This document shows positions 1 to 64,000 of a stretch of 64,000 bases of DNA, piece after piece. Made by a program: the position numbers and the translations under genes. Location: contig JACKGU010000002.1 in the NCBI GenBank assembly GCA_020631855.1, positions 234,615 through 298,614 on the forward strand. The letters run 5' to 3'. Under the pieces are notes generated by a model. That model saw nothing but the letters and a program-made list of their open reading frames with translations, did no database searches and was not told the origin of the DNA. This DNA comes from Candidatus Nomurabacteria bacterium (GTDB taxonomy: Bacteria; Patescibacteriota; WWE3; UBA101185; UBA10185). Position 1 is the stretch's first letter. Each line of letters opens with the position of its first letter.

Positions 1-231
1 GCGACCGACTATGTAAAAGGGGACATTAAAGTTCAAAATAATAAATATGAGGTTAAAAGTGGCGACACACTTTGGGAAATAGCTGAAGCAGTCTACGGTA
101 ACGGTTCGGAATGGGTTAATATACTTTCCGTAAATGCCGACAACATAGGATATCTTAACAACGGACAACAAGCCTTAATTTTTCCGGGGCAAATTATTAC
201 AATTCCAGTAAACGCCGGCACTGCGATATAG
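1..231 (+). CDS. LysM-domain protein, C-terminal fragment (N-terminus lies outside the window)
   Basis: Frame 1 is open from position 1 to a TAG at 229-231. Translation ends ...SGDTLWEIAEAVYGNGSEWVNILSVNADNIGYLNNGQQALIFPGQIITIPV, which matches the LysM consensus (DTLxxIA...N.L.pGQ.L.IP). Confidence 0.5.
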   Translation, partial: ATDYVKGDIKVQNNKYEVKSGDTLWEIAEAVYGNGSEWVNILSVNADNIGYLNNGQQALIFPGQIITIPVNAGTAI

Positions 232-354
232 GCAAAGCACCAATAAAAAGTGCGAACGTTAAATAAATGTTATCGGGAAGACACTCAAATCTTTGACAAA
301 AAGAGGGCCTGACAATTGCCTATCTAGATCTTTATTATTTCAAGATACGCATTT

Positions 355-465
355 ATCAACCACCACTATCTAAGCGGCTGTTTGCTGTAATTGTAAAGCC
401 TGGCATGTTGCATAAGCTACATCTACTAGATCATGCAAGTAGTTTTAAGTAACGAAATTATAAAG
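355..465 (+). repeat. Copy R1 of the intergenic repeat family: 3' module, with an internal ~10 nt deletion
   Basis: atcaaccaccac...gctgtaatt...catgttgcat...acatctactag...caagtag...gtaacgaaattataaag shares the family's conserved core and its 3' end GTAACGAAATTATAAA. It sits immediately upstream of tRNA-Thr. Confidence 0.6.
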
Positions 466-466
466 T

Positions 467-472
467 ATAATT
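467..472 (+). promoter_or_regulatory. Candidate -10 box (TATAAT) for tRNA-Thr, 8 nt upstream of the mature 5' end
   Basis: A TATAAT hexamer lies at 467-472 and the tRNA starts at 481. The -35 region is weak (TTTAAG/TTAAGT, contributed by the repeat's 3' end). Confidence 0.35.
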
Positions 473-480
473 TTGATGGT

Positions 481-556
481 GCCACCCTAGCTCAAATGGT
501 AGAGCAGGCGTATCGTAAACGTCAGGTTATGGGTTCGATTCCCGTGGGTGGCTCCA
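481..556 (+). tRNA. tRNA-Thr (anticodon CGT), with encoded CCA
   Basis: Folds as a cloverleaf: acceptor GCCACCC/GGGTGGC, D-arm GCTC..GAGC, anticodon stem GGCGT/ACGTC with loop AUCGUAA (anticodon CGT), T-arm ATGGG-TTCGATT-CCCGT, discriminator T then CCA. Confidence 0.85.
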
Positions 557-579
557 AACAGACCTAACAGAAAGAAAAT

Positions 580-1296
580 ATGGCACAAAAAAGACATTAT
601 CATGAAGAAATACTAATTAAGAGACTTAAAAGAACTATATTGGCTGTTATAGGTATACCGGTACTGGTAATAGCCATAATGGCTTTTTTCGGCCCCACCG
701 TGGCTTCAATATTTGGCTTCGTATCAATAGACAGATGGACAAAAGCTCCTGGTGATACGATCGCACCCACCGTTCCGGGCTTCAGAAGCCCTCCCGGAAG
801 CGTTAAGGATACAAAAATTACTCTGAACGGGTTCGGAGAACCGGGATCAGTAATAAAATTGTTCATTAATGGCCCGGAGAAACAATCTACAGTAGTAGGA
901 AACGACGGAACCTTCACTTTTCAGGACGTTGAACTTATAAACGGAAAAAACACATTGTTTTTGAAGGCACAGGATCAGGCAGGAAACGAGAGCGAAGCGT
1001 CAGAAAGAGTTGAGATCACTGTAGATACAATCGAGCCTAAAATAGAAATAACCGCTCCTGAAAAAGATAAAACGGTAAAAAACCTAAATGAGAGAGTACT
1101 AATTCAGGGCAAAATTAGCGAAAAAGCCACTATTAGAATAAACGACAGGCTTGCAGTACAAAAGCCCGACCTCACTTTTGAATTCATTCTAGGGGTAAAG
1201 CAGGGTGAGGTAGAAGTTACGGTCGAGGCGGTTGACGAAGCAGGGAATAAAAAGGAAGAAAAGCTAAAGTTCACCTATCTCAAACAAAGCGAGTAG
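580..1296 (+). CDS. Membrane-anchored hypothetical protein with Ig-like beta-sandwich repeats
   Basis: 238-aa ORF. The N-terminal TM segment is ILAVIGIPVLVIAIMAFFG; repeated segments resembling bacterial Ig-like domains follow (ITLNGFGEPGSVIKLFING..., IEITAPEKDKTV...). No catalytic motif was recognised. Confidence 0.45.
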   Translation: MAQKRHYHEEILIKRLKRTILAVIGIPVLVIAIMAFFGPTVASIFGFVSIDRWTKAPGDTIAPTVPGFRSPPGSVKDTKITLNGFGEPGSVIKLFINGPEKQSTVVGNDGTFTFQDVELINGKNTLFLKAQDQAGNESEASERVEITVDTIEPKIEITAPEKDKTVKNLNERVLIQGKISEKATIRINDRLAVQKPDLTFEFILGVKQGEVEVTVEAVDEAGNKKEEKLKFTYLKQSE

Positions 1297-2517
1297 CAAA
1301 AAGAACAAATACATAATCTGGGGATAAAATAAAGAATTTATAAACTGAGAACTCACCCCCAAGCCTACAATCAGGGATATATAGTACAAGCTTTTTTCGG
1401 CTGGGAAGGCAGAGGGGCCTTTGGCAAGTTTTGCCAAAGGCCCCAAAAAACCAATCAAAAAAAGTCCAAACCCGACAACTCCTGTTGTAGCAAGAACAAA
1501 TATAAAACTCGAATCTATACCGGCCCCTGAATTTCCACCGTCCTCAATAGAATAATCAATAAAAGACAAAAGGTTGTTCTCTTTTTGCGCGTATCTAAGC
1601 GTATTAAAACCGACGCCACTTACCGGGTTACTTTTAAATAAGTCGAGCCCGTTTTCCCACGATCGCCATCTAAAGCTAGCAGAGTCGGCAGGATTTGTTA
1701 CGCCTAAAATACGCCCCTGAACCCTTGGAACAGTAAAGAACACCAAGCTGCATATAAAAATAGACACAAGAAGCATTCTAGGCTTTCTAAAGACCCCGTA
1801 CACCAACCCAATACATGCTAAAAACAACCAGCCGCTTCTTGAGAAAGTAAGAAATATTGCAATCAGACATAATAAAAAAAATAAACCTAATATATTTCTG
1901 GAGAAAAAGCTTCTTATGCGAATAAGAACGAGAAGAATAATGCAAAGATATGTAGCGGCAAAATTTGGATCGAAAAATGTAGATGCTAGCCTAAACTTAT
2001 GGGGATCCCACCCTAAAGATCTTTCCAACACACCAAAGTCGGGTAAAAAATATAATTGAATAAAACCTAATATGATGAACAACAGGCCTGAAAAAACTAT
2101 AGCTTTCTCGAGCCTTATGTGGCAGACTAGGCCGTTTTTAACAGAGGACGCAACGCAGAAACCAAATAACAAGTATGAGCTAAAACGTACAAAATAGAGA
2201 AAAGACTCAGAAAATTCTTCAGGTATCATTGAAACGGGCGTAACCAAAAGCGACACCAAGGCCCATGTAGAAAATACTGCAAAAGGAAATAATACAGACT
2301 CAACATACAGTTTCTTACCGCTTAATAATAGATAAAAAACGCAGTATAGGGCCGAAAATGCGATATAAATGTCAAAAAAGTAAATTCCGGGCCCTCCAAA
2401 ATAGCTCAACTTGGCTAATTGTCCCAACATGAGAATAAAAGGAGAAAGGTAAATTATACTAGCGAGCAACATATGTTTTCCAGGACTTACGGGCAAAAAT
2501 AACCAACAATATAACAA
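1264..2517 (-). CDS. O-antigen ligase-like (Wzy_C) polytopic membrane protein
   Basis: 417 aa with many TM helices and the motif FLTFSRSGWLFLACIGL, typical of the O-antigen ligase/WaaL/Wzy_C family. Its cell-surface polysaccharide neighbours support the call. Confidence 0.6.
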   Translation of the reverse strand: MLYCWLFLPVSPGKHMLLASIIYLSPFILMLGQLAKLSYFGGPGIYFFDIYIAFSALYCVFYLLLSGKKLYVESVLFPFAVFSTWALVSLLVTPVSMIPEEFSESFLYFVRFSSYLLFGFCVASSVKNGLVCHIRLEKAIVFSGLLFIILGFIQLYFLPDFGVLERSLGWDPHKFRLASTFFDPNFAATYLCIILLVLIRIRSFFSRNILGLFFLLCLIAIFLTFSRSGWLFLACIGLVYGVFRKPRMLLVSIFICSLVFFTVPRVQGRILGVTNPADSASFRWRSWENGLDLFKSNPVSGVGFNTLRYAQKENNLLSFIDYSIEDGGNSGAGIDSSFIFVLATTGVVGFGLFLIGFLGPLAKLAKGPSAFPAEKSLYYISLIVGLGVSSQFINSLFYPQIMYLFFLLLALFEIGEL

Positions 2518-3766
2518 TGAAGAGCTCGGAAAGCCAAGTTAAAACGGAAGAAGCATAAAACGAGTACATCGGAATTGTAATAAGATTCAAGGTCACGTTA
2601 AAAACTGCCCCCAAGAGATACACTGCGGGGAGGTATTTTTGCTTACCCAGCGAAACTATAAACCAAGAGATAGGTTGCGAAATATAGAATATCGGCAAAC
2701 CTATAAGCAGCAGCCTCAAGACTCCGGCTGACTGTAGAAATTCTTGTCCGCCCAATAAATTTATTACATAACCCGACAAACCTGCCCCAACAGCCGCACC
2801 TGCAAAGCCTAAAAGGAACAGAAAGCCAATTGTTTTATAAAACATCAACAAAAAGTCTTCTTTTCCTGTTTCCAGTTTTTGAATAAAAATAGGGTATACA
2901 GCATTCATGAAAAAAGTCGGTAAAACTAAAGCGACTTCAAAGATTTTATACGGCAGACCATAGACCCCCACAGCCTCGGTTTGAGATAATTTTATAAAAG
3001 CGGGCACGGGTAGAACAGACATAAGAATTGCATCAGACTTAAAGTTAATTTGACTAAAAACAAACATCAGTCCTAAAGGCACTGCCTGGATCAGAAGAGG
3101 TTTGTAAATCTCTTTTTGTAATCTTATTCGCGCTCTAATGAAAAAAAACTTCTTTAATAAAAAATACTGAGCCAAGAATGTTATTGATCCGCCAACAACA
3201 TAAGCAAAGCTTACCCACATAACGTTCTGCTTGAAATGTATAAGAACTAACGCGGTAATTAATATAGCCCCATAACCGAGAATATATGAGATTGTCGACA
3301 AATCATATCTTAAATATTTTTGAAAAATAATATTTGCGGAAGCATAAAGCGCCTGCGTAACTACAAGACACAGATTCAAAATAATACCAATTTTCAGCAA
3401 CCTATTATAGGGAAAAAAGCTTAACACACCAAGCGCCACCAAGATTATCAGAAAAGAAATAACCAGCCTCAATCCTATTACATTTGCTAAATAAGTCTCA
3501 AGCTGAGATTTATCTTTTTTCACATCTCTAATAACTACAGCGTTAAAACCGAAATCAACAATTATGAAAAAAAGTGCAGGCCAAGACTGCATGAGGTTAA
3601 ACTCTCCATAGCCTTCCCTGCCGTATAATCTAGAAACCAAAACAGTAACAAAAACTGTAATACCCATACTTAAAAACTTACCGATAATCTGATACAAAGC
3701 ATTTGAAGCTACTACACCCTTTGTGCTGCTTGGGCCTGTTAACTTTAATAATTTAGTTACAATCAT
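2459..3766 (-). CDS. Polysaccharide flippase, Wzx / MOP superfamily
   Basis: 435 aa, about 12 TM helices. The N-terminus ...SNALYQIIGKFLSMGITVFVTVLVSRLYGREGYGEFNL is typical of Wzx/PST-family polysaccharide exporters. Confidence 0.65.
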   Translation of the reverse strand: MIVTKLLKLTGPSSTKGVVASNALYQIIGKFLSMGITVFVTVLVSRLYGREGYGEFNLMQSWPALFFIIVDFGFNAVVIRDVKKDKSQLETYLANVIGLRLVISFLIILVALGVLSFFPYNRLLKIGIILNLCLVVTQALYASANIIFQKYLRYDLSTISYILGYGAILITALVLIHFKQNVMWVSFAYVVGGSITFLAQYFLLKKFFFIRARIRLQKEIYKPLLIQAVPLGLMFVFSQINFKSDAILMSVLPVPAFIKLSQTEAVGVYGLPYKIFEVALVLPTFFMNAVYPIFIQKLETGKEDFLLMFYKTIGFLFLLGFAGAAVGAGLSGYVINLLGGQEFLQSAGVLRLLLIGLPIFYISQPISWFIVSLGKQKYLPAVYLLGAVFNVTLNLITIPMYSFYASSVLTWLSELFIVILLVIFARKSWKTYVAR

Positions 3767-4940
3767 TTGACTCTATTCTACCAGTAAATAATGTCTCCGG
3801 CGTACCGGCAACCTTTTTCATGCTCTTTACCTCAAAAAATTGCTCAAAAGGCTCTTTATCTACATCGACCCAAGCAAAGTGATCGAATGGCGGCGGATAC
3901 CAAATTGTAAATGGTATGACGGCCTTAATCCTCTTATCCTTAAGCCAAACCTGTTCGTAGGCAATTTTAAAATTCTCTCCAACTCTTTTTGATGTGTAAT
4001 ATGAAGGATTATAGGACAGGCCTTCTGCATGAGCCCACCCGGTTTCTGTAATAAATATAGGATATTCTTTTGATATACCGAGTACGGAAGACAGATAAGA
4101 CAGCTCAAATTCATAGGCCCTAACACTATTTCTGCCCGAACCATAAGGAGAGCCTGAAAAGTTAGGCTGAGGGTAAGAATGAGAAGCCCATCCATCGAGC
4201 TTATTAAAAACCTCCGGGCGCGAAGAGTACATTTGATTAATAAAATCCAATGCGTCAATTGTCCCATTTCCACCCGAAGCACTTATATTTAACGCTCCAT
4301 TTAACATAAAGTAGTTTGAATTTATGTCTTTAAAGATGTCTATAGTTGTATCCAGAATCTCAGCATATTGTTTGGGATCGGCTTTACCATACCAAAAATT
4401 CGAATCATTGGGCTCATTGTAAACCGAAATATAGCGATCCTTTACAGGCCAATCAAAAAAATTCAAAAACTCCGCACCTCTTTTAGTATCCCTGGGAATC
4501 TCATCCAAATCCAAGGCATTAAGCTGAATTATTGGAATTAAGTGCTTTTCTGCAAGCACCTCAAAAACTTTACGCCACTTTTCAAAATCACGGTCTGTAC
4601 TAATATTGAAGGGGATTAAAACGTACCCCCAGTCTCCCCCATTAGAGTTTACCAGTTCTGCCGCTAAATCAAGGAATTCGGTGTCTTCTGCATAAACATA
4701 GATACCGTAAATATTATTGTTGTCGTTACCTATTGCATCTTTGTAGTACTGGTAATTAAACTCTAAAGAGGTGCATCCGGCATCTTGCTTAGGCAGTTTA
4801 GTATTAAATATGAATACTTCCGGCAGAGTATGCGAAACAAACGCCTCACGCAGAATATAAATAAAAATCGTAAACAGTAATGAGATTAAACTAAATAAGA
4901 TTACATACAATACTTGGGTTAGAATGTGTCTCACATTCAT
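3753..4940 (-). CDS. Membrane-anchored clan GH-A glycoside hydrolase (GH5-like)
   Basis: N-terminal TM anchor. VYNEPN resembles the acid/base NEP motif and IFITETGW the nucleophile TE(T)G motif of clan GH-A / family 5 hydrolases. Confidence 0.5.
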   Translation of the reverse strand: MNVRHILTQVLYVILFSLISLLFTIFIYILREAFVSHTLPEVFIFNTKLPKQDAGCTSLEFNYQYYKDAIGNDNNNIYGIYVYAEDTEFLDLAAELVNSNGGDWGYVLIPFNISTDRDFEKWRKVFEVLAEKHLIPIIQLNALDLDEIPRDTKRGAEFLNFFDWPVKDRYISVYNEPNDSNFWYGKADPKQYAEILDTTIDIFKDINSNYFMLNGALNISASGGNGTIDALDFINQMYSSRPEVFNKLDGWASHSYPQPNFSGSPYGSGRNSVRAYEFELSYLSSVLGISKEYPIFITETGWAHAEGLSYNPSYYTSKRVGENFKIAYEQVWLKDKRIKAVIPFTIWYPPPFDHFAWVDVDKEPFEQFFEVKSMKKVAGTPETLFTGRIESNDCN

Positions 4941-5033
4941 ATTCTACGAGTGTAAGCAATTTCTCGCAAACGTTACATTAAAAGGCATAGACAAACACCA
5001 TACTAAACAAGTGTTATTTAAAACTTATCACTG

Positions 5034-5039
5034 TATAAT
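5034..5039 (+). promoter_or_regulatory. -10 box (TATAAT) 6 nt upstream of the GH18 gene's GTG start; apparently leaderless
   Basis: ctgTATAATgaattaGTG: only 6 nt separate the -10 hexamer from the start codon, and there is no SD sequence. Confidence 0.4.
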
Positions 5040-5045
5040 GAATTA

Positions 5046-6269
5046 GTGGATCTGCTCAAAAAACTTATCATTATTCTATACGCCACCTCATTAGGTTTGA
5101 TGACGGTAAATTTTATTTTTGTAAAAACGCCAAAAACGTATAACATAAAATCCCCGGTTCACGGTAGTTTTTCGGTCCTTGCTGCGGTCGATCAACAAAG
5201 AGAAAATTACATTGTCTACGGCTTTTTACCTTACTGGAAACTTGATAACGCAAAATTCATACAAACAGATAAGCTAACTGACATTGCCTACTTTGGGCTT
5301 AAGATAGAAGGAAACGGCGAAATAAGAAGGTTTGAAGAGCCCGGAGTACTAGAACCAGGCTACAACAACTGGAAAAATAACCCTGAACTTTCAAACCTCA
5401 TTTCTCGAAGCAAAAAAGCCGGAGTTAGATTTGCTTTAACCATAATATCTCACGAAGACGAGGTTTCAGATGAGTTTTTAAATTGCACATCCTGTTGGCA
5501 AACACTAATAAATGAGATAGGGATTGAACTTGAAGAAAAAAATATAACCGACGTCAATCTCGATTTTGAGTACTTTGGATACACAGATTTGGAAACAGCC
5601 TTAAAATACTCTGCCTTTGCTAAACAGCTAAACGACACGCTCGATGCTCGTTACAATAACAACTCGAAGGTTATCGTCTCAACATTTGCCGATTCTGTTG
5701 TTAAACCAAGAGTCACACACATTGACACGTTAGCAAAATATACAGACGGGCTTTTTGTTATGGCATACGACTTTCACAGGCCCGCCTCAGCTACTGCAGG
5801 ACCAATCGCGCCTTTGGGCGGAATGGGCGATAAAAGCTCTTACGACGTGATCACAATGCTCAAAGCGTACCTATCCACTATGTCGCCCGATAAAATAATT
5901 TTAGGCGTGCCGTACTACGGCTACAACTGGCTAATCGACGAACAAGCACCTTATGCAAACAGGGTTGAAGGTAACGACTACATAGGATACTCCGAATCTC
6001 AGCCTTACGAAACAATTGTATACGATATTAAGGAGCTAAATTCTTTAATTTTATGGGATAACATAGGGCAAACTCCATATTATTACTATCGATCTCCGGA
6101 CTCAGGAGCTTTGAGAGTCGTTCACTTTGAAAATAAAGACTCTTTAAAAATGAAGTATGGGCTTGTTAAGCAATACAACCTGGGCGGTGTCGGATTATGG
6201 GCCTTAGGTTACGATGGCCAGCTCCCTGAACTATGGGACTTACTGGGGAAAGAGTTTGGGAAAAAATGA
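5046..6269 (+). CDS. Glycoside hydrolase family 18 (chitinase-like), membrane-anchored
   Basis: DVNLDFEYFGY matches the GH18 catalytic DxxDxDxE motif; MAYDFH and YYGYNW match further GH18 motifs. N-terminal TM anchor; GTG start at 5046. Confidence 0.7.
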   Translation: MDLLKKLIIILYATSLGLMTVNFIFVKTPKTYNIKSPVHGSFSVLAAVDQQRENYIVYGFLPYWKLDNAKFIQTDKLTDIAYFGLKIEGNGEIRRFEEPGVLEPGYNNWKNNPELSNLISRSKKAGVRFALTIISHEDEVSDEFLNCTSCWQTLINEIGIELEEKNITDVNLDFEYFGYTDLETALKYSAFAKQLNDTLDARYNNNSKVIVSTFADSVVKPRVTHIDTLAKYTDGLFVMAYDFHRPASATAGPIAPLGGMGDKSSYDVITMLKAYLSTMSPDKIILGVPYYGYNWLIDEQAPYANRVEGNDYIGYSESQPYETIVYDIKELNSLILWDNIGQTPYYYYRSPDSGALRVVHFENKDSLKMKYGLVKQYNLGGVGLWALGYDGQLPELWDLLGKEFGKK

Positions 6270-6376
6270 AGACTCCGTGGACTGAAATCCCACGGCTCTT
6301 CTTTCTTTGCAGTTGAGAGCTCACGCTTTCATCTTCGAGCTAAAGCACAGGACCTTCCCGATGCAGAAATAAATAG
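6266..6376 (+). repeat. Copy R0: solo 5' module of the repeat family, placed between the GH18 stop codon and tRNA-Val
   Basis: ATGAAGactccgtggactgaaatcccacgg...cgagctaaagcacaggaccttcccgatgcagaaataaat is about 80% identical to the 5' halves of R5 and R4. Its first bases (aTGAag) include the GH18 TGA stop codon. Confidence 0.6.
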
Positions 6377-6468
6377 CGTGTAGGTTCGAAACCACTAACT
6401 AAGTTGAAATATCTTTATCTATGAGAGGCTTCTTCGCAAAATATGTGACAGGTTAGGTGTTTTTATTA

Positions 6469-6545
6469 TGGTGGTCGGAACAGGACTCGAACCTGTGACC
6501 CCTGCAATGTGAATGCAGTGCTCTAACCAACTGAGCTACCCGACC
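6469..6545 (-). tRNA. tRNA-Val (anticodon CAC), with encoded CCA
   Basis: The reverse complement GGTCGGGTAGCTCAGTTGGTTAGAGCACTGCATTCACATTGCAGGGGTCACAGGTTCGAGTCCTGTTCCGACCACCA folds as a cloverleaf: 7-bp acceptor, anticodon stem CTGCA/TGCAG with loop UUCACAU, discriminator A73. Confidence 0.85.
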
Positions 6546-6599
6546 TTACAAATATCAGACCCGGAGTTGTTGCCGAGGCGAGTTAATTATACAACATGA

Positions 6600-7148
6600 G
6601 TGCTTTTTGTTACTATATTATGTATGCCAAATTTTCGAAGAGCCGCACTCCATTTTTTACTCGATACAATTGAAATATTAGTTATAGGTACTTGCCTTGC
6701 CGCTTTCTCTTGGCTTGTAATTGCAGAGGCTGTAGAGGTTACAGGAGATTCAATGCTCCCAACACTACAGAATAGAGAGAGATTGATTGTAGAAAAGGTT
6801 TCGATAAAACTAGATAAGGTGGGACGTGGCGATATAATTGTCTTTAAATCCCCCCAGGATGATAAATTATTAATAAAAAGAGTAATCGCATTACCAAACG
6901 AATACCTGGAAATTATTTCACAAGACGTTTATGTGGACGGGAAGATGCTTCCAGAACCTTATGTCTCAAATCACGAAAACATGTCATCAATGAAAGTTCA
7001 ATTAAAAGATGGGGAATATTTTGTAATGGGAGACAACAGAGGCGTGAGTAACGACTCTAGAAGGTTCGGCCCCATTAAACAAAGCTCAATATTCGGCCAC
7101 GCCGTACTAATAATCAGCCCCGTGCAAGAATTTAGAATAATTAACTAA
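6600..7148 (+). CDS. lepB: Signal peptidase I (S26 family)
   Basis: GDSMLPTL carries the catalytic Ser box; GDIIVFKSP, LIKRVIALP (Lys box) and FVMGDNRGVSNDSR match the other S26 boxes. One N-terminal TM segment. Confidence 0.8.
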   Translation: MLFVTILCMPNFRRAALHFLLDTIEILVIGTCLAAFSWLVIAEAVEVTGDSMLPTLQNRERLIVEKVSIKLDKVGRGDIIVFKSPQDDKLLIKRVIALPNEYLEIISQDVYVDGKMLPEPYVSNHENMSSMKVQLKDGEYFVMGDNRGVSNDSRRFGPIKQSSIFGHAVLIISPVQEFRIIN

Positions 7149-7173
7149 AAAAACAACCCCAGAATCCCTCTAC

Positions 7174-7295
7174 AATCAACTGCCACCAGCTTGTGCAGGT
7201 GGTTTGCTGTAATTTCTTTGCACTGCAAAGCCCAACATGTTGGGTAATCTGCATCTACTAGCCTGCGCAAGTAGATTTAGGTAACGAAATTATAA
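7174..7295 (+). repeat. Copy R2: 3' module, followed directly by a 13-nt stub of the 5' module
   Basis: atcaactgccaccagcttgtgcaggtggtttgctgtaatttctttgcactgcaaagcccaacatgttgggtaatctgcatctactagcctgcgcaagtagatttaggtaacgaaattataaa. The next bases (7296-7308), ATGAAGGttcagg, match the 5'-module start ATGAAGGctccgtgg. It lies between the convergent 3' ends of lepB and rpmA. Confidence 0.65.
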
Positions 7296-7344
7296 AATGA
7301 AGGTTCAGGAAAATTGCAAACTTTTTACGATGAGCTTGAATCTA

Positions 7345-7605
7345 CTATGCTTCGGTTACTACGTCGATTCTCTTCTTTTTTCGAGTATCGTTCACGAATT
7401 TTACAATACCACTAACTTTTGAGAATAAGGTGAAGTCTCTCCCCATGCCGACATTGGCCCCGGGTTTAAAGGTTCTGCCTCTTTGTCTCACGATAATCTG
7501 CCCCGCCTTAACCACACCTCCGCCAAAAACTTTAACTCCAAGTCTTTTTCCTGCGGTATTACTTCCTTGTCTTGCTTTTGCACCTGCTGCTTTTTTATGT
7601 GCCAT
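7345..7605 (-). CDS. rpmA: 50S ribosomal protein L27
   Basis: [56 protein letters not shown] is canonical L27. Confidence 0.9.
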
Positions 7606-7617
7606 AGTTTCTCCAAA

Positions 7618-8175
7618 TTAATTTTTTTTAGGTTTTGTGCTTTCTTTAGTCGTCTTTTTTACTGTTTTTTTAGTAGTTGTTGGTGCTTTCTTATTTTCCG
7701 CTTTTTTAGTAGCAGGGGTAGACTTTTTCTCTACTTTTTTTACTGCTACTTTTGCAGGAGCTTTTGCTTCTTTTTCAGCACTTTTTTTAACTCCAGCTTC
7801 AATTGTAGACTTAGCAACTTTCGAAACAGGTTTTATCTGGTTCTCTGCTTTTGTCTTTGTTTCTTCAGTAGATTTTTTACCAACACTTATAGAATCTATT
7901 TTAACTACCGAAATCGGTTGTTTATGTCCCTTAACTTTTCTGTATCGGGATTTTGATTTAAAACGTGCAACTCTTATTTTGTCGTCTCTTTTTTGCTCAA
8001 GGATAGTTGTTTTAACAGTAACGCCCTTTAAAGACTCTGCATCCAAAAGTAAAATTCCCTCTTCAGAATACATTAGAACTTCGAGATTAATCTCGTTTTG
8101 ACGCTCTATCTCAAAGACATCGCCTTCTTGAACTCTTAGTTGTTTTCCACCTAATTGGATTACTGCATATTTCAT
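7618..8175 (-). CDS. rplU: 50S ribosomal protein L21 with a ~95-aa Lys/Ala/Thr-rich C-terminal extension
   Basis: The L21 core is MKYAVIQLGGKQLRVQEGDVFEIE...RVARFKSKSRYRKVKGHKQP. The tracked ORF starts 14 codons earlier (to 8217), but the conserved L21 N-terminus begins at the ATG at 8173-8175. The tail is KAENQIKPVSKVAKS...KKAPTTTKKTVKKTTKESTKPKKN. Confidence 0.8.
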   Translation of the reverse strand: MKYAVIQLGGKQLRVQEGDVFEIERQNEINLEVLMYSEEGILLLDAESLKGVTVKTTILEQKRDDKIRVARFKSKSRYRKVKGHKQPISVVKIDSISVGKKSTEETKTKAENQIKPVSKVAKSTIEAGVKKSAEKEAKAPAKVAVKKVEKKSTPATKKAENKKAPTTTKKTVKKTTKESTKPKKN

Positions 8176-8191
8176 AACATTGTGAATAATA

Positions 8192-8509
8192 CTACAAATG
8201 GTCCAATGATTCAACAATCATAAGATTCTCGACTAAATCAATATCGTCATCTCCTGCTACACGGTTTTTTCTAATTAAACCGCACTTGTTGCATTTGTGT
8301 ACTATTACTTCCTCCCCGTCTTTCTTTATAATTTTCGCGACAGCCGCCATGGCGCCGCCGCATTCTGATTTTCTATCGCCTATTGTATTATCTACGTGCA
8401 TAGAACACAAGCAAAAAGGACAGTGGTTTCTATTTTTTGTTCCCGGGGCTTTAAAAAAAACCTTTTTCGCACAGTTTATGCAATAAAAATACATATTAGT
8501 TTGAGCCAA
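8192..8509 (-). CDS. RNHCP-domain, Cys-rich zinc-ribbon protein
   Basis: 105 aa containing NRNHCPFCLCSMHV and HKCNKCG, i.e. the R-N-H-C-P signature plus Cys pairs. Function unknown. Confidence 0.5.
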   Translation of the reverse strand: MAQTNMYFYCINCAKKVFFKAPGTKNRNHCPFCLCSMHVDNTIGDRKSECGGAMAAVAKIIKKDGEEVIVHKCNKCGLIRKNRVAGDDDIDLVENLMIVESLDHL

Positions 8510-9863
8510 GTGTTATAAGAACGTCGTATTCGGAATCTTCAGGCAGATCGGTTAAGATTTCTACTGTAAACTCATCTTGCAAGTCTTCTTCCAGAACCGA
8601 TGCGTAGGCTTTTTTGCTTTCTTTAATCTGTATAGTGGTAGTTTCCAGCCCACTTTTATCGGAATCTCCTATACCTTCAACTTTATAACCCAGCTCCTCC
8701 AGAGTCGCGCGCGTCTGAGATGCCAAACCTGCTATTCCTGCGCCGTTTTCAACCCTAAGCACTATATCCTCCTTATTTAGATCCTCAATCGCATCTTCAT
8801 CTTCTAAATCAGCGCTGCCTTGGGTAGTGTCGTTCGTTTGTGTCTCTTGGCTAAGTACTGTAGGGGCATTGTCGGTGTTTGATGCAGCAAGACGGCTTGC
8901 TTCCAAACGTGGTCGGTACAAGAACACATATCCGCTTACAACCAATAGAACCACAGCCGCCGACATAGCAACTCCCGCATACACGGGAACCAAACTTCTG
9001 GAGACAGCCGGCAGGGGCAATAGATTTAAAGCATTTACTTGTGTTTGGAGCAGTTCAGGGTTGTCTTTTAGCATCGATTCGGCCATCAAATGTACTTCAT
9101 AACCCTTGGCCTGGGCAAAATCTTCGTCAAGCTCAAGCAGTCTCGAAACTTCGAAAGAAGACTCAAGCTTGCTGTCGTCTTCTCCATCAACCAGATAAAG
9201 CCGGTTTATTGGGGAGGCTTTTTTAAATACACGAAGTTCATCTATGTAGGCGTTCATTGCAGCAGCATCTTTGAAAGTATATTTTTCCTCAACATGGTAG
9301 ATTCCGTTTAGTTCCGCAAGAGCCAGCATTTTTTCGTCGGACGTGCCGTTTGTGGATATAAACACTGCGGGGTCGTTGCTTTGCATAAACTTAGGCAGAA
9401 GCAAAACCCAAGGCAGAACGGCTTTCAGAGGCATTTTAAGTTCTAGAGATAGGCCTAGTATAGAGTCTAGGAGCTGTTTTTTGACAGCAATGAACTGGTA
9501 TACAAAAGGGGCTATTTTTTTATAAGCAAAATAATAGCTATCAATGTCTTCGGTTAGCTTGTTTTTAGCTTCCTCGATGATAAAAGTATCGAGCGAGTCC
9601 TGATTTTTACTAGATGTTACAAAAAACAGCTCCGATTGAGAAGGTTGCAACAAATACACTAGTTGCAAATGCCTTTTTTTGACAGCTGTAAAACCTTCAA
9701 CTACCTTAAATATTGCTTGAGCAAGCTCCTGCGTGTTATTAATCGATCCGTCTTGATCAACAATTTCAGGCGAAACATCAACAGAAGACTGTAAAAGTCC
9801 TTCTTTAGATAATACGCTAGCTTTTAAAATATTATTACTTACTGATAAAATTAAATCGGGCAT
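8496..9863 (-). CDS. Bitopic membrane protein: cytoplasmic N-domain of unknown function, TM, Ser/Thr-rich linker, C-terminal LytR_C-like domain
   Basis: TM segment VYAGVAMSAAVVLLVVSGYVFLY. The C-terminal ~90 aa (LRVENGAGIAGLASQTRATLEELGYKVEGIGDSD...VLITLGSN) resemble the LytR_C cell-envelope domain. Any resemblance of the N-domain to PilM/FtsA is speculative. Confidence 0.4.
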   Translation of the reverse strand: MPDLILSVSNNILKASVLSKEGLLQSSVDVSPEIVDQDGSINNTQELAQAIFKVVEGFTAVKKRHLQLVYLLQPSQSELFFVTSSKNQDSLDTFIIEEAKNKLTEDIDSYYFAYKKIAPFVYQFIAVKKQLLDSILGLSLELKMPLKAVLPWVLLLPKFMQSNDPAVFISTNGTSDEKMLALAELNGIYHVEEKYTFKDAAAMNAYIDELRVFKKASPINRLYLVDGEDDSKLESSFEVSRLLELDEDFAQAKGYEVHLMAESMLKDNPELLQTQVNALNLLPLPAVSRSLVPVYAGVAMSAAVVLLVVSGYVFLYRPRLEASRLAASNTDNAPTVLSQETQTNDTTQGSADLEDEDAIEDLNKEDIVLRVENGAGIAGLASQTRATLEELGYKVEGIGDSDKSGLETTTIQIKESKKAYASVLEEDLQDEFTVEILTDLPEDSEYDVLITLGSN

Positions 9864-9926
9864 ACATAAAATATACCATAAAAATGGTTCCTAAAACTAC
9901 GTATTGCACTAATTTAAGAAATCAAA

Positions 9927-12788
9927 CTAAGCCAAATTTTGAACCCTATATTCAGTAGAAAATTCAATTTCTTCAGCCCCGACTTTATCTTTAATGTAAT
10001 CACCAAACATCTTTAGTATCTCGGCATTGTCAGCCTCGTCCATTAAAAATACTTTAACCCTGTCCGAGACGTCTAGATTTTCTTCTTTTCGCATATCTTG
10101 TATTTTTCTTATTAAGTCGCGCGCCGCTCCTTCAAGCTCTAGCTCGCGAGTAAGTGTTGTATCAAGATAAACTTTGTACTCTTTTGACTCAGAAAAAGGC
10201 ATTGCAGATATTTGAGAAGGTATTTCCGAACCGACATGTACAACCTTAACATTAACCTCATCCTCTATTAAATCCGAAAATAAGTTCAAAGATTCACTTG
10301 TAACATAAAGTCCTGCTAAAGGCTGCCTTATCTTTATTGCTTCCGAAACTCTTACAGAAAGCGCCAGCGAAACAACCTCACGCGTATTAGCCATTCTCTG
10401 AAGTATCTCAATCTCGGATTGCTCCAGCTCTTTGTAAGAAGGGAAAAAATCAAAATGCACGGAACCGAATTCTGTATAGTCGGGTAAATTAAGGGTCTGG
10501 TAAATCTCCTCTGCCATGAAAGGCACAAAGGGTGCAATTAGCTTACTTAAGGAGCTCAAAACAAAAAATAATACATGTAGGGATTCAGCATCTCCTGAAT
10601 TTATGCGGTCTCTAGAACGTCTTACATACCAGGTAGATAAATCATTGACGAGGGGGGCAAGCTGCCGTGCCGCCTCCATAACTGTATAGTCATCCATTTT
10701 CTCCACAACAACATTGATCGTCTCCTGCAATCTTGCCAACACCCATTTATCCAAAACATTATCGCTTTTCGGAACATTTAAATCAGGTTCGAATTCGGCC
10801 TTATTCGCATATGTTACAAAATATTTTACGCAATTCCACAACGGTAAAAAAAACTCTTTGCGGGCGTCGATCAAAACCTGCTCATAAAATCTTGGACTTT
10901 CTCCCTGCACAATAGGCGAATTCAATAAAAAGTATCGTAAAACATCTCCGCCGTACTTGTCTAATACTGTATCAAGCGGCTGATAATTTTTTTTGCTTTT
11001 GCTTAACTTCTTACCCTTTTCGTCAAGCAACATACCTGAAACTACAACATTTTTGTAAGGAACCTTATCAAATAGTGCAACACCGAGAACGTGCATTGTG
11101 TAGAACCAGAGCCTTACCTGATCATCACTCTCCGAAATATACTCGGCAGGGAAGGTCTCTTTAAAACGATCTTGATTCTCAAATGGGTAGTGCAGTTTGG
11201 CAAAAGGCACAGCTCCTGAATCAAACCAAACATCGACAACATCAGGTACTCTTCTAAAAGTGCCTCCACTAGACTTATCGTCCCAAGTCACTTCGTCCAC
11301 ATAAGGCTTGTGAGGATCTTCGAGTTTAACACCGGAAAGCTCTTCTAACTCTTGGAATGAGCCAATAACATGTATATCTCCTGTCTTGTCGTTAATCCAA
11401 ACCGGCAAGGGTGTACCCCAATACCTACTTCTGCTCAGCGCCCAGTCACGGACATTTTCCAACCAAATCTTCGAAGCACCGTTTTTTGTATGTTCAGGCT
11501 TCCAGTTCACTTTTTGGTTTTCCTCAAGCATTCTTTCTTTTAGTTTTGTGGTTGCTAAGTACCAGCTTCTTATTGGCTTATAAATCAAAGGGGTTCCGGT
11601 TCTCCAGCATATCGGCATTCTGTGTAGAATAGTTGAGGAATCAAACAGCAGGCCTTTTTTCTCTAAAGATTCCAGAATTATCGGATTTGCGTCTTTATAA
11701 AATTTGCCTTTAAGCTCTGGGATTTCATCAGTAAACCGCGCGCTCTCGTCCAGGTAATCAAAAAGTTGTATTCCTAAAGCCATAAAAACATCAAAATCCT
11801 CAGCGCCGTAGGGGGCAAGATGAACAATGCCCGTGCCGTCCTCATCGCTTGCATGATCAGCAATAACGATTCTAAAACAACCCTCAGCTCTTTTACTCAA
11901 GTAGTAATCAAACAAAGGCTCGTACTCACGGCCTTCAAGATCAGAACTTGAAAGTTTTTCTAATACTTTATATGAATTATTCTTAAAAACGTCTTCTAAT
12001 CTAGCCTCAGCAACATAATATGTTTCACCTTCATACTGCACTTTTGCATAAACAACCTTTTTCCCTACCGCCAGCATTAAATTAGAAGGCAGGGTCCACG
12101 GGGTTGTAGTCCATGCCAATACAAAAGCGTCTTCATCTATAAGTTTGAACTTTAATGTGACTGAAGGATCTTCAAGCTCTTTGTAGCCACCATCTTGAAC
12201 TTCATGAGTTGATAAGCTCGTGCCAGCACGTGTTGAATAAGCAACAACCTTATATCCTTGATAAAGAAAGCCTTTGTTGTAAAGTTCTTTTAGAGCCCAC
12301 CACATGCTTTCGATATAGCTTGCGTCCATTGTGTAATACATGTCGGATTCATCAAACCAACGTCCCAAACGACTTTCATAAGCAAACATGGCGTCACGGT
12401 GCTTTAGAACAGATTGTCTGCACATCTCGTTAAATTTAGCGACACCAAACTCTTCAATATCGTCTTTGTGTTCAAAGCCCATCTCTTTTTCTATTTCAAA
12501 CTCAACCGGAATTCCTTGGCAATCCCAACCAATATTTCTTGAAACTAGGTAATTTTTCATAGACCAATATCTTGGAATAACGTCTTTCATGGTCCAGGTT
12601 ATAGCATGACCATAGTGAGGCATGCCGTTTGCAGTTATAGGCCCGTCATAATAAACTTTTTCGACTGAATCTTTTCTCAACTCCTTCAAACTCTCTACAG
12701 CTTTTAGAGATTTCCATAACTCTAGCTTTTGCTTCTCAAGATCGGGAAAATCAGGACTTGTAGTCAAATCTTTAAATTTTTTCTTCAT
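9927..12788 (-). CDS. ileS: Isoleucine--tRNA ligase, class I, archaeal/eukaryotic-like long form
   Basis: 953 aa with the HIGH-type motif PHYGHAI, the editing-domain motif WTTTPWTLPSN and the KMSKS-type motif KLSKSKKNY. The length and motif set fit IleRS better than ValRS or LeuRS. Confidence 0.75.
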   Translation of the reverse strand: MKKKFKDLTTSPDFPDLEKQKLELWKSLKAVESLKELRKDSVEKVYYDGPITANGMPHYGHAITWTMKDVIPRYWSMKNYLVSRNIGWDCQGIPVEFEIEKEMGFEHKDDIEEFGVAKFNEMCRQSVLKHRDAMFAYESRLGRWFDESDMYYTMDASYIESMWWALKELYNKGFLYQGYKVVAYSTRAGTSLSTHEVQDGGYKELEDPSVTLKFKLIDEDAFVLAWTTTPWTLPSNLMLAVGKKVVYAKVQYEGETYYVAEARLEDVFKNNSYKVLEKLSSSDLEGREYEPLFDYYLSKRAEGCFRIVIADHASDEDGTGIVHLAPYGAEDFDVFMALGIQLFDYLDESARFTDEIPELKGKFYKDANPIILESLEKKGLLFDSSTILHRMPICWRTGTPLIYKPIRSWYLATTKLKERMLEENQKVNWKPEHTKNGASKIWLENVRDWALSRSRYWGTPLPVWINDKTGDIHVIGSFQELEELSGVKLEDPHKPYVDEVTWDDKSSGGTFRRVPDVVDVWFDSGAVPFAKLHYPFENQDRFKETFPAEYISESDDQVRLWFYTMHVLGVALFDKVPYKNVVVSGMLLDEKGKKLSKSKKNYQPLDTVLDKYGGDVLRYFLLNSPIVQGESPRFYEQVLIDARKEFFLPLWNCVKYFVTYANKAEFEPDLNVPKSDNVLDKWVLARLQETINVVVEKMDDYTVMEAARQLAPLVNDLSTWYVRRSRDRINSGDAESLHVLFFVLSSLSKLIAPFVPFMAEEIYQTLNLPDYTEFGSVHFDFFPSYKELEQSEIEILQRMANTREVVSLALSVRVSEAIKIRQPLAGLYVTSESLNLFSDLIEDEVNVKVVHVGSEIPSQISAMPFSESKEYKVYLDTTLTRELELEGAARDLIRKIQDMRKEENLDVSDRVKVFLMDEADNAEILKMFGDYIKDKVGAEEIEFSTEYRVQNLA

Positions 12789-12798
12789 AAAAACCCCC

Positions 12799-12831
12799 TA
12801 AAAAAGAAAAACCCTTTACTAATAAAGGGTT
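12799..12831 (-). terminator. Intrinsic terminator hairpin plus U-tract immediately upstream of the ileS RBS (attenuator terminator)
   Basis: The minus-strand RNA reads AACCCUUUA-uuag-UAAAGGGUU (9-bp perfect stem), then UUUCUUUUUU, then AGGGGG-uuuuu-AUG (ileS start). Being in the 5' UTR, it blocks ileS unless read through. Confidence 0.55.
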
Positions 12832-12863
12832 AAAGCGAGCCAAACCGAAATACGGCCCGCGAT

Positions 12864-12902
12864 CTAAATAATAATTATTGTTTTTGAAACTTTTGTATTC
12901 AT
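12864..12902 (-). CDS. Candidate ileS leader peptide MNTKVSKTIIII, with four consecutive Ile codons before the stop
   Basis: ATG AAT ACA AAA GTT TCA AAA ACA ATA ATT ATT ATT TAG lies 12 nt downstream of a sigma70-like promoter and directly upstream of a hairpin (GCGGGCC...GGCUCGC) and the terminator. Confidence 0.4.
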   Translation of the reverse strand: MNTKVSKTIIII

Positions 12903-12914
12903 AACCTACACTTG

Positions 12915-12943
12915 ACTATACAAAAAATATTTCTTTAATGCAA
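12915..12943 (-). promoter_or_regulatory. Sigma70-like promoter for the ileS leader: TTGCAT-N17-TATAGT on the minus strand
   Basis: The reverse complement of 12915-12943 is TTGCATtaaagaaatattttttgTATAGT, with -35 at 12938-12943 and -10 at 12915-12920. Confidence 0.45.
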
Positions 12944-13101
12944 ATAAACATTTTTTTCTCTAGGTAAAGCTTGTGACTCTAAAGTGCTAGCGGATACGCA
13001 ATAATTATATTTACTGCAGTAAGGCAGCCAACCTAGTTCACGTATGAAAACTTATGTACGTAGAAGTAAAGAAAGGTCTTCTGCTCTGGGTCCGCAACAC
13101 T

Positions 13102-13749
13102 TCATTTTACTTTTTCATTAAACTTTTTGGGCAACCAAATAGTATCTTCAATCTGCTGAACGTGGTTTGCATACCTTGCTAAAACAAACAATAAATCAGA
13201 CAATCTATTAAAATAAATTAGCATGTCTCTGGAAACATCATCTATAACAAAGTCTTTCTGAGAAACAAAAGATACAAAACTCCGCTCAAGTCTCCTGCAC
13301 ACTGCTCTGGAAATATGTAAATTTTTGGCTTGTATACTGCCGCCAGGTAAAATAAAGTTTTTTAATTCCGGTAAATCTGAGGACAGCTCGTCAATCAAAC
13401 GTTCCGACTTCAAAACCATCGCGCGAACATCTGGCCCTAATGAAGAGGTTCTTGTCCATTTGACTGATTTGGCTAAAGCTGTACCTGCTCTTTTTTTTGA
13501 TTCTGAAACATCACCATCGCCTGAAGATTCATAAGAAGCTATCACAGCACCGAGGCTAAAAAGATCTTCCTGCAGTCCTAGGATTGTTCTTGATATTTTT
13601 GATTTATTATCAACAACAGCTAAAGCCAAAGCAGCATTAAGCTCGTCCATAGTGCCTAATACTTCAAAAACATATTCTTTTTTCGAAAGAATTCCGCCGT
13701 TTATGATTGAGGATTTGCCGGAGTCGCCTTTTTTTGTGTAAATTTTCAT
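13102..13749 (-). CDS. PduO-type ATP:cob(I)alamin adenosyltransferase
   Basis: The N-terminus MKIYTKKGDSGKSSI matches the PduO/MMAB signature (IYTRTGDKGETSL). Its size (215 aa) fits, and the neighbouring gene encodes a B12-dependent RNR. Confidence 0.7.
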   Translation of the reverse strand: MKIYTKKGDSGKSSIINGGILSKKEYVFEVLGTMDELNAALALAVVDNKSKISRTILGLQEDLFSLGAVIASYESSGDGDVSESKKRAGTALAKSVKWTRTSSLGPDVRAMVLKSERLIDELSSDLPELKNFILPGGSIQAKNLHISRAVCRRLERSFVSFVSQKDFVIDDVSRDMLIYFNRLSDLLFVLARYANHVQQIEDTIWLPKKFNEKVK

Positions 13750-13798
13750 AATTTATTCTGCTATAAAAATAGGGGTGCTACAAGGCCTATTTATTGAA

Positions 13799-13828
13799 GG
13801 AGGCAGGGAGATTTTCTCCCTGCCTCCT
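13799..13828. terminator. Perfect 13-bp palindromic hairpin between nrdJ and pduO; likely the nrdJ terminator
   Basis: GGAGGCAGGGAGA-tttt-TCTCCCTGCCTCC lies 40 nt downstream of the nrdJ stop codon. The flanks are A/T-rich on both sides. Confidence 0.45.
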
Positions 13829-13868
13829 TCTTAATAACAAACAATCAAGCCCGGACATAAGCGCCTAA

Positions 13869-16373
13869 TTAACAGACACTATAGCCACAATCATGACACT
13901 TTAAACAACCCTCTTCTCTTATAAGCGAAGAGTTGCCGCAATCCGGACACATATCTAAGTGGGCATTAACACTTATATTATTTGAGTTTTCTTCAATTAT
14001 ATTCGAACCATTCGCCTTTACTTTTATCTTTAAATCGTCTGCCAATACTTTAGCTATAGCATCAGGAATGGAACTTACCCTGCTCTTACCAAAACCTACA
14101 GAACGCGCGCCGCCGATGCCTATTAGTTGCGATACTATTTCTTTTGCTGTCGTCAAAGGATTATAACTTGTTCTCAACCAGCCCGATAAAGACCTTCCAA
14201 GAGCCTCAGAGAGAGCCGATACGTCGCTACCCGCTTTACCTACTCCTACAAAAACCTCGAAAGGATCGCCGTTCGCATCTCTGTTTACAGTAATAAAAGC
14301 CTTTCCCTGGGGAGTTTGAACTTTGTAAGTATTTCCGTTCAACACATACCCTCTATCCATTATCGGCTCGGGATTAACGTTTTTAACTTCCTCGGGACCG
14401 GTATAAGAGCCGGCCTCTTTAGAGTCTTTTACTGCCTTAGTTTCCAAAACTACTTCTGTCCTACTTCCGGTGACATAAACCGTTAATCCTTTACACTTCA
14501 TCTCCCAACCTAGCATATAAGCTTTAGAGACATCTTCCAGGGTCGCGCCCTCAGGGAAATTACATGTTTTAGATATTGAGTTATCTATGAAAGCCTGTAT
14601 TGCGGCCTGAGTCATTATATGCTCTTCGGCAGTAATATCAGAGGAAACAACAAAAACATCACGAATCTCTCTAGGAAGATCTTCTATGTCAGTACAGGAA
14701 CCGGTGTTTGCAACTGAAGAAATAATATTCTGACGCGTTTCCGGAGAAAGATCTAACATATCAAGGGCCTTCTCAAACATTGGACTAACATAGGTGAGGG
14801 TTAGCTTTTCAGAATCTCCTGCAGCCTGATAAACGTTTCTTAAATAAGCCAGAGCAAAAACAGGCTCACAGCCGTAACCCTCAATTCCTGCAACAGTTGA
14901 GATTGTACCGGTTGGGGCAACAGTTGTTTGAGCAGCATTTCTAATACCGTGAGTCCTGATACCCTCCACCACGTATGCCCAATCCAGCGCCGGCCTACCA
15001 AAATCTTTTGAGTAGGGGGTCAGCGGTTTGGGGGGCTGCCATGTTAGATTTTCAGGGTCGTAAATACTACCTTTAATCTTTAAGAAAGGGCCTCTTTCCT
15101 TTGCCAACGCTATTGAAATCTTCATAGAGTGATATCTAATAAATTCAGTTATCTGCGCTGCCAGCTCTTGCCCCTCGAGACTTCCGTACCTTACTCCCAT
15201 TGCATACATCACGTCCGCCAAACCCATAAAACCTAGCCCAATTCTCCTGGCATTTAAGGCCGCCTCTCTGAGCTGAGGAATAGACGGCACATAAGTATTT
15301 TCAGATACTACGTTATCTAAAAATCTTGTTGCTAACTCTACACTTTCCTCTAAGAACTCCCAATTAAGCGTGCCATCTTCGTTAAGATGCGCCTCAAGGT
15401 TGAGCGACCCCAAACAACAGTTCTCATAAGGTCCAAGCCACTGCTCGCCGCAAGGATTTGTTGCCTCCAGATCATAAAGATGGGGCACGGGGTTGGTTCT
15501 ATTTGCCTCGTCGATAAATAACACTCCGGGCTCACCATTTTTGTGTGCGTGTTTAACTATTAAATCAAATATTTCACGAGCCATTGGTGTCTCGGTAACC
15601 TCTTTAGTATTAGGATCTATTAATTCGTAAGCTGTATCGTTTCTAACCGCCTCCATGAATCTGTCGGTAATAGCCACGGAGATGTTGAAATTCGCCATTT
15701 TACCTTCCTGGGCTTTACACATAATAAATTCCCTTATATCCGGATGATCAACCTTTAATACACCCATGTTAGCACCCCGACGAGCTCCTCCCTGAGCTAC
15801 CTCACCGAACGCACCATCATACACGGACATGAACCCAACCGGGCCGCTAGCCTTGCCGTTACTAGATTTTACAATACTGCCCTTTGGTCTAAGCTTTGAA
15901 AATGAAAAGCCGTTTCCACCTCCAGACTGCTGAATTAGTGCCGCAGTTCTTAGCGTAGAAAAAATGCTATCTTCACCAATCCCAAGATCGTCAGAGACCG
16001 GCAAAACGAAACAAGCGGCCAACTGGCCAAGCGGGGTTCCGGCACCGGTAAAAGTAGGGGAATTTGGAAAGAAACGCTTTGTCGCCAAAAGGTTATAGTA
16101 TTCAACCGTAGATTTCTGTACATCTCGGTAAGGAGCATCGGGCTTTGCAACTGTGGAAGCAACGCGTTCAAATAGTTGCTGTATATTTTCGGCATAAGTT
16201 CCGTCGGGATTTTTTCTTAAATACCTTCTCTCCAGTATATTTTGGGAGTTTGGGCTGAGTTCTATGTCTTCCTTTTTTTGCAGACCGTAATCTTTAATAA
16301 AAGTTGTATTAACTTTCAATGAACTGAGTATACTAGGTTTAAAAGCGTTAGAGGCAACATTAATCCACTTCAT
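13869..16373 (-). CDS. nrdJ: Class II (adenosylcobalamin-dependent) ribonucleotide reductase
   Basis: 834 aa. The active-site region is [21 protein letters not shown], and the C-terminal Cys cluster (CPDCGNSS...[12 protein letters not shown]) is typical of NrdJ. Confidence 0.85.
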
Positions 16374-16663
16374 ATTAAAGAGGATTTCAGAAACCGGTAG
16401 GCTTAAACTGCCTGAAAGACTACAGGTTTATGGAATCCGGTCAGGAATTTTATACTTTTTTGTTTCAAGTCTTATCTTTTCATAATCAAAAAAACAATAC
16501 CACTAATGCCGATTAATACTTGAACTATTTTGAACTACTGTGGAAATTAAAAATCAATAAACAGGTATTTTTTTTAACCGATCCTATATTGCAACATTCT
16601 AAATTTTAACATTTATGATTTTCTATTACTGCTAAAGGGTTTGAAAGCTCTTAATAACTCTAA

Positions 16664-16781
16664 GCAACCACCAGCTGACGCAGGTGATTTGCTGTAATTT
16701 CTTTGCTCTGCAAAGCCCAACATATTGGGTAAACTACATCTACAAGCCTACACGAGTCGTTTTAAGTAACGAAATTATAAA
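16664..16781 (+). repeat. Copy R3: 3' module, with remnants of the 5' module upstream (~16630-16663)
   Basis: agcaaccaccagctgacgcaggtgatttgctgtaatttctttgctctgcaaagcccaacatattgggtaaactacatctacaagcctacacgagtcgttttaagtaacgaaattataaa. It sits between the ftsZ 3' end and the nrdJ 5' end. Confidence 0.65.
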
Positions 16782-16844
16782 ATAAAGTGGGAATGCGCCA
16801 ATTTTTTATGGTGTTTTATCAAGGAGGGCTACTAGACCCGCTAA

Positions 16845-17987
16845 CTAGTTCTCTCGAAGAAATGCCGGTATGTCGTAGAGCTCGCTGTCGTCATCAATAT
16901 TCTGGTTTTGCTTTTTTTCTTTATCTGTGGAAACTTCTTCGTTCTTATTTGTTTTTGGCCTTAGCTCCTGCAATCCTTCTGGATCTTTACGCTTAAGTGC
17001 ATCAAGGTTCATTCTGCTACGAATAAGCTCATCTTCCTGCTCAAAGCCGGTTGCAATAACAGTGATTTTTACTTGATCATTAAGAGATGGGTCAACTCTG
17101 TATCCAAAAATAATATTAGCATCTGGACTTGCGGACGTATTAATAACCCTAGCGGCATCGTCAACTTCCCGCATTCCCAGATCTGAACCTCCCACAACGT
17201 TGAAAAGTATACCCTTAGCACCATCGATGTTGTTCTCCAATAAAGGAGAGGATATTGCCGCCCTCGCGGCTAAGACCGCGCGCCCCTCTCCTGTTCCAAC
17301 GCCAATGCCCATTAGCGCAGAACCGGCGTTCTTCATAACTGTTTTAACATCCGCAAAATCTACATTTATTGTTCCGGGCATCATGATCAAATCAGAAATT
17401 CCTTGAACTCCCTGACTGAGCACACTGTCGGAAACCCTAAAAGCATCAATTACCGACATGCCCTCGTCTGCTATTTCTAATAATTTTTGATTCGGAATAA
17501 TTATTAAAGCATCTACCTCTCTCTTTAATTGAACCAGGCCGTTCTCGGCATTCTCTCTCCTCTGAGACCCTTCAAAATTAAAAGGTTTTGTTACAACCGC
17601 AACAGTTAATGCGCCCAGCTCCCTTGCAATAGATGCAACAACAGGTGCTGCTCCGGTACCTGTCCCTCCGCCCATACCTGCAGTAATAAAAACCATGTCA
17701 GAATTTTCAAGATTACTTTGAATTAGATCTCTAGATTCTTCTGCTGCTTTTCTTCCTATCTCAGGGTTTGCTCCTGAACCTAAACCGTTTGTAATTTCTT
17801 GTCCAATCGGAAGTTTCACAAAGGCTTTATTTTTCGATAAATCTTGAGCATCTGTATTAACGGCCACATACTCTACGCCGACTATTTGCTGAGACTCAAT
17901 TAAGGTGTTTAGAACGTTTCCTCCCGCACCTCCAACTCCAACAACTTTTATTTTCGCAAATCTCTCTATTTCAGGTTTAATCAACAT
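16845..17987 (-). CDS. ftsZ: Cell division GTPase FtsZ
   Basis: Contains the tubulin signature [16 protein letters not shown]; the N-terminus is [12 protein letters not shown]. Confidence 0.9.
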
Positions 17988-18092
17988 AGTTTTTTATTCT
18001 ATCAAATTTTATATTGTCATTACATTATACTGGAAACGCACATTTTATCTCGTGCAAGTTTTCACAAAATACAACGTAATGACATACTATTT

Positions 18093-19346
18093 TTAGGGCA
18101 GAAAGGATTTTAGCTTCTCAATGAATCCTTTAGCAGGAGCAGCGAAGCCCCCTCTTGAGGGTTCGGGTGAAAAGCCATCTTTATTGTTTAGCATTGAAAG
18201 TCCGTACAGAACTGACCCTACCGAAGCAGAAAACGCAGGGCCCTGTATCTCTTCGATAAGACCGGTCAATCCTCGAGGCACTCCAATTCTTACAGGCATG
18301 CGTAATGCTTTTTTTGCTGTTTTTTCTATGTTTGCGGTTAATGCTCCGCCTCCGGTAAGCACAGCTCCTGCCGGCAATCTTGCGGTCAGGCCGGCTTTTT
18401 CTATCTCGAGTGCAATCAATTTAAAAATTTCGTTTAATCTCGCGTCAATAACCTCATATAAAAACTTTTTAGGTATTGAATGCTCGTCAAGGCCAAATTC
18501 TGAAACGTCCAAATAGTCGGATTCTTCCGATGAACTGATCGACATCTGAGAGTTATCCGGACCACTAAGTTTTAGTTTAATTTTTTCTGCCTCTTCCAGT
18601 CGGGTTCTAAGGCCTATGGCTAAATCATGGGTTATGTGTTTTGCGCCTATTGGAAGTACAGAAGAGAAAATCGGACTTCCGTCATTAAATGCTATGACTG
18701 AGGTTGTGCCTCCTCCAATATCTATTAACAAAGTTCCCAATTCTCTTTCAGTGTCAGTGAGCGTGGCCTCCGATGCGGCTAGTGCCGTAAATACAAGAGC
18801 CGTAACATCTATACTAACCTGCTGAACACATTTGGTGAGATTTTTTATAGCCGATGCCAAACCATAAATGATATGAGTTTCTACCTCAAGCCGTACCCCC
18901 GACATTCTTTCGGGGTTTTTTACGCCTTCCTGAGAGTCAACTTTGAAATCTCTAGGAATAACATGGATTATCTCCTCAGACGAAGGGAGCGTTACTGCTC
19001 TGGCCGCATCGGTTACTCGTGCGATATCGTATTCATTAATCTCAGAGTTTGGATTTGAAATAGCAACCACCCCATGTGAATTCTGAGTTTTAATGTGACT
19101 TCCGTTTAGTGTTATAAAAGCAGAAGATATTGAAACACCCGCCATCCTCTCGGCACGTTCTATGCTTTTTGAAATTGACTCAACTGTGTCATCAATGTCC
19201 GAAACATTACCCTTAGTAATACCTTTTGAAGGCACGGATCCTGAAACCCCGATTACTGACAACCTGCCGTTATTGAGTGAGGCGATAATTGTACTCACTT
19301 TTGAGGATCCGATGTCTATTCCTGTAATAATTCTTTCTTTAGGCAT
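18093..19346 (-). CDS. ftsA: Cell division protein FtsA (actin-like ATPase)
   Basis: GIDIGSSKVSTIIA and DIGGGTTSV are the actin-fold phosphate motifs. It sits directly upstream of ftsZ. Confidence 0.85.
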   Translation of the reverse strand: MPKERIITGIDIGSSKVSTIIASLNNGRLSVIGVSGSVPSKGITKGNVSDIDDTVESISKSIERAERMAGVSISSAFITLNGSHIKTQNSHGVVAISNPNSEINEYDIARVTDAARAVTLPSSEEIIHVIPRDFKVDSQEGVKNPERMSGVRLEVETHIIYGLASAIKNLTKCVQQVSIDVTALVFTALAASEATLTDTERELGTLLIDIGGGTTSVIAFNDGSPIFSSVLPIGAKHITHDLAIGLRTRLEEAEKIKLKLSGPDNSQMSISSSEESDYLDVSEFGLDEHSIPKKFLYEVIDARLNEIFKLIALEIEKAGLTARLPAGAVLTGGGALTANIEKTAKKALRMPVRIGVPRGLTGLIEEIQGPAFSASVGSVLYGLSMLNNKDGFSPEPSRGGFAAPAKGFIEKLKSFLP

Positions 19347-19353
19347 ATGGTAA

Positions 19354-20169
19354 TTATTTTACTATTACTTTATCATATCTCAAATCAATTTTGTTAAACG
19401 ACTCTCCCCCTAACGACAACTGACGAATTAATGCCGTGAGTATGCCCACAGAGGTTCTAATGTTTTTTTCAATAGAAACAAGGACTTCTACATTGTTCTC
19501 CGAATAAAAACGAACGTAATCGTTTGTTATGCTTAAACTTGTGGCTTTAACTTTTTTCTCCTCGAGAGCCTTTAGCAATTCAAGGTATACGGGAACTACT
19601 TTTGCATCAAGGGTATATCCTACTTGTAGCTCTCCATTGTAAGAAATAATAGGAAGATCATAGGCTCTTCGATCGACCTGCCCAAGTAAATACCCTTCGT
19701 CATCAACAATAAAAAAATCTTCACTGCCGGGATTGCTAATAATGGCTATGGGCTTTCTCTCGACTACCTCGATCTTTAATTTATCGGGATATTCTTTAGT
19801 TATTGTAAATTTTCTGCCACCTTTAAATATTTCTAAGAGACGAGACTCGATGCCTGAAACATCGACTCTAAAAATAAGTTGATCGAAGGAATTGGCACGA
19901 ACCAACTGCTCAACATCGTCTTTATTTACATAGTTCCCTGCCCCTACAACAATATAGGACGAAACATTGAAAAACTTTTCATCCAGAATACTTTTCTTTA
20001 CACCAACAGCAAAAGCACAAATTACAGTAAGAGATACTAAAACTGCAGTAAACCTCCTGAAAAGCATAAATGCTTTTCTCTTCGCGTATATAAAAGAGTT
20101 GTTTCGACGCTGCGCAGCGCTGCTTTCTCTTTTTTTTCGCATTTTTTTTGGCAGATAAATATCAGACAT
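19354..20169 (-). CDS. ftsQ: Cell division protein FtsQ/DivIB (POTRA)
   Basis: Basic N-terminus, one TM segment, then POTRA-like VSSYIVVGAGNYVNKDDV. Its position between murG and ftsA matches the dcw order. Confidence 0.7.
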   Translation of the reverse strand: MSDIYLPKKMRKKRESSAAQRRNNSFIYAKRKAFMLFRRFTAVLVSLTVICAFAVGVKKSILDEKFFNVSSYIVVGAGNYVNKDDVEQLVRANSFDQLIFRVDVSGIESRLLEIFKGGRKFTITKEYPDKLKIEVVERKPIAIISNPGSEDFFIVDDEGYLLGQVDRRAYDLPIISYNGELQVGYTLDAKVVPVYLELLKALEEKKVKATSLSITNDYVRFYSENNVEVLVSIEKNIRTSVGILTALIRQLSLGGESFNKIDLRYDKVIVK

Positions 20170-21298
20170 TTTTAACGTCTTTTCGTTTTTGTGCCTTAGC
20201 GACCTCTAAAATAACCCCGGCAATATCAATGGCCGCATTAGAGCTTAATTTTATGTGAAGGTCGCTCTCGTCGTTATATTTATATGATTTTATATTTTCG
20301 GAGAATTTTTTTATCTCTTGTAGTAAAACCGGAGGGCTGATATTACGCTCATCAAGAATTACTCCAAGACCGAATTTTTGAACATATCGAGCATTTTCAT
20401 ACTGCTCGTTATGCGAGACCCACGGAATGGGAATAAGTATTGCAGGCTTACGAAGAGCTAAAAGCTCCGCAACAGTATGTGCGCCTGCTCTACATAGAAC
20501 AAAATCAGCACGGGAGTAGGCCTCGCCAATCTCGTCGACAAACACAAACTTTCGTAAGAAATACTTCCCCCTAACCTTATCTTTTACATTGTTATAGGTA
20601 TTTAGGAGCTTGTCGTAGTCATTAAACTGAGAGTGATCACCGCACTGATGAATTATATTTACTTCATCAAGAAGATGCTCAAGAATAGAGTTAATTAGTA
20701 GATTAATTTTATTAGAACCGCTTTTACCGGCCGTGATATACATAACAGGCAGAGAGGGCTCACAAATAAACGAAGCTGAGCTGGCTTCAAAAATTTCTGA
20801 TCTAATGGGTATACCTACAACCTGTACTTTCTTTTTGTTAAAAAATTTAATCGAATCCGGCCAAGATAGTAAAACTCTTTTTGCAAAAAAAGAGGAGAAT
20901 TTGTTTGCGTAACCCACTACAACCGTCTGCTCGTGTAAAACAGATGGGATTCTCAAAAACCATCCGACAGTTACAACCGGAACAGATAGATACCCGCCAA
21001 ATGTCAAAATTGCATCCGGCCGTTCTTTTATTAGAAGTAGCAGCGCATGAACAAAACCAAGAGGAATCATTAATAAAGAGATAGGGTTATAAGTTCGGTA
21101 AAACTTTCCCGCCCGAAGCGAGTAAAACTTCAATCCCAATGCAGTTATTTCTTTATGCTCCAGAGACTCCCTCTTATTAGAGCGTGTTGAGTTCCTGTGT
21201 CCAAACCAAACCAATTCAAGAGATGAGTCCGATTTTTGCAGCTCCTTAATTACCGGTATTGCCGAAGAGTGGTGCCCGCCGATCAAAACAATTTTCAT
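20162..21298 (-). CDS. murG: UDP-GlcNAc:lipid I N-acetylglucosaminyltransferase (GT28)
   Basis: The N-terminus is KIVLIGGHHSSAIPV (a variant G-loop). The C-terminal region LCRAGAHTVAELLALRKPAILIPIP...QYENARYV matches the MurG C-domain. The position in the dcw cluster supports the call. Confidence 0.75.
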   Translation of the reverse strand: MKIVLIGGHHSSAIPVIKELQKSDSSLELVWFGHRNSTRSNKRESLEHKEITALGLKFYSLRAGKFYRTYNPISLLMIPLGFVHALLLLIKERPDAILTFGGYLSVPVVTVGWFLRIPSVLHEQTVVVGYANKFSSFFAKRVLLSWPDSIKFFNKKKVQVVGIPIRSEIFEASSASFICEPSLPVMYITAGKSGSNKINLLINSILEHLLDEVNIIHQCGDHSQFNDYDKLLNTYNNVKDKVRGKYFLRKFVFVDEIGEAYSRADFVLCRAGAHTVAELLALRKPAILIPIPWVSHNEQYENARYVQKFGLGVILDERNISPPVLLQEIKKFSENIKSYKYNDESDLHIKLSSNAAIDIAGVILEVAKAQKRKDVKNV

Positions 21299-21316
21299 AT
21301 GGTTGATTTTATCATT

Positions 21317-22519
21317 TTAGGACTTCATTCGTGAAATATTGCTAAGTACTCCTATGCCCATGAGCATAAAAACAAGCGACGACCCTCCATAAGAGATTAA
21401 CGGGAGCGGCATACCGGTTAGAGGTATTAATTGGGTCATCGCGCTAATATTAACGAAAAACTGTATTGCAATCCAAGACGTTATGCCTACAGCTAAAAGT
21501 CTGGCATACATATCTTTGGATTTTAAAGCAACAGAGTATCCTTTATAGATCAGCAGACCAAAAACAAAAACTAAAGATACTGTACCAACAAACCCTAACT
21601 CCTCGCCAATGATTGCAAAAATTGAGTCTGCAAAAACCTCAGGCAAGTAATTAAATTTTTGCCTTGATTGTCCGAACCCTACACCAAAAATTCCTCCTGA
21701 ACCTAGAGCGATTAAAATTTGCTTAACGTGATATCCAACCACATTCGCATCGGCATTTCCACTAAAAGCGGCAGTAAAGCGCTCAATTCTAGCCCTGCTA
21801 TGAGGAGAAGCCAGCATGGCCAACAGGCCTAATAATGTAAACGGGGGAAGGGCCAACAGAAAAGGCTTAATGCTAAAACCGGAGGCAAAATACATGGATA
21901 AACCGATAGCAAAAATTAGAGCGGCCGTCGACATGTTGGGCTGCAGCACAATAAGAAGAGATACGCTCCCTAGGAAAATAAAAAATTTTATTGTTTCGTC
22001 TTTGATCGAAGTTTTCATGTCGCTTAAGAAGGATGCAAAAAATAAAACCGCACTGAACTTCGCCAGCTCGCTGGGCTGAAAACCTAAAACGCCCAGAACG
22101 GGTAAGGGAGGCAATGGATGAGGATTGAAATAGAGCCATCTATTAGCACCATTAACACAAGGGGTAAATATAAAATTCAAAGAACAAGGCAAAACGCCAA
22201 AAATTGCTAACAAAGCCAGCAAAGAGGCAGTTACGTAAAAGAGCGGACGAGCAACGCGTTTTATGTACGAAAGCTCTAAATTATAAAAAATAATAAAGCC
22301 TACTGCCCCGACTGCTAACCACGATAACTGAAGAAGAACAAACTTATAGGGAGTTTTATATATTTGTTGAGATAAAATTCCGGTTGAGTCGTAGATCGCT
22401 ATAATACCGAATGATAACAAGAAAACGATACAAAAGGATAAAATCTTATCAGGAAACCTCTTAGGATTTCTGACCTTAAGTCTATATTTCGATTTATAAT
22501 TTACGGGCAATGTACTCAT
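21317..22519 (-). CDS. ftsW: SEDS-family peptidoglycan glycosyltransferase FtsW
   Basis: About 10 TM helices; GFQPSELAKFSAVLFFASFL is a SEDS motif. It sits in the dcw cluster. Confidence 0.8.
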   Translation of the reverse strand: MSTLPVNYKSKYRLKVRNPKRFPDKILSFCIVFLLSFGIIAIYDSTGILSQQIYKTPYKFVLLQLSWLAVGAVGFIIFYNLELSYIKRVARPLFYVTASLLALLAIFGVLPCSLNFIFTPCVNGANRWLYFNPHPLPPLPVLGVLGFQPSELAKFSAVLFFASFLSDMKTSIKDETIKFFIFLGSVSLLIVLQPNMSTAALIFAIGLSMYFASGFSIKPFLLALPPFTLLGLLAMLASPHSRARIERFTAAFSGNADANVVGYHVKQILIALGSGGIFGVGFGQSRQKFNYLPEVFADSIFAIIGEELGFVGTVSLVFVFGLLIYKGYSVALKSKDMYARLLAVGITSWIAIQFFVNISAMTQLIPLTGMPLPLISYGGSSLVFMLMGIGVLSNISRMKS

Positions 22520-22575
22520 AATGAGGGTATCCGATTACTGTCATTTTATGAACTCATATAAACATTGCGAAGCAA

Positions 22576-23676
22576 TTACAGAAGTGCAATGAGTATGCCG
22601 ACAAATGTCAACATAACAGATACTATCCAGAACCTTAATACTACCTTTGTTTCAGGCCAGCCTAGAAGCTCAAAGTGGTGATGCATAGGAGCCATTCTGA
22701 AAATCCTTTTTCCTGTTAGCTTGTTTGAAAACTGCTGAAGAGGACTTGATATTCCATCCATTAAATAAACGCCTAAAATAAAAAACAGCGCTACTTCCCT
22801 GTGAAGTACAACGGCGAATACGGCAAGTACGGACCCCAGAACATGCGATCCTACATTTCCCATGAAAATTCTTGCGGGGTAGACATTGAAATACAAAAAG
22901 GGCAACATTGCTCCAATAAAAGTGGCGGCTAAGGTTCCCAAAGAATTGTAGCCGAGACGAGAAGCTAAAACCCAAAAAGCTGCGAAAGCAATTATACCTA
23001 GGCCTCCTGCTAAGCCATCCAAGCCGTCTGTAAAAGCAACAAAATTCAAAACCGCAATAAATAAAAAGAAAATAAAAATAGGATACAGAATACCTATGTG
23101 TACGTCGCCAATCAACGGAAACCAAATATAGTCCCAACCTAATTTTACGTAGGCCCAATAGGCTACAAAACCACCAATAAATCCCTGAATTAGAAGTTTT
23201 TGATATGTCTGTAAACCAATGTTTGCAGTGCTCCCAATAATTCTTGTGAACTCAAAAAAGAACCTCCAAACCTTAATAAAAGGTTTAAAGACTGTTTTTT
23301 TTGCAATATTTGAGGCCAGATCGCCTTTTTTATAATTAAACGCACCATCAATCATAAGAAGCTGCCTCAAGCCCGAAGTCCTGTAAAGTTTTGATAAATC
23401 CTCTACAATACCAAAAAGTCCTGCCATGGCAGCCACTAATAGAGGAAAAAGGGTTTGAGTACGAGATTTATTGAATATAAAAGTAACTAAAGAAACAGTA
23501 ACAAGAAAAACCAAACCTCCCATTGTGGGAGTGCCTTTTTTCTTTAAATGAGATTGTGGTCCATCTTCTCGAACATCCTCTCCCATTTGATACTTGTATA
23601 CAAAACTTATCCAAACCGGATAAAGAGCAAAAGATATCATCATTGCGAAAATCAAGTATAAAATCTGATTAAGCAT
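22576..23676 (-). CDS. mraY: Phospho-N-acetylmuramoyl-pentapeptide transferase
   Basis: The motifs PTMGGLVFL and APMHHHFELLGW (the HHH motif) are diagnostic for MraY. Confidence 0.85.
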   Translation of the reverse strand: MLNQILYLIFAMMISFALYPVWISFVYKYQMGEDVREDGPQSHLKKKGTPTMGGLVFLVTVSLVTFIFNKSRTQTLFPLLVAAMAGLFGIVEDLSKLYRTSGLRQLLMIDGAFNYKKGDLASNIAKKTVFKPFIKVWRFFFEFTRIIGSTANIGLQTYQKLLIQGFIGGFVAYWAYVKLGWDYIWFPLIGDVHIGILYPIFIFFLFIAVLNFVAFTDGLDGLAGGLGIIAFAAFWVLASRLGYNSLGTLAATFIGAMLPFLYFNVYPARIFMGNVGSHVLGSVLAVFAVVLHREVALFFILGVYLMDGISSPLQQFSNKLTGKRIFRMAPMHHHFELLGWPETKVVLRFWIVSVMLTFVGILIALL

Positions 23677-23696
23677 ATTAAGAGTATAGCACTAAT

Positions 23697-25022
23697 TTAT
23701 CTCTCTATAGAAGCGCCTAAAGACAAAAGCTTTTCAATAAAATCCTCAGTATATTGCTCAACCTTTTCAATGCCAATAACAGTACTTTTCCCCTCCGCGC
23801 ATAACGCGGCAGACACCAAAGCAAGTCCTGAGTTATAACCTTCTATATGCAATGATCTTCCTTTTAGTTTTGTCTTTCCTGTAACGTGGGCCACTGTAAA
23901 AGGCTCGCCCTCTACTTTTAAATTATAAGCATCGTTGCTGATAACACACTCCAAACCTACTTCTGAAGGTCTTTTGAGCTCGATATTTGCTCCCATACTA
24001 TTTAATTGCGTAACGTAGCCGAAGTTGTCAACATACACTGTGTCATGAAACACGCTTGTGCCCTCTACCTGCGTCATAAGTGCGCACATAGGGCTAATCC
24101 AATCAGTGAGGTAGGCCGGGGAAGGGGCCGAGGTAATATTTATCGGCTGAAGCTCTTCGCCAATTCGCCAAATCCTGATTTCATCATTTGCGAACTCAAA
24201 CGTGGCTCCAATTTTAGGTAGAGAACTCAAAAAAGATAAAAGGGGACCTCTTTCGGTACCCTTCAAAATAAGGTTTCCGTTTGTAATCAATGCGAGCAGC
24301 ATAAATAAAACGGCCTCATTCTTATCAAATATAATTCTGTGCTTGGCGCTACTGAAAGTGCTTGTGCCTGTGACTTTAATAACGTCCGGCTCTACTCTTT
24401 CAACTTTTGCACCTATGCTATTCACAAAATCTATTAAATTGTCTGTTTCCGGAGATTGGGATGCGTTCGAGATCGTTGATTCTCCGTTGATAAATGACGC
24501 AGTTAAAATAGCATTGTCGGTTCCGGAATTAGTTATACCCTTAAACTTTATATCGGCTGCCCTAACCTCGGAACTATCAAAAGTCACAATGCCATCTTTT
24601 TCTCTTATTTTTACACCAAAAGCGTCCCAAACATCGAACCACCTGTTTATAGGCCTAAAGCCGGCCTTGATGTTTAAAGGTAAAGGTACACAGGCTTTAC
24701 CGAACTTGTGCAACAGAGGACCCACCACCAACATTGTTGTACGTAATTGAGAACCGATTTCAAAGGGAACTTCAAAAGAGGTTAGGTTTGCGGCATTAAT
24801 AAGTAAAGAGTTTTTCCCTATCCACTCGTAGCTTGCACCTAAGGCTTTAATTAAGCTTAGATCACTTTTTACTGTATCAACATTTGGAACATTTTCTAAC
24901 ACCACATCTTCGGAAACAAATAAACTGGCATATATGATTTTAGATGCAGCAATATGAGAACCGGAAATCTTTATACTTCCTTTTAGAGGATTTCCGCCTT
25001 GGATGTCAACTGAGGGTTTCAT
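23697..25022 (-). CDS. murA: Enolpyruvyl transferase family; most likely UDP-GlcNAc 1-carboxyvinyltransferase (MurA)
   Basis: 441 aa; the N-terminus is VDIQGGNPLKGSIKISGSHIAASKIIYASLF, matching the EPT fold. Its position next to mraY favours MurA over AroA. The usual active-site Cys region is not canonical. Confidence 0.6.
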   Translation of the reverse strand: MKPSVDIQGGNPLKGSIKISGSHIAASKIIYASLFVSEDVVLENVPNVDTVKSDLSLIKALGASYEWIGKNSLLINAANLTSFEVPFEIGSQLRTTMLVVGPLLHKFGKACVPLPLNIKAGFRPINRWFDVWDAFGVKIREKDGIVTFDSSEVRAADIKFKGITNSGTDNAILTASFINGESTISNASQSPETDNLIDFVNSIGAKVERVEPDVIKVTGTSTFSSAKHRIIFDKNEAVLFMLLALITNGNLILKGTERGPLLSFLSSLPKIGATFEFANDEIRIWRIGEELQPINITSAPSPAYLTDWISPMCALMTQVEGTSVFHDTVYVDNFGYVTQLNSMGANIELKRPSEVGLECVISNDAYNLKVEGEPFTVAHVTGKTKLKGRSLHIEGYNSGLALVSAALCAEGKSTVIGIEKVEQYTEDFIEKLLSLGASIER

Positions 25023-25025
25023 GTT

Positions 25026-25244
25026 TTAACTTAAAATTACTATTGCTAGAGAGTTAACGACTAAAAAGAGTGCAGAAATTATAGTTAATATGAGTATAAG
25101 TCTCTCTAAGCCTCTTTTTGACCTGTAGGCACTTACTGCACCACTAATGCTGCTGGAAAGACCGCCTGTTTTTGTTTGTATAACTACAACAAATATTATA
25201 AAAACAGATAAAAATAATTGAAGTGCTTTTAATACATTTAACAT
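25026..25244 (-). CDS. secG: Preprotein translocase subunit SecG-like
   Basis: 72 aa with two TM helices and the SecG-like loop VIQTKTGGLSSSISGAVSAYRSKRGLERL. Confidence 0.5.
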   Translation of the reverse strand: MLNVLKALQLFLSVFIIFVVVIQTKTGGLSSSISGAVSAYRSKRGLERLILILTIISALFLVVNSLAIVILS

Positions 25245-25258
25245 ATTTTATAATAATA

Positions 25259-25672
25259 CTATCTTTCCTTGCCTAACCATAAAAATGTTTTGACCGTTAT
25301 TGTAAAAACCAGAGCAGTACACAACAAAGACTCTATTCCATTTAGGTGCTTAGATGGTAACACAAAGCCAAAAATAATCAACTCAGGCAAAAAAGAAGCA
25401 ACGATTCTGAAGTTAGGCAAAAATACAATAAAAACTTGAAAAACAGCTACATTAAGAATTAAAGACAAAAATATAGCAGAGAACCCTTTTTTTGGAAGCG
25501 GTAAAATAGCAAATACATGAGGCGCAAGCATGTTAGCAAAAGTTAGCACAAAAACAACAAAAAAAGACGTGATTACTCTATTACCTGATATAAATATTCC
25601 CCCTATAGTACTGCTCGCGACGTAATAACCAATGGAGCAATAAATAAAGAATGTAATAAATTTTTTTATCAT
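25259..25672 (-). CDS. Hypothetical polytopic membrane protein
   Basis: 137 aa, 4 predicted TM helices, no recognisable motif. Confidence 0.3.
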   Translation of the reverse strand: MIKKFITFFIYCSIGYYVASSTIGGIFISGNRVITSFFVVFVLTFANMLAPHVFAILPLPKKGFSAIFLSLILNVAVFQVFIVFLPNFRIVASFLPELIIFGFVLPSKHLNGIESLLCTALVFTITVKTFLWLGKER

Positions 25673-27027
25673 GATTTCAACTCTTTAAGGCGCAATTTAT
25701 GAAAATAGCTCTGCGCAAACCTATGAGCCTCATCTCTAAGTTGTTGAATTAATTTTAAACCCTCATCGTCCTTTTGCAAGGAAAGCTCGTTAAACTTACC
25801 GTCTTTAAAATAAACCAGTGTTTCAAATTTTTTTGCAATTCCAATAAGCGGAATATCGATGTTTAATTTTGTAAAAACTTCCAATACAGCCGAAACCTGA
25901 CCTTTTCCCCCATCCAAGACTATCAAATCCGGCATGCCCCACTTGGTCGAGCTAGCTTGTGTTGAAATCTCTCTTTTTAGCCTCCTGTAAAGAACTTCGG
26001 ACATCATGTAAAAATCGTCAGGCGTTGTTTTTGTTTGTATTTTAAATTTTCTATATTCGGATTTATCTATACGCCCATCAATAGCAACTACCATCGACCC
26101 CACAGCATTTTTCCCCGAAATATTAGAGATATCATAGCATTCAATACGTACAGGAGGACTGTTCAGTAGAGGAATGTTCAAAGCAATGCTTTTTAATGCC
26201 AACTGCCTTGAATCTTCAGCCAAAGTTGGGTTTTGTATGTAGTCGGTCGCCGAAGAAGGATTTTTTGAAACATACTCTAGGCGGGAAACAGTGTTTCTGT
26301 ATTCTATAGCTTCCTCAAATCTTTGTTCAGAAGAAGCTTTCTGCATTAGATTTTTGTACTCAATCAAAAGTCGGTTACTTTGCCCTGAGAGAATTTTTTT
26401 CATTGCAACAATGCTTTTTTGGTGCGCTACCAAACCCCCAGCATGTAAGCACGGCGCAGGACAAACACCGATATGCCCATATAGACAAGGTTTTTGCATT
26501 TTTGAATATTTATTAAATTTTGATATGGAGCAGTCTCTAAAAGGAAAGATCCTCCTTAATCTTCTAACAGTATTTCTAACTACCCTGGCTTCAGGAAATG
26601 GACCGAATACGGTGTCTTTTTTTTCTATTTCTTGTGCTCTAAGAACAAGAATTTTTGGAATATTGACAGGCCTCGAACGAGCTTGGACTGCAACACTCTC
26701 GTTCCTTATAACGATATACACGTATGACTTATCGTCCTTTAGCGCAATATTATATCTGGGTTTATATCTTTTTATTAACTCTGCCTCGAGAAGAAGAGCA
26801 TCGAGCTCGGTTCTTGTTTCAATATAATCGAGGTCATAAATGCTTGCTACAAGTCTTTGCGTTTTCGTGCCCAAAGTAACATCTTGCTGGAAATAGCTTT
26901 TTACTCTGGTCGGGAGATATTTTGCTTTTCCCACATATATTACTTTTGATTTATTATTTAAAAAAAGATACACCCCAGGACTCTTAGGCAACCTCTCGAG
27001 CTTTTCAGTTAAATTTGCTGTCTGCAC
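25669..27027 (-). CDS. uvrC: Excinuclease ABC subunit C, short form lacking the C-terminal (HhH)2 domain
   Basis: GIY-YIG N-terminus (GVYLFLNNKSKVIYVGKAKYLPTRVKSYF), Cys-rich segment CLYGHIGVCPAPC, endonuclease motif RIECYDISNISG, and the C-terminal RDEAHRFAQSY. At 452 aa it is about 150 aa shorter than E. coli UvrC (~610). Confidence 0.8.
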   Translation of the reverse strand: MQTANLTEKLERLPKSPGVYLFLNNKSKVIYVGKAKYLPTRVKSYFQQDVTLGTKTQRLVASIYDLDYIETRTELDALLLEAELIKRYKPRYNIALKDDKSYVYIVIRNESVAVQARSRPVNIPKILVLRAQEIEKKDTVFGPFPEARVVRNTVRRLRRIFPFRDCSISKFNKYSKMQKPCLYGHIGVCPAPCLHAGGLVAHQKSIVAMKKILSGQSNRLLIEYKNLMQKASSEQRFEEAIEYRNTVSRLEYVSKNPSSATDYIQNPTLAEDSRQLALKSIALNIPLLNSPPVRIECYDISNISGKNAVGSMVVAIDGRIDKSEYRKFKIQTKTTPDDFYMMSEVLYRRLKREISTQASSTKWGMPDLIVLDGGKGQVSAVLEVFTKLNIDIPLIGIAKKFETLVYFKDGKFNELSLQKDDEGLKLIQQLRDEAHRFAQSYFHKLRLKELKS

Positions 27028-27050
27028 CTATTTATTCTAACATTGAAGTA

Positions 27051-28979
27051 ATGAAAAAATTATTTTTTTCACTTATCTTCTCCTGCATATTTTTAGGTGT
27101 TCTTTCGTTTAAGAATGTACATGCGCAAAACACCTCAATTCAAGAATTCGCACTTAAATTCAACACATCATACATTTTTGAAGAAACAGGCGAAACGTCA
27201 GTAAAACAAGAGATATCCATAATAAATATGCAAGACAGTGTAATACCAAAAACCTACACAATAATTGTTCGGGATATTGAGGTAGCGCAAGTTGAGGCAT
27301 TTGATCAAAACAAAGATGAATTGAAGACCGAAGTTGAAAAAGTCGGGCAGGAAAATAGAATAAAAATCGAACTAAAAAACTTTCTTATAGGAGAAGGGAA
27401 AGAGAATAAACTCATAGTTCAATACAAGACAACCAGCATGGCAGAAAAAATCGGCTCTATATGGCACATAAGTGTACCTAGGGTGAATCTTCCAAGTGAA
27501 ACAGCAGAATATCAAACTACTTTAGAGATTCCCTCTTCCTATGGTAAGGAGATATTTATATCGCCTGCACCGGAAAGCATTATATACAAAGAAAACAGCA
27601 CTTTATATAAATACTCACTAGCGCAATTGCAGAACTTTGGGATAGGAGGAACTTTTGGAAACACTCAGTTAATAAACTTCACACTGGTTTATAGTATAAA
27701 GAATGACTCCAAATTTGATACTAAAAAAAGTATCGTCATTCCCTCAGATATTATCGACGCGCAGCAGATAGCGATTGCTAGTATAGACCCGGAACCTAAA
27801 AGAGTAGCTCTGGATGAACACGGCAATTCTTATGGTGAATATAGCCTTAAATCAGGGGAGGAGCTTAATATTATACTCCAAGGAAGTGCCCAAATAATAA
27901 GTCGAAAACTTGATTTAACTCAAGGAGGTGCTTTTTCTGAAATCAGAAAAAGCACAAAAAAATACACTAAACAAAATGAGAACTGGCAAACAAAAGACAT
28001 GGAACTTTCCGAGACAGCGGAGCAGATTCTAAACACCTCGCAATCAGTTGTGAAGAACGCGTACGAGATTTATAAATACATTCTGACCAATATTTCATAT
28101 GAATACTCCGAAACCGAAATAAAACCACGAAAAGGAGCCGCTCTAACATTAAAAGAAGGGGAAGCAGGCACCGCCACTGACCTAAATGACCTTTTTATTG
28201 CTCTATGCCGTTCGGCAGGCATTCCGGCAAGAGAGGTTGTCGGCCTGGTGCTGACCTCGGATGCTAAAGGGGAAGCCCACACCGGACCACATACTTGGGC
28301 GGAAATATTTGACCCAAAACTTGGATGGGTTCAAGTAGATACGGCACTTGCAAAAACCACTTCGATAGACAGCTTTGCAAGGTTAAATGCGGATCACTTC
28401 GCGATAATAAGAAAAGACTATAATTTAAACCTCTCTCTTCCAAAGATGCCTAGCAATCTAAACCAAGGATATACCGAGCAAGCCTCTAAGATCTTTTTTG
28501 ATACTGAATCCGAGGTATCTACAAAAACTACAGAACCTATAAGAACTAAAGGCACGTTTGAACCGAATTTTGTTGTATACAAATCTATTCTCTTTAATCC
28601 TTTCACTTTAGGATCCGAGAGAATAGCTTATCTTTCAAACACAGGAAACGTGGCTCTGCATCCTTTAGATGTGATTTCCAAACAAAAAAACACGACCATC
28701 TTACAAAATCAGACCAAAACGATTTATATTAAAAAAGGATACTCAAGTATCACGCTTCGAGAGCCGACCGGGAAAATAATATCTTTGAGTTATGCACCAA
28801 AAGTCTCTTACGCGCTATTAGCTAAAGACCTGGTTGTCCTATTGCTTTTCTTAGCGCTTCCGCTGTGTATGATTTCTTATCTTTTAGTAAGTCTTGTAAA
28901 GAACCGGAAAAAACTACCTCGCCGCCCTTATCTCCTCCATCAGGTCCTAAATCTATTACCCACTCGGCGTTCGAAATAA
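27051..28979 (+). CDS. Secreted, membrane-anchored transglutaminase-like cysteine protease domain protein
   Basis: Signal peptide MKKLFFSLIFSCIFLGVLS. The core EAGTATDLNDLFIALCRSAGIPAREVVG...GPHTWAEIFDPKLGWVQVDT matches the transglutaminase Cys-His-Asp core. C-terminal TM segment LVVLLLFLALPLCMISYLLV. Start chosen at the ATG at 27051. Confidence 0.6.
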   Translation: MKKLFFSLIFSCIFLGVLSFKNVHAQNTSIQEFALKFNTSYIFEETGETSVKQEISIINMQDSVIPKTYTIIVRDIEVAQVEAFDQNKDELKTEVEKVGQENRIKIELKNFLIGEGKENKLIVQYKTTSMAEKIGSIWHISVPRVNLPSETAEYQTTLEIPSSYGKEIFISPAPESIIYKENSTLYKYSLAQLQNFGIGGTFGNTQLINFTLVYSIKNDSKFDTKKSIVIPSDIIDAQQIAIASIDPEPKRVALDEHGNSYGEYSLKSGEELNIILQGSAQIISRKLDLTQGGAFSEIRKSTKKYTKQNENWQTKDMELSETAEQILNTSQSVVKNAYEIYKYILTNISYEYSETEIKPRKGAALTLKEGEAGTATDLNDLFIALCRSAGIPAREVVGLVLTSDAKGEAHTGPHTWAEIFDPKLGWVQVDTALAKTTSIDSFARLNADHFAIIRKDYNLNLSLPKMPSNLNQGYTEQASKIFFDTESEVSTKTTEPIRTKGTFEPNFVVYKSILFNPFTLGSERIAYLSNTGNVALHPLDVISKQKNTTILQNQTKTIYIKKGYSSITLREPTGKIISLSYAPKVSYALLAKDLVVLLLFLALPLCMISYLLVSLVKNRKKLPRRPYLLHQVLNLLPTRRSK

Positions 28980-31791
28980 TGTCCAGATTATGTTCTATAA
29001 CTAAAATTGAATGTCCTCGGGATATGAGTATCTTCATAATACTTACAAGCCGTTCAAGATCTTTGAAGTGAAGTCCGGTAGTAGGCTCGTCGAGTATATA
29101 CAAAGTATTGCCGCGAGCCTTTTTTGAAAGCTCTAAGGATAATTTAACTCTCTGTGCCTCACCCCCGGAAAGTGTTGGCGCGGGCTGGCCCAGTTGGATA
29201 TAGCCGAGCCCAACATCATGTAAAACCTCTAGCCTTCGTCTAATTTGAGGAATATTTTTGAAAAACTCGTAAGCTTCTTCAACAGTCATCTCCAGAACTT
29301 CACTAATATTTTTTTCTTTATAATAGATCTCAAGAGCCTCGCGATTATACCTTCGTCCCTCGCAAACCTCGCAATTAACATACACGTCGGGCATGAATTG
29401 CATCTCAATTTTAATCTGGCCCTCACCTCTGCACGCTTCACACCTCCCACCTTTAACATTAAAGCTGAAACGTCCGGGCTTATATCCTCGAACCTTTGCT
29501 TCCGGAGTTTGAGCAAATAAATTTCTTATTTCGTCAAAAACTTTTGTATAAGTAGCAGGATTAGACTTAGGAGTTCTTCCGATGGGTGACTGGTCGATGG
29601 CTACTACCTTATCTATGTTCTCCTGCCCGGATAGTGTTTTAAAGGTTTCCGGCCTTTCCTCAACCTTAAGTCCGTAGTATTGCCTTAGCGCAGTGTACAA
29701 AGTGTCCATAATTAGAGTCGATTTCCCAGACCCTGACACACCGGTAACACAAACAAACTTATTTAATGGGATTTCAAAATCAATATTTTTTAGATTTCTA
29801 CCCGATGCTCCTTTCAAACTTAAAGTTTTATATTTTTTCTCAACTGCCTCCTCTGTACCACTAAGATTATGGATTTTTGTCTGCCCAACTTTCTTCTTAC
29901 CTGAGATATAGGCTCCGGTTATTGAGTTTTTATTTTTCATGATCTCTTCGGGCGTACCATAAGCAATAACCTCGCCTCCTCTCGATCCCGCTCCAGGACC
30001 AAAATCGATAATATAATCACTATTCAGCATTGTGTCCGTGTCGTGTTCAACAACTAAAACTGTGTTACCAAGATCTCTTAAGTGTTTCAGGGTCTTAATA
30101 AGTTTTCCTTGATCACGTGCGTGTAAGCCAATGGAAGGCTCGTCAAGTACATACAGCACGCCGGAAAGCCCTGTACCTATTTGGGAAGCAAGACGAATCC
30201 TCTGAGCCTCCCCTCCCGACAAATGTGCAGAAGACCGACTCAATGTCAGATACCCCAAGCCTACGTCCAAAAGGAATTTAATCCTGTAGTTTATTTCTTT
30301 TAAAATTGGCTGTGAAATTTTTCTCTCCCGCTCATTAAATTTGGACTCGAGTTGTTTTGTCCAGCCCGAGAAATCTTTTATCGACATGTCTGAGGCGTTC
30401 GCAATATTTTTACCATCAATAACGATAGAGAGAATCTCATCTTTTAATCTTGTGCCTTTGCAATTTGGGCATGGTTCTTTAACCATATACTTTTCTATCT
30501 CATTTCTAATAAAATCCGAGGAGGTTTCTTTATGTCTCCTTATTAAATTAGGAATGACCCCTTCGTATCGAGCCTGAAAGGTGCCTGAGTCATTATTTTT
30601 GGTTCTATAGTTTACAGTAAATTTACGTTCTTCTTTTGGTCCAAAAAGAACAAGCTCCAGAATATCTTTAGGTAAATCTTTTATTGGCGTGTTGAGAGAA
30701 AAATTATAAGCTTCGGCAACTGATTTAATGACCATAGAGGTCCAGGAATTATGCTCGAATAGTTTTGTCCAGGGAAATATTCCTCCCTCTGCGATAGAGA
30801 GATTGCCGTTTAATACAGATTTTTCATCAACACTTAGCTGAGTTCCTAAACCGTCGCACGAAGGACACGCACCATGCGGAGAGTTAAAAGAAAAACTTCT
30901 TGGCTCAATTTCGGGCAAAGATATATTACAGTGGGGGCAAGCAAAATTTTCAGAAAATAAATGGTCTTCATATTCTTTCGGCTGCTCGGGGAAATCAAAA
31001 GAACTATCTTTAACGATTGAGAGTTCAACCAAACCATTTGCGAGCCTCAGCGCAGTCTCAAGAGTTTGATGAAGGCGACTTTGAAAATCTTTTTTCTGTT
31101 CAGCTGTACTCAAACGTTCTTTATTGATAATGTTTCTCAAAACCACAGCTTCAATAGAATGCTTATTTGTCTTAATTAAATGAATATCCGAACTAAGGTC
31201 ATATAAGGTATTATCGATTCTAGCTTTAGACAAACCTTGCTTTTTCAAATTTGCAAACAAAGAGTTGAACTCTCCTTTGCGATCTTTAACAACAGGGGCA
31301 AAGATAAAATATCTAACACCCTTTGAAGTTTTAAAGTCTTTGTCGGAAGATAATATATCTACTATTTGAGTAGAAATTTGATCAATGCTCTGCCTGCTTA
31401 TTTCACGGCTACAAGAAGGGCAATGAGGGTGGCCGACACGAGCGTACAACAAACGCATAAAGTCATATACTTCGGTTATGGTACCTACAGTAGATCTTGG
31501 ATTCTTAGAGGTTGTCTTTTGATCAATTGCAATTGCAGGAGACAAGCCTTCAATACTGTCCAGGTCAGGCTTTCCCATAACCCCCAAGAACTGTCTGGCA
31601 TAGGCCGATAGGCTTTCGACATATCTCCTCTGCCCTTCAGCATAAATTGTGTCCATGGCCATAGAAGACTTACCGGAACCAGAAACACCGGTAAATACTA
31701 CTAACTTATTTTTAGGAACGCTGAGATCGATATTTTTTAGATTGTGTTCTCGGGCACCTCTAACAATAATGCTATCTAGAGCTGAAGACAT
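28822..31791 (-). CDS. uvrA: Excinuclease ABC subunit A
   Basis: The N-terminus MSSALDSIIVRGAREHNLKNIDL and two ABC modules (GVSGSGKSS / GVSGSGKST) with zinc-finger Cys pairs identify UvrA. The true ATG is at 31789-31791; the tracked ORF extends two codons further to 31797. Confidence 0.9.
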   Translation of the reverse strand: MSSALDSIIVRGAREHNLKNIDLSVPKNKLVVFTGVSGSGKSSMAMDTIYAEGQRRYVESLSAYARQFLGVMGKPDLDSIEGLSPAIAIDQKTTSKNPRSTVGTITEVYDFMRLLYARVGHPHCPSCSREISRQSIDQISTQIVDILSSDKDFKTSKGVRYFIFAPVVKDRKGEFNSLFANLKKQGLSKARIDNTLYDLSSDIHLIKTNKHSIEAVVLRNIINKERLSTAEQKKDFQSRLHQTLETALRLANGLVELSIVKDSSFDFPEQPKEYEDHLFSENFACPHCNISLPEIEPRSFSFNSPHGACPSCDGLGTQLSVDEKSVLNGNLSIAEGGIFPWTKLFEHNSWTSMVIKSVAEAYNFSLNTPIKDLPKDILELVLFGPKEERKFTVNYRTKNNDSGTFQARYEGVIPNLIRRHKETSSDFIRNEIEKYMVKEPCPNCKGTRLKDEILSIVIDGKNIANASDMSIKDFSGWTKQLESKFNERERKISQPILKEINYRIKFLLDVGLGYLTLSRSSAHLSGGEAQRIRLASQIGTGLSGVLYVLDEPSIGLHARDQGKLIKTLKHLRDLGNTVLVVEHDTDTMLNSDYIIDFGPGAGSRGGEVIAYGTPEEIMKNKNSITGAYISGKKKVGQTKIHNLSGTEEAVEKKYKTLSLKGASGRNLKNIDFEIPLNKFVCVTGVSGSGKSTLIMDTLYTALRQYYGLKVEERPETFKTLSGQENIDKVVAIDQSPIGRTPKSNPATYTKVFDEIRNLFAQTPEAKVRGYKPGRFSFNVKGGRCEACRGEGQIKIEMQFMPDVYVNCEVCEGRRYNREALEIYYKEKNISEVLEMTVEEAYEFFKNIPQIRRRLEVLHDVGLGYIQLGQPAPTLSGGEAQRVKLSLELSKKARGNTLYILDEPTTGLHFKDLERLVSIMKILISRGHSILVIEHNLDIISNAEWVIDLGPDGGDKGGEVVFSGSLQDLLKDKKSYTAEALRKAIGQPGL

Positions 31792-31799
31792 ACCCAAAG

Positions 31800-31828
31800 A
31801 TTATACGAAACAATTGAGTGTATTTCAA
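31800..31828 (-). promoter_or_regulatory. uvrA promoter TTGAAA-N17-TATAAT, 8 nt from the ATG, overlapped by an 18-bp palindrome
   Basis: The minus strand reads TTGAAAtacactcaattgtttcgTATAATctttgggtATG. The palindrome GAGTGtatttcaaCACTC (31816-31833) overlaps the -35. Confidence 0.45.
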
Positions 31829-31851
31829 CACTCTGTATTTTGAGTTTTACA

Positions 31852-32071
31852 ATGAAGAGACTACGGACATAAGTCCGTAGCCTCGCCCCTACTGCTCCAC
31901 GCATAAACTTTCACCGCGAACTAAAGCAAGGGGCCTTCCCGCTGCAGAAATCAACCACCGCCAGCTTACGCTGGCGGTTTAATGTAATTTCTTTGCACTG
32001 CAAAACCCAAAATGTTGGGCAAACTAAATCTACTAGCCCACGTAAATAGGTTTGAGTAACGAAATTATAAA
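31852..32071 (+). repeat. Copy R4: full-length bipartite element (5' module plus 3' module)
   Basis: ATGAAGagactacggacataagtccgtag...gaactaaagcaaggggccttcccgctgcagaaatcaaccaccgccagcttacgctggcggttt|aatgtaatttctttgcactgcaaaacccaaaatgttgggcaaactaaatctactagcccacgtaaataggtttgagtaacgaaattataaa. It lies between the uvrA 5' end and the 3' end of a LysM gene. Confidence 0.7.
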
Positions 32072-32170
32072 GTTGAGAACGGGTACGAGACAAAAAATAT
32101 ACCCCTTGGGCAGGGGTATAGGGGTAACGTAATAACAACCTAGTGTTATTATTCTATTGCAATATAATAA

Positions 32171-32626
32171 TTACTCACAAACTACTTTTAGCACTTGACC
32201 TTCAGCGACCTCTGAATAAATGGTCATGCCATTAGCTTCAGCCAGTTTGTTATATTTTTCACCTGCACCACACACTCTCTTAGCAACGTGCCACAAACCT
32301 TCACCTTTCTGTACTACAGTCTCGCCTTCTCCAGCTTCGACCTTTGCCATTGTTGTGTCAGTTGTTGTTTCATCAACCATAGACTCTTCGCCGGCTGTAA
32401 CTTCGGTGGCTTCATTCTCTATCATAATTTCGGAATCGGTAAGATCGCTTAAATCTATTGGGGTGTTGCCTTTTGAGAAATAGGAAACACTAAAAACAAC
32501 CACAAGAGCGAATATTACTACTCCTGTTACTAAATGCCTCCATTCAGCGTTAGGGATATCTTTTTTAACCTGTGCAAAAGAAGTCATTATTTTTTTCTTT
32601 GTATCGTTAAAATTAACTTTTTTCAT
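32171..32626 (-). CDS. Membrane-anchored LysM-domain protein
   Basis: One TM segment (VVIFALVVVFSVSYF), an acidic linker, and a C-terminal LysM (GEGLWHVAKRVCGAGEKYNKLAEANGMTIYSEVAEGQVLKV). Confidence 0.55.
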   Translation of the reverse strand: MKKVNFNDTKKKIMTSFAQVKKDIPNAEWRHLVTGVVIFALVVVFSVSYFSKGNTPIDLSDLTDSEIMIENEATEVTAGEESMVDETTTDTTMAKVEAGEGETVVQKGEGLWHVAKRVCGAGEKYNKLAEANGMTIYSEVAEGQVLKVVCE

Positions 32627-32768
32627 TAGTACTCACCTCCTTAATTTACTATAATAATATATGATTTTCTTTAATATTCAAGATTTAAACTCGACCATAA
32701 AAGTTTATACACCAAAATCGATTGTAATAATCAAAGATCGGTTATTAAAAACGCTTTTAAGATAAAAG

Positions 32769-35288
32769 CTAATCTTTTTTGTTTTCTTTATCCTTATCTT
32801 TATCAGAATCTTTTTCTTTAGGAGCTGGGCAAATTCTAGAAGGTATCGGGTTTTTTTCATCAAACACCTCTATTGCTCCGCAACTTGGGTCCGTTTTAAC
32901 TACTATTCCGTCAGGTATAATGAAAGGTTCATCAGGAATATCTTTTAAAACCGAGCCCATAACCCTATTCCATATAGGTGCTGCCCCGCTAAGGCCTGAT
33001 GCAAGGTTGCGGTTCATGGCCCGATTATCATTATTTCCGACCCAAACTCCTACAGCATAGGTCGGAGTATAGCCGATGGTCCAGTTGTCTCTAATATCAT
33101 TCGTTGTTCCGGTTTTAACTGAAACTACATGCCCGGGAACAACTAGCTGACTTCTAGGGCCAAAAGCAGGAGTACGAGCGTTATTGTCAGATAAAATGTT
33201 TGAAATTATATATGATGTTTGCGGGGACAAAACCTGCTTCTCGTAATTTCTTGTAATATTATAGATCTCAAATCCGTTTGAATCTTTTATAGAGGCGAAG
33301 GGGCTTATGGGCCTTTGTCGCCCGCTTCTGGCAAAAGTAGAGAATGCGCCAACTAGGTCTACCAGACGCACTTCCTTGCCTCCCAAAGTTACGGCTAAGC
33401 CATATGTATTATCTACCTTCCAGTTGCTTAAACCCATATCGTGCCCAAGTTGAACCATATTATCTGGGCCCAGCTGACTAACTAGTTTTACTGCCGGTAT
33501 ATTATAAGAATTAGCCAAGGCGGTACGCAAAGTCACAACCCCGTGATATGTGTTGTCATAGTTCTTTGGAGAATATTTTTGACCGTATGACTGATACGTT
33601 ATTGGGGCATCCACAACAGTGCTTGCAGCCGTCATGCCATTTTCAAGGGCCAAAGCATATGTAATCGGCTTAACAGAGGATCCGGGCTGTCGATAGGCTG
33701 TAGCGACATCAAACTTACCATCGCTTCCTAAAAAGTAATCATACGAGCCGACATGTGCCAGTATCCCGCCTGTGCGAACGTCGACCACTACGGCCGCAGC
33801 ATTTGAAAAGCCGAAACGTGCCCCGGCATCAACTTCTTCTCTAACTATTTCTTGAACTTGATCTTGAAGATCAAGATCAAGAGTTGTGGTTACAGATAAA
33901 CCTCCGAAGTCAACCATGCGCTGCCCAAATATTTCATAGAGTGACTTTCTGACAAACTCTACAAAATGTGGAGCCCTAATGTATTCTTGCTGTGAGGCAA
34001 AAACAAGCTCTTGGGCGTAGGCGACCTCCGCATCGGCACTTCTAATAAACCCCAGCTCTACCATCCTATCTAGTACTTGTTTTTGCCTTTCTTTAGCCAA
34101 ATCGTAATTTCCGGAAACCGGAGAGTAAACAGACGGAGCTGAAGGCAAGCCTGCAAGCAGGCTTGCCTCAGCCAAGTCAAGATCAGAAACATCTTTGCCA
34201 AAATATTTGTTCGCTGCAGCCTGCACCCCATAAGCCGTGCCCCCATAGGGAATATTGTTTAGGTAAAATTCAAGTATTTCATTCTTTGAATACTTCTGTT
34301 CAACAAGAATGGACAATACCAACTCTTTAACTTTTCTTGAAATTGTTCTTTCGGGAGTTAATAAAACATTTTTAACCAGCTGTTGGGTAATTGTGGAAGC
34401 TCCCTGGAGATCGTCTTCAAGTAAGGTGGCCTTTGCGGCCCTCACTATACTGGTTACTCTAAATCCGTGGTGGCTATAAAACTCAGAATCCTCTATAGCT
34501 AATGTGGAATCAATTACAACTTGAGGAATATCTTCAAGTCTCACGGGGGCATAGTTTTTATCTACATAAATTTCGTATAACAGACGGCCCTTACGATCTA
34601 ATATGCGCGTCGAGCTATTATACGCCCGCTGCTCCAGTAAAACAGGCTGAGGAAGTTGCTTATACCATAAATAAGTCATTGCTGGAGCAACAATAAACAA
34701 AAGCACAAATAGTCCTCCATAGAAAAATGTTGCGAACGGGCTTAGAAGAAATTTTCTCAAAGCAGTACGTTTTGGGTGACTGACTTTAACACTCTTCTTT
34801 TTCAGACTCTTGTCGAGGGGGATATTCTTGGAACCTGCGGGCTCTTTTTTAGTTTTAGCAGCCTGAGTCGGCTTATTTGTTTTTGAGGATCTTTTAGATT
34901 TATGTTTTGTGAACAGTATTTTACCAACAATTCTAGAAAAAGAAGCTTTTACAAAAATGCTTCTGTACCTGCTAAGTTCTGAACGTGCGGGCCCAAGCAG
35001 ATCTGCACGAAAAGAAAAAACAACTATCCTTGTTATTGTGCGACGGACACGGCCAAAGACAGAGAATATCAAAAATAAAGGCTTGGTTAGGGTCTTAGGT
35101 ATTGATATAAAGTTTTTAGCTGTTTTTAATGAGGTTTTTTTTATCGAGTTAAAAATCTTAGCGATAAAACAAATCGATCTTTCAATAGGCCATAGAAAAA
35201 CGTAACCAATAATAACCAAAAGTTCGATGATTCCAATTAGTATATGAGTTATTAAGTCGGTTTTTTCTATTTTTTCTTTTTTGGCCAT
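32769..35288 (-). CDS. Class A penicillin-binding protein (bifunctional GT51 transglycosylase / transpeptidase) with a long N-terminal membrane extension
   Basis: EDSEFYSHHGF and GASTITQQLVKN are GT51 motifs. The downstream transpeptidase region carries SxxK-like (PGSSVKP) and KTGT motifs. 839 aa. Confidence 0.8.
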   Translation of the reverse strand: MAKKEKIEKTDLITHILIGIIELLVIIGYVFLWPIERSICFIAKIFNSIKKTSLKTAKNFISIPKTLTKPLFLIFSVFGRVRRTITRIVVFSFRADLLGPARSELSRYRSIFVKASFSRIVGKILFTKHKSKRSSKTNKPTQAAKTKKEPAGSKNIPLDKSLKKKSVKVSHPKRTALRKFLLSPFATFFYGGLFVLLFIVAPAMTYLWYKQLPQPVLLEQRAYNSSTRILDRKGRLLYEIYVDKNYAPVRLEDIPQVVIDSTLAIEDSEFYSHHGFRVTSIVRAAKATLLEDDLQGASTITQQLVKNVLLTPERTISRKVKELVLSILVEQKYSKNEILEFYLNNIPYGGTAYGVQAAANKYFGKDVSDLDLAEASLLAGLPSAPSVYSPVSGNYDLAKERQKQVLDRMVELGFIRSADAEVAYAQELVFASQQEYIRAPHFVEFVRKSLYEIFGQRMVDFGGLSVTTTLDLDLQDQVQEIVREEVDAGARFGFSNAAAVVVDVRTGGILAHVGSYDYFLGSDGKFDVATAYRQPGSSVKPITYALALENGMTAASTVVDAPITYQSYGQKYSPKNYDNTYHGVVTLRTALANSYNIPAVKLVSQLGPDNMVQLGHDMGLSNWKVDNTYGLAVTLGGKEVRLVDLVGAFSTFARSGRQRPISPFASIKDSNGFEIYNITRNYEKQVLSPQTSYIISNILSDNNARTPAFGPRSQLVVPGHVVSVKTGTTNDIRDNWTIGYTPTYAVGVWVGNNDNRAMNRNLASGLSGAAPIWNRVMGSVLKDIPDEPFIIPDGIVVKTDPSCGAIEVFDEKNPIPSRICPAPKEKDSDKDKDKENKKD

Positions 35289-35378
35289 TAAGTACCTGTC
35301 CTGTAACTTGTACCGGTATTACTGCTTAAATTAATCATCTTAAGATGGTACTCGCGTATTATAAATTGCAACTACAGG

Positions 35379-37454
35379 TTATGTCAAATTAGCCTGTTTT
35401 TTTATCTTTCGTATTTGGTCACGAATGACAGCCGCCTTTTCAAAATTTAAGCTATCGGCCTCGTACTGCATCTCTTTTGTGAGTTTTAAAAGCTCTTTTT
35501 TTAAGAATTTTGGTGGCAGTTGTAAATAATCAATATCCGATAGCGTTTTTTTTCTGTCTGACTCTGTAACATCTATGACCTCTTCGTATAGCTTTGCCCT
35601 TATTGGCTTTGAGATTGAAACAGGCGTGATGTTATGCTCAATATTATATTTTTCTTGGATGGCCCTTCTTCTGTTTACTTCTCCGATAGCACGCTCCATG
35701 CTTTTCGTGACATTATCTGCATACATCACTACCTCACCGTTTATATGCCTTGCGGCACGGCCCATGGTCTGAATCAGTGCGCTTTCTGATCTCAAAAAAC
35801 CTTCTTTATCAGCATCTAATATTGCCACCAAAGAAACTTCCGGCAAGTCCAAACCTTCTCGTAATAAGTTGATACCAACTAAAACATCGTAATTACCCTT
35901 TCGTAGGTCGTCTAAAATGTTGGATCTTTCCAAAGTCTCAATATCCGAATGTAAGTATGTTACTTTTATGCCTTTATCAACGAGGTAGGTTGCCAACTCT
36001 TCAGCCATCCTCTTAGTTAAAGTTGTAACTAAAACTCTTTCTCCTAAAGAAGTTTTTTCTAGTATCCTACTAAATAGATCTTCGATCTGCCCTTCTGTGT
36101 TCAAAACAGTGATTCTGGGATCAATCAATCCGGTGGGCCTAATAATTTGCTCTACTATTCTATCCTTAGATGCCTCAATCTCCCAAGCGGACGGCGTTGC
36201 ACTTGTATATACTGTATACCCCATACGCTCGCGAAACTCGTCAAAGTTTAGAGGTCGGTTATCGAATGCTGAAGGCAATCTAAAACCGTAATCAATTAAG
36301 TTTTTCTTCCTTGCATAATCCCCATTGTACATACCACGTACCTGAGGAATTGTGATGTGAGACTCATCAACAACAAGTAAATAGTCTTTGGGGAAAAAGT
36401 CCAACAAAGTATAGGGGGCATCCCCCGGGCCCCGACCATCAAAATATCTTGAGTAATTCTCTATTCCTTTACAATAGCCAATCTCCCGTATCATCTCTAA
36501 ATCATACATGGTCTTTTGTTCTAACCTATAAGCCTCGATGGCCTTTCCTTCCGCTTTCAAGAAAGCTACGCGTTTCTTTAGGTCGAGCTCAATTTCCTCA
36601 TAGGCTTTTTCTCGTCGCTCCTCTGCGGTAACGTAATGTTTAGCAGGGTAAATCATCAAAAAGTCTCCTTCTTTAGCTCTATGACTATTAAAATCAGATT
36701 CATCTTGCGTAATACTCTTGGTATGGCTTCCCCTTCTCTCAGAAACCAGCTGAGACCTGTCTATCGGATCCCCCGTGAGAGGATTGAATCTGGTTATACT
36801 CTCAACACGATCGTCAAATAATTCAACCCTAACTCCTACTTCCTCGTAAGCCGGGTAGATATCGACAGTGCTACCTCTAATTCTGTAAGTGCCTCTTTTA
36901 AACTCGAACTCATTTCTTTCATAAAAGATTTGATTAAGTCTAAGTAATAAATCCTCTAATCTGATCTTCATTCCTTGCTTGAGTTCAATTGCGACCTTGG
37001 AATATTCAGCTGGAGAACCAAGGTTGTATATGCAAGAGACGGAGGCTACAACGATAACGTCTTTTCTGGTCATTAAAGACATGGTTGCTGAGAGCCTCAT
37101 TCTATCTATGTTTTCATTTATGTCAGCGTCTTTTTCTATATACGTGTCCGTACGAGGAATGTAGCTTTCAGGCTGATAGTAGTCATAGTAGCTTACAAAA
37201 TATTCAACTGCATTTTCAGGAAAAAAATCTTTAAATTCTTGGTAAAGCTGCCCAGCAAGAGTTTTATTATGCGAAAGTATAAGTGTGGGACGTTGAATCT
37301 CTTGAATAATGTTTGCAACAGTGAAAGTCTTGCCGCTTCCGGTCACTCCCAATAAAACCTGATCTCGGCAACCTTCCTCAAGCCCGCCAAGCAAAAAATC
37401 TATTGCTTTTGGCTGATCCCCTGAGGGCTTGTAGGATGAATTCAGCTTAAACAT
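35379..37454 (-). CDS. uvrB: Excinuclease ABC subunit B
   Basis: GVTGSGKTFTVANII is the Walker A motif. Helicase motifs and a C-terminal UVR domain (EMQYEADSLNFEKAAVIRDQIRKIK) are present. Confidence 0.9.
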   Translation of the reverse strand: MFKLNSSYKPSGDQPKAIDFLLGGLEEGCRDQVLLGVTGSGKTFTVANIIQEIQRPTLILSHNKTLAGQLYQEFKDFFPENAVEYFVSYYDYYQPESYIPRTDTYIEKDADINENIDRMRLSATMSLMTRKDVIVVASVSCIYNLGSPAEYSKVAIELKQGMKIRLEDLLLRLNQIFYERNEFEFKRGTYRIRGSTVDIYPAYEEVGVRVELFDDRVESITRFNPLTGDPIDRSQLVSERRGSHTKSITQDESDFNSHRAKEGDFLMIYPAKHYVTAEERREKAYEEIELDLKKRVAFLKAEGKAIEAYRLEQKTMYDLEMIREIGYCKGIENYSRYFDGRGPGDAPYTLLDFFPKDYLLVVDESHITIPQVRGMYNGDYARKKNLIDYGFRLPSAFDNRPLNFDEFRERMGYTVYTSATPSAWEIEASKDRIVEQIIRPTGLIDPRITVLNTEGQIEDLFSRILEKTSLGERVLVTTLTKRMAEELATYLVDKGIKVTYLHSDIETLERSNILDDLRKGNYDVLVGINLLREGLDLPEVSLVAILDADKEGFLRSESALIQTMGRAARHINGEVVMYADNVTKSMERAIGEVNRRRAIQEKYNIEHNITPVSISKPIRAKLYEEVIDVTESDRKKTLSDIDYLQLPPKFLKKELLKLTKEMQYEADSLNFEKAAVIRDQIRKIKKQANLT

Positions 37455-37464
37455 AGAACAAATT

Positions 37465-37478
37465 ATAACATATGTTCG
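37465..37478. promoter_or_regulatory. Candidate LexA (Cheo-type) box overlapping the uvrB -10 element
   Basis: The plus strand reads ATAACATATGTTCG; the minus strand reads CGAACATATGTTAT, a 12/14 match to the Cheo consensus CGAACATATGTTCG with the perfect 10-bp palindrome AACATATGTT. It overlaps the uvrB -10 TATAAT (37462-37467; ATG 7 nt downstream) and lies 21 nt upstream of the lexA -35. Confidence 0.5.
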
Positions 37479-37499
37479 GGTAATTTTTGGGCAAGTTTC

Positions 37500-37529
37500 T
37501 TGACATCTTCGGTTTGTTTTCGGTAATAT
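37500..37529 (+). promoter_or_regulatory. lexA promoter TTGACA-N18-TAATAT, with the ATG 7 nt after the -10 (leaderless)
   Basis: TTGACAtcttcggtttgttttcggTAATATttaaatATG: -35 at 37500-37505, -10 at 37524-37529, start codon at 37536. Confidence 0.45.
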
Positions 37530-37535
37530 TTAAAT

Positions 37536-38165
37536 ATGAGCCCAGTAACACTTTATAAAAGACAAAAAGAAATCTTAGATTATATTTCTCAGTATATTCA
37601 AATTAACGGAACCTCCCCCACCCTATCAGAAATAGCTGATGCCATGGGTCTTTCTTCTCTAGCCACAGTGCACGAACATCTTCAAACCCTAGAAAAAAAG
37701 GGTGTAATTAAAAGATTTGACGGCTCCGTGAGAGGCATAGAGGTACTTGACCTGTCGGTAAACTCCACTCCACAAGCGCTAGAGCTGCCGTTAATAGGCT
37801 ATATAGCGGCCGGGGAACCGATTGAAGCCATAGAGAACCCCCTTGACACTGTGCTAGTATCTTCGGATCTGGTTTCAAAAGTAAAAAGATGTTATGTACT
37901 CCAAGTAAAAGGAGACTCGATGATCGGCATTGGCATTTTTGACGGAGATTATGTTGTAGTTCAACAACAAAATGTAGCTCAAAACGGAGATAACGTTGTA
38001 GCTCTAATAGAAGGTAATTTTGCGACATTAAAAACCTTTTATAGAGAAAAGAACGGAAAAATAAGACTACAGCCTGCTAACGATTCCATGGAACCAATTA
38101 TAGTAGACGAAGAAGATGTTCAAATTCAAGGCAAAGTTACGGGAGTTATAAGAAAATTCTCGTGA
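37536..38165 (+). CDS. lexA: SOS repressor LexA
   Basis: N-terminal wHTH (LTKRQKEILDYI...SPTLSEIADAMGLSS) and a C-terminal S24 peptidase domain with the Ala-Gly cleavage site (IAAGEP), GDSMIGIGIFDGDYVVV (catalytic Ser) and the Lys motif LKTFYREKNGKIRLQPAN. Confidence 0.85.
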   Translation: MSPVTLYKRQKEILDYISQYIQINGTSPTLSEIADAMGLSSLATVHEHLQTLEKKGVIKRFDGSVRGIEVLDLSVNSTPQALELPLIGYIAAGEPIEAIENPLDTVLVSSDLVSKVKRCYVLQVKGDSMIGIGIFDGDYVVVQQQNVAQNGDNVVALIEGNFATLKTFYREKNGKIRLQPANDSMEPIIVDEEDVQIQGKVTGVIRKFS

Positions 38166-38232
38166 GCATGCTGCTGCAACAATATCAGTAGCCAGCACCT
38201 AGCTATAAATTTTTATCATAGGGATTATGTAA

Positions 38233-39024
38233 CTACTTTTTGGAACTATCTTTTGTCGCGGATTCTTTTCCTACACCACTAAACTTAGACAAAAAACTTG
38301 CGCTTCCCTTCTTTTTCCGCTTGTAAAAATAGAACAACACTATAACACCTAGCACCAGAGCTATCATGAGTTGAACAATAGATTCCATACTGTCAAAACC
38401 ATTAACGTATGACTCTGCTCCAACATACCCTATATAAAGATAGATCATATTTCTACCTAAATAGCCCACAAAAGACGAAACCATATAATTTTTGAAATCA
38501 AGTTTTGACAAACCGGCCAAAATTGAAACCGGGGCTGTGGGGACAATAGGAATTAATCTTGAAAACATAATAACAATAAAGTCCTTTTTTCCTTTTCCGA
38601 AGTGTTGGCCAAAAGCTTCGACCTCTGATCTGGAAACACCTATAAATTTACCGAACCTTGTCAAAACAAAATCTTCAGCTTTTGCAGAAGCGACATAAAG
38701 TATAGCAGCGCCAATAAGTTTGCCCATACCGCCCAAAAAAGCTAACCAGAATAAAAATATAAAGGCTTTATTTTGAGCCCCTGCAATGGATCCTGCAGCC
38801 GTCATAACAATAGGGGAGGGTATTGGAGCAATTACTTCTTCTACAAAAGAGGCGATAAATGTAAAAAGACCAACCGGGACGTGGTTCGCGACATTAAGAA
38901 GCATATTAGTGAGTTTATCTAAAATTGACATGGAAGAATTGTAGCAAGAAAAAATCATTTGTGCTATTTTTAATATATGAGCGTAACTGCCCCCCAGACC
39001 ATGTCCTTGGTCAGCCATGATCAA
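38233..39024 (-). CDS. DedA/VTT-family membrane protein
   Basis: The DedA/SNARE-associated pattern FVEEVIAPIPSP...GKLIGAAILY...FSRLIPIVPTAPVSILAG is present. The true start may be the internal Met (MSILDK) at 38931. Confidence 0.6.
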   Translation of the reverse strand: MIMADQGHGLGGSYAHILKIAQMIFSCYNSSMSILDKLTNMLLNVANHVPVGLFTFIASFVEEVIAPIPSPIVMTAAGSIAGAQNKAFIFLFWLAFLGGMGKLIGAAILYVASAKAEDFVLTRFGKFIGVSRSEVEAFGQHFGKGKKDFIVIMFSRLIPIVPTAPVSILAGLSKLDFKNYMVSSFVGYLGRNMIYLYIGYVGAESYVNGFDSMESIVQLMIALVLGVIVLFYFYKRKKKGSASFLSKFSGVGKESATKDSSKK

Positions 39025-39735
39025 AATTTAACACCCAAACAAAAAACAGAAGATTTGATGCTTGAATTGATTGAAAATTTTGGTAAAGATGAAGTCGAGG
39101 AGGCCGTGAAATATCTTCATTACCGCAACCCAACCCCGTTACCAAAAAATGAGAAGAAGGGAAAACCAATACTATATGTTTTTAGGCACGGAGAAACCTC
39201 GGATAACTTCAATATGCTCTTTAGCGGGTGGAGAGATGTGAATATAACAGAAAAAGGTAAAAAGCAGGCGCTTGCACTAGCTAATAAGCTGGCTAAGAAG
39301 GATATAGATATGTTAATTTGTTCGGATCAAATTAGATCTATAGAAACAATGAAACTTGCGATGTCAAAAAACACTAAAGGTAAGAATTTGGAAATTATAA
39401 AAGAGCCTAGAATTAAAGAAAGGCGATACGGAGATTGGGAGGGGCAAAGTAAATTAAAAATGCTTCTAACTCACCCTGAGAGTAAAGAACAGCGCAGAGA
39501 CTTTGACTTCGTACCTCCAAATGGGGAGAGCATGGCAATGGTCGAAGGGCGAGTGCTTGCATTTCTAAGAGAGATACTCCCTCTTATGAGAAAGCACAAT
39601 GTCAATGTTGCGCTATCTTGTCACGGAAATTCAATAAGAGCAATAAGAAAAAAATACGAAGGACTAACAAACGAACAGGCCGCTCACATTGAAACGATAC
39701 TGGGAGAAGATTACGCTGCTTACTATGTAGGGTAA
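38977..39735 (+). CDS. Histidine phosphatase superfamily (phosphoglycerate mutase-like) protein
   Basis: LYVFRHGETSDN carries the RHG catalytic motif; CHGNSIRA carries the second His. The true start may be an internal Met, since the 5' end overlaps dedA. Confidence 0.6.
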   Translation: MSVTAPQTMSLVSHDQNLTPKQKTEDLMLELIENFGKDEVEEAVKYLHYRNPTPLPKNEKKGKPILYVFRHGETSDNFNMLFSGWRDVNITEKGKKQALALANKLAKKDIDMLICSDQIRSIETMKLAMSKNTKGKNLEIIKEPRIKERRYGDWEGQSKLKMLLTHPESKEQRRDFDFVPPNGESMAMVEGRVLAFLREILPLMRKHNVNVALSCHGNSIRAIRKKYEGLTNEQAAHIETILGEDYAAYYVG

Positions 39736-39810
39736 CCGCGATCAAATTACCAACGACTCGTTCGTCTTTTTCACGGACCTAAAAAATAAAACAAAGGGTT
39801 CTGGATCAGC

Positions 39811-41091
39811 CTAAGAGCCAAAAAAATTATCAAAAATGTCAAGCAAACGATTATACTTCGCGACTCTTTCACCACGAGCGGGAGAGCCGGATTTAATAAA
39901 ATCAGCCTCTACAGCTACTGCTAAATCTGATATGAACGTATCTTCGGGGGTATCTCCGCTTCGATGAGAAACTATTGTGGACATGTCGGCGGATTTGGCA
40001 AGTCTTATAAAATCTAAGGTCTCTGATACCGTGCCCACTTGATTAGGTTTAATAATCACAGCAGAGGCAAGATTCTTTTTAATAGCTGCCTTCAAATATT
40101 TTGCATTGGTTACAACTAAGTCATCAGCTACTATCATTACCTTTTGTTTGTAATTTTGATAAAAGTGCTCCCACCCTTCAATATCGTTCTCATAGAAAGG
40201 ATCTTCTAAATAAATAATCGGATATTGTTGAAGAAGATCGCCATAATAAGAAGATAATTGGGCATGATCGAGTTTCAAAGATTCTTCTTTTATCTCGTAA
40301 CGATCGCCCACATGAAAAGACTCAGCGGCAACATCCATGCCTAAAAACAGGTCTTTGCCTAGAACTAAACGGTTGTTTTTCTCACCGTCTACCCTAACCT
40401 CTTCTACAGCCTGTTTTATGGTCGTTAGAGCTTTTTTTGTCGTAAAACCTTGAGGAGCAAAGCCTCCCTCATCTCCCACCCCCGACTCATATCCCTGAGA
40501 AACTAAAAGCTTGTGCAATGAATTATAAACAAATACACCCATTTCTAACTGTTTAGGGTAAGGGGTTGTTTTTGCAGGAATCACCATAAATTCTTGAAAA
40601 GATAGATCGTTGTCTGCGTGCTTACCCCCATTTAATATATTAAAAACCGGAGTAGGAAAATTTATTGAGCCCATTTTAGAGTATGCCGGTTTAAATACAG
40701 AATTGTTTTTATACAATACATGCAAATACTCAAACAGTTGAAGATTCAAGCTTTTTGCAGCAGCATTTGAGACTGCCAGAGAAACAGATAAAATGCTGTT
40801 TCCGCCTAACACTCTTTTATTGGGAGTGCCGTCCATGTCTATCATTAAAGTGTCAATTTCGAGTTGATTAAATGGGTTTTTACTAACAAGTAAGTCTTTT
40901 AAGGGGTCATTGACTACCGCAGCAGCCTTTTGTGCTTCTAAATGCAAGGCCTCATTCTCTCCGGTCGAGGCTCCGTCCGGAACAGTTTGGGTTCCCACAG
41001 CACCATCATCGAGCTCTACCCGAGTTTCAATAGTCCACTCTGACCTGGAGTTTAGGACTTTGTGACAAGTGATGTCTTTAATTTTCGGCAT
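39811..41091 (-). CDS. eno: Enolase
   Basis: SRSEWTIETRVELDDGAVGTQTVPDGASTGENEALHL at the N-terminus and the enolase signature SHRSGDTPEDTFISDLAVAV. The tracked ORF has a 25-codon N-terminal extension overlapping ppsA, so the start is chosen at MPKIKDITCHKV (the ATG at 41089-41091). Confidence 0.85.
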   Translation of the reverse strand: MPKIKDITCHKVLNSRSEWTIETRVELDDGAVGTQTVPDGASTGENEALHLEAQKAAAVVNDPLKDLLVSKNPFNQLEIDTLMIDMDGTPNKRVLGGNSILSVSLAVSNAAAKSLNLQLFEYLHVLYKNNSVFKPAYSKMGSINFPTPVFNILNGGKHADNDLSFQEFMVIPAKTTPYPKQLEMGVFVYNSLHKLLVSQGYESGVGDEGGFAPQGFTTKKALTTIKQAVEEVRVDGEKNNRLVLGKDLFLGMDVAAESFHVGDRYEIKEESLKLDHAQLSSYYGDLLQQYPIIYLEDPFYENDIEGWEHFYQNYKQKVMIVADDLVVTNAKYLKAAIKKNLASAVIIKPNQVGTVSETLDFIRLAKSADMSTIVSHRSGDTPEDTFISDLAVAVEADFIKSGSPARGERVAKYNRLLDIFDNFFGS

Positions 41092-41101
41092 ACTCAAGAC
41101 C

Positions 41102-43411
41102 TTAAATAGTAAATCTTTTCCTCTTCGCTTCTTTAGAAACGCTCTTTTGACTGTGCTTTTTTGCAAGCAGTTTTTTCTCAGCTTCGTATACTATCTTTCT
41201 TGTTTTTTCCACAACATCAGGACTTAAAGAAACTGATGTAATACCCCACTCAACTAGCTTCTCTACCAACTCTGGGTATTGAGAAGGGGCCTGCCCGCAC
41301 ATAGAACATGTCACTTTCATCTTTTTACTTACAGTAACAACTTTTTCTAATGCGGCCATTACCGCAGGGTCAAGCTCGTTATATACATTTGCCACCTTTG
41401 GATTATCTCTATCAACTCCAAGAATTAACATGGTCAGATCATTAGTACCTATCGATACACCATCTATGCCTTCATTTAAGAAATCTTCGAGCAGTATAAC
41501 GTTAGAAGGAATTTCAACCATCATCCATATCATAAATGAACCGCTACGGCGAAGCCCGTTTGCAGACATAATCTTTTTTACCCCAACGAGCTGATCAACA
41601 GTCCTTACAAAAGGAATCATCATGTGAAGATTTTTCAGGCCCTGTTTATTTCTAACAATCTTCATCGCTTCAATCTCTAGACGAAAAACATCATCATCTT
41701 CAAGATAACGAGACGCTCCCCTAAATCCGATCATTGGATTTCTTTCATCTTTTTCGTACTTTGCTCCTCCAACCAGATTACGAAACTCGTTTGTTCTAAA
41801 GTCTGTGGCTCTATAAACTACCGGTCTAGGATGGAAGGCCTTAGCAAATTTTCCCATACCTTCAGCGAGCTTTATTACAAACTCATCCTGTTTTCCATCC
41901 TCAATAAATTTGCGGGGGTGTTTTCCAATCTGAGCAACAATAAACTCAGCACGTAGAAGTCCAACACCATCTACATTGCGCGCAGCCATATCTTCTGCCA
42001 ACTCAGGCTCGGCCAAATTCACATAAATTTTAGTGGCGGTTTTAAAATCAGCCTTAGCCTCCGACTTCACCTCTTCCTTTACCACAAAATCTCCTTCGAA
42101 TACCTTTCCGGTAGACCCATCAACAGTGACTACCTCTCCCTGCTTTAAAATTTTTGTTGCGTGTTCCGAACCTACTACAGCGGGAATGCCTAACTCCCGG
42201 CTTACAATTGCTGCGTGCGAAGTACGGCCCCCCTCATCGGTGACGATTGCAGAAGCACGCTTCATGGCCGGAACATAATCAGGATCAGTCATAACCGCAA
42301 CGAGTATATCTCCTTCTTTTACTCTTGATATCTCCTTTGGAGAACGAACTATAACTACCGGACCGCTTGCTACCCCTGGAGATGCCGCCAGTCCCTCTAA
42401 AATAAACTTTCCTGCTTTTTTCTCATCAACATGAGAATGTAGAGAGTCTGCTTTCACATCGTTTAGTGTGGTTACGGGTCTTGATTGAACTATAAACAGC
42501 TTTTTACCTTCCAAGGCCCACTCTATATCCTGGGGCCTGCCGTAATGGTCCTCTATCCTCATCCCAAGCTGCGCTAATTCTTTTACATATTTGTCAGACA
42601 ATTTCTGTTTCTCTTGGTAGGCTTTAGAGACAGGAGTTTTACCCGCCAGGGTGAATTGCCAAGTCTGCTTTGCAATGTGACGATATGTTATTTTATTAGT
42701 CTTTTTATCTATCAAAAACTGGTCCGGAGTTAACTCCCCCGACACAATAGGCTGGCCCAATCCAAAGGCGGCTTCTATCGAAACTTCTTTTCTACTGTTT
42801 GTGAGGGGATTCACAGTAAACATTATGCCGGATATTTCCGACTGAACCATTAACTGCACAGGAACAGCTATCCCAACCTTTAGATGGTCGTAATTTTTAT
42901 CGGTTCTATAAAAAATTGCCCTCGACTCAAAGAGCGATGCCCAGCACATCTGTACGTGCTTTATTACATCTTTATAGCCTTCAACGTTTAAATACGTCTC
43001 TTGCTGACCCGCGAAGGAGGCGTCGGGGAGATCTTCTGCTGTAGCAGAAGATCTCACAGCAACTCTTTTATCAAATTCTCCACACAACTCATGATAGCTC
43101 TTTTTAATCTCCTGCTGAATATCCTCAGGCATCGCCGCGCTCATAATAGCTGTTTTAATATGCTTCGAAGCCTCAATCAATTTATTTGAATCCTCAACGT
43201 TCAAGCCCGATAACTCTGTAAGTATTTTGTCTTTAAGCGAAGTTTTTTTTAAAAAATCAAAATAAGCTTTTGCTGTTACCACAAAACCATTAGGAACAGG
43301 TATTTCAGCGTGGTACATTTCACCAAGATTTGCACCTTTTCCTCCAACTAAAGCTATATCATTTTTTCTAATTTGGTTGAACCAAAGAGTATGGGCAGTA
43401 TTTTTATTCAT
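41102..43411 (-). CDS. ppsA: PEP-utilizing enzyme: phosphoenolpyruvate synthase (pyruvate, water dikinase)-like
   Basis: 769 aa with an N-terminal PPDK_N ATP-grasp domain, the mobile His domain GGRTSHAAIVSRELGIPAVVG and a C-terminal PEP-binding TIM domain. The size fits PpsA better than PPDK. Confidence 0.7.
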   Translation of the reverse strand: MNKNTAHTLWFNQIRKNDIALVGGKGANLGEMYHAEIPVPNGFVVTAKAYFDFLKKTSLKDKILTELSGLNVEDSNKLIEASKHIKTAIMSAAMPEDIQQEIKKSYHELCGEFDKRVAVRSSATAEDLPDASFAGQQETYLNVEGYKDVIKHVQMCWASLFESRAIFYRTDKNYDHLKVGIAVPVQLMVQSEISGIMFTVNPLTNSRKEVSIEAAFGLGQPIVSGELTPDQFLIDKKTNKITYRHIAKQTWQFTLAGKTPVSKAYQEKQKLSDKYVKELAQLGMRIEDHYGRPQDIEWALEGKKLFIVQSRPVTTLNDVKADSLHSHVDEKKAGKFILEGLAASPGVASGPVVIVRSPKEISRVKEGDILVAVMTDPDYVPAMKRASAIVTDEGGRTSHAAIVSRELGIPAVVGSEHATKILKQGEVVTVDGSTGKVFEGDFVVKEEVKSEAKADFKTATKIYVNLAEPELAEDMAARNVDGVGLLRAEFIVAQIGKHPRKFIEDGKQDEFVIKLAEGMGKFAKAFHPRPVVYRATDFRTNEFRNLVGGAKYEKDERNPMIGFRGASRYLEDDDVFRLEIEAMKIVRNKQGLKNLHMMIPFVRTVDQLVGVKKIMSANGLRRSGSFMIWMMVEIPSNVILLEDFLNEGIDGVSIGTNDLTMLILGVDRDNPKVANVYNELDPAVMAALEKVVTVSKKMKVTCSMCGQAPSQYPELVEKLVEWGITSVSLSPDVVEKTRKIVYEAEKKLLAKKHSQKSVSKEAKRKRFTI

Positions 43412-43481
43412 ACACTAATGGTAATACATACCGATTTATTAGTCTAGGAAAAAATAGGTACAAAAAGAAAATATTCTCTAA

Positions 43482-43708
43482 ATGAAGGCTCCGTGGACTA
43501 AAGTCCCCAGTCTCTTCTTTCTCCGCGGTTGAAAGCCCACGCCTTCATCCCCGAGCTAAAGCACGAGGTCTTCCCGCTGTGGAAATCAACCTCCGCCAGC
43601 TTACGCAGGTGTTTTGCTGTAATTTCTTTGCTCTGCAAAGACCAACATACTGGGCAAACTACATTTATTAGCTTACGCGAGTAGAGTTTTAAGTAACGAA
43701 ATTATAAA
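43482..43708 (+). repeat. Copy R5: full-length bipartite element
   Basis: ATGAAGgctccgtggactaaagtcc...cgagctaaagcacgaggtcttcccgctgtggaaatcaacctccgccagcttacgcaggtgtttt|gctgtaatttctttgctctgcaaagaccaacatactgggcaaactacatttattagcttacgcgagtagagttttaagtaacgaaattataaa. Its 3' end abuts the pgm stop codon with a 3-nt gap, and the 5' end lies 70 nt upstream of the ppsA ATG. Confidence 0.7.
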
Positions 43709-43711
43709 TGA

Positions 43712-45178
43712 CTAGCCTTGCTTTAATTCAACTTCTCCTAAAGGTATAAAATCAACCCCTTGAGAAGCCAAAAGACTTAAAATCATTAAATGCACCTCAT
43801 TTAAAAGATCGATATTATCTAGCTCGATAAGGATTGTTAAGTTTGGAGTCGTATTGGATACGCGAATTAAAAACCAAGAATGTTCACTTAAACTAACTCT
43901 AACACCATCAACATAGCTTACTCGATAAAAATTTGCCTCTTGCTCCTTTACATTTTGGACTATACCGGAAATTACCGAGAACTTTTTTTCGTCACTTACA
44001 GGTATTTTTATTTCTCCCGAAGTGTAACTTTTTTGCACGCCCTTCATTAACTCAAATAAGCTGATGTCCAGATCTTCCAGCATCTTTAAAAAATATAAGG
44101 AATTAAAAATACCATCGTCATACCCATAATTTATGTCTAAATATATATGCCCTGAGTTTTCGCAGCCTAAAACTGCACCGGAGTGCATCGCATCCGAAAA
44201 AAATGTGTGACCGGTTTTTATCATGCGCGGAGATCCCCCAAGACTAAGAACGCGTTCGTGCAAATAACTGGAGCACTTAGGATCATAAACCACTAAAGAT
44301 TTTCCGGAGCGGCCCTCCAAGTAGTAAGGCAGCATTGCTTGGACAAGTCTGTCTGTAGAGTAGCTATTGCCCTTTTCGTCAATTAAGCCCATACGATCGC
44401 AATCAGGATCTAAAGCAATTCCGAGCTCAAAAGAAGAATCATAAGAAAGTGCAACTTCTTTAAAGGAGTTCATATAAAACTTGTTTTCAGGATTCGGGGT
44501 CACTGAATCGACACCGTACTCAGGCTCGTTGTTTATAACAGTCAAGTCAAGGTTAAGCGCACCATAAGTTTCAGTCGCATATTCTGAAATGGTTGAGTGT
44601 CCGCAATTTAATATAACTTTATGTTTTTTGTTAAATACAAAATAATCTCTTATGTAAGAAAAATATTGCTGATTTAAGTCTTCTTTTCTCTTTGTCCCTT
44701 TATTAAATTCAAAATTTCGTGCACGTACCTTGTCTCTAATCTCCTGGATGTCAGCAGAACTAAAAGGAACTGCATTTCTGTAGTCAAGGCGAAACCCATT
44801 GTACGATAAGGGGTTATGGCTTGCTGTTATTTCTATTCCAGCATCAAAATCTTGAGTACAAGTTAAAAAATGCACTATTGGGGTTAATGAGACTCCAATA
44901 TCTATAACATCAGCGCCAACCGCAACCAAACCTTCAATAAAAAAACTTTGCAAAGAACCCGAGCTGGGTCGAGAATCTCTTCCAACGACAACTGTAACAT
45001 TTTCTTTTGCTAGTTTTTCAAACAGTAAAGTTCCAACCGCACACCCTATTAAGTAAGCGCCCTTTACATCAAGATCTTTATCTACAATGCCCCTTATATC
45101 GTATGTACGAAAAATATTGTCATTTGCTAACATGCTATACGTAATATTATCAGGGAATATTAAATGTTTAAAGTACAC
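43712..45178 (-). CDS. Alpha-D-phosphohexomutase (phosphoglucomutase/phosphomannomutase family)
   Basis: GIEITASHNP carries the active-site phosphoserine loop (TASHNP), with Mg-binding and sugar-binding loops downstream. The true start is probably an internal Met (MLANDNIFRTYDIRG). Confidence 0.75.
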   Translation of the reverse strand: MYFKHLIFPDNITYSMLANDNIFRTYDIRGIVDKDLDVKGAYLIGCAVGTLLFEKLAKENVTVVVGRDSRPSSGSLQSFFIEGLVAVGADVIDIGVSLTPIVHFLTCTQDFDAGIEITASHNPLSYNGFRLDYRNAVPFSSADIQEIRDKVRARNFEFNKGTKRKEDLNQQYFSYIRDYFVFNKKHKVILNCGHSTISEYATETYGALNLDLTVINNEPEYGVDSVTPNPENKFYMNSFKEVALSYDSSFELGIALDPDCDRMGLIDEKGNSYSTDRLVQAMLPYYLEGRSGKSLVVYDPKCSSYLHERVLSLGGSPRMIKTGHTFFSDAMHSGAVLGCENSGHIYLDINYGYDDGIFNSLYFLKMLEDLDISLFELMKGVQKSYTSGEIKIPVSDEKKFSVISGIVQNVKEQEANFYRVSYVDGVRVSLSEHSWFLIRVSNTTPNLTILIELDNIDLLNEVHLMILSLLASQGVDFIPLGEVELKQG

Positions 45179-45239
45179 GATGCGGCAATACGAACGTAAA
45201 GAATAAAGAAATAGTGCAGAGCTTTAAAAGGACACCGAA

Positions 45240-46013
45240 TTAAGAAAGCGGGATTGTGAAAATAAATTTTGATCCTGAGGGTAGATTGTCCTCAACCCAT
45301 ATCTTACCGCCGTGTGCCTCGACAATTCCTTTTGCAATAACCAAGCCTAGACCTGTCCCGTGTTCTCGAGACACAGGCAATTCTCTGGCCTGAACGAATT
45401 TCTTGAATATCTGCTGCCGCATCTTAGGAGTAATTCCGACTCCTGTATCGCAAACCTCTATCTGAACAAAACCATGAGATTGCTTTGATCGAAGGCAAAT
45501 GTGCCCCTTAGCAGTGTATTTTACTGCATTGGATAGTAAATTACTCAAAACGTGCTTTAATTGTTCGGGGTCGCAGCTTACATAAGAAATCGTAGGATCG
45601 AGCTCAACAACAGCTGTAAGACCCTTTTCCTTAGCCAAAAGGCTGTAGCCTTCCATTACAGATTCCAAAAGCTCATTTAAATTAACCGGGTGCTTAAAAA
45701 GCTCAATCTTACTAGCTTCTATTTTAGCAACATCCAACAAGTCATTCACTATAGATAAAAGGTTAGACGAGGAATCTTCGATCTGTTTAATCATCAAGGA
45801 AACTTTTTCCTCTCCTAAACGATCTTTTTCTTTAAGAATCATGTCGGCAGAACTTCTAATGACCGACAAAGGAGACCTTAATTCGTGGATCATCATTGCG
45901 GTGAATTCGTTTTGAAGCTTTTTAAGCCTCGTGGCCTTTTGATTTGTGAAATGTATATAAAATATAGAAACTAAAGCAATTAAAAATGGGGGCAGAATTA
46001 GCAAAATATCCAT
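45240..46013 (-). CDS. Sensor histidine kinase (one TM, HisKA, HATPase_c)
   Basis: H-box HELRSPLSVIRSSADMI, N-box LSNLLSNAVKYT and G-boxes DTGVGI / GTGLGL. Confidence 0.75.
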   Translation of the reverse strand: MDILLILPPFLIALVSIFYIHFTNQKATRLKKLQNEFTAMMIHELRSPLSVIRSSADMILKEKDRLGEEKVSLMIKQIEDSSSNLLSIVNDLLDVAKIEASKIELFKHPVNLNELLESVMEGYSLLAKEKGLTAVVELDPTISYVSCDPEQLKHVLSNLLSNAVKYTAKGHICLRSKQSHGFVQIEVCDTGVGITPKMRQQIFKKFVQARELPVSREHGTGLGLVIAKGIVEAHGGKIWVEDNLPSGSKFIFTIPLS

Positions 46014-46014
46014 T

Positions 46015-46416
46015 TCAAGACATTAACTTAACTACCGAGTCAGAGGCATCACCCAGCAAGGTGGATACTTTGGCAGCAAGCTCCTCAGGAACAATGTTAT
46101 ATTTCATAATATAATCTTCTGCACCAAGCTCAATAGCTTTGCTAATGTTATCTTCATTACCGAAATTTGTCAGCATAACAACGCGCTGGCTTCTGAGCTC
46201 GCTATCTTCTTTTATTTCTTGCAGGATTTCAAGGCCGTTTTTACCCGGTAAAACAAGGTCGAGCAATACCAGGTCCGGCTTATGTTCTCTTACCGCGTCT
46301 ATGGCTTTATCTCCTGCAGAAACGTTCATTACAGAGTAGCCGCTGAGTTCAAGTTGGGTTTTATATAAGTTATAAATATCTAAGTCGTCTTCGATTATAA
46401 GTATGTTTTTAGCCAT
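46015..46416 (-). CDS. Stand-alone response-regulator receiver (CheY-like)
   Basis: ILIIEDDLD...DLVLLDLVLPGKNG...MLTN is the receiver fold. The start is chosen at MAKNIL (the ATG at 46414-46416); the tracked ORF adds 14 codons. There is no output domain. Confidence 0.75.
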   Translation of the reverse strand: MAKNILIIEDDLDIYNLYKTQLELSGYSVMNVSAGDKAIDAVREHKPDLVLLDLVLPGKNGLEILQEIKEDSELRSQRVVMLTNFGNEDNISKAIELGAEDYIMKYNIVPEELAAKVSTLLGDASDSVVKLMS

Positions 46417-46478
46417 ATGTAAAATATAACACAGCACACACTTCACAAACAATAACATTTACTCTATGCTTATTTAGT

Positions 46479-47561
46479 ATGTTTAAAAAAGCCTTAGTAT
46501 CAACAACACTTCTAATATTGCTGGCCACAGGACTTTATATAACCTACGATTTTTTAGCACTAGACAACAAAATAAATCCCGAAAACAGCATAATTTCTCC
46601 CATTATAAACGCGGTTGAAGAAAAAGTTGATTCTTCAAAAAACATTGAGGGTTCAAAATACGAAAATTCGGACATTATTAACATACTTCTGCTTGGAATT
46701 GACAGGCGAAGTAAAGAAGAATACGGCTACAGAACCGATATAATGATCTTACTAACAATCAATAAAGCTAAAAATAAAATAGTCCTAACCTCTATCCCCA
46801 GAGATCTTTGGTATGGAGGAGGTAGAGTCAACGCCTTTTTTATACAAAGTAGCTGGGAAGAAACACAAAACGCTTTTTTAGAAATTACAGGCCAGAAGCC
46901 CGATGCATACATTTTGACTGATTTTGAGGATTTCTCGTGGATCGTGGATCAAATAGGAGGCCTTCCGGTAACGATAGAGACCACCTTTACAGACTCTCAG
47001 TATCCGGTCGATGCAACAAAAGAGTATCAAACAATAACTTTTATCCAAGGTCAAGAAAAAATGTCCGGCGACCGTGCACTTATTTTTGCAAGATCTAGAA
47101 AAGGAGATAACGACAACGGTGACTGGGGCAGAATGAAAAGACAGCATCTCTTGCTTAAAAGTCTAGGCGAAAACATGTTTAATGCGGATAGTTTCATATG
47201 TAAAATAGGAAATCTAAAAATAACCGACGGGTCCTGCTTTTTAAACCTTAATACGGAAACCTTGAAAAAGGGCTTTGAGCTCGCTACTACAGGCAGGATG
47301 GAAACCAACCTAACACTAAAAGACCTGGTGTACGCAAAAGACCTGTATGTAGATAAAAACGACTACAAAGTGGAATCTTTGTACATGGACTACAACTATT
47401 TATACACTCCTCTAGCCGAAGACTATGGGGGAGCTTGGGTACTTGCTCCAATAGGTGACTCTTTTGTTAATTTTCACCAGGAACTGGAAAATAAAATTAA
47501 CAATACTGAGATCCAAGAACTAGATCGGGCGAGCGACGAAGCGCAAACACTCAACAACTAA
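46479..47561 (+). CDS. LytR-CpsA-Psr (LCP) family cell-wall glycopolymer transferase
   Basis: N-terminal TM segment, then the LCP core NILLLGIDRRSKEEYGYRTDIMILLTINKAKNKIVLTSIPRDLWY. Confidence 0.75.
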   Translation: MFKKALVSTTLLILLATGLYITYDFLALDNKINPENSIISPIINAVEEKVDSSKNIEGSKYENSDIINILLLGIDRRSKEEYGYRTDIMILLTINKAKNKIVLTSIPRDLWYGGGRVNAFFIQSSWEETQNAFLEITGQKPDAYILTDFEDFSWIVDQIGGLPVTIETTFTDSQYPVDATKEYQTITFIQGQEKMSGDRALIFARSRKGDNDNGDWGRMKRQHLLLKSLGENMFNADSFICKIGNLKITDGSCFLNLNTETLKKGFELATTGRMETNLTLKDLVYAKDLYVDKNDYKVESLYMDYNYLYTPLAEDYGGAWVLAPIGDSFVNFHQELENKINNTEIQELDRASDEAQTLNN

Positions 47562-47679
47562 AGCCCTAGGCATAAAGGTTAATAGCAAACCCTATCTAAA
47601 AAATGAGCAAAATTCACCTAAACTAAAACCTCTATTCGAAAAAGTTCGTCTGAAAAACTTATCTACTCGCAATATAGCA

Positions 47680-48030
47680 CTATTGCAATAGCGGGAGTGT
47701 ATAACAGTAAAGATATGTTGGCGATACAAAAAACAAGTAACACTTTAGTTTATAGTCGGAATAAGCAATGCGATTTGAATACAAATAGTATCTTATAGCT
47801 CGAGACATGGCCTGCCTCTTTCTGTAATTAATGAGCCTTTCTACATCAGTTTCGCAATCCCGTCTATACTTAACCTCCACAAAAGCTATAAGGTCTCTTT
47901 TCTTCGCAACCACATCCAATTCTCCCCACCTGCAAGTCCAGTTCTTATCCAGTAAGGAAAAGCCCAAAGAACTTAAATGGTCGCACACCTTAGACTCTGC
48001 GCCACGACCTATTTTTCTTGTTTTGTGCAT
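47680..48030 (-). CDS. yraN: YraN/UPF0102 family endonuclease-like protein
   Basis: GAESKVCDHLSSLGFSLLDKNWTCRWGELDVVAKKRDLIAFVEVKYRR matches the UPF0102 pattern (G..aE..A..yL...G..il.rN.r...GEiDlva......fVEVK.R). Confidence 0.6.
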   Translation of the reverse strand: MHKTRKIGRGAESKVCDHLSSLGFSLLDKNWTCRWGELDVVAKKRDLIAFVEVKYRRDCETDVERLINYRKRQAMSRAIRYYLYSNRIAYSDYKLKCYLFFVSPTYLYCYTLPLLQ

Positions 48031-48102
48031 ATAAAAATTTTATTAAAAGAGTGAGAATAAATGACGGGAGAATGCTAGTAAAAATAGATTAAGCGGGCAT
48101 AA

Positions 48103-50004
48103 CTATTGCTCTAAAATAGAATCTTCAGGTACATCTTCAACAACGCCGACAGCCGATTCTTCCTTTGGAGCCTCGGGGTCTTCAGATATCAACTGGGGGG
48201 ACTTTAACGGCTCTACGGCAGAAGGATCATCGGGGGCTATACCATAGTAATTAACAAGGTCGTTTGCTATTTGCATCCACAAAGGAACAGCTGTCTCAGA
48301 TGCATATGTACTGGAGCTGGGTTCTTGTAATTTCACAAGCATTGTAAACTTTTTAGAGGTTGGTAAATAACCGATAAAAGTGGCGTTAGTTTTTGAAGGA
48401 TCGTATTTTCCATTAACCGGAATTTGGGCTGTACCGGTCTTTCCGGCAATATCGTATCCCTTTAAATTGAAGTACCTGGATTCACCGCCGCTGACGGCCT
48501 GAGTCAACATGCCGGTCATTGTCGCTGAAGCTTCTTTGGATATAACTCTGCGTAAAACTTGGGCGGGAATATCAATTACTCTGTCGCTTTCTATAATTTT
48601 CTGAACAATTCGGGGGCGCATTAGATTACCTCCGTTAACAATTGAATTAAAGGCATTAAGAACCTGCAGAGGCGTCGCAGACATGCCTTGGCCAAACGAC
48701 ATTGTAGCTAAATCGATGTCGGTCAAAGTATCCGCATCCTTTATTAAACCGGTGTCCTCTCCCTCAAGCTCAATGCCGGTTACATTTCCTAAACCGAAGT
48801 TTCTAAAATACTCCACTATGCTGCTAGCTCCAACCAAATGGCCCACCCATGCCGCGCCAATGTTATTTGACTTTTGCAAGAGCTGAACTATTGTTTGAAC
48901 ACCGTGATGCCTTCCATCCCAGTTATTTATAGTGTAATCAGAATAAACAACAGGGCCTGCATCAACAAAAGTAGATTCTGGAACGATCTTTCCCAGATCA
49001 ATGCCCGCAGAAACCGTCAAAGATTTAATTACAGATCCCGGCTCATAGGTCTGAGATATTGCTAAATTGGTTCGTTCAATCTTCTTCTTGCCACCTTCAA
49101 GATTTTCTTCTTCGGACATACCGAAATCACTGAAATCAGTCGGATCGTACGTTGGATAATTAGCCATAGCAATAACATCTCCGGTAAAAGGGTCCATAAC
49201 AATAACACTGCCGGAAATTGCGCCGTATGTTTCAACCCCCTCCTTCAATCTGCTTTCCACCATGTACTGCACCGCGCGATTAATTGAAAGCGATATATCC
49301 CTGCCATCTATAGAGTCTATTCGTTTATAACCTCCAACCAAAATAGGGTTCCCAAGAGCATCGCGTTCCTCTACTATTCTACCGGGGCGACCTTGTAAAT
49401 CTCCGTTCAGCGCACCTTCTATTCCAAAGTAACCCTGAGGGTTCCCTTCTTCATTACTAGCTACAAAACCCAAAACATGAGAAGCTAAAGAACCTTCCGG
49501 GTAGTACCTTGCGGGCTGTTCTTCAAAACCAATGCCTGTAATTCCCAAGCTCTCTATTGCGGCCTTCTGATCAGGATCCAAGCCGCTCGCTAACCTTACC
49601 CAATATAAATCTAAATTTAAGGAGTCATAGATTTTTGCATAAGTTTTTTCTTTATATTCAAGGCGACTGCGTTCATCTTCAAAGACAACAAAGCTTGTTA
49701 AAGTTTCGGATAGGCGCTGGGCTGCATCGTTTATATTAAGCAATACCTTTGGCTGAGCATACAATAAAAATGAAACTTGGGTTGTGGCTAATTTATAGGA
49801 GTCACTACTTAAAATATCTCCCCTTTTGGCGGGTATTTCTTGCAAATTCCAATACTGATCCTGAGCTAAAGCTTTATACTTTTCGTGCCCCAAAACTTGT
49901 ATGAAAAAAAGCCTAACAATAAGAACTAAAACGCCTAGAGAAGCGGTCAACTGTAAAATATAGATTCTGCTATTGTTGCTTGTGGGCGAAATCGGTCTTC
50001 TCAT
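48103..50004 (-). CDS. ftsI: Class B penicillin-binding protein (FtsI/PBP2-type transpeptidase)
   Basis: N-terminal TM segment, PBP dimerisation region, and a transpeptidase domain with SxxK-like (PGSVIKS), SxN and KTGT motifs. It lies downstream of ftsL in an mraZ-rsmH-ftsL-ftsI operon. Confidence 0.8.
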   Translation of the reverse strand: MRRPISPTSNNSRIYILQLTASLGVLVLIVRLFFIQVLGHEKYKALAQDQYWNLQEIPAKRGDILSSDSYKLATTQVSFLLYAQPKVLLNINDAAQRLSETLTSFVVFEDERSRLEYKEKTYAKIYDSLNLDLYWVRLASGLDPDQKAAIESLGITGIGFEEQPARYYPEGSLASHVLGFVASNEEGNPQGYFGIEGALNGDLQGRPGRIVEERDALGNPILVGGYKRIDSIDGRDISLSINRAVQYMVESRLKEGVETYGAISGSVIVMDPFTGDVIAMANYPTYDPTDFSDFGMSEEENLEGGKKKIERTNLAISQTYEPGSVIKSLTVSAGIDLGKIVPESTFVDAGPVVYSDYTINNWDGRHHGVQTIVQLLQKSNNIGAAWVGHLVGASSIVEYFRNFGLGNVTGIELEGEDTGLIKDADTLTDIDLATMSFGQGMSATPLQVLNAFNSIVNGGNLMRPRIVQKIIESDRVIDIPAQVLRRVISKEASATMTGMLTQAVSGGESRYFNLKGYDIAGKTGTAQIPVNGKYDPSKTNATFIGYLPTSKKFTMLVKLQEPSSSTYASETAVPLWMQIANDLVNYYGIAPDDPSAVEPLKSPQLISEDPEAPKEESAVGVVEDVPEDSILEQ

Positions 50005-50023
50005 GTAACTCTATAATATCAAA

Positions 50024-50350
50024 CTATTGAGTCAAAGATGCAGTTTGTACAACAGGGCTAAGGGCATACACATAAGCGGTATTTCTCTGAAATCCTTGCT
50101 CCTGGGCTTGTTTTTCAATGTATGACAAAGACGAATACTTAGCGGATTCAAGTTCCAGCTCCGATATTTCCGACAACAAAGAAGTTTTTTCTCTCATTAG
50201 TGCGGACATCTCTTTACCCTTTACAGCTAAATTATTGGATATGCTAAGCTGAAATATTAAACTTAGCGTAAAAATCAAAACACAAACAGCAAGCATAGCT
50301 TTGCAGAAATCGAATGTGCTTTTGTTTGTTTTTTTATATCTATAATCCAT
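50024..50350 (-). CDS. ftsL: FtsL-like cell division protein (bitopic, coiled coil)
   Basis: 108 aa with a single TM segment (CVLIFTLSLIFQLSI) and a coiled-coil tail. Its position between rsmH and ftsI matches the dcw order. Confidence 0.5.
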   Translation of the reverse strand: MDYRYKKTNKSTFDFCKAMLAVCVLIFTLSLIFQLSISNNLAVKGKEMSALMREKTSLLSEISELELESAKYSSLSYIEKQAQEQGFQRNTAYVYALSPVVQTASLTQ

Positions 50351-50351
50351 A

Positions 50352-51254
50352 CTAAGCTACTCTTTCAAAAACTCTTAATTTGGCGCTTCTTGCGCGTCTG
50401 TTGTTTCTCACTTCCCCGTCGGAAGGGACTAAAGGCTTTTTAGTTAAACTATCAAGCCGTATTTCACTAGCAGGCCGCATGTATTGTCGACCAAAATCTT
50501 TGACGACCTTATCTTCGAGCGAATGAAAACTAATTACAGCCATTCGCCCCCTAGGCAGTTTTAATAAACATGCGGCCTGAGGCAGTGAATTTTCAAGATT
50601 TGCCAATTCATCATTGACAACTATTCGCAGGGCTTGAAATACTCTAGTGGCAGGATGAATTCTGCCCTTTTCATAGCCCGAAGGAGCTTCACTAACCAAA
50701 AGATCAACAAGATCTCTAATTACATTAAACTTCTTCGATCCACGAAACCTAACTATGGCAACAGCGAACTTTTTCGCCATGCGCTCACCCCCAAAGACGT
50801 AAAACATCTGCGCCAACTGCTGTTCCGAAAGAGTATTCAGAAGATCAGCCGCTGTTACACCCAAATTTTTATCTAGCCTCATGTCCAGCGGAGCATCTAG
50901 TTCATTTGTAAAACTAATTCCCGACTCTCCCGACTCAACCTGAGAAGAACTAAAACCGAGATCATAAATTATCCCATCAACATCTGTAAAACCATTCTCA
51001 AGAGCAATAGCGAGTATATCTTTAAAATTTCCCTTTACCCCAATAAAATTCTTATCCAGCCTCTCCTCCTTAAGGCGCTCTTCGGCTCTACTTAGAGAGA
51101 ATTCATTACAATCAATACCAAGGACAAAACATCCTTTTTCAAGCAATTTAGAGGCATGCCCAGCATCTCCAAGAGTACAATCAATGTACTTTCCGCCTTT
51201 TATGGGCGCCATATAAGTTAAAATTTCACTCTCAAATACAGGTGTGTGATACAT
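50352..51254 (-). CDS. rsmH: 16S rRNA (cytosine1402-N4)-methyltransferase RsmH (MraW)
   Basis: HTPVFESEIL...YIDCTLGDAGHA...DLGFSSSQVE...RMAVISFHSLEDKVVK are canonical MraW motifs. Confidence 0.85.
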   Translation of the reverse strand: MYHTPVFESEILTYMAPIKGGKYIDCTLGDAGHASKLLEKGCFVLGIDCNEFSLSRAEERLKEERLDKNFIGVKGNFKDILAIALENGFTDVDGIIYDLGFSSSQVESGESGISFTNELDAPLDMRLDKNLGVTAADLLNTLSEQQLAQMFYVFGGERMAKKFAVAIVRFRGSKKFNVIRDLVDLLVSEAPSGYEKGRIHPATRVFQALRIVVNDELANLENSLPQAACLLKLPRGRMAVISFHSLEDKVVKDFGRQYMRPASEIRLDSLTKKPLVPSDGEVRNNRRARSAKLRVFERVA

Positions 51255-51260
51255 TTCAAC

Positions 51261-51671
51261 CTAACTCGGCAAGTTCTTCGATAAATTTTCAAGGTACGCT
51301 TCCCAGATGGAAGTGTTCCATATTTCAATGTGATCTCCTGCTCCAATTACTGTTGTTTCTTTGTCAAGCTGAGCATAGACCTTTAGATTAGAAGGTAAAA
51401 CAATCCGACCTTGCGAATCAATTGCAGCTTCAGCGGCACCGGCATACATATATCTTTTAAGGTCTCTGGTTCTAGCCTCGGTTATTGAACCCGAAAGCTG
51501 TTTTTGAGATTCTTCGAGCCAGTCATTTTTATCGTAAATAAAAACGCACTGCTCAAAACCTCTAGAGAGAACAACCTCATCTCCTAAAATCTGGTCACGT
51601 AGTTTTTTAGGCAGGGCGAGCCTTGAACCCTCAGTAATATTCGGTTGATACTCCCCTAAAAACATTTTCAT
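51261..51671 (-). CDS. mraZ: Transcriptional regulator MraZ
   Basis: MFLGEYQPNITEGSRLALPKKLRD...GRIVLPSNLKVYAQL shows the two MraZ DXXXR-like repeats. It is the first gene of the dcw operon. Confidence 0.8.
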   Translation of the reverse strand: MKMFLGEYQPNITEGSRLALPKKLRDQILGDEVVLSRGFEQCVFIYDKNDWLEESQKQLSGSITEARTRDLKRYMYAGAAEAAIDSQGRIVLPSNLKVYAQLDKETTVIGAGDHIEIWNTSIWEAYLENLSKNLPS

Positions 51672-51849
51672 AAATATTAGACTTTAATGAGCAGACAAAA
51701 TGCTTGTGAAATCTATAGATATTCACCAGCATTCACCATGTACATCCAATATGCACCAATTTTATCCCAAGGTCAATACAAAGATTACCCGAAGATTGAA
51801 AGGAGATGACTTGAAAGTGAAATTTTAAAACTCTGTTCTCGGAACTTTT

Positions 51850-52052
51850 TCCTGCTGATGCTTTTAGAATGTTGGCGCATCTACACTTTTACTCCTTTCA
51901 GCCTTCGCCGATAAGCTAAAAGCTGAAGAACGTCAACCGCACCGGCTTATGCATGTGTTTTTCTGTAATTTCTTTGCGCTGCGAAGCACAACATGTTGGG
52001 TAAACTACATCTACTAGCTTACGCAAGCAGTTTCAAGTAACGGAACTATAAG
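51850..52052 (+). repeat. Copy R6: diverged full-length element (the 5' module is recognisable from ...cgataagctaaaagctgaag...)
   Basis: ...ccgataagctaaaagctgaagaacgtcaaccgcaccggcttatgcatgtgtttttctgtaatttctttgcgctgcgaagcacaacatgttgggtaaactacatctactagcttacgcaagcagtttcaagtaacggaactataag. It lies upstream of mraZ, at the left edge of the GC-rich island. The 5' boundary is uncertain. Confidence 0.55.
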
Positions 52053-52112
52053 TAATGAAAAAGGAGGGGATTCAGGAAAACCTGTAATGCAAGGCCTTCC
52101 CTCCGCCCCCCC

Positions 52113-52508
52113 TTAGAAAAAATAGTTCAGCAGGTAGTAAATACCACCTGCTGCCAAGACCCCCATTACCACAACGACAAACAGGCAACAACCGTTGCCA
52201 TCGTCGCCGGGTGACGGCGGTATTATATCTTCCATGCTCCAGCCAGATCGCCGGAGCGCAACTATGACAAGCAATGCAGCTATGCCTAGCGCAAACGCTA
52301 GGACAAAGGCATTGCCTGCCCAGACGAGGAGACCCTCGTCCTTTTCCTCGACCACAGCGGGCGCTGTGGTCGGAGTAATTTGCTCAGCCACCGTAGTGGT
52401 GGGCTGGGCAACTTTGGTTTTCGGCGGCTGCGCCACCAAAAACACACCCACGGCACAAATGGCCATGGGTATAAGTAGGGTCGCTACCGACCCTATAAGT
52501 TTTTTCAT
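52113..52508 (-). CDS. Small secreted/membrane protein of unknown function, encoded in GC-rich DNA
   Basis: Strong SD (GGAGGG-aaaa-ATG), signal peptide MKKLIGSVATLLIPMAICAVGVFLV, a Pro/Thr-rich linker and two C-terminal TM helices. Local GC is about 55-60% against about 38% around it, and the codon usage looks atypical for the window. Confidence 0.4.
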   Translation of the reverse strand: MKKLIGSVATLLIPMAICAVGVFLVAQPPKTKVAQPTTTVAEQITPTTAPAVVEEKDEGLLVWAGNAFVLAFALGIAALLVIVALRRSGWSMEDIIPPSPGDDGNGCCLFVVVVMGVLAAGGIYYLLNYFF

Positions 52509-52559
52509 TTTTCCCTCCAGGGAAATTCGCTCCGAGGAGACATTTCGGCCGAAGCCTTA

Positions 52560-53060
52560 ATGTCGGAGCCAGGCTTTAATGTAGCCTGCCTATTTTGCCG
52601 AGGAAAAGATTGGCAGGGATAGGTCCCTTTTGGGAATTTGGTGGCTGGCGCCACGCTCCTTACACCCTATAGGGGGTCGGGACATCCAAAGATGCGGGTT
52701 ACACCGCACCGGTCCCTGGGTGTAAGGTCTTTCCCTGGTCGTTAACGTAGACCATCGGCAGATGCAAGCATCTTTGCTGCACGTCAGGGTAACCCATAGC
52801 TGTTTTCTCACAGCTATCCCTCTCGATGGGGTTTTCTGCTCTTGGGCTTTCCTACGCTTCATTGCGCCGGAAACTTCCCTCACCTACCTTTACGCCGCAG
52901 GGGCGTTCAGATAACTGCCCTGGGGGCGGTGCTCCTTAACGCACCAGAGATCTATCGCGTCTCCTTGGCGCCACTGTTGCTAAAATCTTTGATTAGTGGG
53001 ATCAAAGAAGTTGAGTTATCGAACAAATAATGTTTTGGTCGGCAATTCAACTTTTTTGAT
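52560..53060. other. GC-rich, hairpin-dense ~0.5 kb non-coding region: candidate structured RNA or leader of the 52113-52508 gene
   Basis: No convincing ORF; about 55-60% GC. Local stem-loops include GACAUU-aa-GGC-uucg-GCC-g-AAAUGUC and an RBS-sequestering UCCCUGGAGGGA just upstream of the small gene. Two copies of a GGUGC(G)UUAAGGAGC(A)CC-like motif occur (52640-52670, 52925-52955). A terminator-like hairpin plus U-tract lies on the plus strand at ~53010-53065. Identity unresolved. Confidence 0.3.
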
Positions 53061-53176
53061 GCTGAGAATTAAGAAAAACAGGCAGCAAAAAAAGGTTTCT
53101 TATAATGTTATAGGTTAATTATACGCCTAATGAAGCGTTTTGTAAATATTATAGGTCCTTTACGGGGGGGGGGAGG

Positions 53177-54523
53177 TTACCCGAGCTCGTCGATTCTTAA
53201 GCGTCTTTGTGAAGCTGTATCGCGATCTCTGATAGTCACAGTTTCATCCTCTAAGGTCTGAAAATCGACTGTAATGCAATAGGGAGTCCCTATTTCGTCT
53301 TGGCTATAGTACCTTTTTCCAATATTTCCTCGATCATCCCAAGCCACATTATAGCCTTTGGTAACTAGAGTGTTGTATATTAGCCGAGCTTTATCCACAA
53401 GCTCGGGTTTATTCTTTAAAAGCGGGAAAACAGCATACCTATAGGGTGCTATATCTGGGTGCAGTTTCAGAACTACTCGTTCTTCTTCCTCAACATAAGC
53501 ATCAAACAACAACACCAACATAAGTCTATTAAGCCCTATGGAGTACTCAACGACATGGGGAACATATTTCTCCCCTGTTACAGGGTCGGTGTAATCTAGA
53601 TTAGTTCCCGAAAATTCCGCATGGCGACTTAAGTCCCAGTCGCTTCTGTAGTGAAGGCCTTGAAATTCTTTCCAACCAAAAGGAAATCTATACTCAACGT
53701 CTGTAGCTATCTTATTGTAATGAGCCCGCTCCTTAAAGTCTTGGTCGCGCAGCCTGAGCTTATCTTCAGGAATTCCCAAACTTACTAACCAGTCTATAGC
53801 CCAAGATTTCAATTTCGCCATTTGATTTTCGGCATCTGAAGGATGCACATACAGTTCCATTTCCATTTGTTCAAATTCCCGCGTTCTAAAAAAGAAAGGG
53901 CCGACCTTTATCTCATTTCTAAACGCCTTGCCTATTTGAGCTATTCCAAAAGGTATTTTCATTCTCATGGAATCTCGAACTAAAGCGTAGTTATAAAAAA
54001 TGGGCTGACATGTTTCTCCTCTTAAATAAGCGGTTGCTTTAGCGTCTTCTAGTGTACCTATTGAGACCTCAACTAAACTATTGAATTTTCTTGCTTTTGA
54101 AAGCTTATTTCCATCGGGGCTTAAAATGTTATTTTCAGCAATTAAAATATCCAGCTCCTCAAGACTCATGCCGTCAGCATTAAACTCCTCTCCGTTTTTT
54201 TTCTCAAAGTATTCCCCAATAATGTGGTCGGCTCGATATCTTTTATTGTTTTTTATATCTTCAACCATTGCATCGGCAAAGGATTCAACGTGCCCGCTAG
54301 CCTCCCATACCCTCGGGTGAGATATAATTGCACTATCTAGCCCCACTATGTTTGGTTGTTTATGCACAAACTCTTTCCACCATAAATTTCTGATGTTTCT
54401 TAGCATTTCAGCTCCTAGAGGACCAAAGTCGTAAGCGGCTTCCCACCCACCATAGATTTCTGAGGATTGAAAAACAAAACCTCTTCGTTTGCATAAACTT
54501 GTTATTTTTTGAACCGCGTCCAT
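53177..54523 (-). CDS. glyQS: Glycine--tRNA ligase, homodimeric (archaeal/eukaryote-like) type
   Basis: The N-terminus RRGFVFQSSEIYGGWEAAYDFGPLG, the class II motifs (FRNE...) and the anticodon-binding C-domain identify a dimeric GlyRS. 448 aa. Confidence 0.85.
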   Translation of the reverse strand: MDAVQKITSLCKRRGFVFQSSEIYGGWEAAYDFGPLGAEMLRNIRNLWWKEFVHKQPNIVGLDSAIISHPRVWEASGHVESFADAMVEDIKNNKRYRADHIIGEYFEKKNGEEFNADGMSLEELDILIAENNILSPDGNKLSKARKFNSLVEVSIGTLEDAKATAYLRGETCQPIFYNYALVRDSMRMKIPFGIAQIGKAFRNEIKVGPFFFRTREFEQMEMELYVHPSDAENQMAKLKSWAIDWLVSLGIPEDKLRLRDQDFKERAHYNKIATDVEYRFPFGWKEFQGLHYRSDWDLSRHAEFSGTNLDYTDPVTGEKYVPHVVEYSIGLNRLMLVLLFDAYVEEEERVVLKLHPDIAPYRYAVFPLLKNKPELVDKARLIYNTLVTKGYNVAWDDRGNIGKRYYSQDEIGTPYCITVDFQTLEDETVTIRDRDTASQRRLRIDELG

Positions 54524-54678
54524 GGAACTATCCTACCATAACCATAAGCAGTATTAAATCCCATTTTAAATACAATCAGCAGCGGGTTTTACCCATCTCA
54601 AAAGGTGTTTGAGTACTTTGTTGATTTTTTGAGACCCGGACCCATAAGATAAGAGTAAAAAACGTGCTTTTACAAAAT

Positions 54679-54800
54679 AATCAACTGCCGCTAGCTCACT
54701 CAGGCGGGTTACTGTAGTCTCATTACGCTTCAAAGCCAACATTTCGGGCAAAGTACATCTTCTAGCCTATGCAAGTGGTTTTGAATAACTAAACTATAAA
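54679..54800 (+). repeat. Copy R7: diverged 3' module
   Basis: aatcaactgccgctagctcactcaggcgggttactgtagtctcattacgcttcaaagccaacatttcgggcaaagtacatcttctagcctatgcaagtggttttgaataactaaactataaa. It lies in the divergent region between glyQS and the small gene paired with the Y-family polymerase. Confidence 0.5.
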
Positions 54801-54805
54801 AGCAC

Positions 54806-54834
54806 TTGACATAATAGCCCCCTTCGGGTTATAT
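54806..54834 (+). promoter_or_regulatory. Promoter TTGACA-N17-TTATAT, with the ATG 7 nt after the -10 (leaderless)
   Basis: cacTTGACAtaatagcccccttcgggTTATATtcggtatATG: -35 at 54806-54811, -10 at 54829-54834, ATG at 54842. Confidence 0.45.
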
Positions 54835-54841
54835 TCGGTAT

Positions 54842-55165
54842 ATGTACGAGGCGCTAAATCAACCTATAGAAGTATTGATTTCCTTTACCAAAAATGGCCC
54901 CATACCGACAAGTTTCATATGGAAAAAGAAGGAATACTACATCCAAGAATTAAATTTTATATATAAAGAAAAAAGAGGAAATGAAACAATTCACTACTTT
55001 ATGGTCTCTGATGACTCTGCGGCGTATAAGCTATGTTTTGAAACCGAGAGCCTGAGATGGTTACTTATGGAGGTATATGATACGCTGCAACCGGAGAACG
55101 GCGTTTCTGCAGTAAAAGAAAGAATAACTATAACTTATGCGAGACAGAATAATATTACATGTTGA
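54842..55165 (+). CDS. Small hypothetical protein overlapping the start of the Y-family polymerase gene (possible polymerase accessory factor)
   Basis: 107 aa with no recognised motif. Its 3' end overlaps dinB by 29 nt, which suggests translational coupling. The layout resembles the yolD-uvrX / yqjX-yqjW pairs in Firmicutes, but that is inference only. Confidence 0.35.
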   Translation: MYEALNQPIEVLISFTKNGPIPTSFIWKKKEYYIQELNFIYKEKRGNETIHYFMVSDDSAAYKLCFETESLRWLLMEVYDTLQPENGVSAVKERITITYARQNNITC

Positions 55166-56438
55166 TTATGACTCTTTCTTCGCTTCCGTAGAGCAACAGG
55201 CAAATCCGTTTCTAAGAAATAAAGTTGTTGGAGTAACAAGTGCAAATTCGAACAAGGGCATAATTGTTGCCCCCTCAATACAAGCTAAAAGAGTTGGCAT
55301 CAAAACAGGCATGCCTGTTTTTAAAGCACGTGCTTTATATAAAAACATAATCTTGGTTAAAAGTGATTTTGTAAAATATACGCATGTTCAAAAAGAAAGC
55401 TTAAAAATTTTTGCTAAATATACCGATAAGATAGAGCCATTTAGTATAGATGAGGCATTTCTTGATATAACGCAAACCTGCAAATTTTTCGGCACGCCCG
55501 AAAACGTAGCACTAGAGATTAAGTCAGAACTTAGAAAAACTATAGGGACGCTTATTACATGCTCCATAGGCATAGGGCCAAATAAAAGCATGGCAAAAAT
55601 AGCCTCAGAAATAAATAAACCTAATGGGATTTTTAAACTAACTAGAAATAACATGGAAGAAGTTTATAAAGAAATTGAACTTACAGATGTTTGTGGGATA
55701 GGTAAGGCAACAGCCAAAAAACTAAGGGATTTAGATATAAATAATCTTGAAGATCTAGCTAAAACAAACTACGCGATTCTTAAATTAAATTTTGGAAACT
55801 CCTTAGCAAATTTTTTAACGGACATTGTTAAGGGCACAGAGAGCTCGGGGGTCAGTTCAATTGATTTTAAACGAGTACCTAAATCGATGGGCCACCAACA
55901 TACGCTATCTTCCAGCACAAAAGATAAACTGATTATTAGGGCAACAATAAAAGGCCTAACCGAGCTTTTGGCACGACGTTTAAGAAAATACAAAATGAGA
56001 TGCACAGGTTTAAGCCTCTATATCAAAGATGAAAGGGGGTTAGGGCGCGAAGCGAAACAAAGCTTTACAAAAGGAGTGGATTCCGGACAAATTTTATTTG
56101 AAATTCTGCACCAGCTGTACTTGGGCCTCAACGTTGAACAAAGAGTGAGGTTTATAGGCATTCGAGCCTACAAACTGGAGTCTGCAAGGTATTCCGTGCT
56201 GGGCCTGTTCGAAGAAGAAACAAGGAATGAGTTGCCAAAGCCAAACTCCAACAGAAACACTAGCGCAAGGAGTCAGGAAAATACTTTACAGCAAATTAAA
56301 TACGATAGAAAGGAGGCTCTAAGTAAATTGCTGGACAGCCTGAACAATGTCTGGGGTACTAAAACTATTTTTTTTGGCACTGAAATTCATGCTGGCGAAG
56401 TACAAGGCAAAACAAGTAGTTTTATCAGCTACGATTAA
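55137..56438 (+). CDS. dinB: Y-family translesion DNA polymerase (DinB / Pol IV-like)
   Basis: The N-terminus ILHVDYDSFFASVEQQ (catalytic D-x-D), the SIDEAFLD motif, and the little-finger region identify a Y-family polymerase. 433 aa. Confidence 0.8.
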   Translation: MRDRIILHVDYDSFFASVEQQANPFLRNKVVGVTSANSNKGIIVAPSIQAKRVGIKTGMPVFKARALYKNIILVKSDFVKYTHVQKESLKIFAKYTDKIEPFSIDEAFLDITQTCKFFGTPENVALEIKSELRKTIGTLITCSIGIGPNKSMAKIASEINKPNGIFKLTRNNMEEVYKEIELTDVCGIGKATAKKLRDLDINNLEDLAKTNYAILKLNFGNSLANFLTDIVKGTESSGVSSIDFKRVPKSMGHQHTLSSSTKDKLIIRATIKGLTELLARRLRKYKMRCTGLSLYIKDERGLGREAKQSFTKGVDSGQILFEILHQLYLGLNVEQRVRFIGIRAYKLESARYSVLGLFEEETRNELPKPNSNRNTSARSQENTLQQIKYDRKEALSKLLDSLNNVWGTKTIFFGTEIHAGEVQGKTSSFISYD

Positions 56439-57157
56439 ACATTACCAAATATCTGAAGGGTTTTTGGATTTTGATCAAGTACGGATCTTACATAAGTTTT
56501 TAGAAGATCGCCAACTGCCCTATAAGAAACATCAGATAAATACTTTCCCTTTGCAAGAGAGTGGAGTTGGCGAGCCTTAGTGAGATCTATATGTAAGCCG
56601 GAAACACTACAGCTACCGCAAATTAAACCTCCGGACGAGGTGTTTAATTTATATACGTCCCAATCATCCGAGTAGGGCTTCATGCAAACGACGCATTTGT
56701 CCAAAGAAATACCATAGCCTAAATATTCCATAATCCGGAGTTCAAAGTAACATACACTAAAATCTGACGTTGAGGGATTTTTATCTAAAAGAGACAGGGA
56801 TCTCAGCAAAGCCAAAAAGAGATTTCGATGTTCTTGCTGATCAAATAAAAATTTATCTACAATCTCAATAAGGTAGTAGGCCTTATTAGATAGATCGTAT
56901 GCATTTTTAATATTCTTAAACGGATCAATAACCTCAAGCTCACTAAGGTACAGCTGTCCGCTTTTAGCTTCCGATATAGATGCGTGAATTAAATTTAAAG
57001 TGTCTAAACTTCCTGCTCTTTTGGATGTTATTTTTCGAACCCCCTTTGCAGTAACAGAGATTTTCCCCCGCTCCTCTGAAAAGAGGGTATATATTTTATC
57101 GGTGTCTTTATAGTTAAATGATTTTAGAACAATACAAGTTAGGTTATGTTTTTTCAT
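56435..57157 (-). CDS. recO: DNA repair protein RecO
   Basis: N-terminal OB fold (LTCIVLKSFNYKDTDKIYTLFSEERGKISVTAKGVRK) and the zinc motif CVVCM...CGSC. The start is chosen at MKKHNL (the ATG at 57155-57157). It is convergent with dinB, overlapping by 4 nt. Confidence 0.75.
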   Translation of the reverse strand: MKKHNLTCIVLKSFNYKDTDKIYTLFSEERGKISVTAKGVRKITSKRAGSLDTLNLIHASISEAKSGQLYLSELEVIDPFKNIKNAYDLSNKAYYLIEIVDKFLFDQQEHRNLFLALLRSLSLLDKNPSTSDFSVCYFELRIMEYLGYGISLDKCVVCMKPYSDDWDVYKLNTSSGGLICGSCSVSGLHIDLTKARQLHSLAKGKYLSDVSYRAVGDLLKTYVRSVLDQNPKTLQIFGNV

Positions 57158-57237
57158 TGGAATGGATTGGGTTTGGGGGGCTTTTTGTTTTACAAAAAGC
57201 CCCCACAACTTTCAAATCATAATCGATTAAACCCAAG

Positions 57238-59208
57238 CTATAACTTTGTTGAATATAGTTGGTCTTTCTCAAGCTCTACTGTTTCTGACTTATTTCCAAT
57301 AGTTATAGTGTGAGGTTCTGAATTTATACCTGACTGCTTCTGTAGATATAAATTATACGTGTCCCCTTTTACAACATCCTCGGGAAGATAGTATTTAAAT
57401 GTAACGGTCTTAGTTTCTCCCGGAGACAGTGTCACGTAACCATGGAAATATGTTTTATTCCTCTCTTCTCCTGTACCAGCGGGATCATCCGAATTTTCAA
57501 TACTAATTAGTTCTGAACCTAATGGAACATACAATCTAAGCCAATCTTGATACCTTGTTTTAAACACATCGTATTCAGGACCCTTATCGCCATAGGTGAA
57601 TGTTGCGGCCACAGTTCTAACATACCTATCACCTTCTCTGGTTAAAGAATGCTCAACGGATTTATTTACAAACCAAGTGTTTGTTTTCCCCCCGCCAAGA
57701 TTCGTGGAAACAAGATGGGCATAATCTCCAGATCCAGGAATAGGATCAGCTATTCTGCCTGCATAGTTGTACTTTTCCAACAATGCCTGTGCCTGCGGGT
57801 CGAACATAAAAGCTTTTATGTGCTTTCTTGCTGCAAGATCAAGCCCCTTATCTACAAGCTGAGGCCACAAATTCTTATCTGATTCAAAAACGTTCTTTAA
57901 CATGGCTTCCATCAAATCTCCAAGAATTTTCTTTCGGTTTGCCTGCTCTCTCAAAGCAAGGCTTGCTATTTTCTCTAACTCTAACGTGACTGTTTCGGAG
58001 TCATAAGTAATACCATTTAGTGTTACCGGCCCTGTTACTTGAAGCAATTCTTCAAGAACTTGGGTATTAATTGTTATTACACCATCAACAGGTTTAACAT
58101 TTGGAGAATGCGGTCCGGCTAAATCCCAAAACAACATAAACTGATCAACCGATGTGGGAAAATCAGGAGAAATATTTGCGTCGCGAGAAAACATTCTTTC
58201 AACCTTCAAATGATTTCTGTAAGCATCGGGAACCGTGGGGAAAGTGTAATACGGATCTATAACCTCAAGAGCAAAGTCTATATTGTATGTACCTTGTGAC
58301 GTAAAATCTGAAGAAAGTTGCGCGTTTGCTATCTTGAATGTCGAGATGTATGTCCAAAAACCTCCCGTTGCTCGTAACTCTTTATCATTCTCCATTAGTA
58401 TCATGTATCTCTTTTCGGTCGTACCTACGCCAAGAAGGGGAGGGATAATGTTCAACGCTTCTTTAATATCTGGAGCGGAATCATTTAAAAGAGTTAAGGT
58501 GTTTTGAGCTTTAATTATTGACTGCCTTAAATCTGTACCTCTAAAACTTTCAGGATATTTTGACGCATCAACCTTATTTAACTCTTCTCCTGCTAGAGTG
58601 AGCCTGTTTAGGACAACATCTATGTCACCAGCTATTTCGGGCATTATCGCTATCCAATTTGAAAAAGCTTCCGCCAAACCTGATCCTTGGGCAGGGTCAA
58701 CTATTTCAATCTCTTGCTCTGCAGAGATTCTAAAACCACCTGCATCCGCAAAAGGCTCAATTAGCTTTATAGCCTCACGACCGGCTTCAATCATTTGCAA
58801 GCCTGCGTCCATGAAATGATTCGAGTCCGCGTAGTACTCTTTTGTGAGGCCAAAATTCTCCATCCAACCAATATTCTCATCTCTTGCAGCCCTTAGTTCA
58901 GCAATATCCATCTCTAGCTTATCTAAGTTTGCAGAAAGCTCAACAAGGTCTCTGTTAGTAGCGGACTTTGATATCTCAGAAATATCGGCCTTAACCTCGT
59001 TTACTTTTGACATTAGTGCAAGTGTTGGCCTTAGTGCAACAAAGTACGTTACAGCAAAAAGTATCAGAAAAACCACTGCTGCTATTCCTGCGGCCAACCC
59101 AGCGCCCTTTAGTATTTTCTTATTGTTTTTATTACCATAAAGCTGGGTGCCTTTTGCAGAGGCCGGCTTAAGGCCTGTTTTACTCGAAGCAAAAAATTTT
59201 GAATCCAT
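57238..59208 (-). CDS. Large membrane-anchored extracytoplasmic protein of unknown function, associated with the exopolysaccharide cluster (possibly a DUF4012-like family)
   Basis: 656 aa with one N-terminal TM segment (LAAGIAAVVFLILFAVTYFVAL) and a large extracellular domain. It sits directly upstream of a sugar transferase and GT4 genes. The family assignment is from memory of similar Actinobacteria/CPR EPS loci and is unverified. Confidence 0.35.
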   Translation of the reverse strand: MDSKFFASSKTGLKPASAKGTQLYGNKNNKKILKGAGLAAGIAAVVFLILFAVTYFVALRPTLALMSKVNEVKADISEISKSATNRDLVELSANLDKLEMDIAELRAARDENIGWMENFGLTKEYYADSNHFMDAGLQMIEAGREAIKLIEPFADAGGFRISAEQEIEIVDPAQGSGLAEAFSNWIAIMPEIAGDIDVVLNRLTLAGEELNKVDASKYPESFRGTDLRQSIIKAQNTLTLLNDSAPDIKEALNIIPPLLGVGTTEKRYMILMENDKELRATGGFWTYISTFKIANAQLSSDFTSQGTYNIDFALEVIDPYYTFPTVPDAYRNHLKVERMFSRDANISPDFPTSVDQFMLFWDLAGPHSPNVKPVDGVITINTQVLEELLQVTGPVTLNGITYDSETVTLELEKIASLALREQANRKKILGDLMEAMLKNVFESDKNLWPQLVDKGLDLAARKHIKAFMFDPQAQALLEKYNYAGRIADPIPGSGDYAHLVSTNLGGGKTNTWFVNKSVEHSLTREGDRYVRTVAATFTYGDKGPEYDVFKTRYQDWLRLYVPLGSELISIENSDDPAGTGEERNKTYFHGYVTLSPGETKTVTFKYYLPEDVVKGDTYNLYLQKQSGINSEPHTITIGNKSETVELEKDQLYSTKL

Positions 59209-59223
59209 ATTAATCTCCTAAAA

Positions 59224-59871
59224 TTAAACCGCCCCACTTCCGGTTATTACAACGTATGGGGTTTTTAATAATATTATTAAATCATACAACACAGAGTGCC
59301 TACTTGCATACTCTGAATCCATTTTTATTCTTTCTTCAAAGTTGACGTTAGATCTTCCGCCTATTTGCCAAGGACCTGTTAATCCGGGCTTTGTTGTTAG
59401 GGCTTGTTTTATGTAGTCTTTAGTGTGGGGATATCTGCCCTCCTGCTCCTCAAGCTCATATTTAAAATACGCCCTAGGACCAACAACACTCATCTCGCCT
59501 TTGAGAACGTTAAAGAATTGGGGCATTTCGTCTATGCTGTATTTTCTAATAAATTTACCGCCTTTCAATAAACGAGGGTCGGGATCTAGTTTGTAACCGT
59601 TTTCCTGATATCTTTTGTAGAGTTCGGGCTGTGTTTCCAGCCATTTCTGTGCGTTCGGGCGCATAGTTCTAAGCTTATACATCTTAAACTCTTTTCCGTC
59701 TTTTCCGACTCTTGGCTTACTATCAACGAATATTGAGCCTTCAGGAGAAACGCTTTTAATAAAAAGGCTAGCTATTAATATTACCGGGGAAAAAACAACG
59801 ATCCCTATAATTGCACAAACAATATCTGTAAGCCGTTTAATTCGAAAATACATGGCCATCTGAGTATACAC
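59224..59871 (-). CDS. Undecaprenyl-phosphate sugar phosphotransferase (bacterial sugar transferase, WbaP C-domain-like)
   Basis: KRLTDIVCAIIGIVVFSPVILIASLFIK...KMYKLRTM...DEMPQFFNVLKGEMSVVGPRAY is the canonical PF02397 pattern. Confidence 0.75.
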   Translation of the reverse strand: MYTQMAMYFRIKRLTDIVCAIIGIVVFSPVILIASLFIKSVSPEGSIFVDSKPRVGKDGKEFKMYKLRTMRPNAQKWLETQPELYKRYQENGYKLDPDPRLLKGGKFIRKYSIDEMPQFFNVLKGEMSVVGPRAYFKYELEEQEGRYPHTKDYIKQALTTKPGLTGPWQIGGRSNVNFEERIKMDSEYASRHSVLYDLIILLKTPYVVITGSGAV

Positions 59872-60991
59872 TATCTACATAGTCTTTTACTATCCTCGAA
59901 AAAATTTCTTTACTGAAATTCTCCGCTCTAACAATACAGAGATCTGGATTAAACTTATTCTTTGAATATCTATTTATCACCTCTTTTATGGCATCAGCGG
60001 ATTGTTCTTTGTAAAGAATCCCCGAAATGCCGGGTACAACTGTTTCGGTAGAACCTCCCGAATTATATGCTATTACAGGCGTGCCGCAAGCCATGCTCTC
60101 AAGAGGGACGATTCCAAAATCTTCAATCTGAGGAATTATTACGGCTTCGGCGTTTTTCATAAGAATAATTTTTCGATCTTCAGGAACATAGCCTAAAAAA
60201 GTTACGTTTTGACAGGCGAGAGATTTAAGTCGAGAAAAATCAGGGCCCTCACCAACTACTACAAGATTAATCCCAAGAGAATTAAAAGCTTCGACAACAG
60301 TATCTACCCTTTTCCATGAAACCAGCCTTGAAACGACCAAAAAATACGGCTTTCCGGCAACCACACTTTCCTCATTTTTAGATATAATTCTTCTAATCTC
60401 TGTGAAATCTACAAATGGGTAAATTACTTTATCCGCATATATTCCATTATATTTTTGTAACCTGTCTCGCACGGTTCGGGAGTTAGCAATGACTACATCG
60501 GCTCTCGCTGAAACACTACGGTCCCACAAACGCAAATAGCTTAAACTCAAACCAAGAATTTTTCTCAGCCAAGATTTATTTTTAAAATAATACTCGGGCT
60601 CCCAGAACATTCTTCCGGGGCTATTACAATAGGATATATGCAAAGTTTGCGGTTTAGTAATAACTCCATGCGCATAACGAGCAGAAATTGAAATTACCAG
60701 ATCGAAATCATTTAAATGAAAGTTTTCAAATGCAATACAGTGGAGGCCCAATATTGAATAAAATTTATTAAGCCTGCAACAAAAAGGCAGACTTTGCATA
60801 AAGGACAAATGATACTTAATGCCTAGGCCCTTAAGACGTTTTCTCCACCTGTGCGATATAACACTTGTAAAAAGTTCCGCATCGGGCCAGATCTCAAAGA
60901 ACGCGAGAAGTAATCTTTCAGCCCCGCCAAACTGAACAAGGTCATCAAATACTAGTGCTATCTTTGGTGTAGGAGAATTATGCGACTTCAT
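59837..60991 (-). CDS. Glycosyltransferase family 4 (GT-B)
   Basis: The C-terminal donor-binding motif is VVGEGPDFSRL...AEAVIIPQIEDFGIVPLESMACGTPVIA (E-x7-E). Confidence 0.75.
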   Translation of the reverse strand: MKSHNSPTPKIALVFDDLVQFGGAERLLLAFFEIWPDAELFTSVISHRWRKRLKGLGIKYHLSFMQSLPFCCRLNKFYSILGLHCIAFENFHLNDFDLVISISARYAHGVITKPQTLHISYCNSPGRMFWEPEYYFKNKSWLRKILGLSLSYLRLWDRSVSARADVVIANSRTVRDRLQKYNGIYADKVIYPFVDFTEIRRIISKNEESVVAGKPYFLVVSRLVSWKRVDTVVEAFNSLGINLVVVGEGPDFSRLKSLACQNVTFLGYVPEDRKIILMKNAEAVIIPQIEDFGIVPLESMACGTPVIAYNSGGSTETVVPGISGILYKEQSADAIKEVINRYSKNKFNPDLCIVRAENFSKEIFSRIVKDYVDSVYSDGHVFSN

Positions 60992-62078
60992 TCAATACTT
61001 TTAAAACTTTCTCAGCAGAAATTTTCCATGAAAAATTCTTGACTCGCTCGAAACCACGAAGCCGAAGATCACGTCCATTGGCAGAGAGAGCCCCCTCTAT
61101 ACCTCGCGCCACATCATTACTGTTATAAGGGTCTACATAAAATGGAATGTCCTGCCCAACCTCAGGCAGAGATGTAGTATTTGAACAAATTACCTTAGTT
61201 CCACAGGCAAAAGCCTCAAGAAGCTGTAATCCAAAACCTTCGTGCGTTGAAGCTGTTATAAAAGCCTCACTGCCTGAATACAAAGAAGGTAAATCCGTAT
61301 CCTCCACAAACCCGGTGTATTTTATACCTTCTTCCGAATAATTACTCTCCAGACGTTCATAAAAAAAGTCTTTTTTCCCTGCAAGCACAAGACTAAGGTC
61401 GGGATAGTTTTTCTTCGCAATTAAATAGCCTTCAATGAGAGCACAGATATTCTTATGAGGGTGTGCGTTGCCGACATAAAATAAATACGGTTTTTTGATA
61501 TCATATTTTTCTAACACTTTGTCAATTTTACTTTCTTCCTGAGGGAAGAAACTTTCAGATACAGCATTATAGATTACTTCGATCTTATTTGAGTTAATTT
61601 TATAATCGCTAACTAATTCTTTCTTCACAAAATTAGAGACGGTCAAGATTCTCTTTGCAAAGAAAATTGAAAATAAAATTGCAATCCGAGCTCCAAGACG
61701 CTTTAACAAATAAAACAAATAAAAATGGGTAGAGGCTCTGCCTGTTTTTACCTTCAGTATTGTAAGGTCATGGAGTGTCACTACCGTAGGCTTAAAATAT
61801 AACACCGGAACATTTAAATTTGTACTTAAAAATACATCAAGACCTTCTCTATAAAGATACATTGGTAAAACAAGCTGCTCCTTGAAGGTGTACCACCTAA
61901 TATCCACTATGACTTTTTTTACGTTCGGGGCGGCCAAGACTTGATCGTAATCTCTTTTCAATACAAATAATACAAACTCACTCTCTGGGGAACTTTCAAC
62001 AAGCCCTTCAACTATGTTTCGAGTAAATCTTCCTATGCCGGTTTCATTCCACATTCTACAATCAATACCTATTTTCAT
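60978..62078 (-). CDS. Glycosyltransferase family 4 (GT-B)
   Basis: LVLAGKKDFF...EAFITASTHEGFGLQLLEAFACGTKVI carries the E-x7-E motif. The start is chosen at MKIGIDCRMW (the ATG at 62076-62078); the tracked ORF adds 21 codons. Confidence 0.75.
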   Translation of the reverse strand: MKIGIDCRMWNETGIGRFTRNIVEGLVESSPESEFVLFVLKRDYDQVLAAPNVKKVIVDIRWYTFKEQLVLPMYLYREGLDVFLSTNLNVPVLYFKPTVVTLHDLTILKVKTGRASTHFYLFYLLKRLGARIAILFSIFFAKRILTVSNFVKKELVSDYKINSNKIEVIYNAVSESFFPQEESKIDKVLEKYDIKKPYLFYVGNAHPHKNICALIEGYLIAKKNYPDLSLVLAGKKDFFYERLESNYSEEGIKYTGFVEDTDLPSLYSGSEAFITASTHEGFGLQLLEAFACGTKVICSNTTSLPEVGQDIPFYVDPYNSNDVARGIEGALSANGRDLRLRGFERVKNFSWKISAEKVLKVLNEVA

Positions 62079-62112
62079 ATGTAAATTAATTATACAATGA
62101 TAACATTCAAAT

Positions 62113-63303
62113 ATGAGAAAGTTTTTGTATAACATATCCACAGTAGCATTTGGAAATTTTTTTAATGCTGCGCTGGGATTCTTTTATATTGCTGCAGTGG
62201 CAAAGGCACTAACCCTCGAGGACTTCGGAAAATACAGCATACTATCTGCTACGCTTGTGGGAATAGCAAAATTAACGGATTTTGGTGTTAATAATGTTTT
62301 TGTTGCAAAAAGTATTACACAAACCGATGCTATAGAAAAACTCCGACATCAATTCGGCGGTGCGAAAATCACACTACTTGTCCTAGCAATATTTATTGGC
62401 TGCCTATTTATCTTTTCTGCAGGGTACAGGGAATACTCTCTGCTGATTTTATTTATCATAGGAGTAGTTGGCTATAGCGTAAATTTTTCTCTTTTTGCTT
62501 TGTTTCAAAAAGAAAAACTCTATATTTACGCGGTCGCGTTAAATACACTGCCTGCACTAATTAAGGGGCTGATTGCGATCATGCTTTTTTTCGGATTCTT
62601 CAACCTAAGCCTTTTCTCCGCTTTTGCAGTATTTAGCTTATCTATTTGTACCAGTTTAATCCTATACACCAAATTGCCTGAGAAACACACACTTTACAGC
62701 TTTCCTTCCAAAAAAACTTTTGAGCTACTTCGCACAGCAGCTCCGGCGGGTGTTTCAGGTCTAATCGGATCTTCGTGGTCGGCAATTGCGGCTTTTATAG
62801 CAAAGGTTTTTGGCACTTTCTCAAGTGCCGGCATATACTCTATAGCAGATAAGATTGCGAACGTTTTCACACTGGTTTCCGTCTCCATCTCTACGGTTCT
62901 GCTACCAAACCTGGCTCAATCTAAGCTCGATAATAAACGTATAAACAAAAAAAAGTTAGGCGTCTTATGTATATTAACAGCTACCATGGGCCTGCTAACT
63001 GTAGGGGCTACAAGAGTTCTATTCCCAATAGTTTTTGGCGATAAATTTGCAGACTCAATAAACCTTCTGGACATTCTGATAATTGCTGCGTCTTTTACTG
63101 CTATACATAATTTTCTTGAAAATTATTTTTTTGTGGAACAAGCCACGCACAAACTTGCTGCCATATCGCTGTTAAAACTTACTGTCTTTGTAGCGGTGGC
63201 TTTTTCTCTAATGGGTACTTACGGACTCACAGGCTTAGCTATTGCGCAAATATCAGCATCTACCGTAGCTTTAATTACTATCTCCGTTTTTATCTATCGT
63301 TAA
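62113..63303 (+). CDS. Oligosaccharide/polysaccharide flippase (Wzx-like, MOP superfamily)
   Basis: 396 aa with about 12 TM helices and a Wzx-like N-terminus (NISTVAFGNFFNAALGFFYIAAVAKALTLEDFGKYSIL). Confidence 0.6.
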   Translation: MRKFLYNISTVAFGNFFNAALGFFYIAAVAKALTLEDFGKYSILSATLVGIAKLTDFGVNNVFVAKSITQTDAIEKLRHQFGGAKITLLVLAIFIGCLFIFSAGYREYSLLILFIIGVVGYSVNFSLFALFQKEKLYIYAVALNTLPALIKGLIAIMLFFGFFNLSLFSAFAVFSLSICTSLILYTKLPEKHTLYSFPSKKTFELLRTAAPAGVSGLIGSSWSAIAAFIAKVFGTFSSAGIYSIADKIANVFTLVSVSISTVLLPNLAQSKLDNKRINKKKLGVLCILTATMGLLTVGATRVLFPIVFGDKFADSINLLDILIIAASFTAIHNFLENYFFVEQATHKLAAISLLKLTVFVAVAFSLMGTYGLTGLAIAQISASTVALITISVFIYR

Positions 63304-64000
63304 AGTCAAATTGTTTACCAGGTCAGTAAGCTCCTGGCGTCTCGAGCTTTGCTCAAGGCTTATCTTTTCTCCGGCAGCGGTACGTCTGCCCATGTCTTCA
63401 TTTAACTCAGTAAGTTCCCTTTGAGCATCCTTTAACGCTTTTCTGTCCAAGCTACGTTGCGAAGGTTTATACCCTAAAACCCACTCATCAATCCTTTCAA
63501 CAATTGTGAGGGTTGGATTCTCGTTGTTGAAATTTCTATATCTGCTCTCTTTAGTTAAAAATATAACGTCTTCATCATACTTAGTATCTGCAACTTTTTG
63601 CCGCAATGGTTTGTATTCCAAAATTTCAAAAGGGCCGTCTACATAGTACAAAGCCAAAGGTAATTCCACCGATGCGTCAATATATAGCTTTTCTTTTTCG
63701 CCATAGCTTATATTCTTTAACTCCATCAACGAAGCCTGTTTTCCGGTGAAATCATACGTATAGACTAAATCTCTTTGAGTATAAAAATAAAATAAACTTA
63801 GTGTCAGAATTGAATATACTATTACAGCCCGTGCCACTACACCGATTCGGAATGAGTGGATTACTTGTGCTATAAAGCTCCCGACTATAATGGATAAAAA
63901 GGGATAGATGGGAATAATATACCAAACAAGCTTCGAACGAGAAGCTGAAAAAAAGAAAAAGATGAAGCCTGAAATTAGAAACAATAGCTTATCTTTATTC
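63271..64000 (-). CDS. C-terminal fragment of a polytopic membrane glycosyltransferase-like protein (ArnT/PMT-like?); the N-terminus lies outside the window
   Basis: The ORF stays open to the window edge: there is no stop between the TTG at 63984 and 64000. The visible part has 2-3 TM helices, then a ~170-aa soluble domain ending in a coiled coil. The family call is weak. Confidence 0.3.
   Translation of the reverse strand, partial: NKDKLLFLISGFIFFFFSASRSKLVWYIIPIYPFLSIIVGSFIAQVIHSFRIGVVARAVIVYSILTLSLFYFYTQRDLVYTYDFTGKQASLMELKNISYGEKEKLYIDASVELPLALYYVDGPFEILEYKPLRQKVADTKYDEDVIFLTKESRYRNFNNENPTLTIVERIDEWVLGYKPSQRSLDRKALKDAQRELTELNEDMGRRTAAGEKISLEQSSRRQELTDLVNNLTLTIDKNGDSN

Follow-up and report, generated by a model that had tools for sequence, protein, structure and literature searches.

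A GC-rich island between glyQS and mraZ in a WWE3 bacterium reads as an orphan membrane-protein gene with a predicted hairpin-saturated transcript

Dense, stable secondary structure is not normally expected in coding sequences. Heavily folded mRNAs are known from type I toxins (hok, tisB, aapA1), small hydrophobic membrane proteins, typically under 60 aa, which are encoded at accessory loci by compact mRNAs with a sequestered Shine-Dalgarno (SD) sequence and a specific 5'-3' fold-back switch. OLE RNA, a structured RNA of ~500-600 nt conserved across many Firmicutes, is located directly upstream of, and is co-transcribed with, oapA, a gene for a small multi-pass membrane protein, and the GC-rich intergenic noncoding RNAs (ncRNAs) of AT-rich genomes combine a GC spike with hairpins. 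Stable inverted repeats within coding sequence have been described as organelle coding palindromes, long perfect repeats that reach 284 bp and occur in conserved genes of the respiratory chain, and the paper on these palindromes terms the retention of both frame and structure an "evolutionary compromise." At the level of DNA, template-switch (quasipalindrome) mutagenesis creates and maintains hairpins (PMC8794818); the process is described as sporadic and is not known to fill entire genes with them. Here, we compare with these systems a GC-rich island in the window, by which we mean the whole 64,000-nt stretch of DNA that was analyzed. The explanation that we prefer, and to which we give about an even chance, is that the gene is an orphan encoding a membrane protein and that selection has saturated its entire mRNA with hairpins.

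The mean GC content of the window is 0.396 (standard deviation of 0.042 for 300-nt windows), and the composition scan revealed a single sustained stretch above 0.50 GC, at 52100-52990 (0.547 GC). The genome belongs to the candidate division WWE3 (Patescibacteria), and the stretch is flanked in it by glyQS on one side and by the mraZ-rsmH-ftsL-ftsI cluster on the other. The original prediction, made from the sequence by eye, had described an island of 1.1 kb with 55 to 60% GC; the spike is real, but the whole interval averages 0.514 and its rightmost 185 nt (52991-53176) are AT-rich (0.355 GC), so that the island measures ~890 nt. The ORF (0.538 GC) and the GC-rich leader (0.544 GC) share in the spike. 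The proposal of horizontal acquisition held for the composition, which is foreign (GC of 0.55 versus 0.40; GC3 of 0.57 versus 0.37 in the neighbors, the four of which span 0.34 to 0.38), but not for a source: no similar DNA was found in plasmid and phage collections, no protein relatives were found, and none of the ORFs of at least 50 aa between glyQS and mraZ has a protein-family match, so that neither a donor nor an integrase or other mobility gene is apparent. The glyQS-mraZ slot is variable, with other accessory genes occupying it in related genomes.

The same island was found in identical context in at least 19 independent contigs (NCBI, ENA, and Logan), and both junctions recur in independent assemblies from all three sources, which rules out an assembly chimera or contaminant, the former having been raised originally as a possibility. 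The 10 contigs that were fetched and aligned are 99.8 to 100% identical, and the island is invariant among them save for 3 sites, all in the AT-rich part. The island is a genuine species-specific gene cassette. Only two G/C homopolymers of at least 7 nt occur in the window, C7 (52106-52112) and G10 (53164-53173), and they lie at the two edges of the interval given originally. The latter, which varies in length among independent contigs (C9, C10, or C11 on the minus strand), pairs with 52100-52115 as a 16-nt inverted repeat (88%), whose left arm doubles as the 5' arm in the terminator hairpin. A transposon reading of this flanking repeat was rejected, since no target duplication was seen in the flanks and the G7 run belongs to the terminator stem. 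The island also differs from MITE, REP, and Rickettsia palindromic elements in that its hairpins all differ in sequence and form no repeat family inside it, and no further copies of it were found in the window or in the fetched loci.

Table 1. Coordinates of the predicted features of the cassette within the window
Feature	Position	Strand	Details
Sigma-70-type promoter TTTACA-17 nt-TATAAT	53118..53146	-	11/12 consensus positions
C10 tract (plus strand G10)	53164..53173	-	4 nt past the glyQS stop, 18 nt upstream of the -35 box
AT-rich 5' leader part	52986..53110	-	Three hairpins, 53093-53054, 53052-53009, and 53008-52986 (local fold)
GC-rich structured noncoding leader	52509..52985	-	~13 stem-loop domains (predicted fold)
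Small hairpin UUUCCCUGGAGGGAAA	52510..52525	-	3' arm includes SD GGAGG (52518-52514); dG of -5.7 kcal/mol (local fold)
131-codon ORF, predicted 3-transmembrane-helix protein	52113..52508	-	GGAGG 5 nt upstream of ATG
Intrinsic terminator	52056..52114	-	19-pair hairpin starting with the G7 run, then UUUUU; dG of -29.6 kcal/mol (local fold)

The arrangement of these features (Table 1) reads as one minus-strand unit with a promoter, a leader of ~600 nt, an SD sequence, the 131-codon ORF, and an intrinsic terminator directly 3' of the stop codon. The minus-strand ORF with its SD sequence is as had been described originally. Transcription is predicted to start near position 53110, and sites as good as this promoter number only five in the 64 kb, with both strands counted; at least two of the other good sites also adjoin gene starts (31828, upstream of uvrA, and 54806, upstream of an ORF at 54842). 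From the promoter to the start of the ORF, the minus strand showed no terminator-like site. Since a strong promoter lies upstream and no terminator intervenes, the best reading of the noncoding stretch is that of the 5' leader of the membrane-protein gene, one of the options put forward in the original prediction.

The GC-rich part of the leader (~490 nt) is noncoding, as had been claimed: every frame is interrupted by stops, and a chi-square test detected no 3-base periodicity (P = 0.82). The abundance of stems noted in it by eye is borne out by a minimum free energy (MFE) of -193.5 kcal/mol and by z scores against shuffles of -5.5 on the minus strand and -4.3 on the plus strand. Its predicted fold contains multibranched domains besides simple hairpins, including a 70-nt domain (52727-52658) closed by a perfect 10-bp helix, as well as two elements that had been picked out originally, namely, a GGC-UUCG-GCC hairpin (52569-52529) and the SD-sequestering stem, which at its modeled energy is weak. 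The AT-rich part holds an inverted repeat with 27-nt arms. Two dispersed copies of a GGUGCGUUAAGGAGCACC-like motif had also been reported, but these have only ~8 nt in common, and a joint pattern matched the second only (52655-52665), at chance level (32 of 100 shuffles). The possibility that the leader is a degenerate remnant from the 5' end of a once longer membrane ORF was discarded, as it contains no hydrophobic frame and neither half has a period-3 signal. The 10-nt long-range complementarities between leader and ORF occur at about chance level, by a rough estimate.

The Rfam scan took in RNase P, tmRNA, signal recognition particle (SRP) RNA, the cobalamin riboswitch, OLE, GOLLD, ROOL, HEARO, and raiA, among others. 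At the gathering threshold, Rfam 15 detected only two tRNAs in the whole window, both of them elsewhere, and at an E value of <=10 with lax filters, the best hits in 51900-53300 scored 12 to 21 bits, compared with gathering scores of 35 to 224, and belonged to irrelevant families. No known family thus matches the island, and the resemblance to RNase P suggested originally is ruled out, as no match was obtained at either setting. The best reading of the GC-rich leader is that of an mRNA 5' untranslated region (UTR) outside every described RNA family. It can be argued instead that this leader is itself the functional RNA, either a riboswitch-like sensor of a ligand or protein or a partner RNA of the OLE/OapA kind: it is noncoding and structured, its multibranched domains go beyond simple hairpins, at ~600 nt it is longer than bacterial 5' UTRs usually are, and it lies directly upstream of a gene for a small multipass membrane protein, as OLE does. 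We consider this improbable, given the Rfam result, the lack of homologs in ~1.5 Mb of related loci (nhmmer, 167 loci) and in plasmid and phage collections (blastn), and a leader of only ~30 nt in the cassette of a sister lineage described below; moreover, the structure excess of the leader is below that of the ORF and may simply be its share in a cassette-wide richness in hairpins.

The ORF carries a clear coding signature despite its hairpins, as judged from codon-position composition (period-3 chi-square of 32.5, P = 1e-5; G at 42% of first and T at 39% of second codon positions). AlphaFold2 predicts helices at residues 3 to 25, 58 to 87, and 104 to 130 of the protein, and the charges, read by eye, fit the positive-inside rule (N-terminal MKK and RR after helix 2). 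No family was found for it in Pfam, NCBIfam, PADLOC, or PHROG, and protein-pattern scans of viral and JGI metagenome contigs gave no match. A word-indexed search found no homolog, a negative result that is weakened by the absence of the exact sequence from the protein collection, and phmmer against 1.84 billion representatives, a collection from which the query is likewise missing, so that this result too is weakened, returned only P0121, a 544-aa tandem-repeat protein whose E value is inflated by six copies of one ~50-aa match with 38% identity and which we took as a chance hit. By its sequence, the cassette is thus an orphan, since none of the searches produced a homolog of the protein or of the leader.

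Within the island, structure is most pronounced in the ORF, a point overlooked in the original prediction. The predicted fold of the ORF is a series of ten back-to-back near-perfect hairpins (52495-52128), while the A-rich stretch around the AUG is predicted to be unstructured. The MFE of -212.3 kcal/mol corresponds to a z score of -14.5 against dinucleotide shuffles and of -10.8 against synonymous-codon shuffles (controls mraZ and an ftsL-like gene, z near 0). When MFE was scanned across all 64 kb with a correction for GC, the ORF and island supplied the top outliers. Since the hairpins hinge on the choice of synonymous codons, they do not simply follow from the protein sequence and must owe their presence to selection or to a process that actively generates them; the combination of both z scores with the period-3 signal would class the ORF as a coding palindrome. 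The stems follow no consistent codon register. The share of GC in stems versus loops is the same as in shuffles and is uninformative on whether the GC content is there because of structure. The original argument took a local GC spike with hairpins as the classic footprint of a structured RNA gene. As this combination is strongest inside the ORF, stronger than in the noncoding part, that argument fails, and the composition characterizes the cassette as a whole and not a single RNA gene.

Two loci of a sister WWE3 lineage (L091 and L097) also carry a GC-rich membrane ORF, of 270/273 codons, in this slot between glyQS and mraZ. It is located directly upstream of mraZ, is equipped with an SD sequence and a terminator of its own, and has a GC3 of 0.55 versus 0.19 to 0.28 in the neighbors and folding z scores of -7.8 and -11.5. 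Homology to the 131-codon cassette was not established, for although BLASTP gave an E value of 0.004 over 29 aa, hhalign gave 0.19 and nhmmer found nothing, and this second cassette backs our preferred explanation by analogy only. No additional hairpin island was found upstream of mraZ in 80 WWE3-like JGI loci. The two sister ORFs differ at 150 of 813 nt (18%) and by an in-frame indel, with no stop or frameshift and a dN/dS of 0.42. Their folding energies are nearly the same (-372 and -371), whereas the same substitutions placed at random give -310 +/- 10, and 11 compensatory pairs were counted, versus 1 to 3 in slid controls. As 47 pairs of L091 are broken in L097 with total folding energy unchanged, the hairpins have been partly swapped for new ones and not conserved pair by pair.

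These data bear on the reading that the whole ~1 kb is a large noncoding structured RNA, in which the 131-codon ORF would be fortuitous in GC-rich self-complementary sequence. By length alone the ORF is not significant, since 10.7% of shuffled islands contain one as long or longer; its antisense frame is open for 121 codons (long spurious ORFs on both strands, noted originally, are present in the ORF list); it is an orphan; the hairpins are densest within it; and if transcription read through from glyQS, a single long-range helix between the C10 and G7 runs would enclose the whole island. Against this, the period-3 signature is strong in the ORF and lacking in the leader, the SD sequence and ATG are well spaced, the start region is A-rich and unstructured, three hydrophobic helices are predicted, the terminator follows immediately after the stop codon, and the sister-lineage ORF is significantly long (such a length arises in 0.05% of shuffles) and has stayed open through its substitutions and indel. 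We regard a wholly noncoding island as quite improbable.

Rather unlikely, but of greater weight, is an origin of the hairpins at the level of DNA, whereby the slot is a template-switching hot spot in which inverted repeats are created or perfected and short blocks are rewritten, with no need for a function at the RNA level; hairpins and fast block-wise divergence would then be one process, either neutral or exploited for diversification of the membrane protein. Several observations agree with it: (i) both strands fold far beyond shuffles (the plus strand has a z score of -9.7 in the ORF, besides that of the leader), which makes a DNA-level origin of the inverted repeats possible; (ii) the divergence between L091 and L097 is a mosaic, in which blocks at 100% identity adjoin others at 65%; (iii) pairs are lost between them at equal folding energy; (iv) their ORF diverges beyond either flank (9% upstream and ~1% downstream); and (v) template switching is documented to have such effects on hairpins. 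On the other hand, the sense strand folds better than the antisense strand by 37 to 73 kcal/mol (-212 versus -175 kcal/mol in the 131-codon ORF), and stem mismatches on the sense strand favor G-U over A-C by 29:10, summed over three ORFs of which two are related alleles, a bias that points to selection on the transcript. The near invariance of the island among the aligned contigs argues against hypervariability, and part of the mosaic could stem from recombination with a breakpoint close to the L091/L097 ORF.

In our preferred explanation, that of a gene selected for hairpin saturation of its mRNA, the cassette would be a self-contained, lineage-specific minus-strand gene unit, which its own strong promoter would transcribe into an RNA of ~1.05 kb. 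Nearly the whole transcript, coding part included, would be a chain of ~27 stable local hairpins, with only the A-rich stretch flanking the AUG left open. For the role of the hairpins, we infer that they keep the mRNA compact and double stranded, which would reduce both ribosome loading, the SD sequence lying in a hairpin, and nuclease attack; the outcome may be low-level, long-lived, or conditional expression of the membrane protein, as with the heavily folded mRNAs of type I toxins. A type I toxin-antitoxin-like module in the strict sense, in which mRNA folding and an antisense RNA keep a hydrophobic membrane toxin from being translated, would likewise fit a predicted hydrophobic membrane protein, a heavily folded mRNA with the SD sequence inside a hairpin, and an accessory, strain-specific locus. 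It is, however, very improbable, as proteins of 131 aa here and 270 aa in the sister lineage far exceed the typical size of type I toxins, the PADLOC defense and toxin-antitoxin models gave no match, and a consensus scan of 51600-53300, which weak or atypical sites could escape, found no sigma-70-like promoter on the plus strand for an antitoxin RNA.

We found no description of such loci in bacteria in the literature. An ORF that folds 14 standard deviations beyond shuffles, with the excess written in synonymous sites, departs strongly from what coding sequences usually show, and frame and fold have both survived the divergence of the unrelated ORF that occupies this slot in the sister lineage. 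If this is real biology, it would be a natural example of protein and RNA structure jointly constraining one sequence to an extreme degree, in a symbiont-type bacterium with a minimal genome, and could reveal a new mode of mRNA control or stabilization, or else hairpin-driven protein diversification. It is possible, although we put it forward as a doubtful proposal, that hairpin-saturated GC-rich membrane-protein genes are a distinct, undescribed kind of WWE3/Patescibacteria locus, in which the frame and the hairpin chain (as RNA or single-stranded DNA) are kept amid fast turnover of primary sequence, representing either targeted diversification driven by template switching, i.e., a new diversity-generating mechanism, or a dual-function structured RNA/mRNA. 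In practice, it would be unsafe to take every GC- and hairpin-rich island of an AT-rich genome for an ncRNA gene.

Compared with the described systems, the cassette shares with type I toxin mRNAs the small hydrophobic membrane protein, compact mRNA, sequestered SD sequence, and accessory location, but its protein is 2 to 5 times larger, no antisense RNA gene was detected, and its fold is a chain of independent local stems instead of a fold-back switch. With OLE/OapA it shares a structured RNA of similar length directly upstream of, and by prediction cotranscribed with, a small multipass membrane gene; it differs in that the Rfam OLE model does not match, the protein has no Pfam or NCBIfam family, and the leader is limited to one species. 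The GC spike with hairpins is like that of the GC-rich intergenic ncRNAs, except that here it spans a coding gene equally and the noncoding part has neither relatives nor an Rfam family. Template-switch mutagenesis would account for the near-perfect stems, the apparent compensatory changes, and the block-wise multinucleotide divergence between L091 and L097, but it does not predict the G-U bias of the sense strand. As in organelle coding palindromes, stable inverted repeats lie within coding sequence and both frame and structure are kept; in place of long perfect repeats in conserved genes, however, the cassette has many short (8- to 12-bp) adjacent hairpins, which fill an orphan bacterial gene and its leader in a GC-rich island of an AT-rich genome.

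The GC-rich segment between glyQS and mraZ is a real, species-specific island. At least 19 contigs of independent assemblies encode the exact 131-aa product of its minus-strand gene; among them are the 629-kb contig of GCA_020631795.1 at NCBI and contigs from several assemblies at ENA and several Logan runs. The 10 contigs fetched and aligned were 99.8 to 100% identical. Since these 10 share both the glyQS and the mraZ flank in identical arrangement, an assembly chimera, as had been considered possible, can be dismissed. Differences among the 10 aligned contigs were confined to the AT-rich promoter-proximal part and comprised a C9/C10/C11 tract, a T7/T8 run and one SNP. The tract is the C/G homopolymer at 53164-53173, directly 3' of the glyQS stop, whose length varies by assembly, and the T run lies at 53093. 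In JGI and ENA, several of the species' contigs stop within the tract or about 100 nt past it, and the island was not recovered in JGI contigs, though glyQS of the species is present there. These observations suggest either that the tract slips and strains differ, or that the island edge assembles poorly. The GlyRS relatives place the organism in candidate division WWE3 of the Patescibacteria.

The original prediction placed a GC-rich island at 52090-53176. A sustained GC spike was indeed found at 52100-52990, with 54.7% GC where the window as a whole has 39.6% (sd of 300-nt windows, 4.2%). It is the only such segment within the 64 kb, but the right-hand 185 nt (52991-53176) are AT-rich (35.5% GC). 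The window has just two G/C homopolymers of at least 7 nt, C7 at 52106-52112 and G10 at 53164-53173, and these bracket the flagged interval. The 131-codon ORF with its GGAGG was found, and so were the hairpins named earlier and an upstream stretch without ORFs; a supposedly repeated GGUGCGUUAAGGAGCACC-like motif occurs no more often than expected by chance.

The island has a complete set of expression signals, and 53093-52061 splits into 27 consecutive stem-loop domains by local folding. Only five sites in the whole window, both strands included, match the promoter consensus this well; besides the island's own, at least two (31828 and 54806) are likewise positioned shortly 5' of a gene, so the organism appears to use such promoters, which makes the one at the island credible. 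Transcription should start near 53110, judging from promoter position. The whole unit would be transcribed as one mRNA; a scan of the minus strand found no terminator-like site from the promoter to the ORF start. That the leader is instead an autonomous regulatory or OLE-like RNA is less likely, and known RNA families include neither leader nor island. Nor is the leader, for which no relatives were found, demonstrably a riboswitch. We regard the leader as a candidate novel structured 5' UTR, restricted to one species.

Features of the cassette and copies of the adjoining dispersed repeat
Feature	Position	Strand	Basis or remark
Promoter TTTACA-17-TATAAT	53146-53118	minus	11/12 consensus positions
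AT-rich 5' segment with three hairpins	first part of predicted transcript	minus	local fold
GC-rich multi-hairpin RNA, ~480 nt	second part of predicted transcript	minus	local fold
Small hairpin containing SD	between GC-rich leader and AUG	minus	local fold
A-rich AUG region, unstructured	at ORF start	minus	local fold
131-codon ORF	52113-52508	minus	GGAGG upstream
Terminator, 19-pair hairpin then UUUUU	52114-52056	minus	local fold
Dispersed-repeat copies	404-463, 7176-7301, 16669-16780, 31941-32070, 43586-43707		76-83% identical

A dispersed repeat of about 125 nt (51922-52059), probably the repeat noted earlier upstream of mraZ, adjoins the terminator. Read on the minus strand, it begins with TTTATAAT and contains two hairpins sharing a GCGUAAGC core (GUAA tetraloop) plus the palindrome CCCAACATGTTGGG. 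Two copies, at 51922 and 31941, are located 5' of the minus-strand genes mraZ and uvrA, respectively, and several Logan contigs break at 51998, within the repeat.

The proposed division into a gene and a non-coding region was borne out by base periodicity. The ORF shows a strong 3-base signal (chi-square 32.5, p = 1e-5) and the classical codon signature (G 42% at position 1, T 39% at position 2), whereas the GC-rich leader shows none, either as a whole (p = 0.82) or in halves (p = 0.89 and 0.97), and its three frames give stop-ridden, non-hydrophobic translations. The absence of periodicity in either half and of any hydrophobic frame also rules out that the leader belonged to a longer gene and decayed recently. 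The ORF's length would not by itself be proof of coding, as ORFs of at least 131 codons arise in 10.7% of shuffled islands. AlphaFold2 without an alignment predicts three helices (3-25, 58-87 and 104-130; pLDDT 63), and in our reading the charge distribution is compatible with a membrane topology. None of Pfam, NCBIfam, PADLOC and PHROGs has a family that matches the protein. To read the cassette as a type I toxin module is less likely to be correct.

The most extreme property of the island resides in its coding part. The leader folds at -193.5 kcal/mol (z = -5.5 against shuffles; plus strand, z = -4.3), and the 396-nt ORF, far more extreme, at -212.3 kcal/mol (z = -14.5), forming ten back-to-back near-perfect hairpins of 8 to 25 pairs each. 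With protein and codon usage held, synonymous-codon permutation still gave z = -10.8, and the control genes mraZ and an ftsL-like gene lay near 0 against synonymous-codon shuffles; the extreme folding excess of the ORF thus depends on synonymous sites. When every 200-nt window was scanned for MFE with GC correction, those of the ORF deviated most (-5 to -6.8 sd). The GC spike and RNA-like hairpins, originally taken as the footprint of a non-coding RNA gene, are therefore no mark of one: they characterise the entire cassette, most strongly where it is coding. That the whole ~1 kb is a non-coding RNA is a less likely reading.

Three further structured stretches were seen in the window. On the minus strand, 31801-31940 ranks second in structure among the GC-corrected 200-nt windows (-5.3 sd); it is a GC-richer hairpin cluster between a dispersed-repeat copy and the 11/12 promoter at 31828, shortly 5' of a uvrA-like gene. 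At 13701-13900 (minus), the short gap separating the ORFs 13102-13749 and 13869-16373, both on the minus strand, exceeds the folding expected from its GC content by 4.2 sd. Neither has an Rfam match in the whole-window scan. Within rsmH, many WWE3-like loci (L116-L144 and others) share a GC-rich segment, about +1000 nt from the mraZ start, that folds better than expected (-3.5 to -5.6 sd); its counterpart here, at about 50400-50800, does so more weakly (-2.6 to -3.5 sd). The segment may represent a structured element conserved within coding sequence, or simply a GC-rich protein motif under conservation.

Searches for sequence similar to the island gave nothing in plasmids, phages, viral contigs, JGI metagenomes or ~1.5 Mb of related loci, and protein searches gave no credible relative of the 131-aa protein, a negative weakened by the fact that the collection lacks the query itself. 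The only phmmer match, P0121 (544 aa; a 76-aa unit repeated exactly in tandem six to seven times), may stem from a small element, circular or tandemly repeated, whose assembly yielded a concatemer, and its likeness is probably due to chance. Six WWE3 relatives (GlyRS 72-77% identical) share the order recO-dinB-glyQS-[slot]-mraZ-rsmH-ftsL-ftsI with varying slot content. Two carry relA/spoT, two an opposite-strand methyltransferase and one a 107-aa gene; the closest relative, L091, has two unrelated hypothetical genes and, directly upstream of mraZ, a 270-codon ORF that is GC-rich (52-56% against 34%). In WWE3, then, as these loci (L091-L096) show, accessory genes concentrate in the gap between glyQS and mraZ. 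Hairpin islands are rare in it: 80 further WWE3-like mraZ loci from JGI have none that is comparable.

By analogy, the L091 ORF can be regarded as a second case of the phenomenon seen in the island's ORF. It carries an SD and a terminator of its own, encodes a polytopic hydrophobic protein, has a GC3 of 0.55 (0.19-0.28 in adjacent genes) and is coding, since only 0.05% of shuffles reach its length. It folds at -372 kcal/mol in sense (z = -7.8) and -299 in antisense, with a synonymous-shuffle z of -8.8. Its only relative is a 273-aa allele, 77% identical and likewise adjoining mraZ, in a second assembly (L097). The two strains are 99-100% identical in the mraZ, rsmH and ftsL proteins, 95-100% in downstream DNA and about 91% in the upstream gene, and 65-86% in the 5' two-thirds of the hairpin ORF. 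Over the ORF, 150 substitutions in 813 nt form a mosaic of identical and heavily altered blocks, to which a nearby recombination breakpoint may contribute; the frame is kept open, the indel is in-frame and dN/dS is 0.42. Folding is equal (L097, -371 kcal/mol; z = -11.5), as against -310 ± 10 with the substitutions at random positions and -351 ± 7 with permuted targets at the same sites. Among the L091 hairpin pairs, 11 are altered on both sides yet still paired in L097 (1-3 in slid controls, 6.0 ± 1.7 in shuffles), 38 are altered on one side and still paired, and 45 are broken, indicating that some hairpins were kept by compensation and others replaced by new ones. The L091/L097 cassette has no detectable homology with that of the window, on which this evidence bears solely by analogy.

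Two observations, the energy advantage of the sense strand of the window's ORF (-212 against -175 kcal/mol for antisense) and the 8:4 ratio of G-U to A-C among transition-type mismatches in its Watson-Crick-seeded stems on that strand, suggest that the hairpins act at the RNA level, where they may restrict translation and degradation of the mRNA. The main rival is that template switching at the DNA level produced the inverted repeats; the process has been documented both to generate hairpins and to preserve them (PMC8794818), and it would also account for the block-wise divergence of L091 and L097.

The island is more unusual than originally supposed, on different grounds: the hairpin-saturated ORF and its sister-lineage analogue are a more surprising result than the leader, and the testable one. 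We found no bacterial counterpart described in the literature; for the ORF, the closest described phenomenon is that of the 'coding palindromes' of Nematomorpha mitochondria (PMC6649704).
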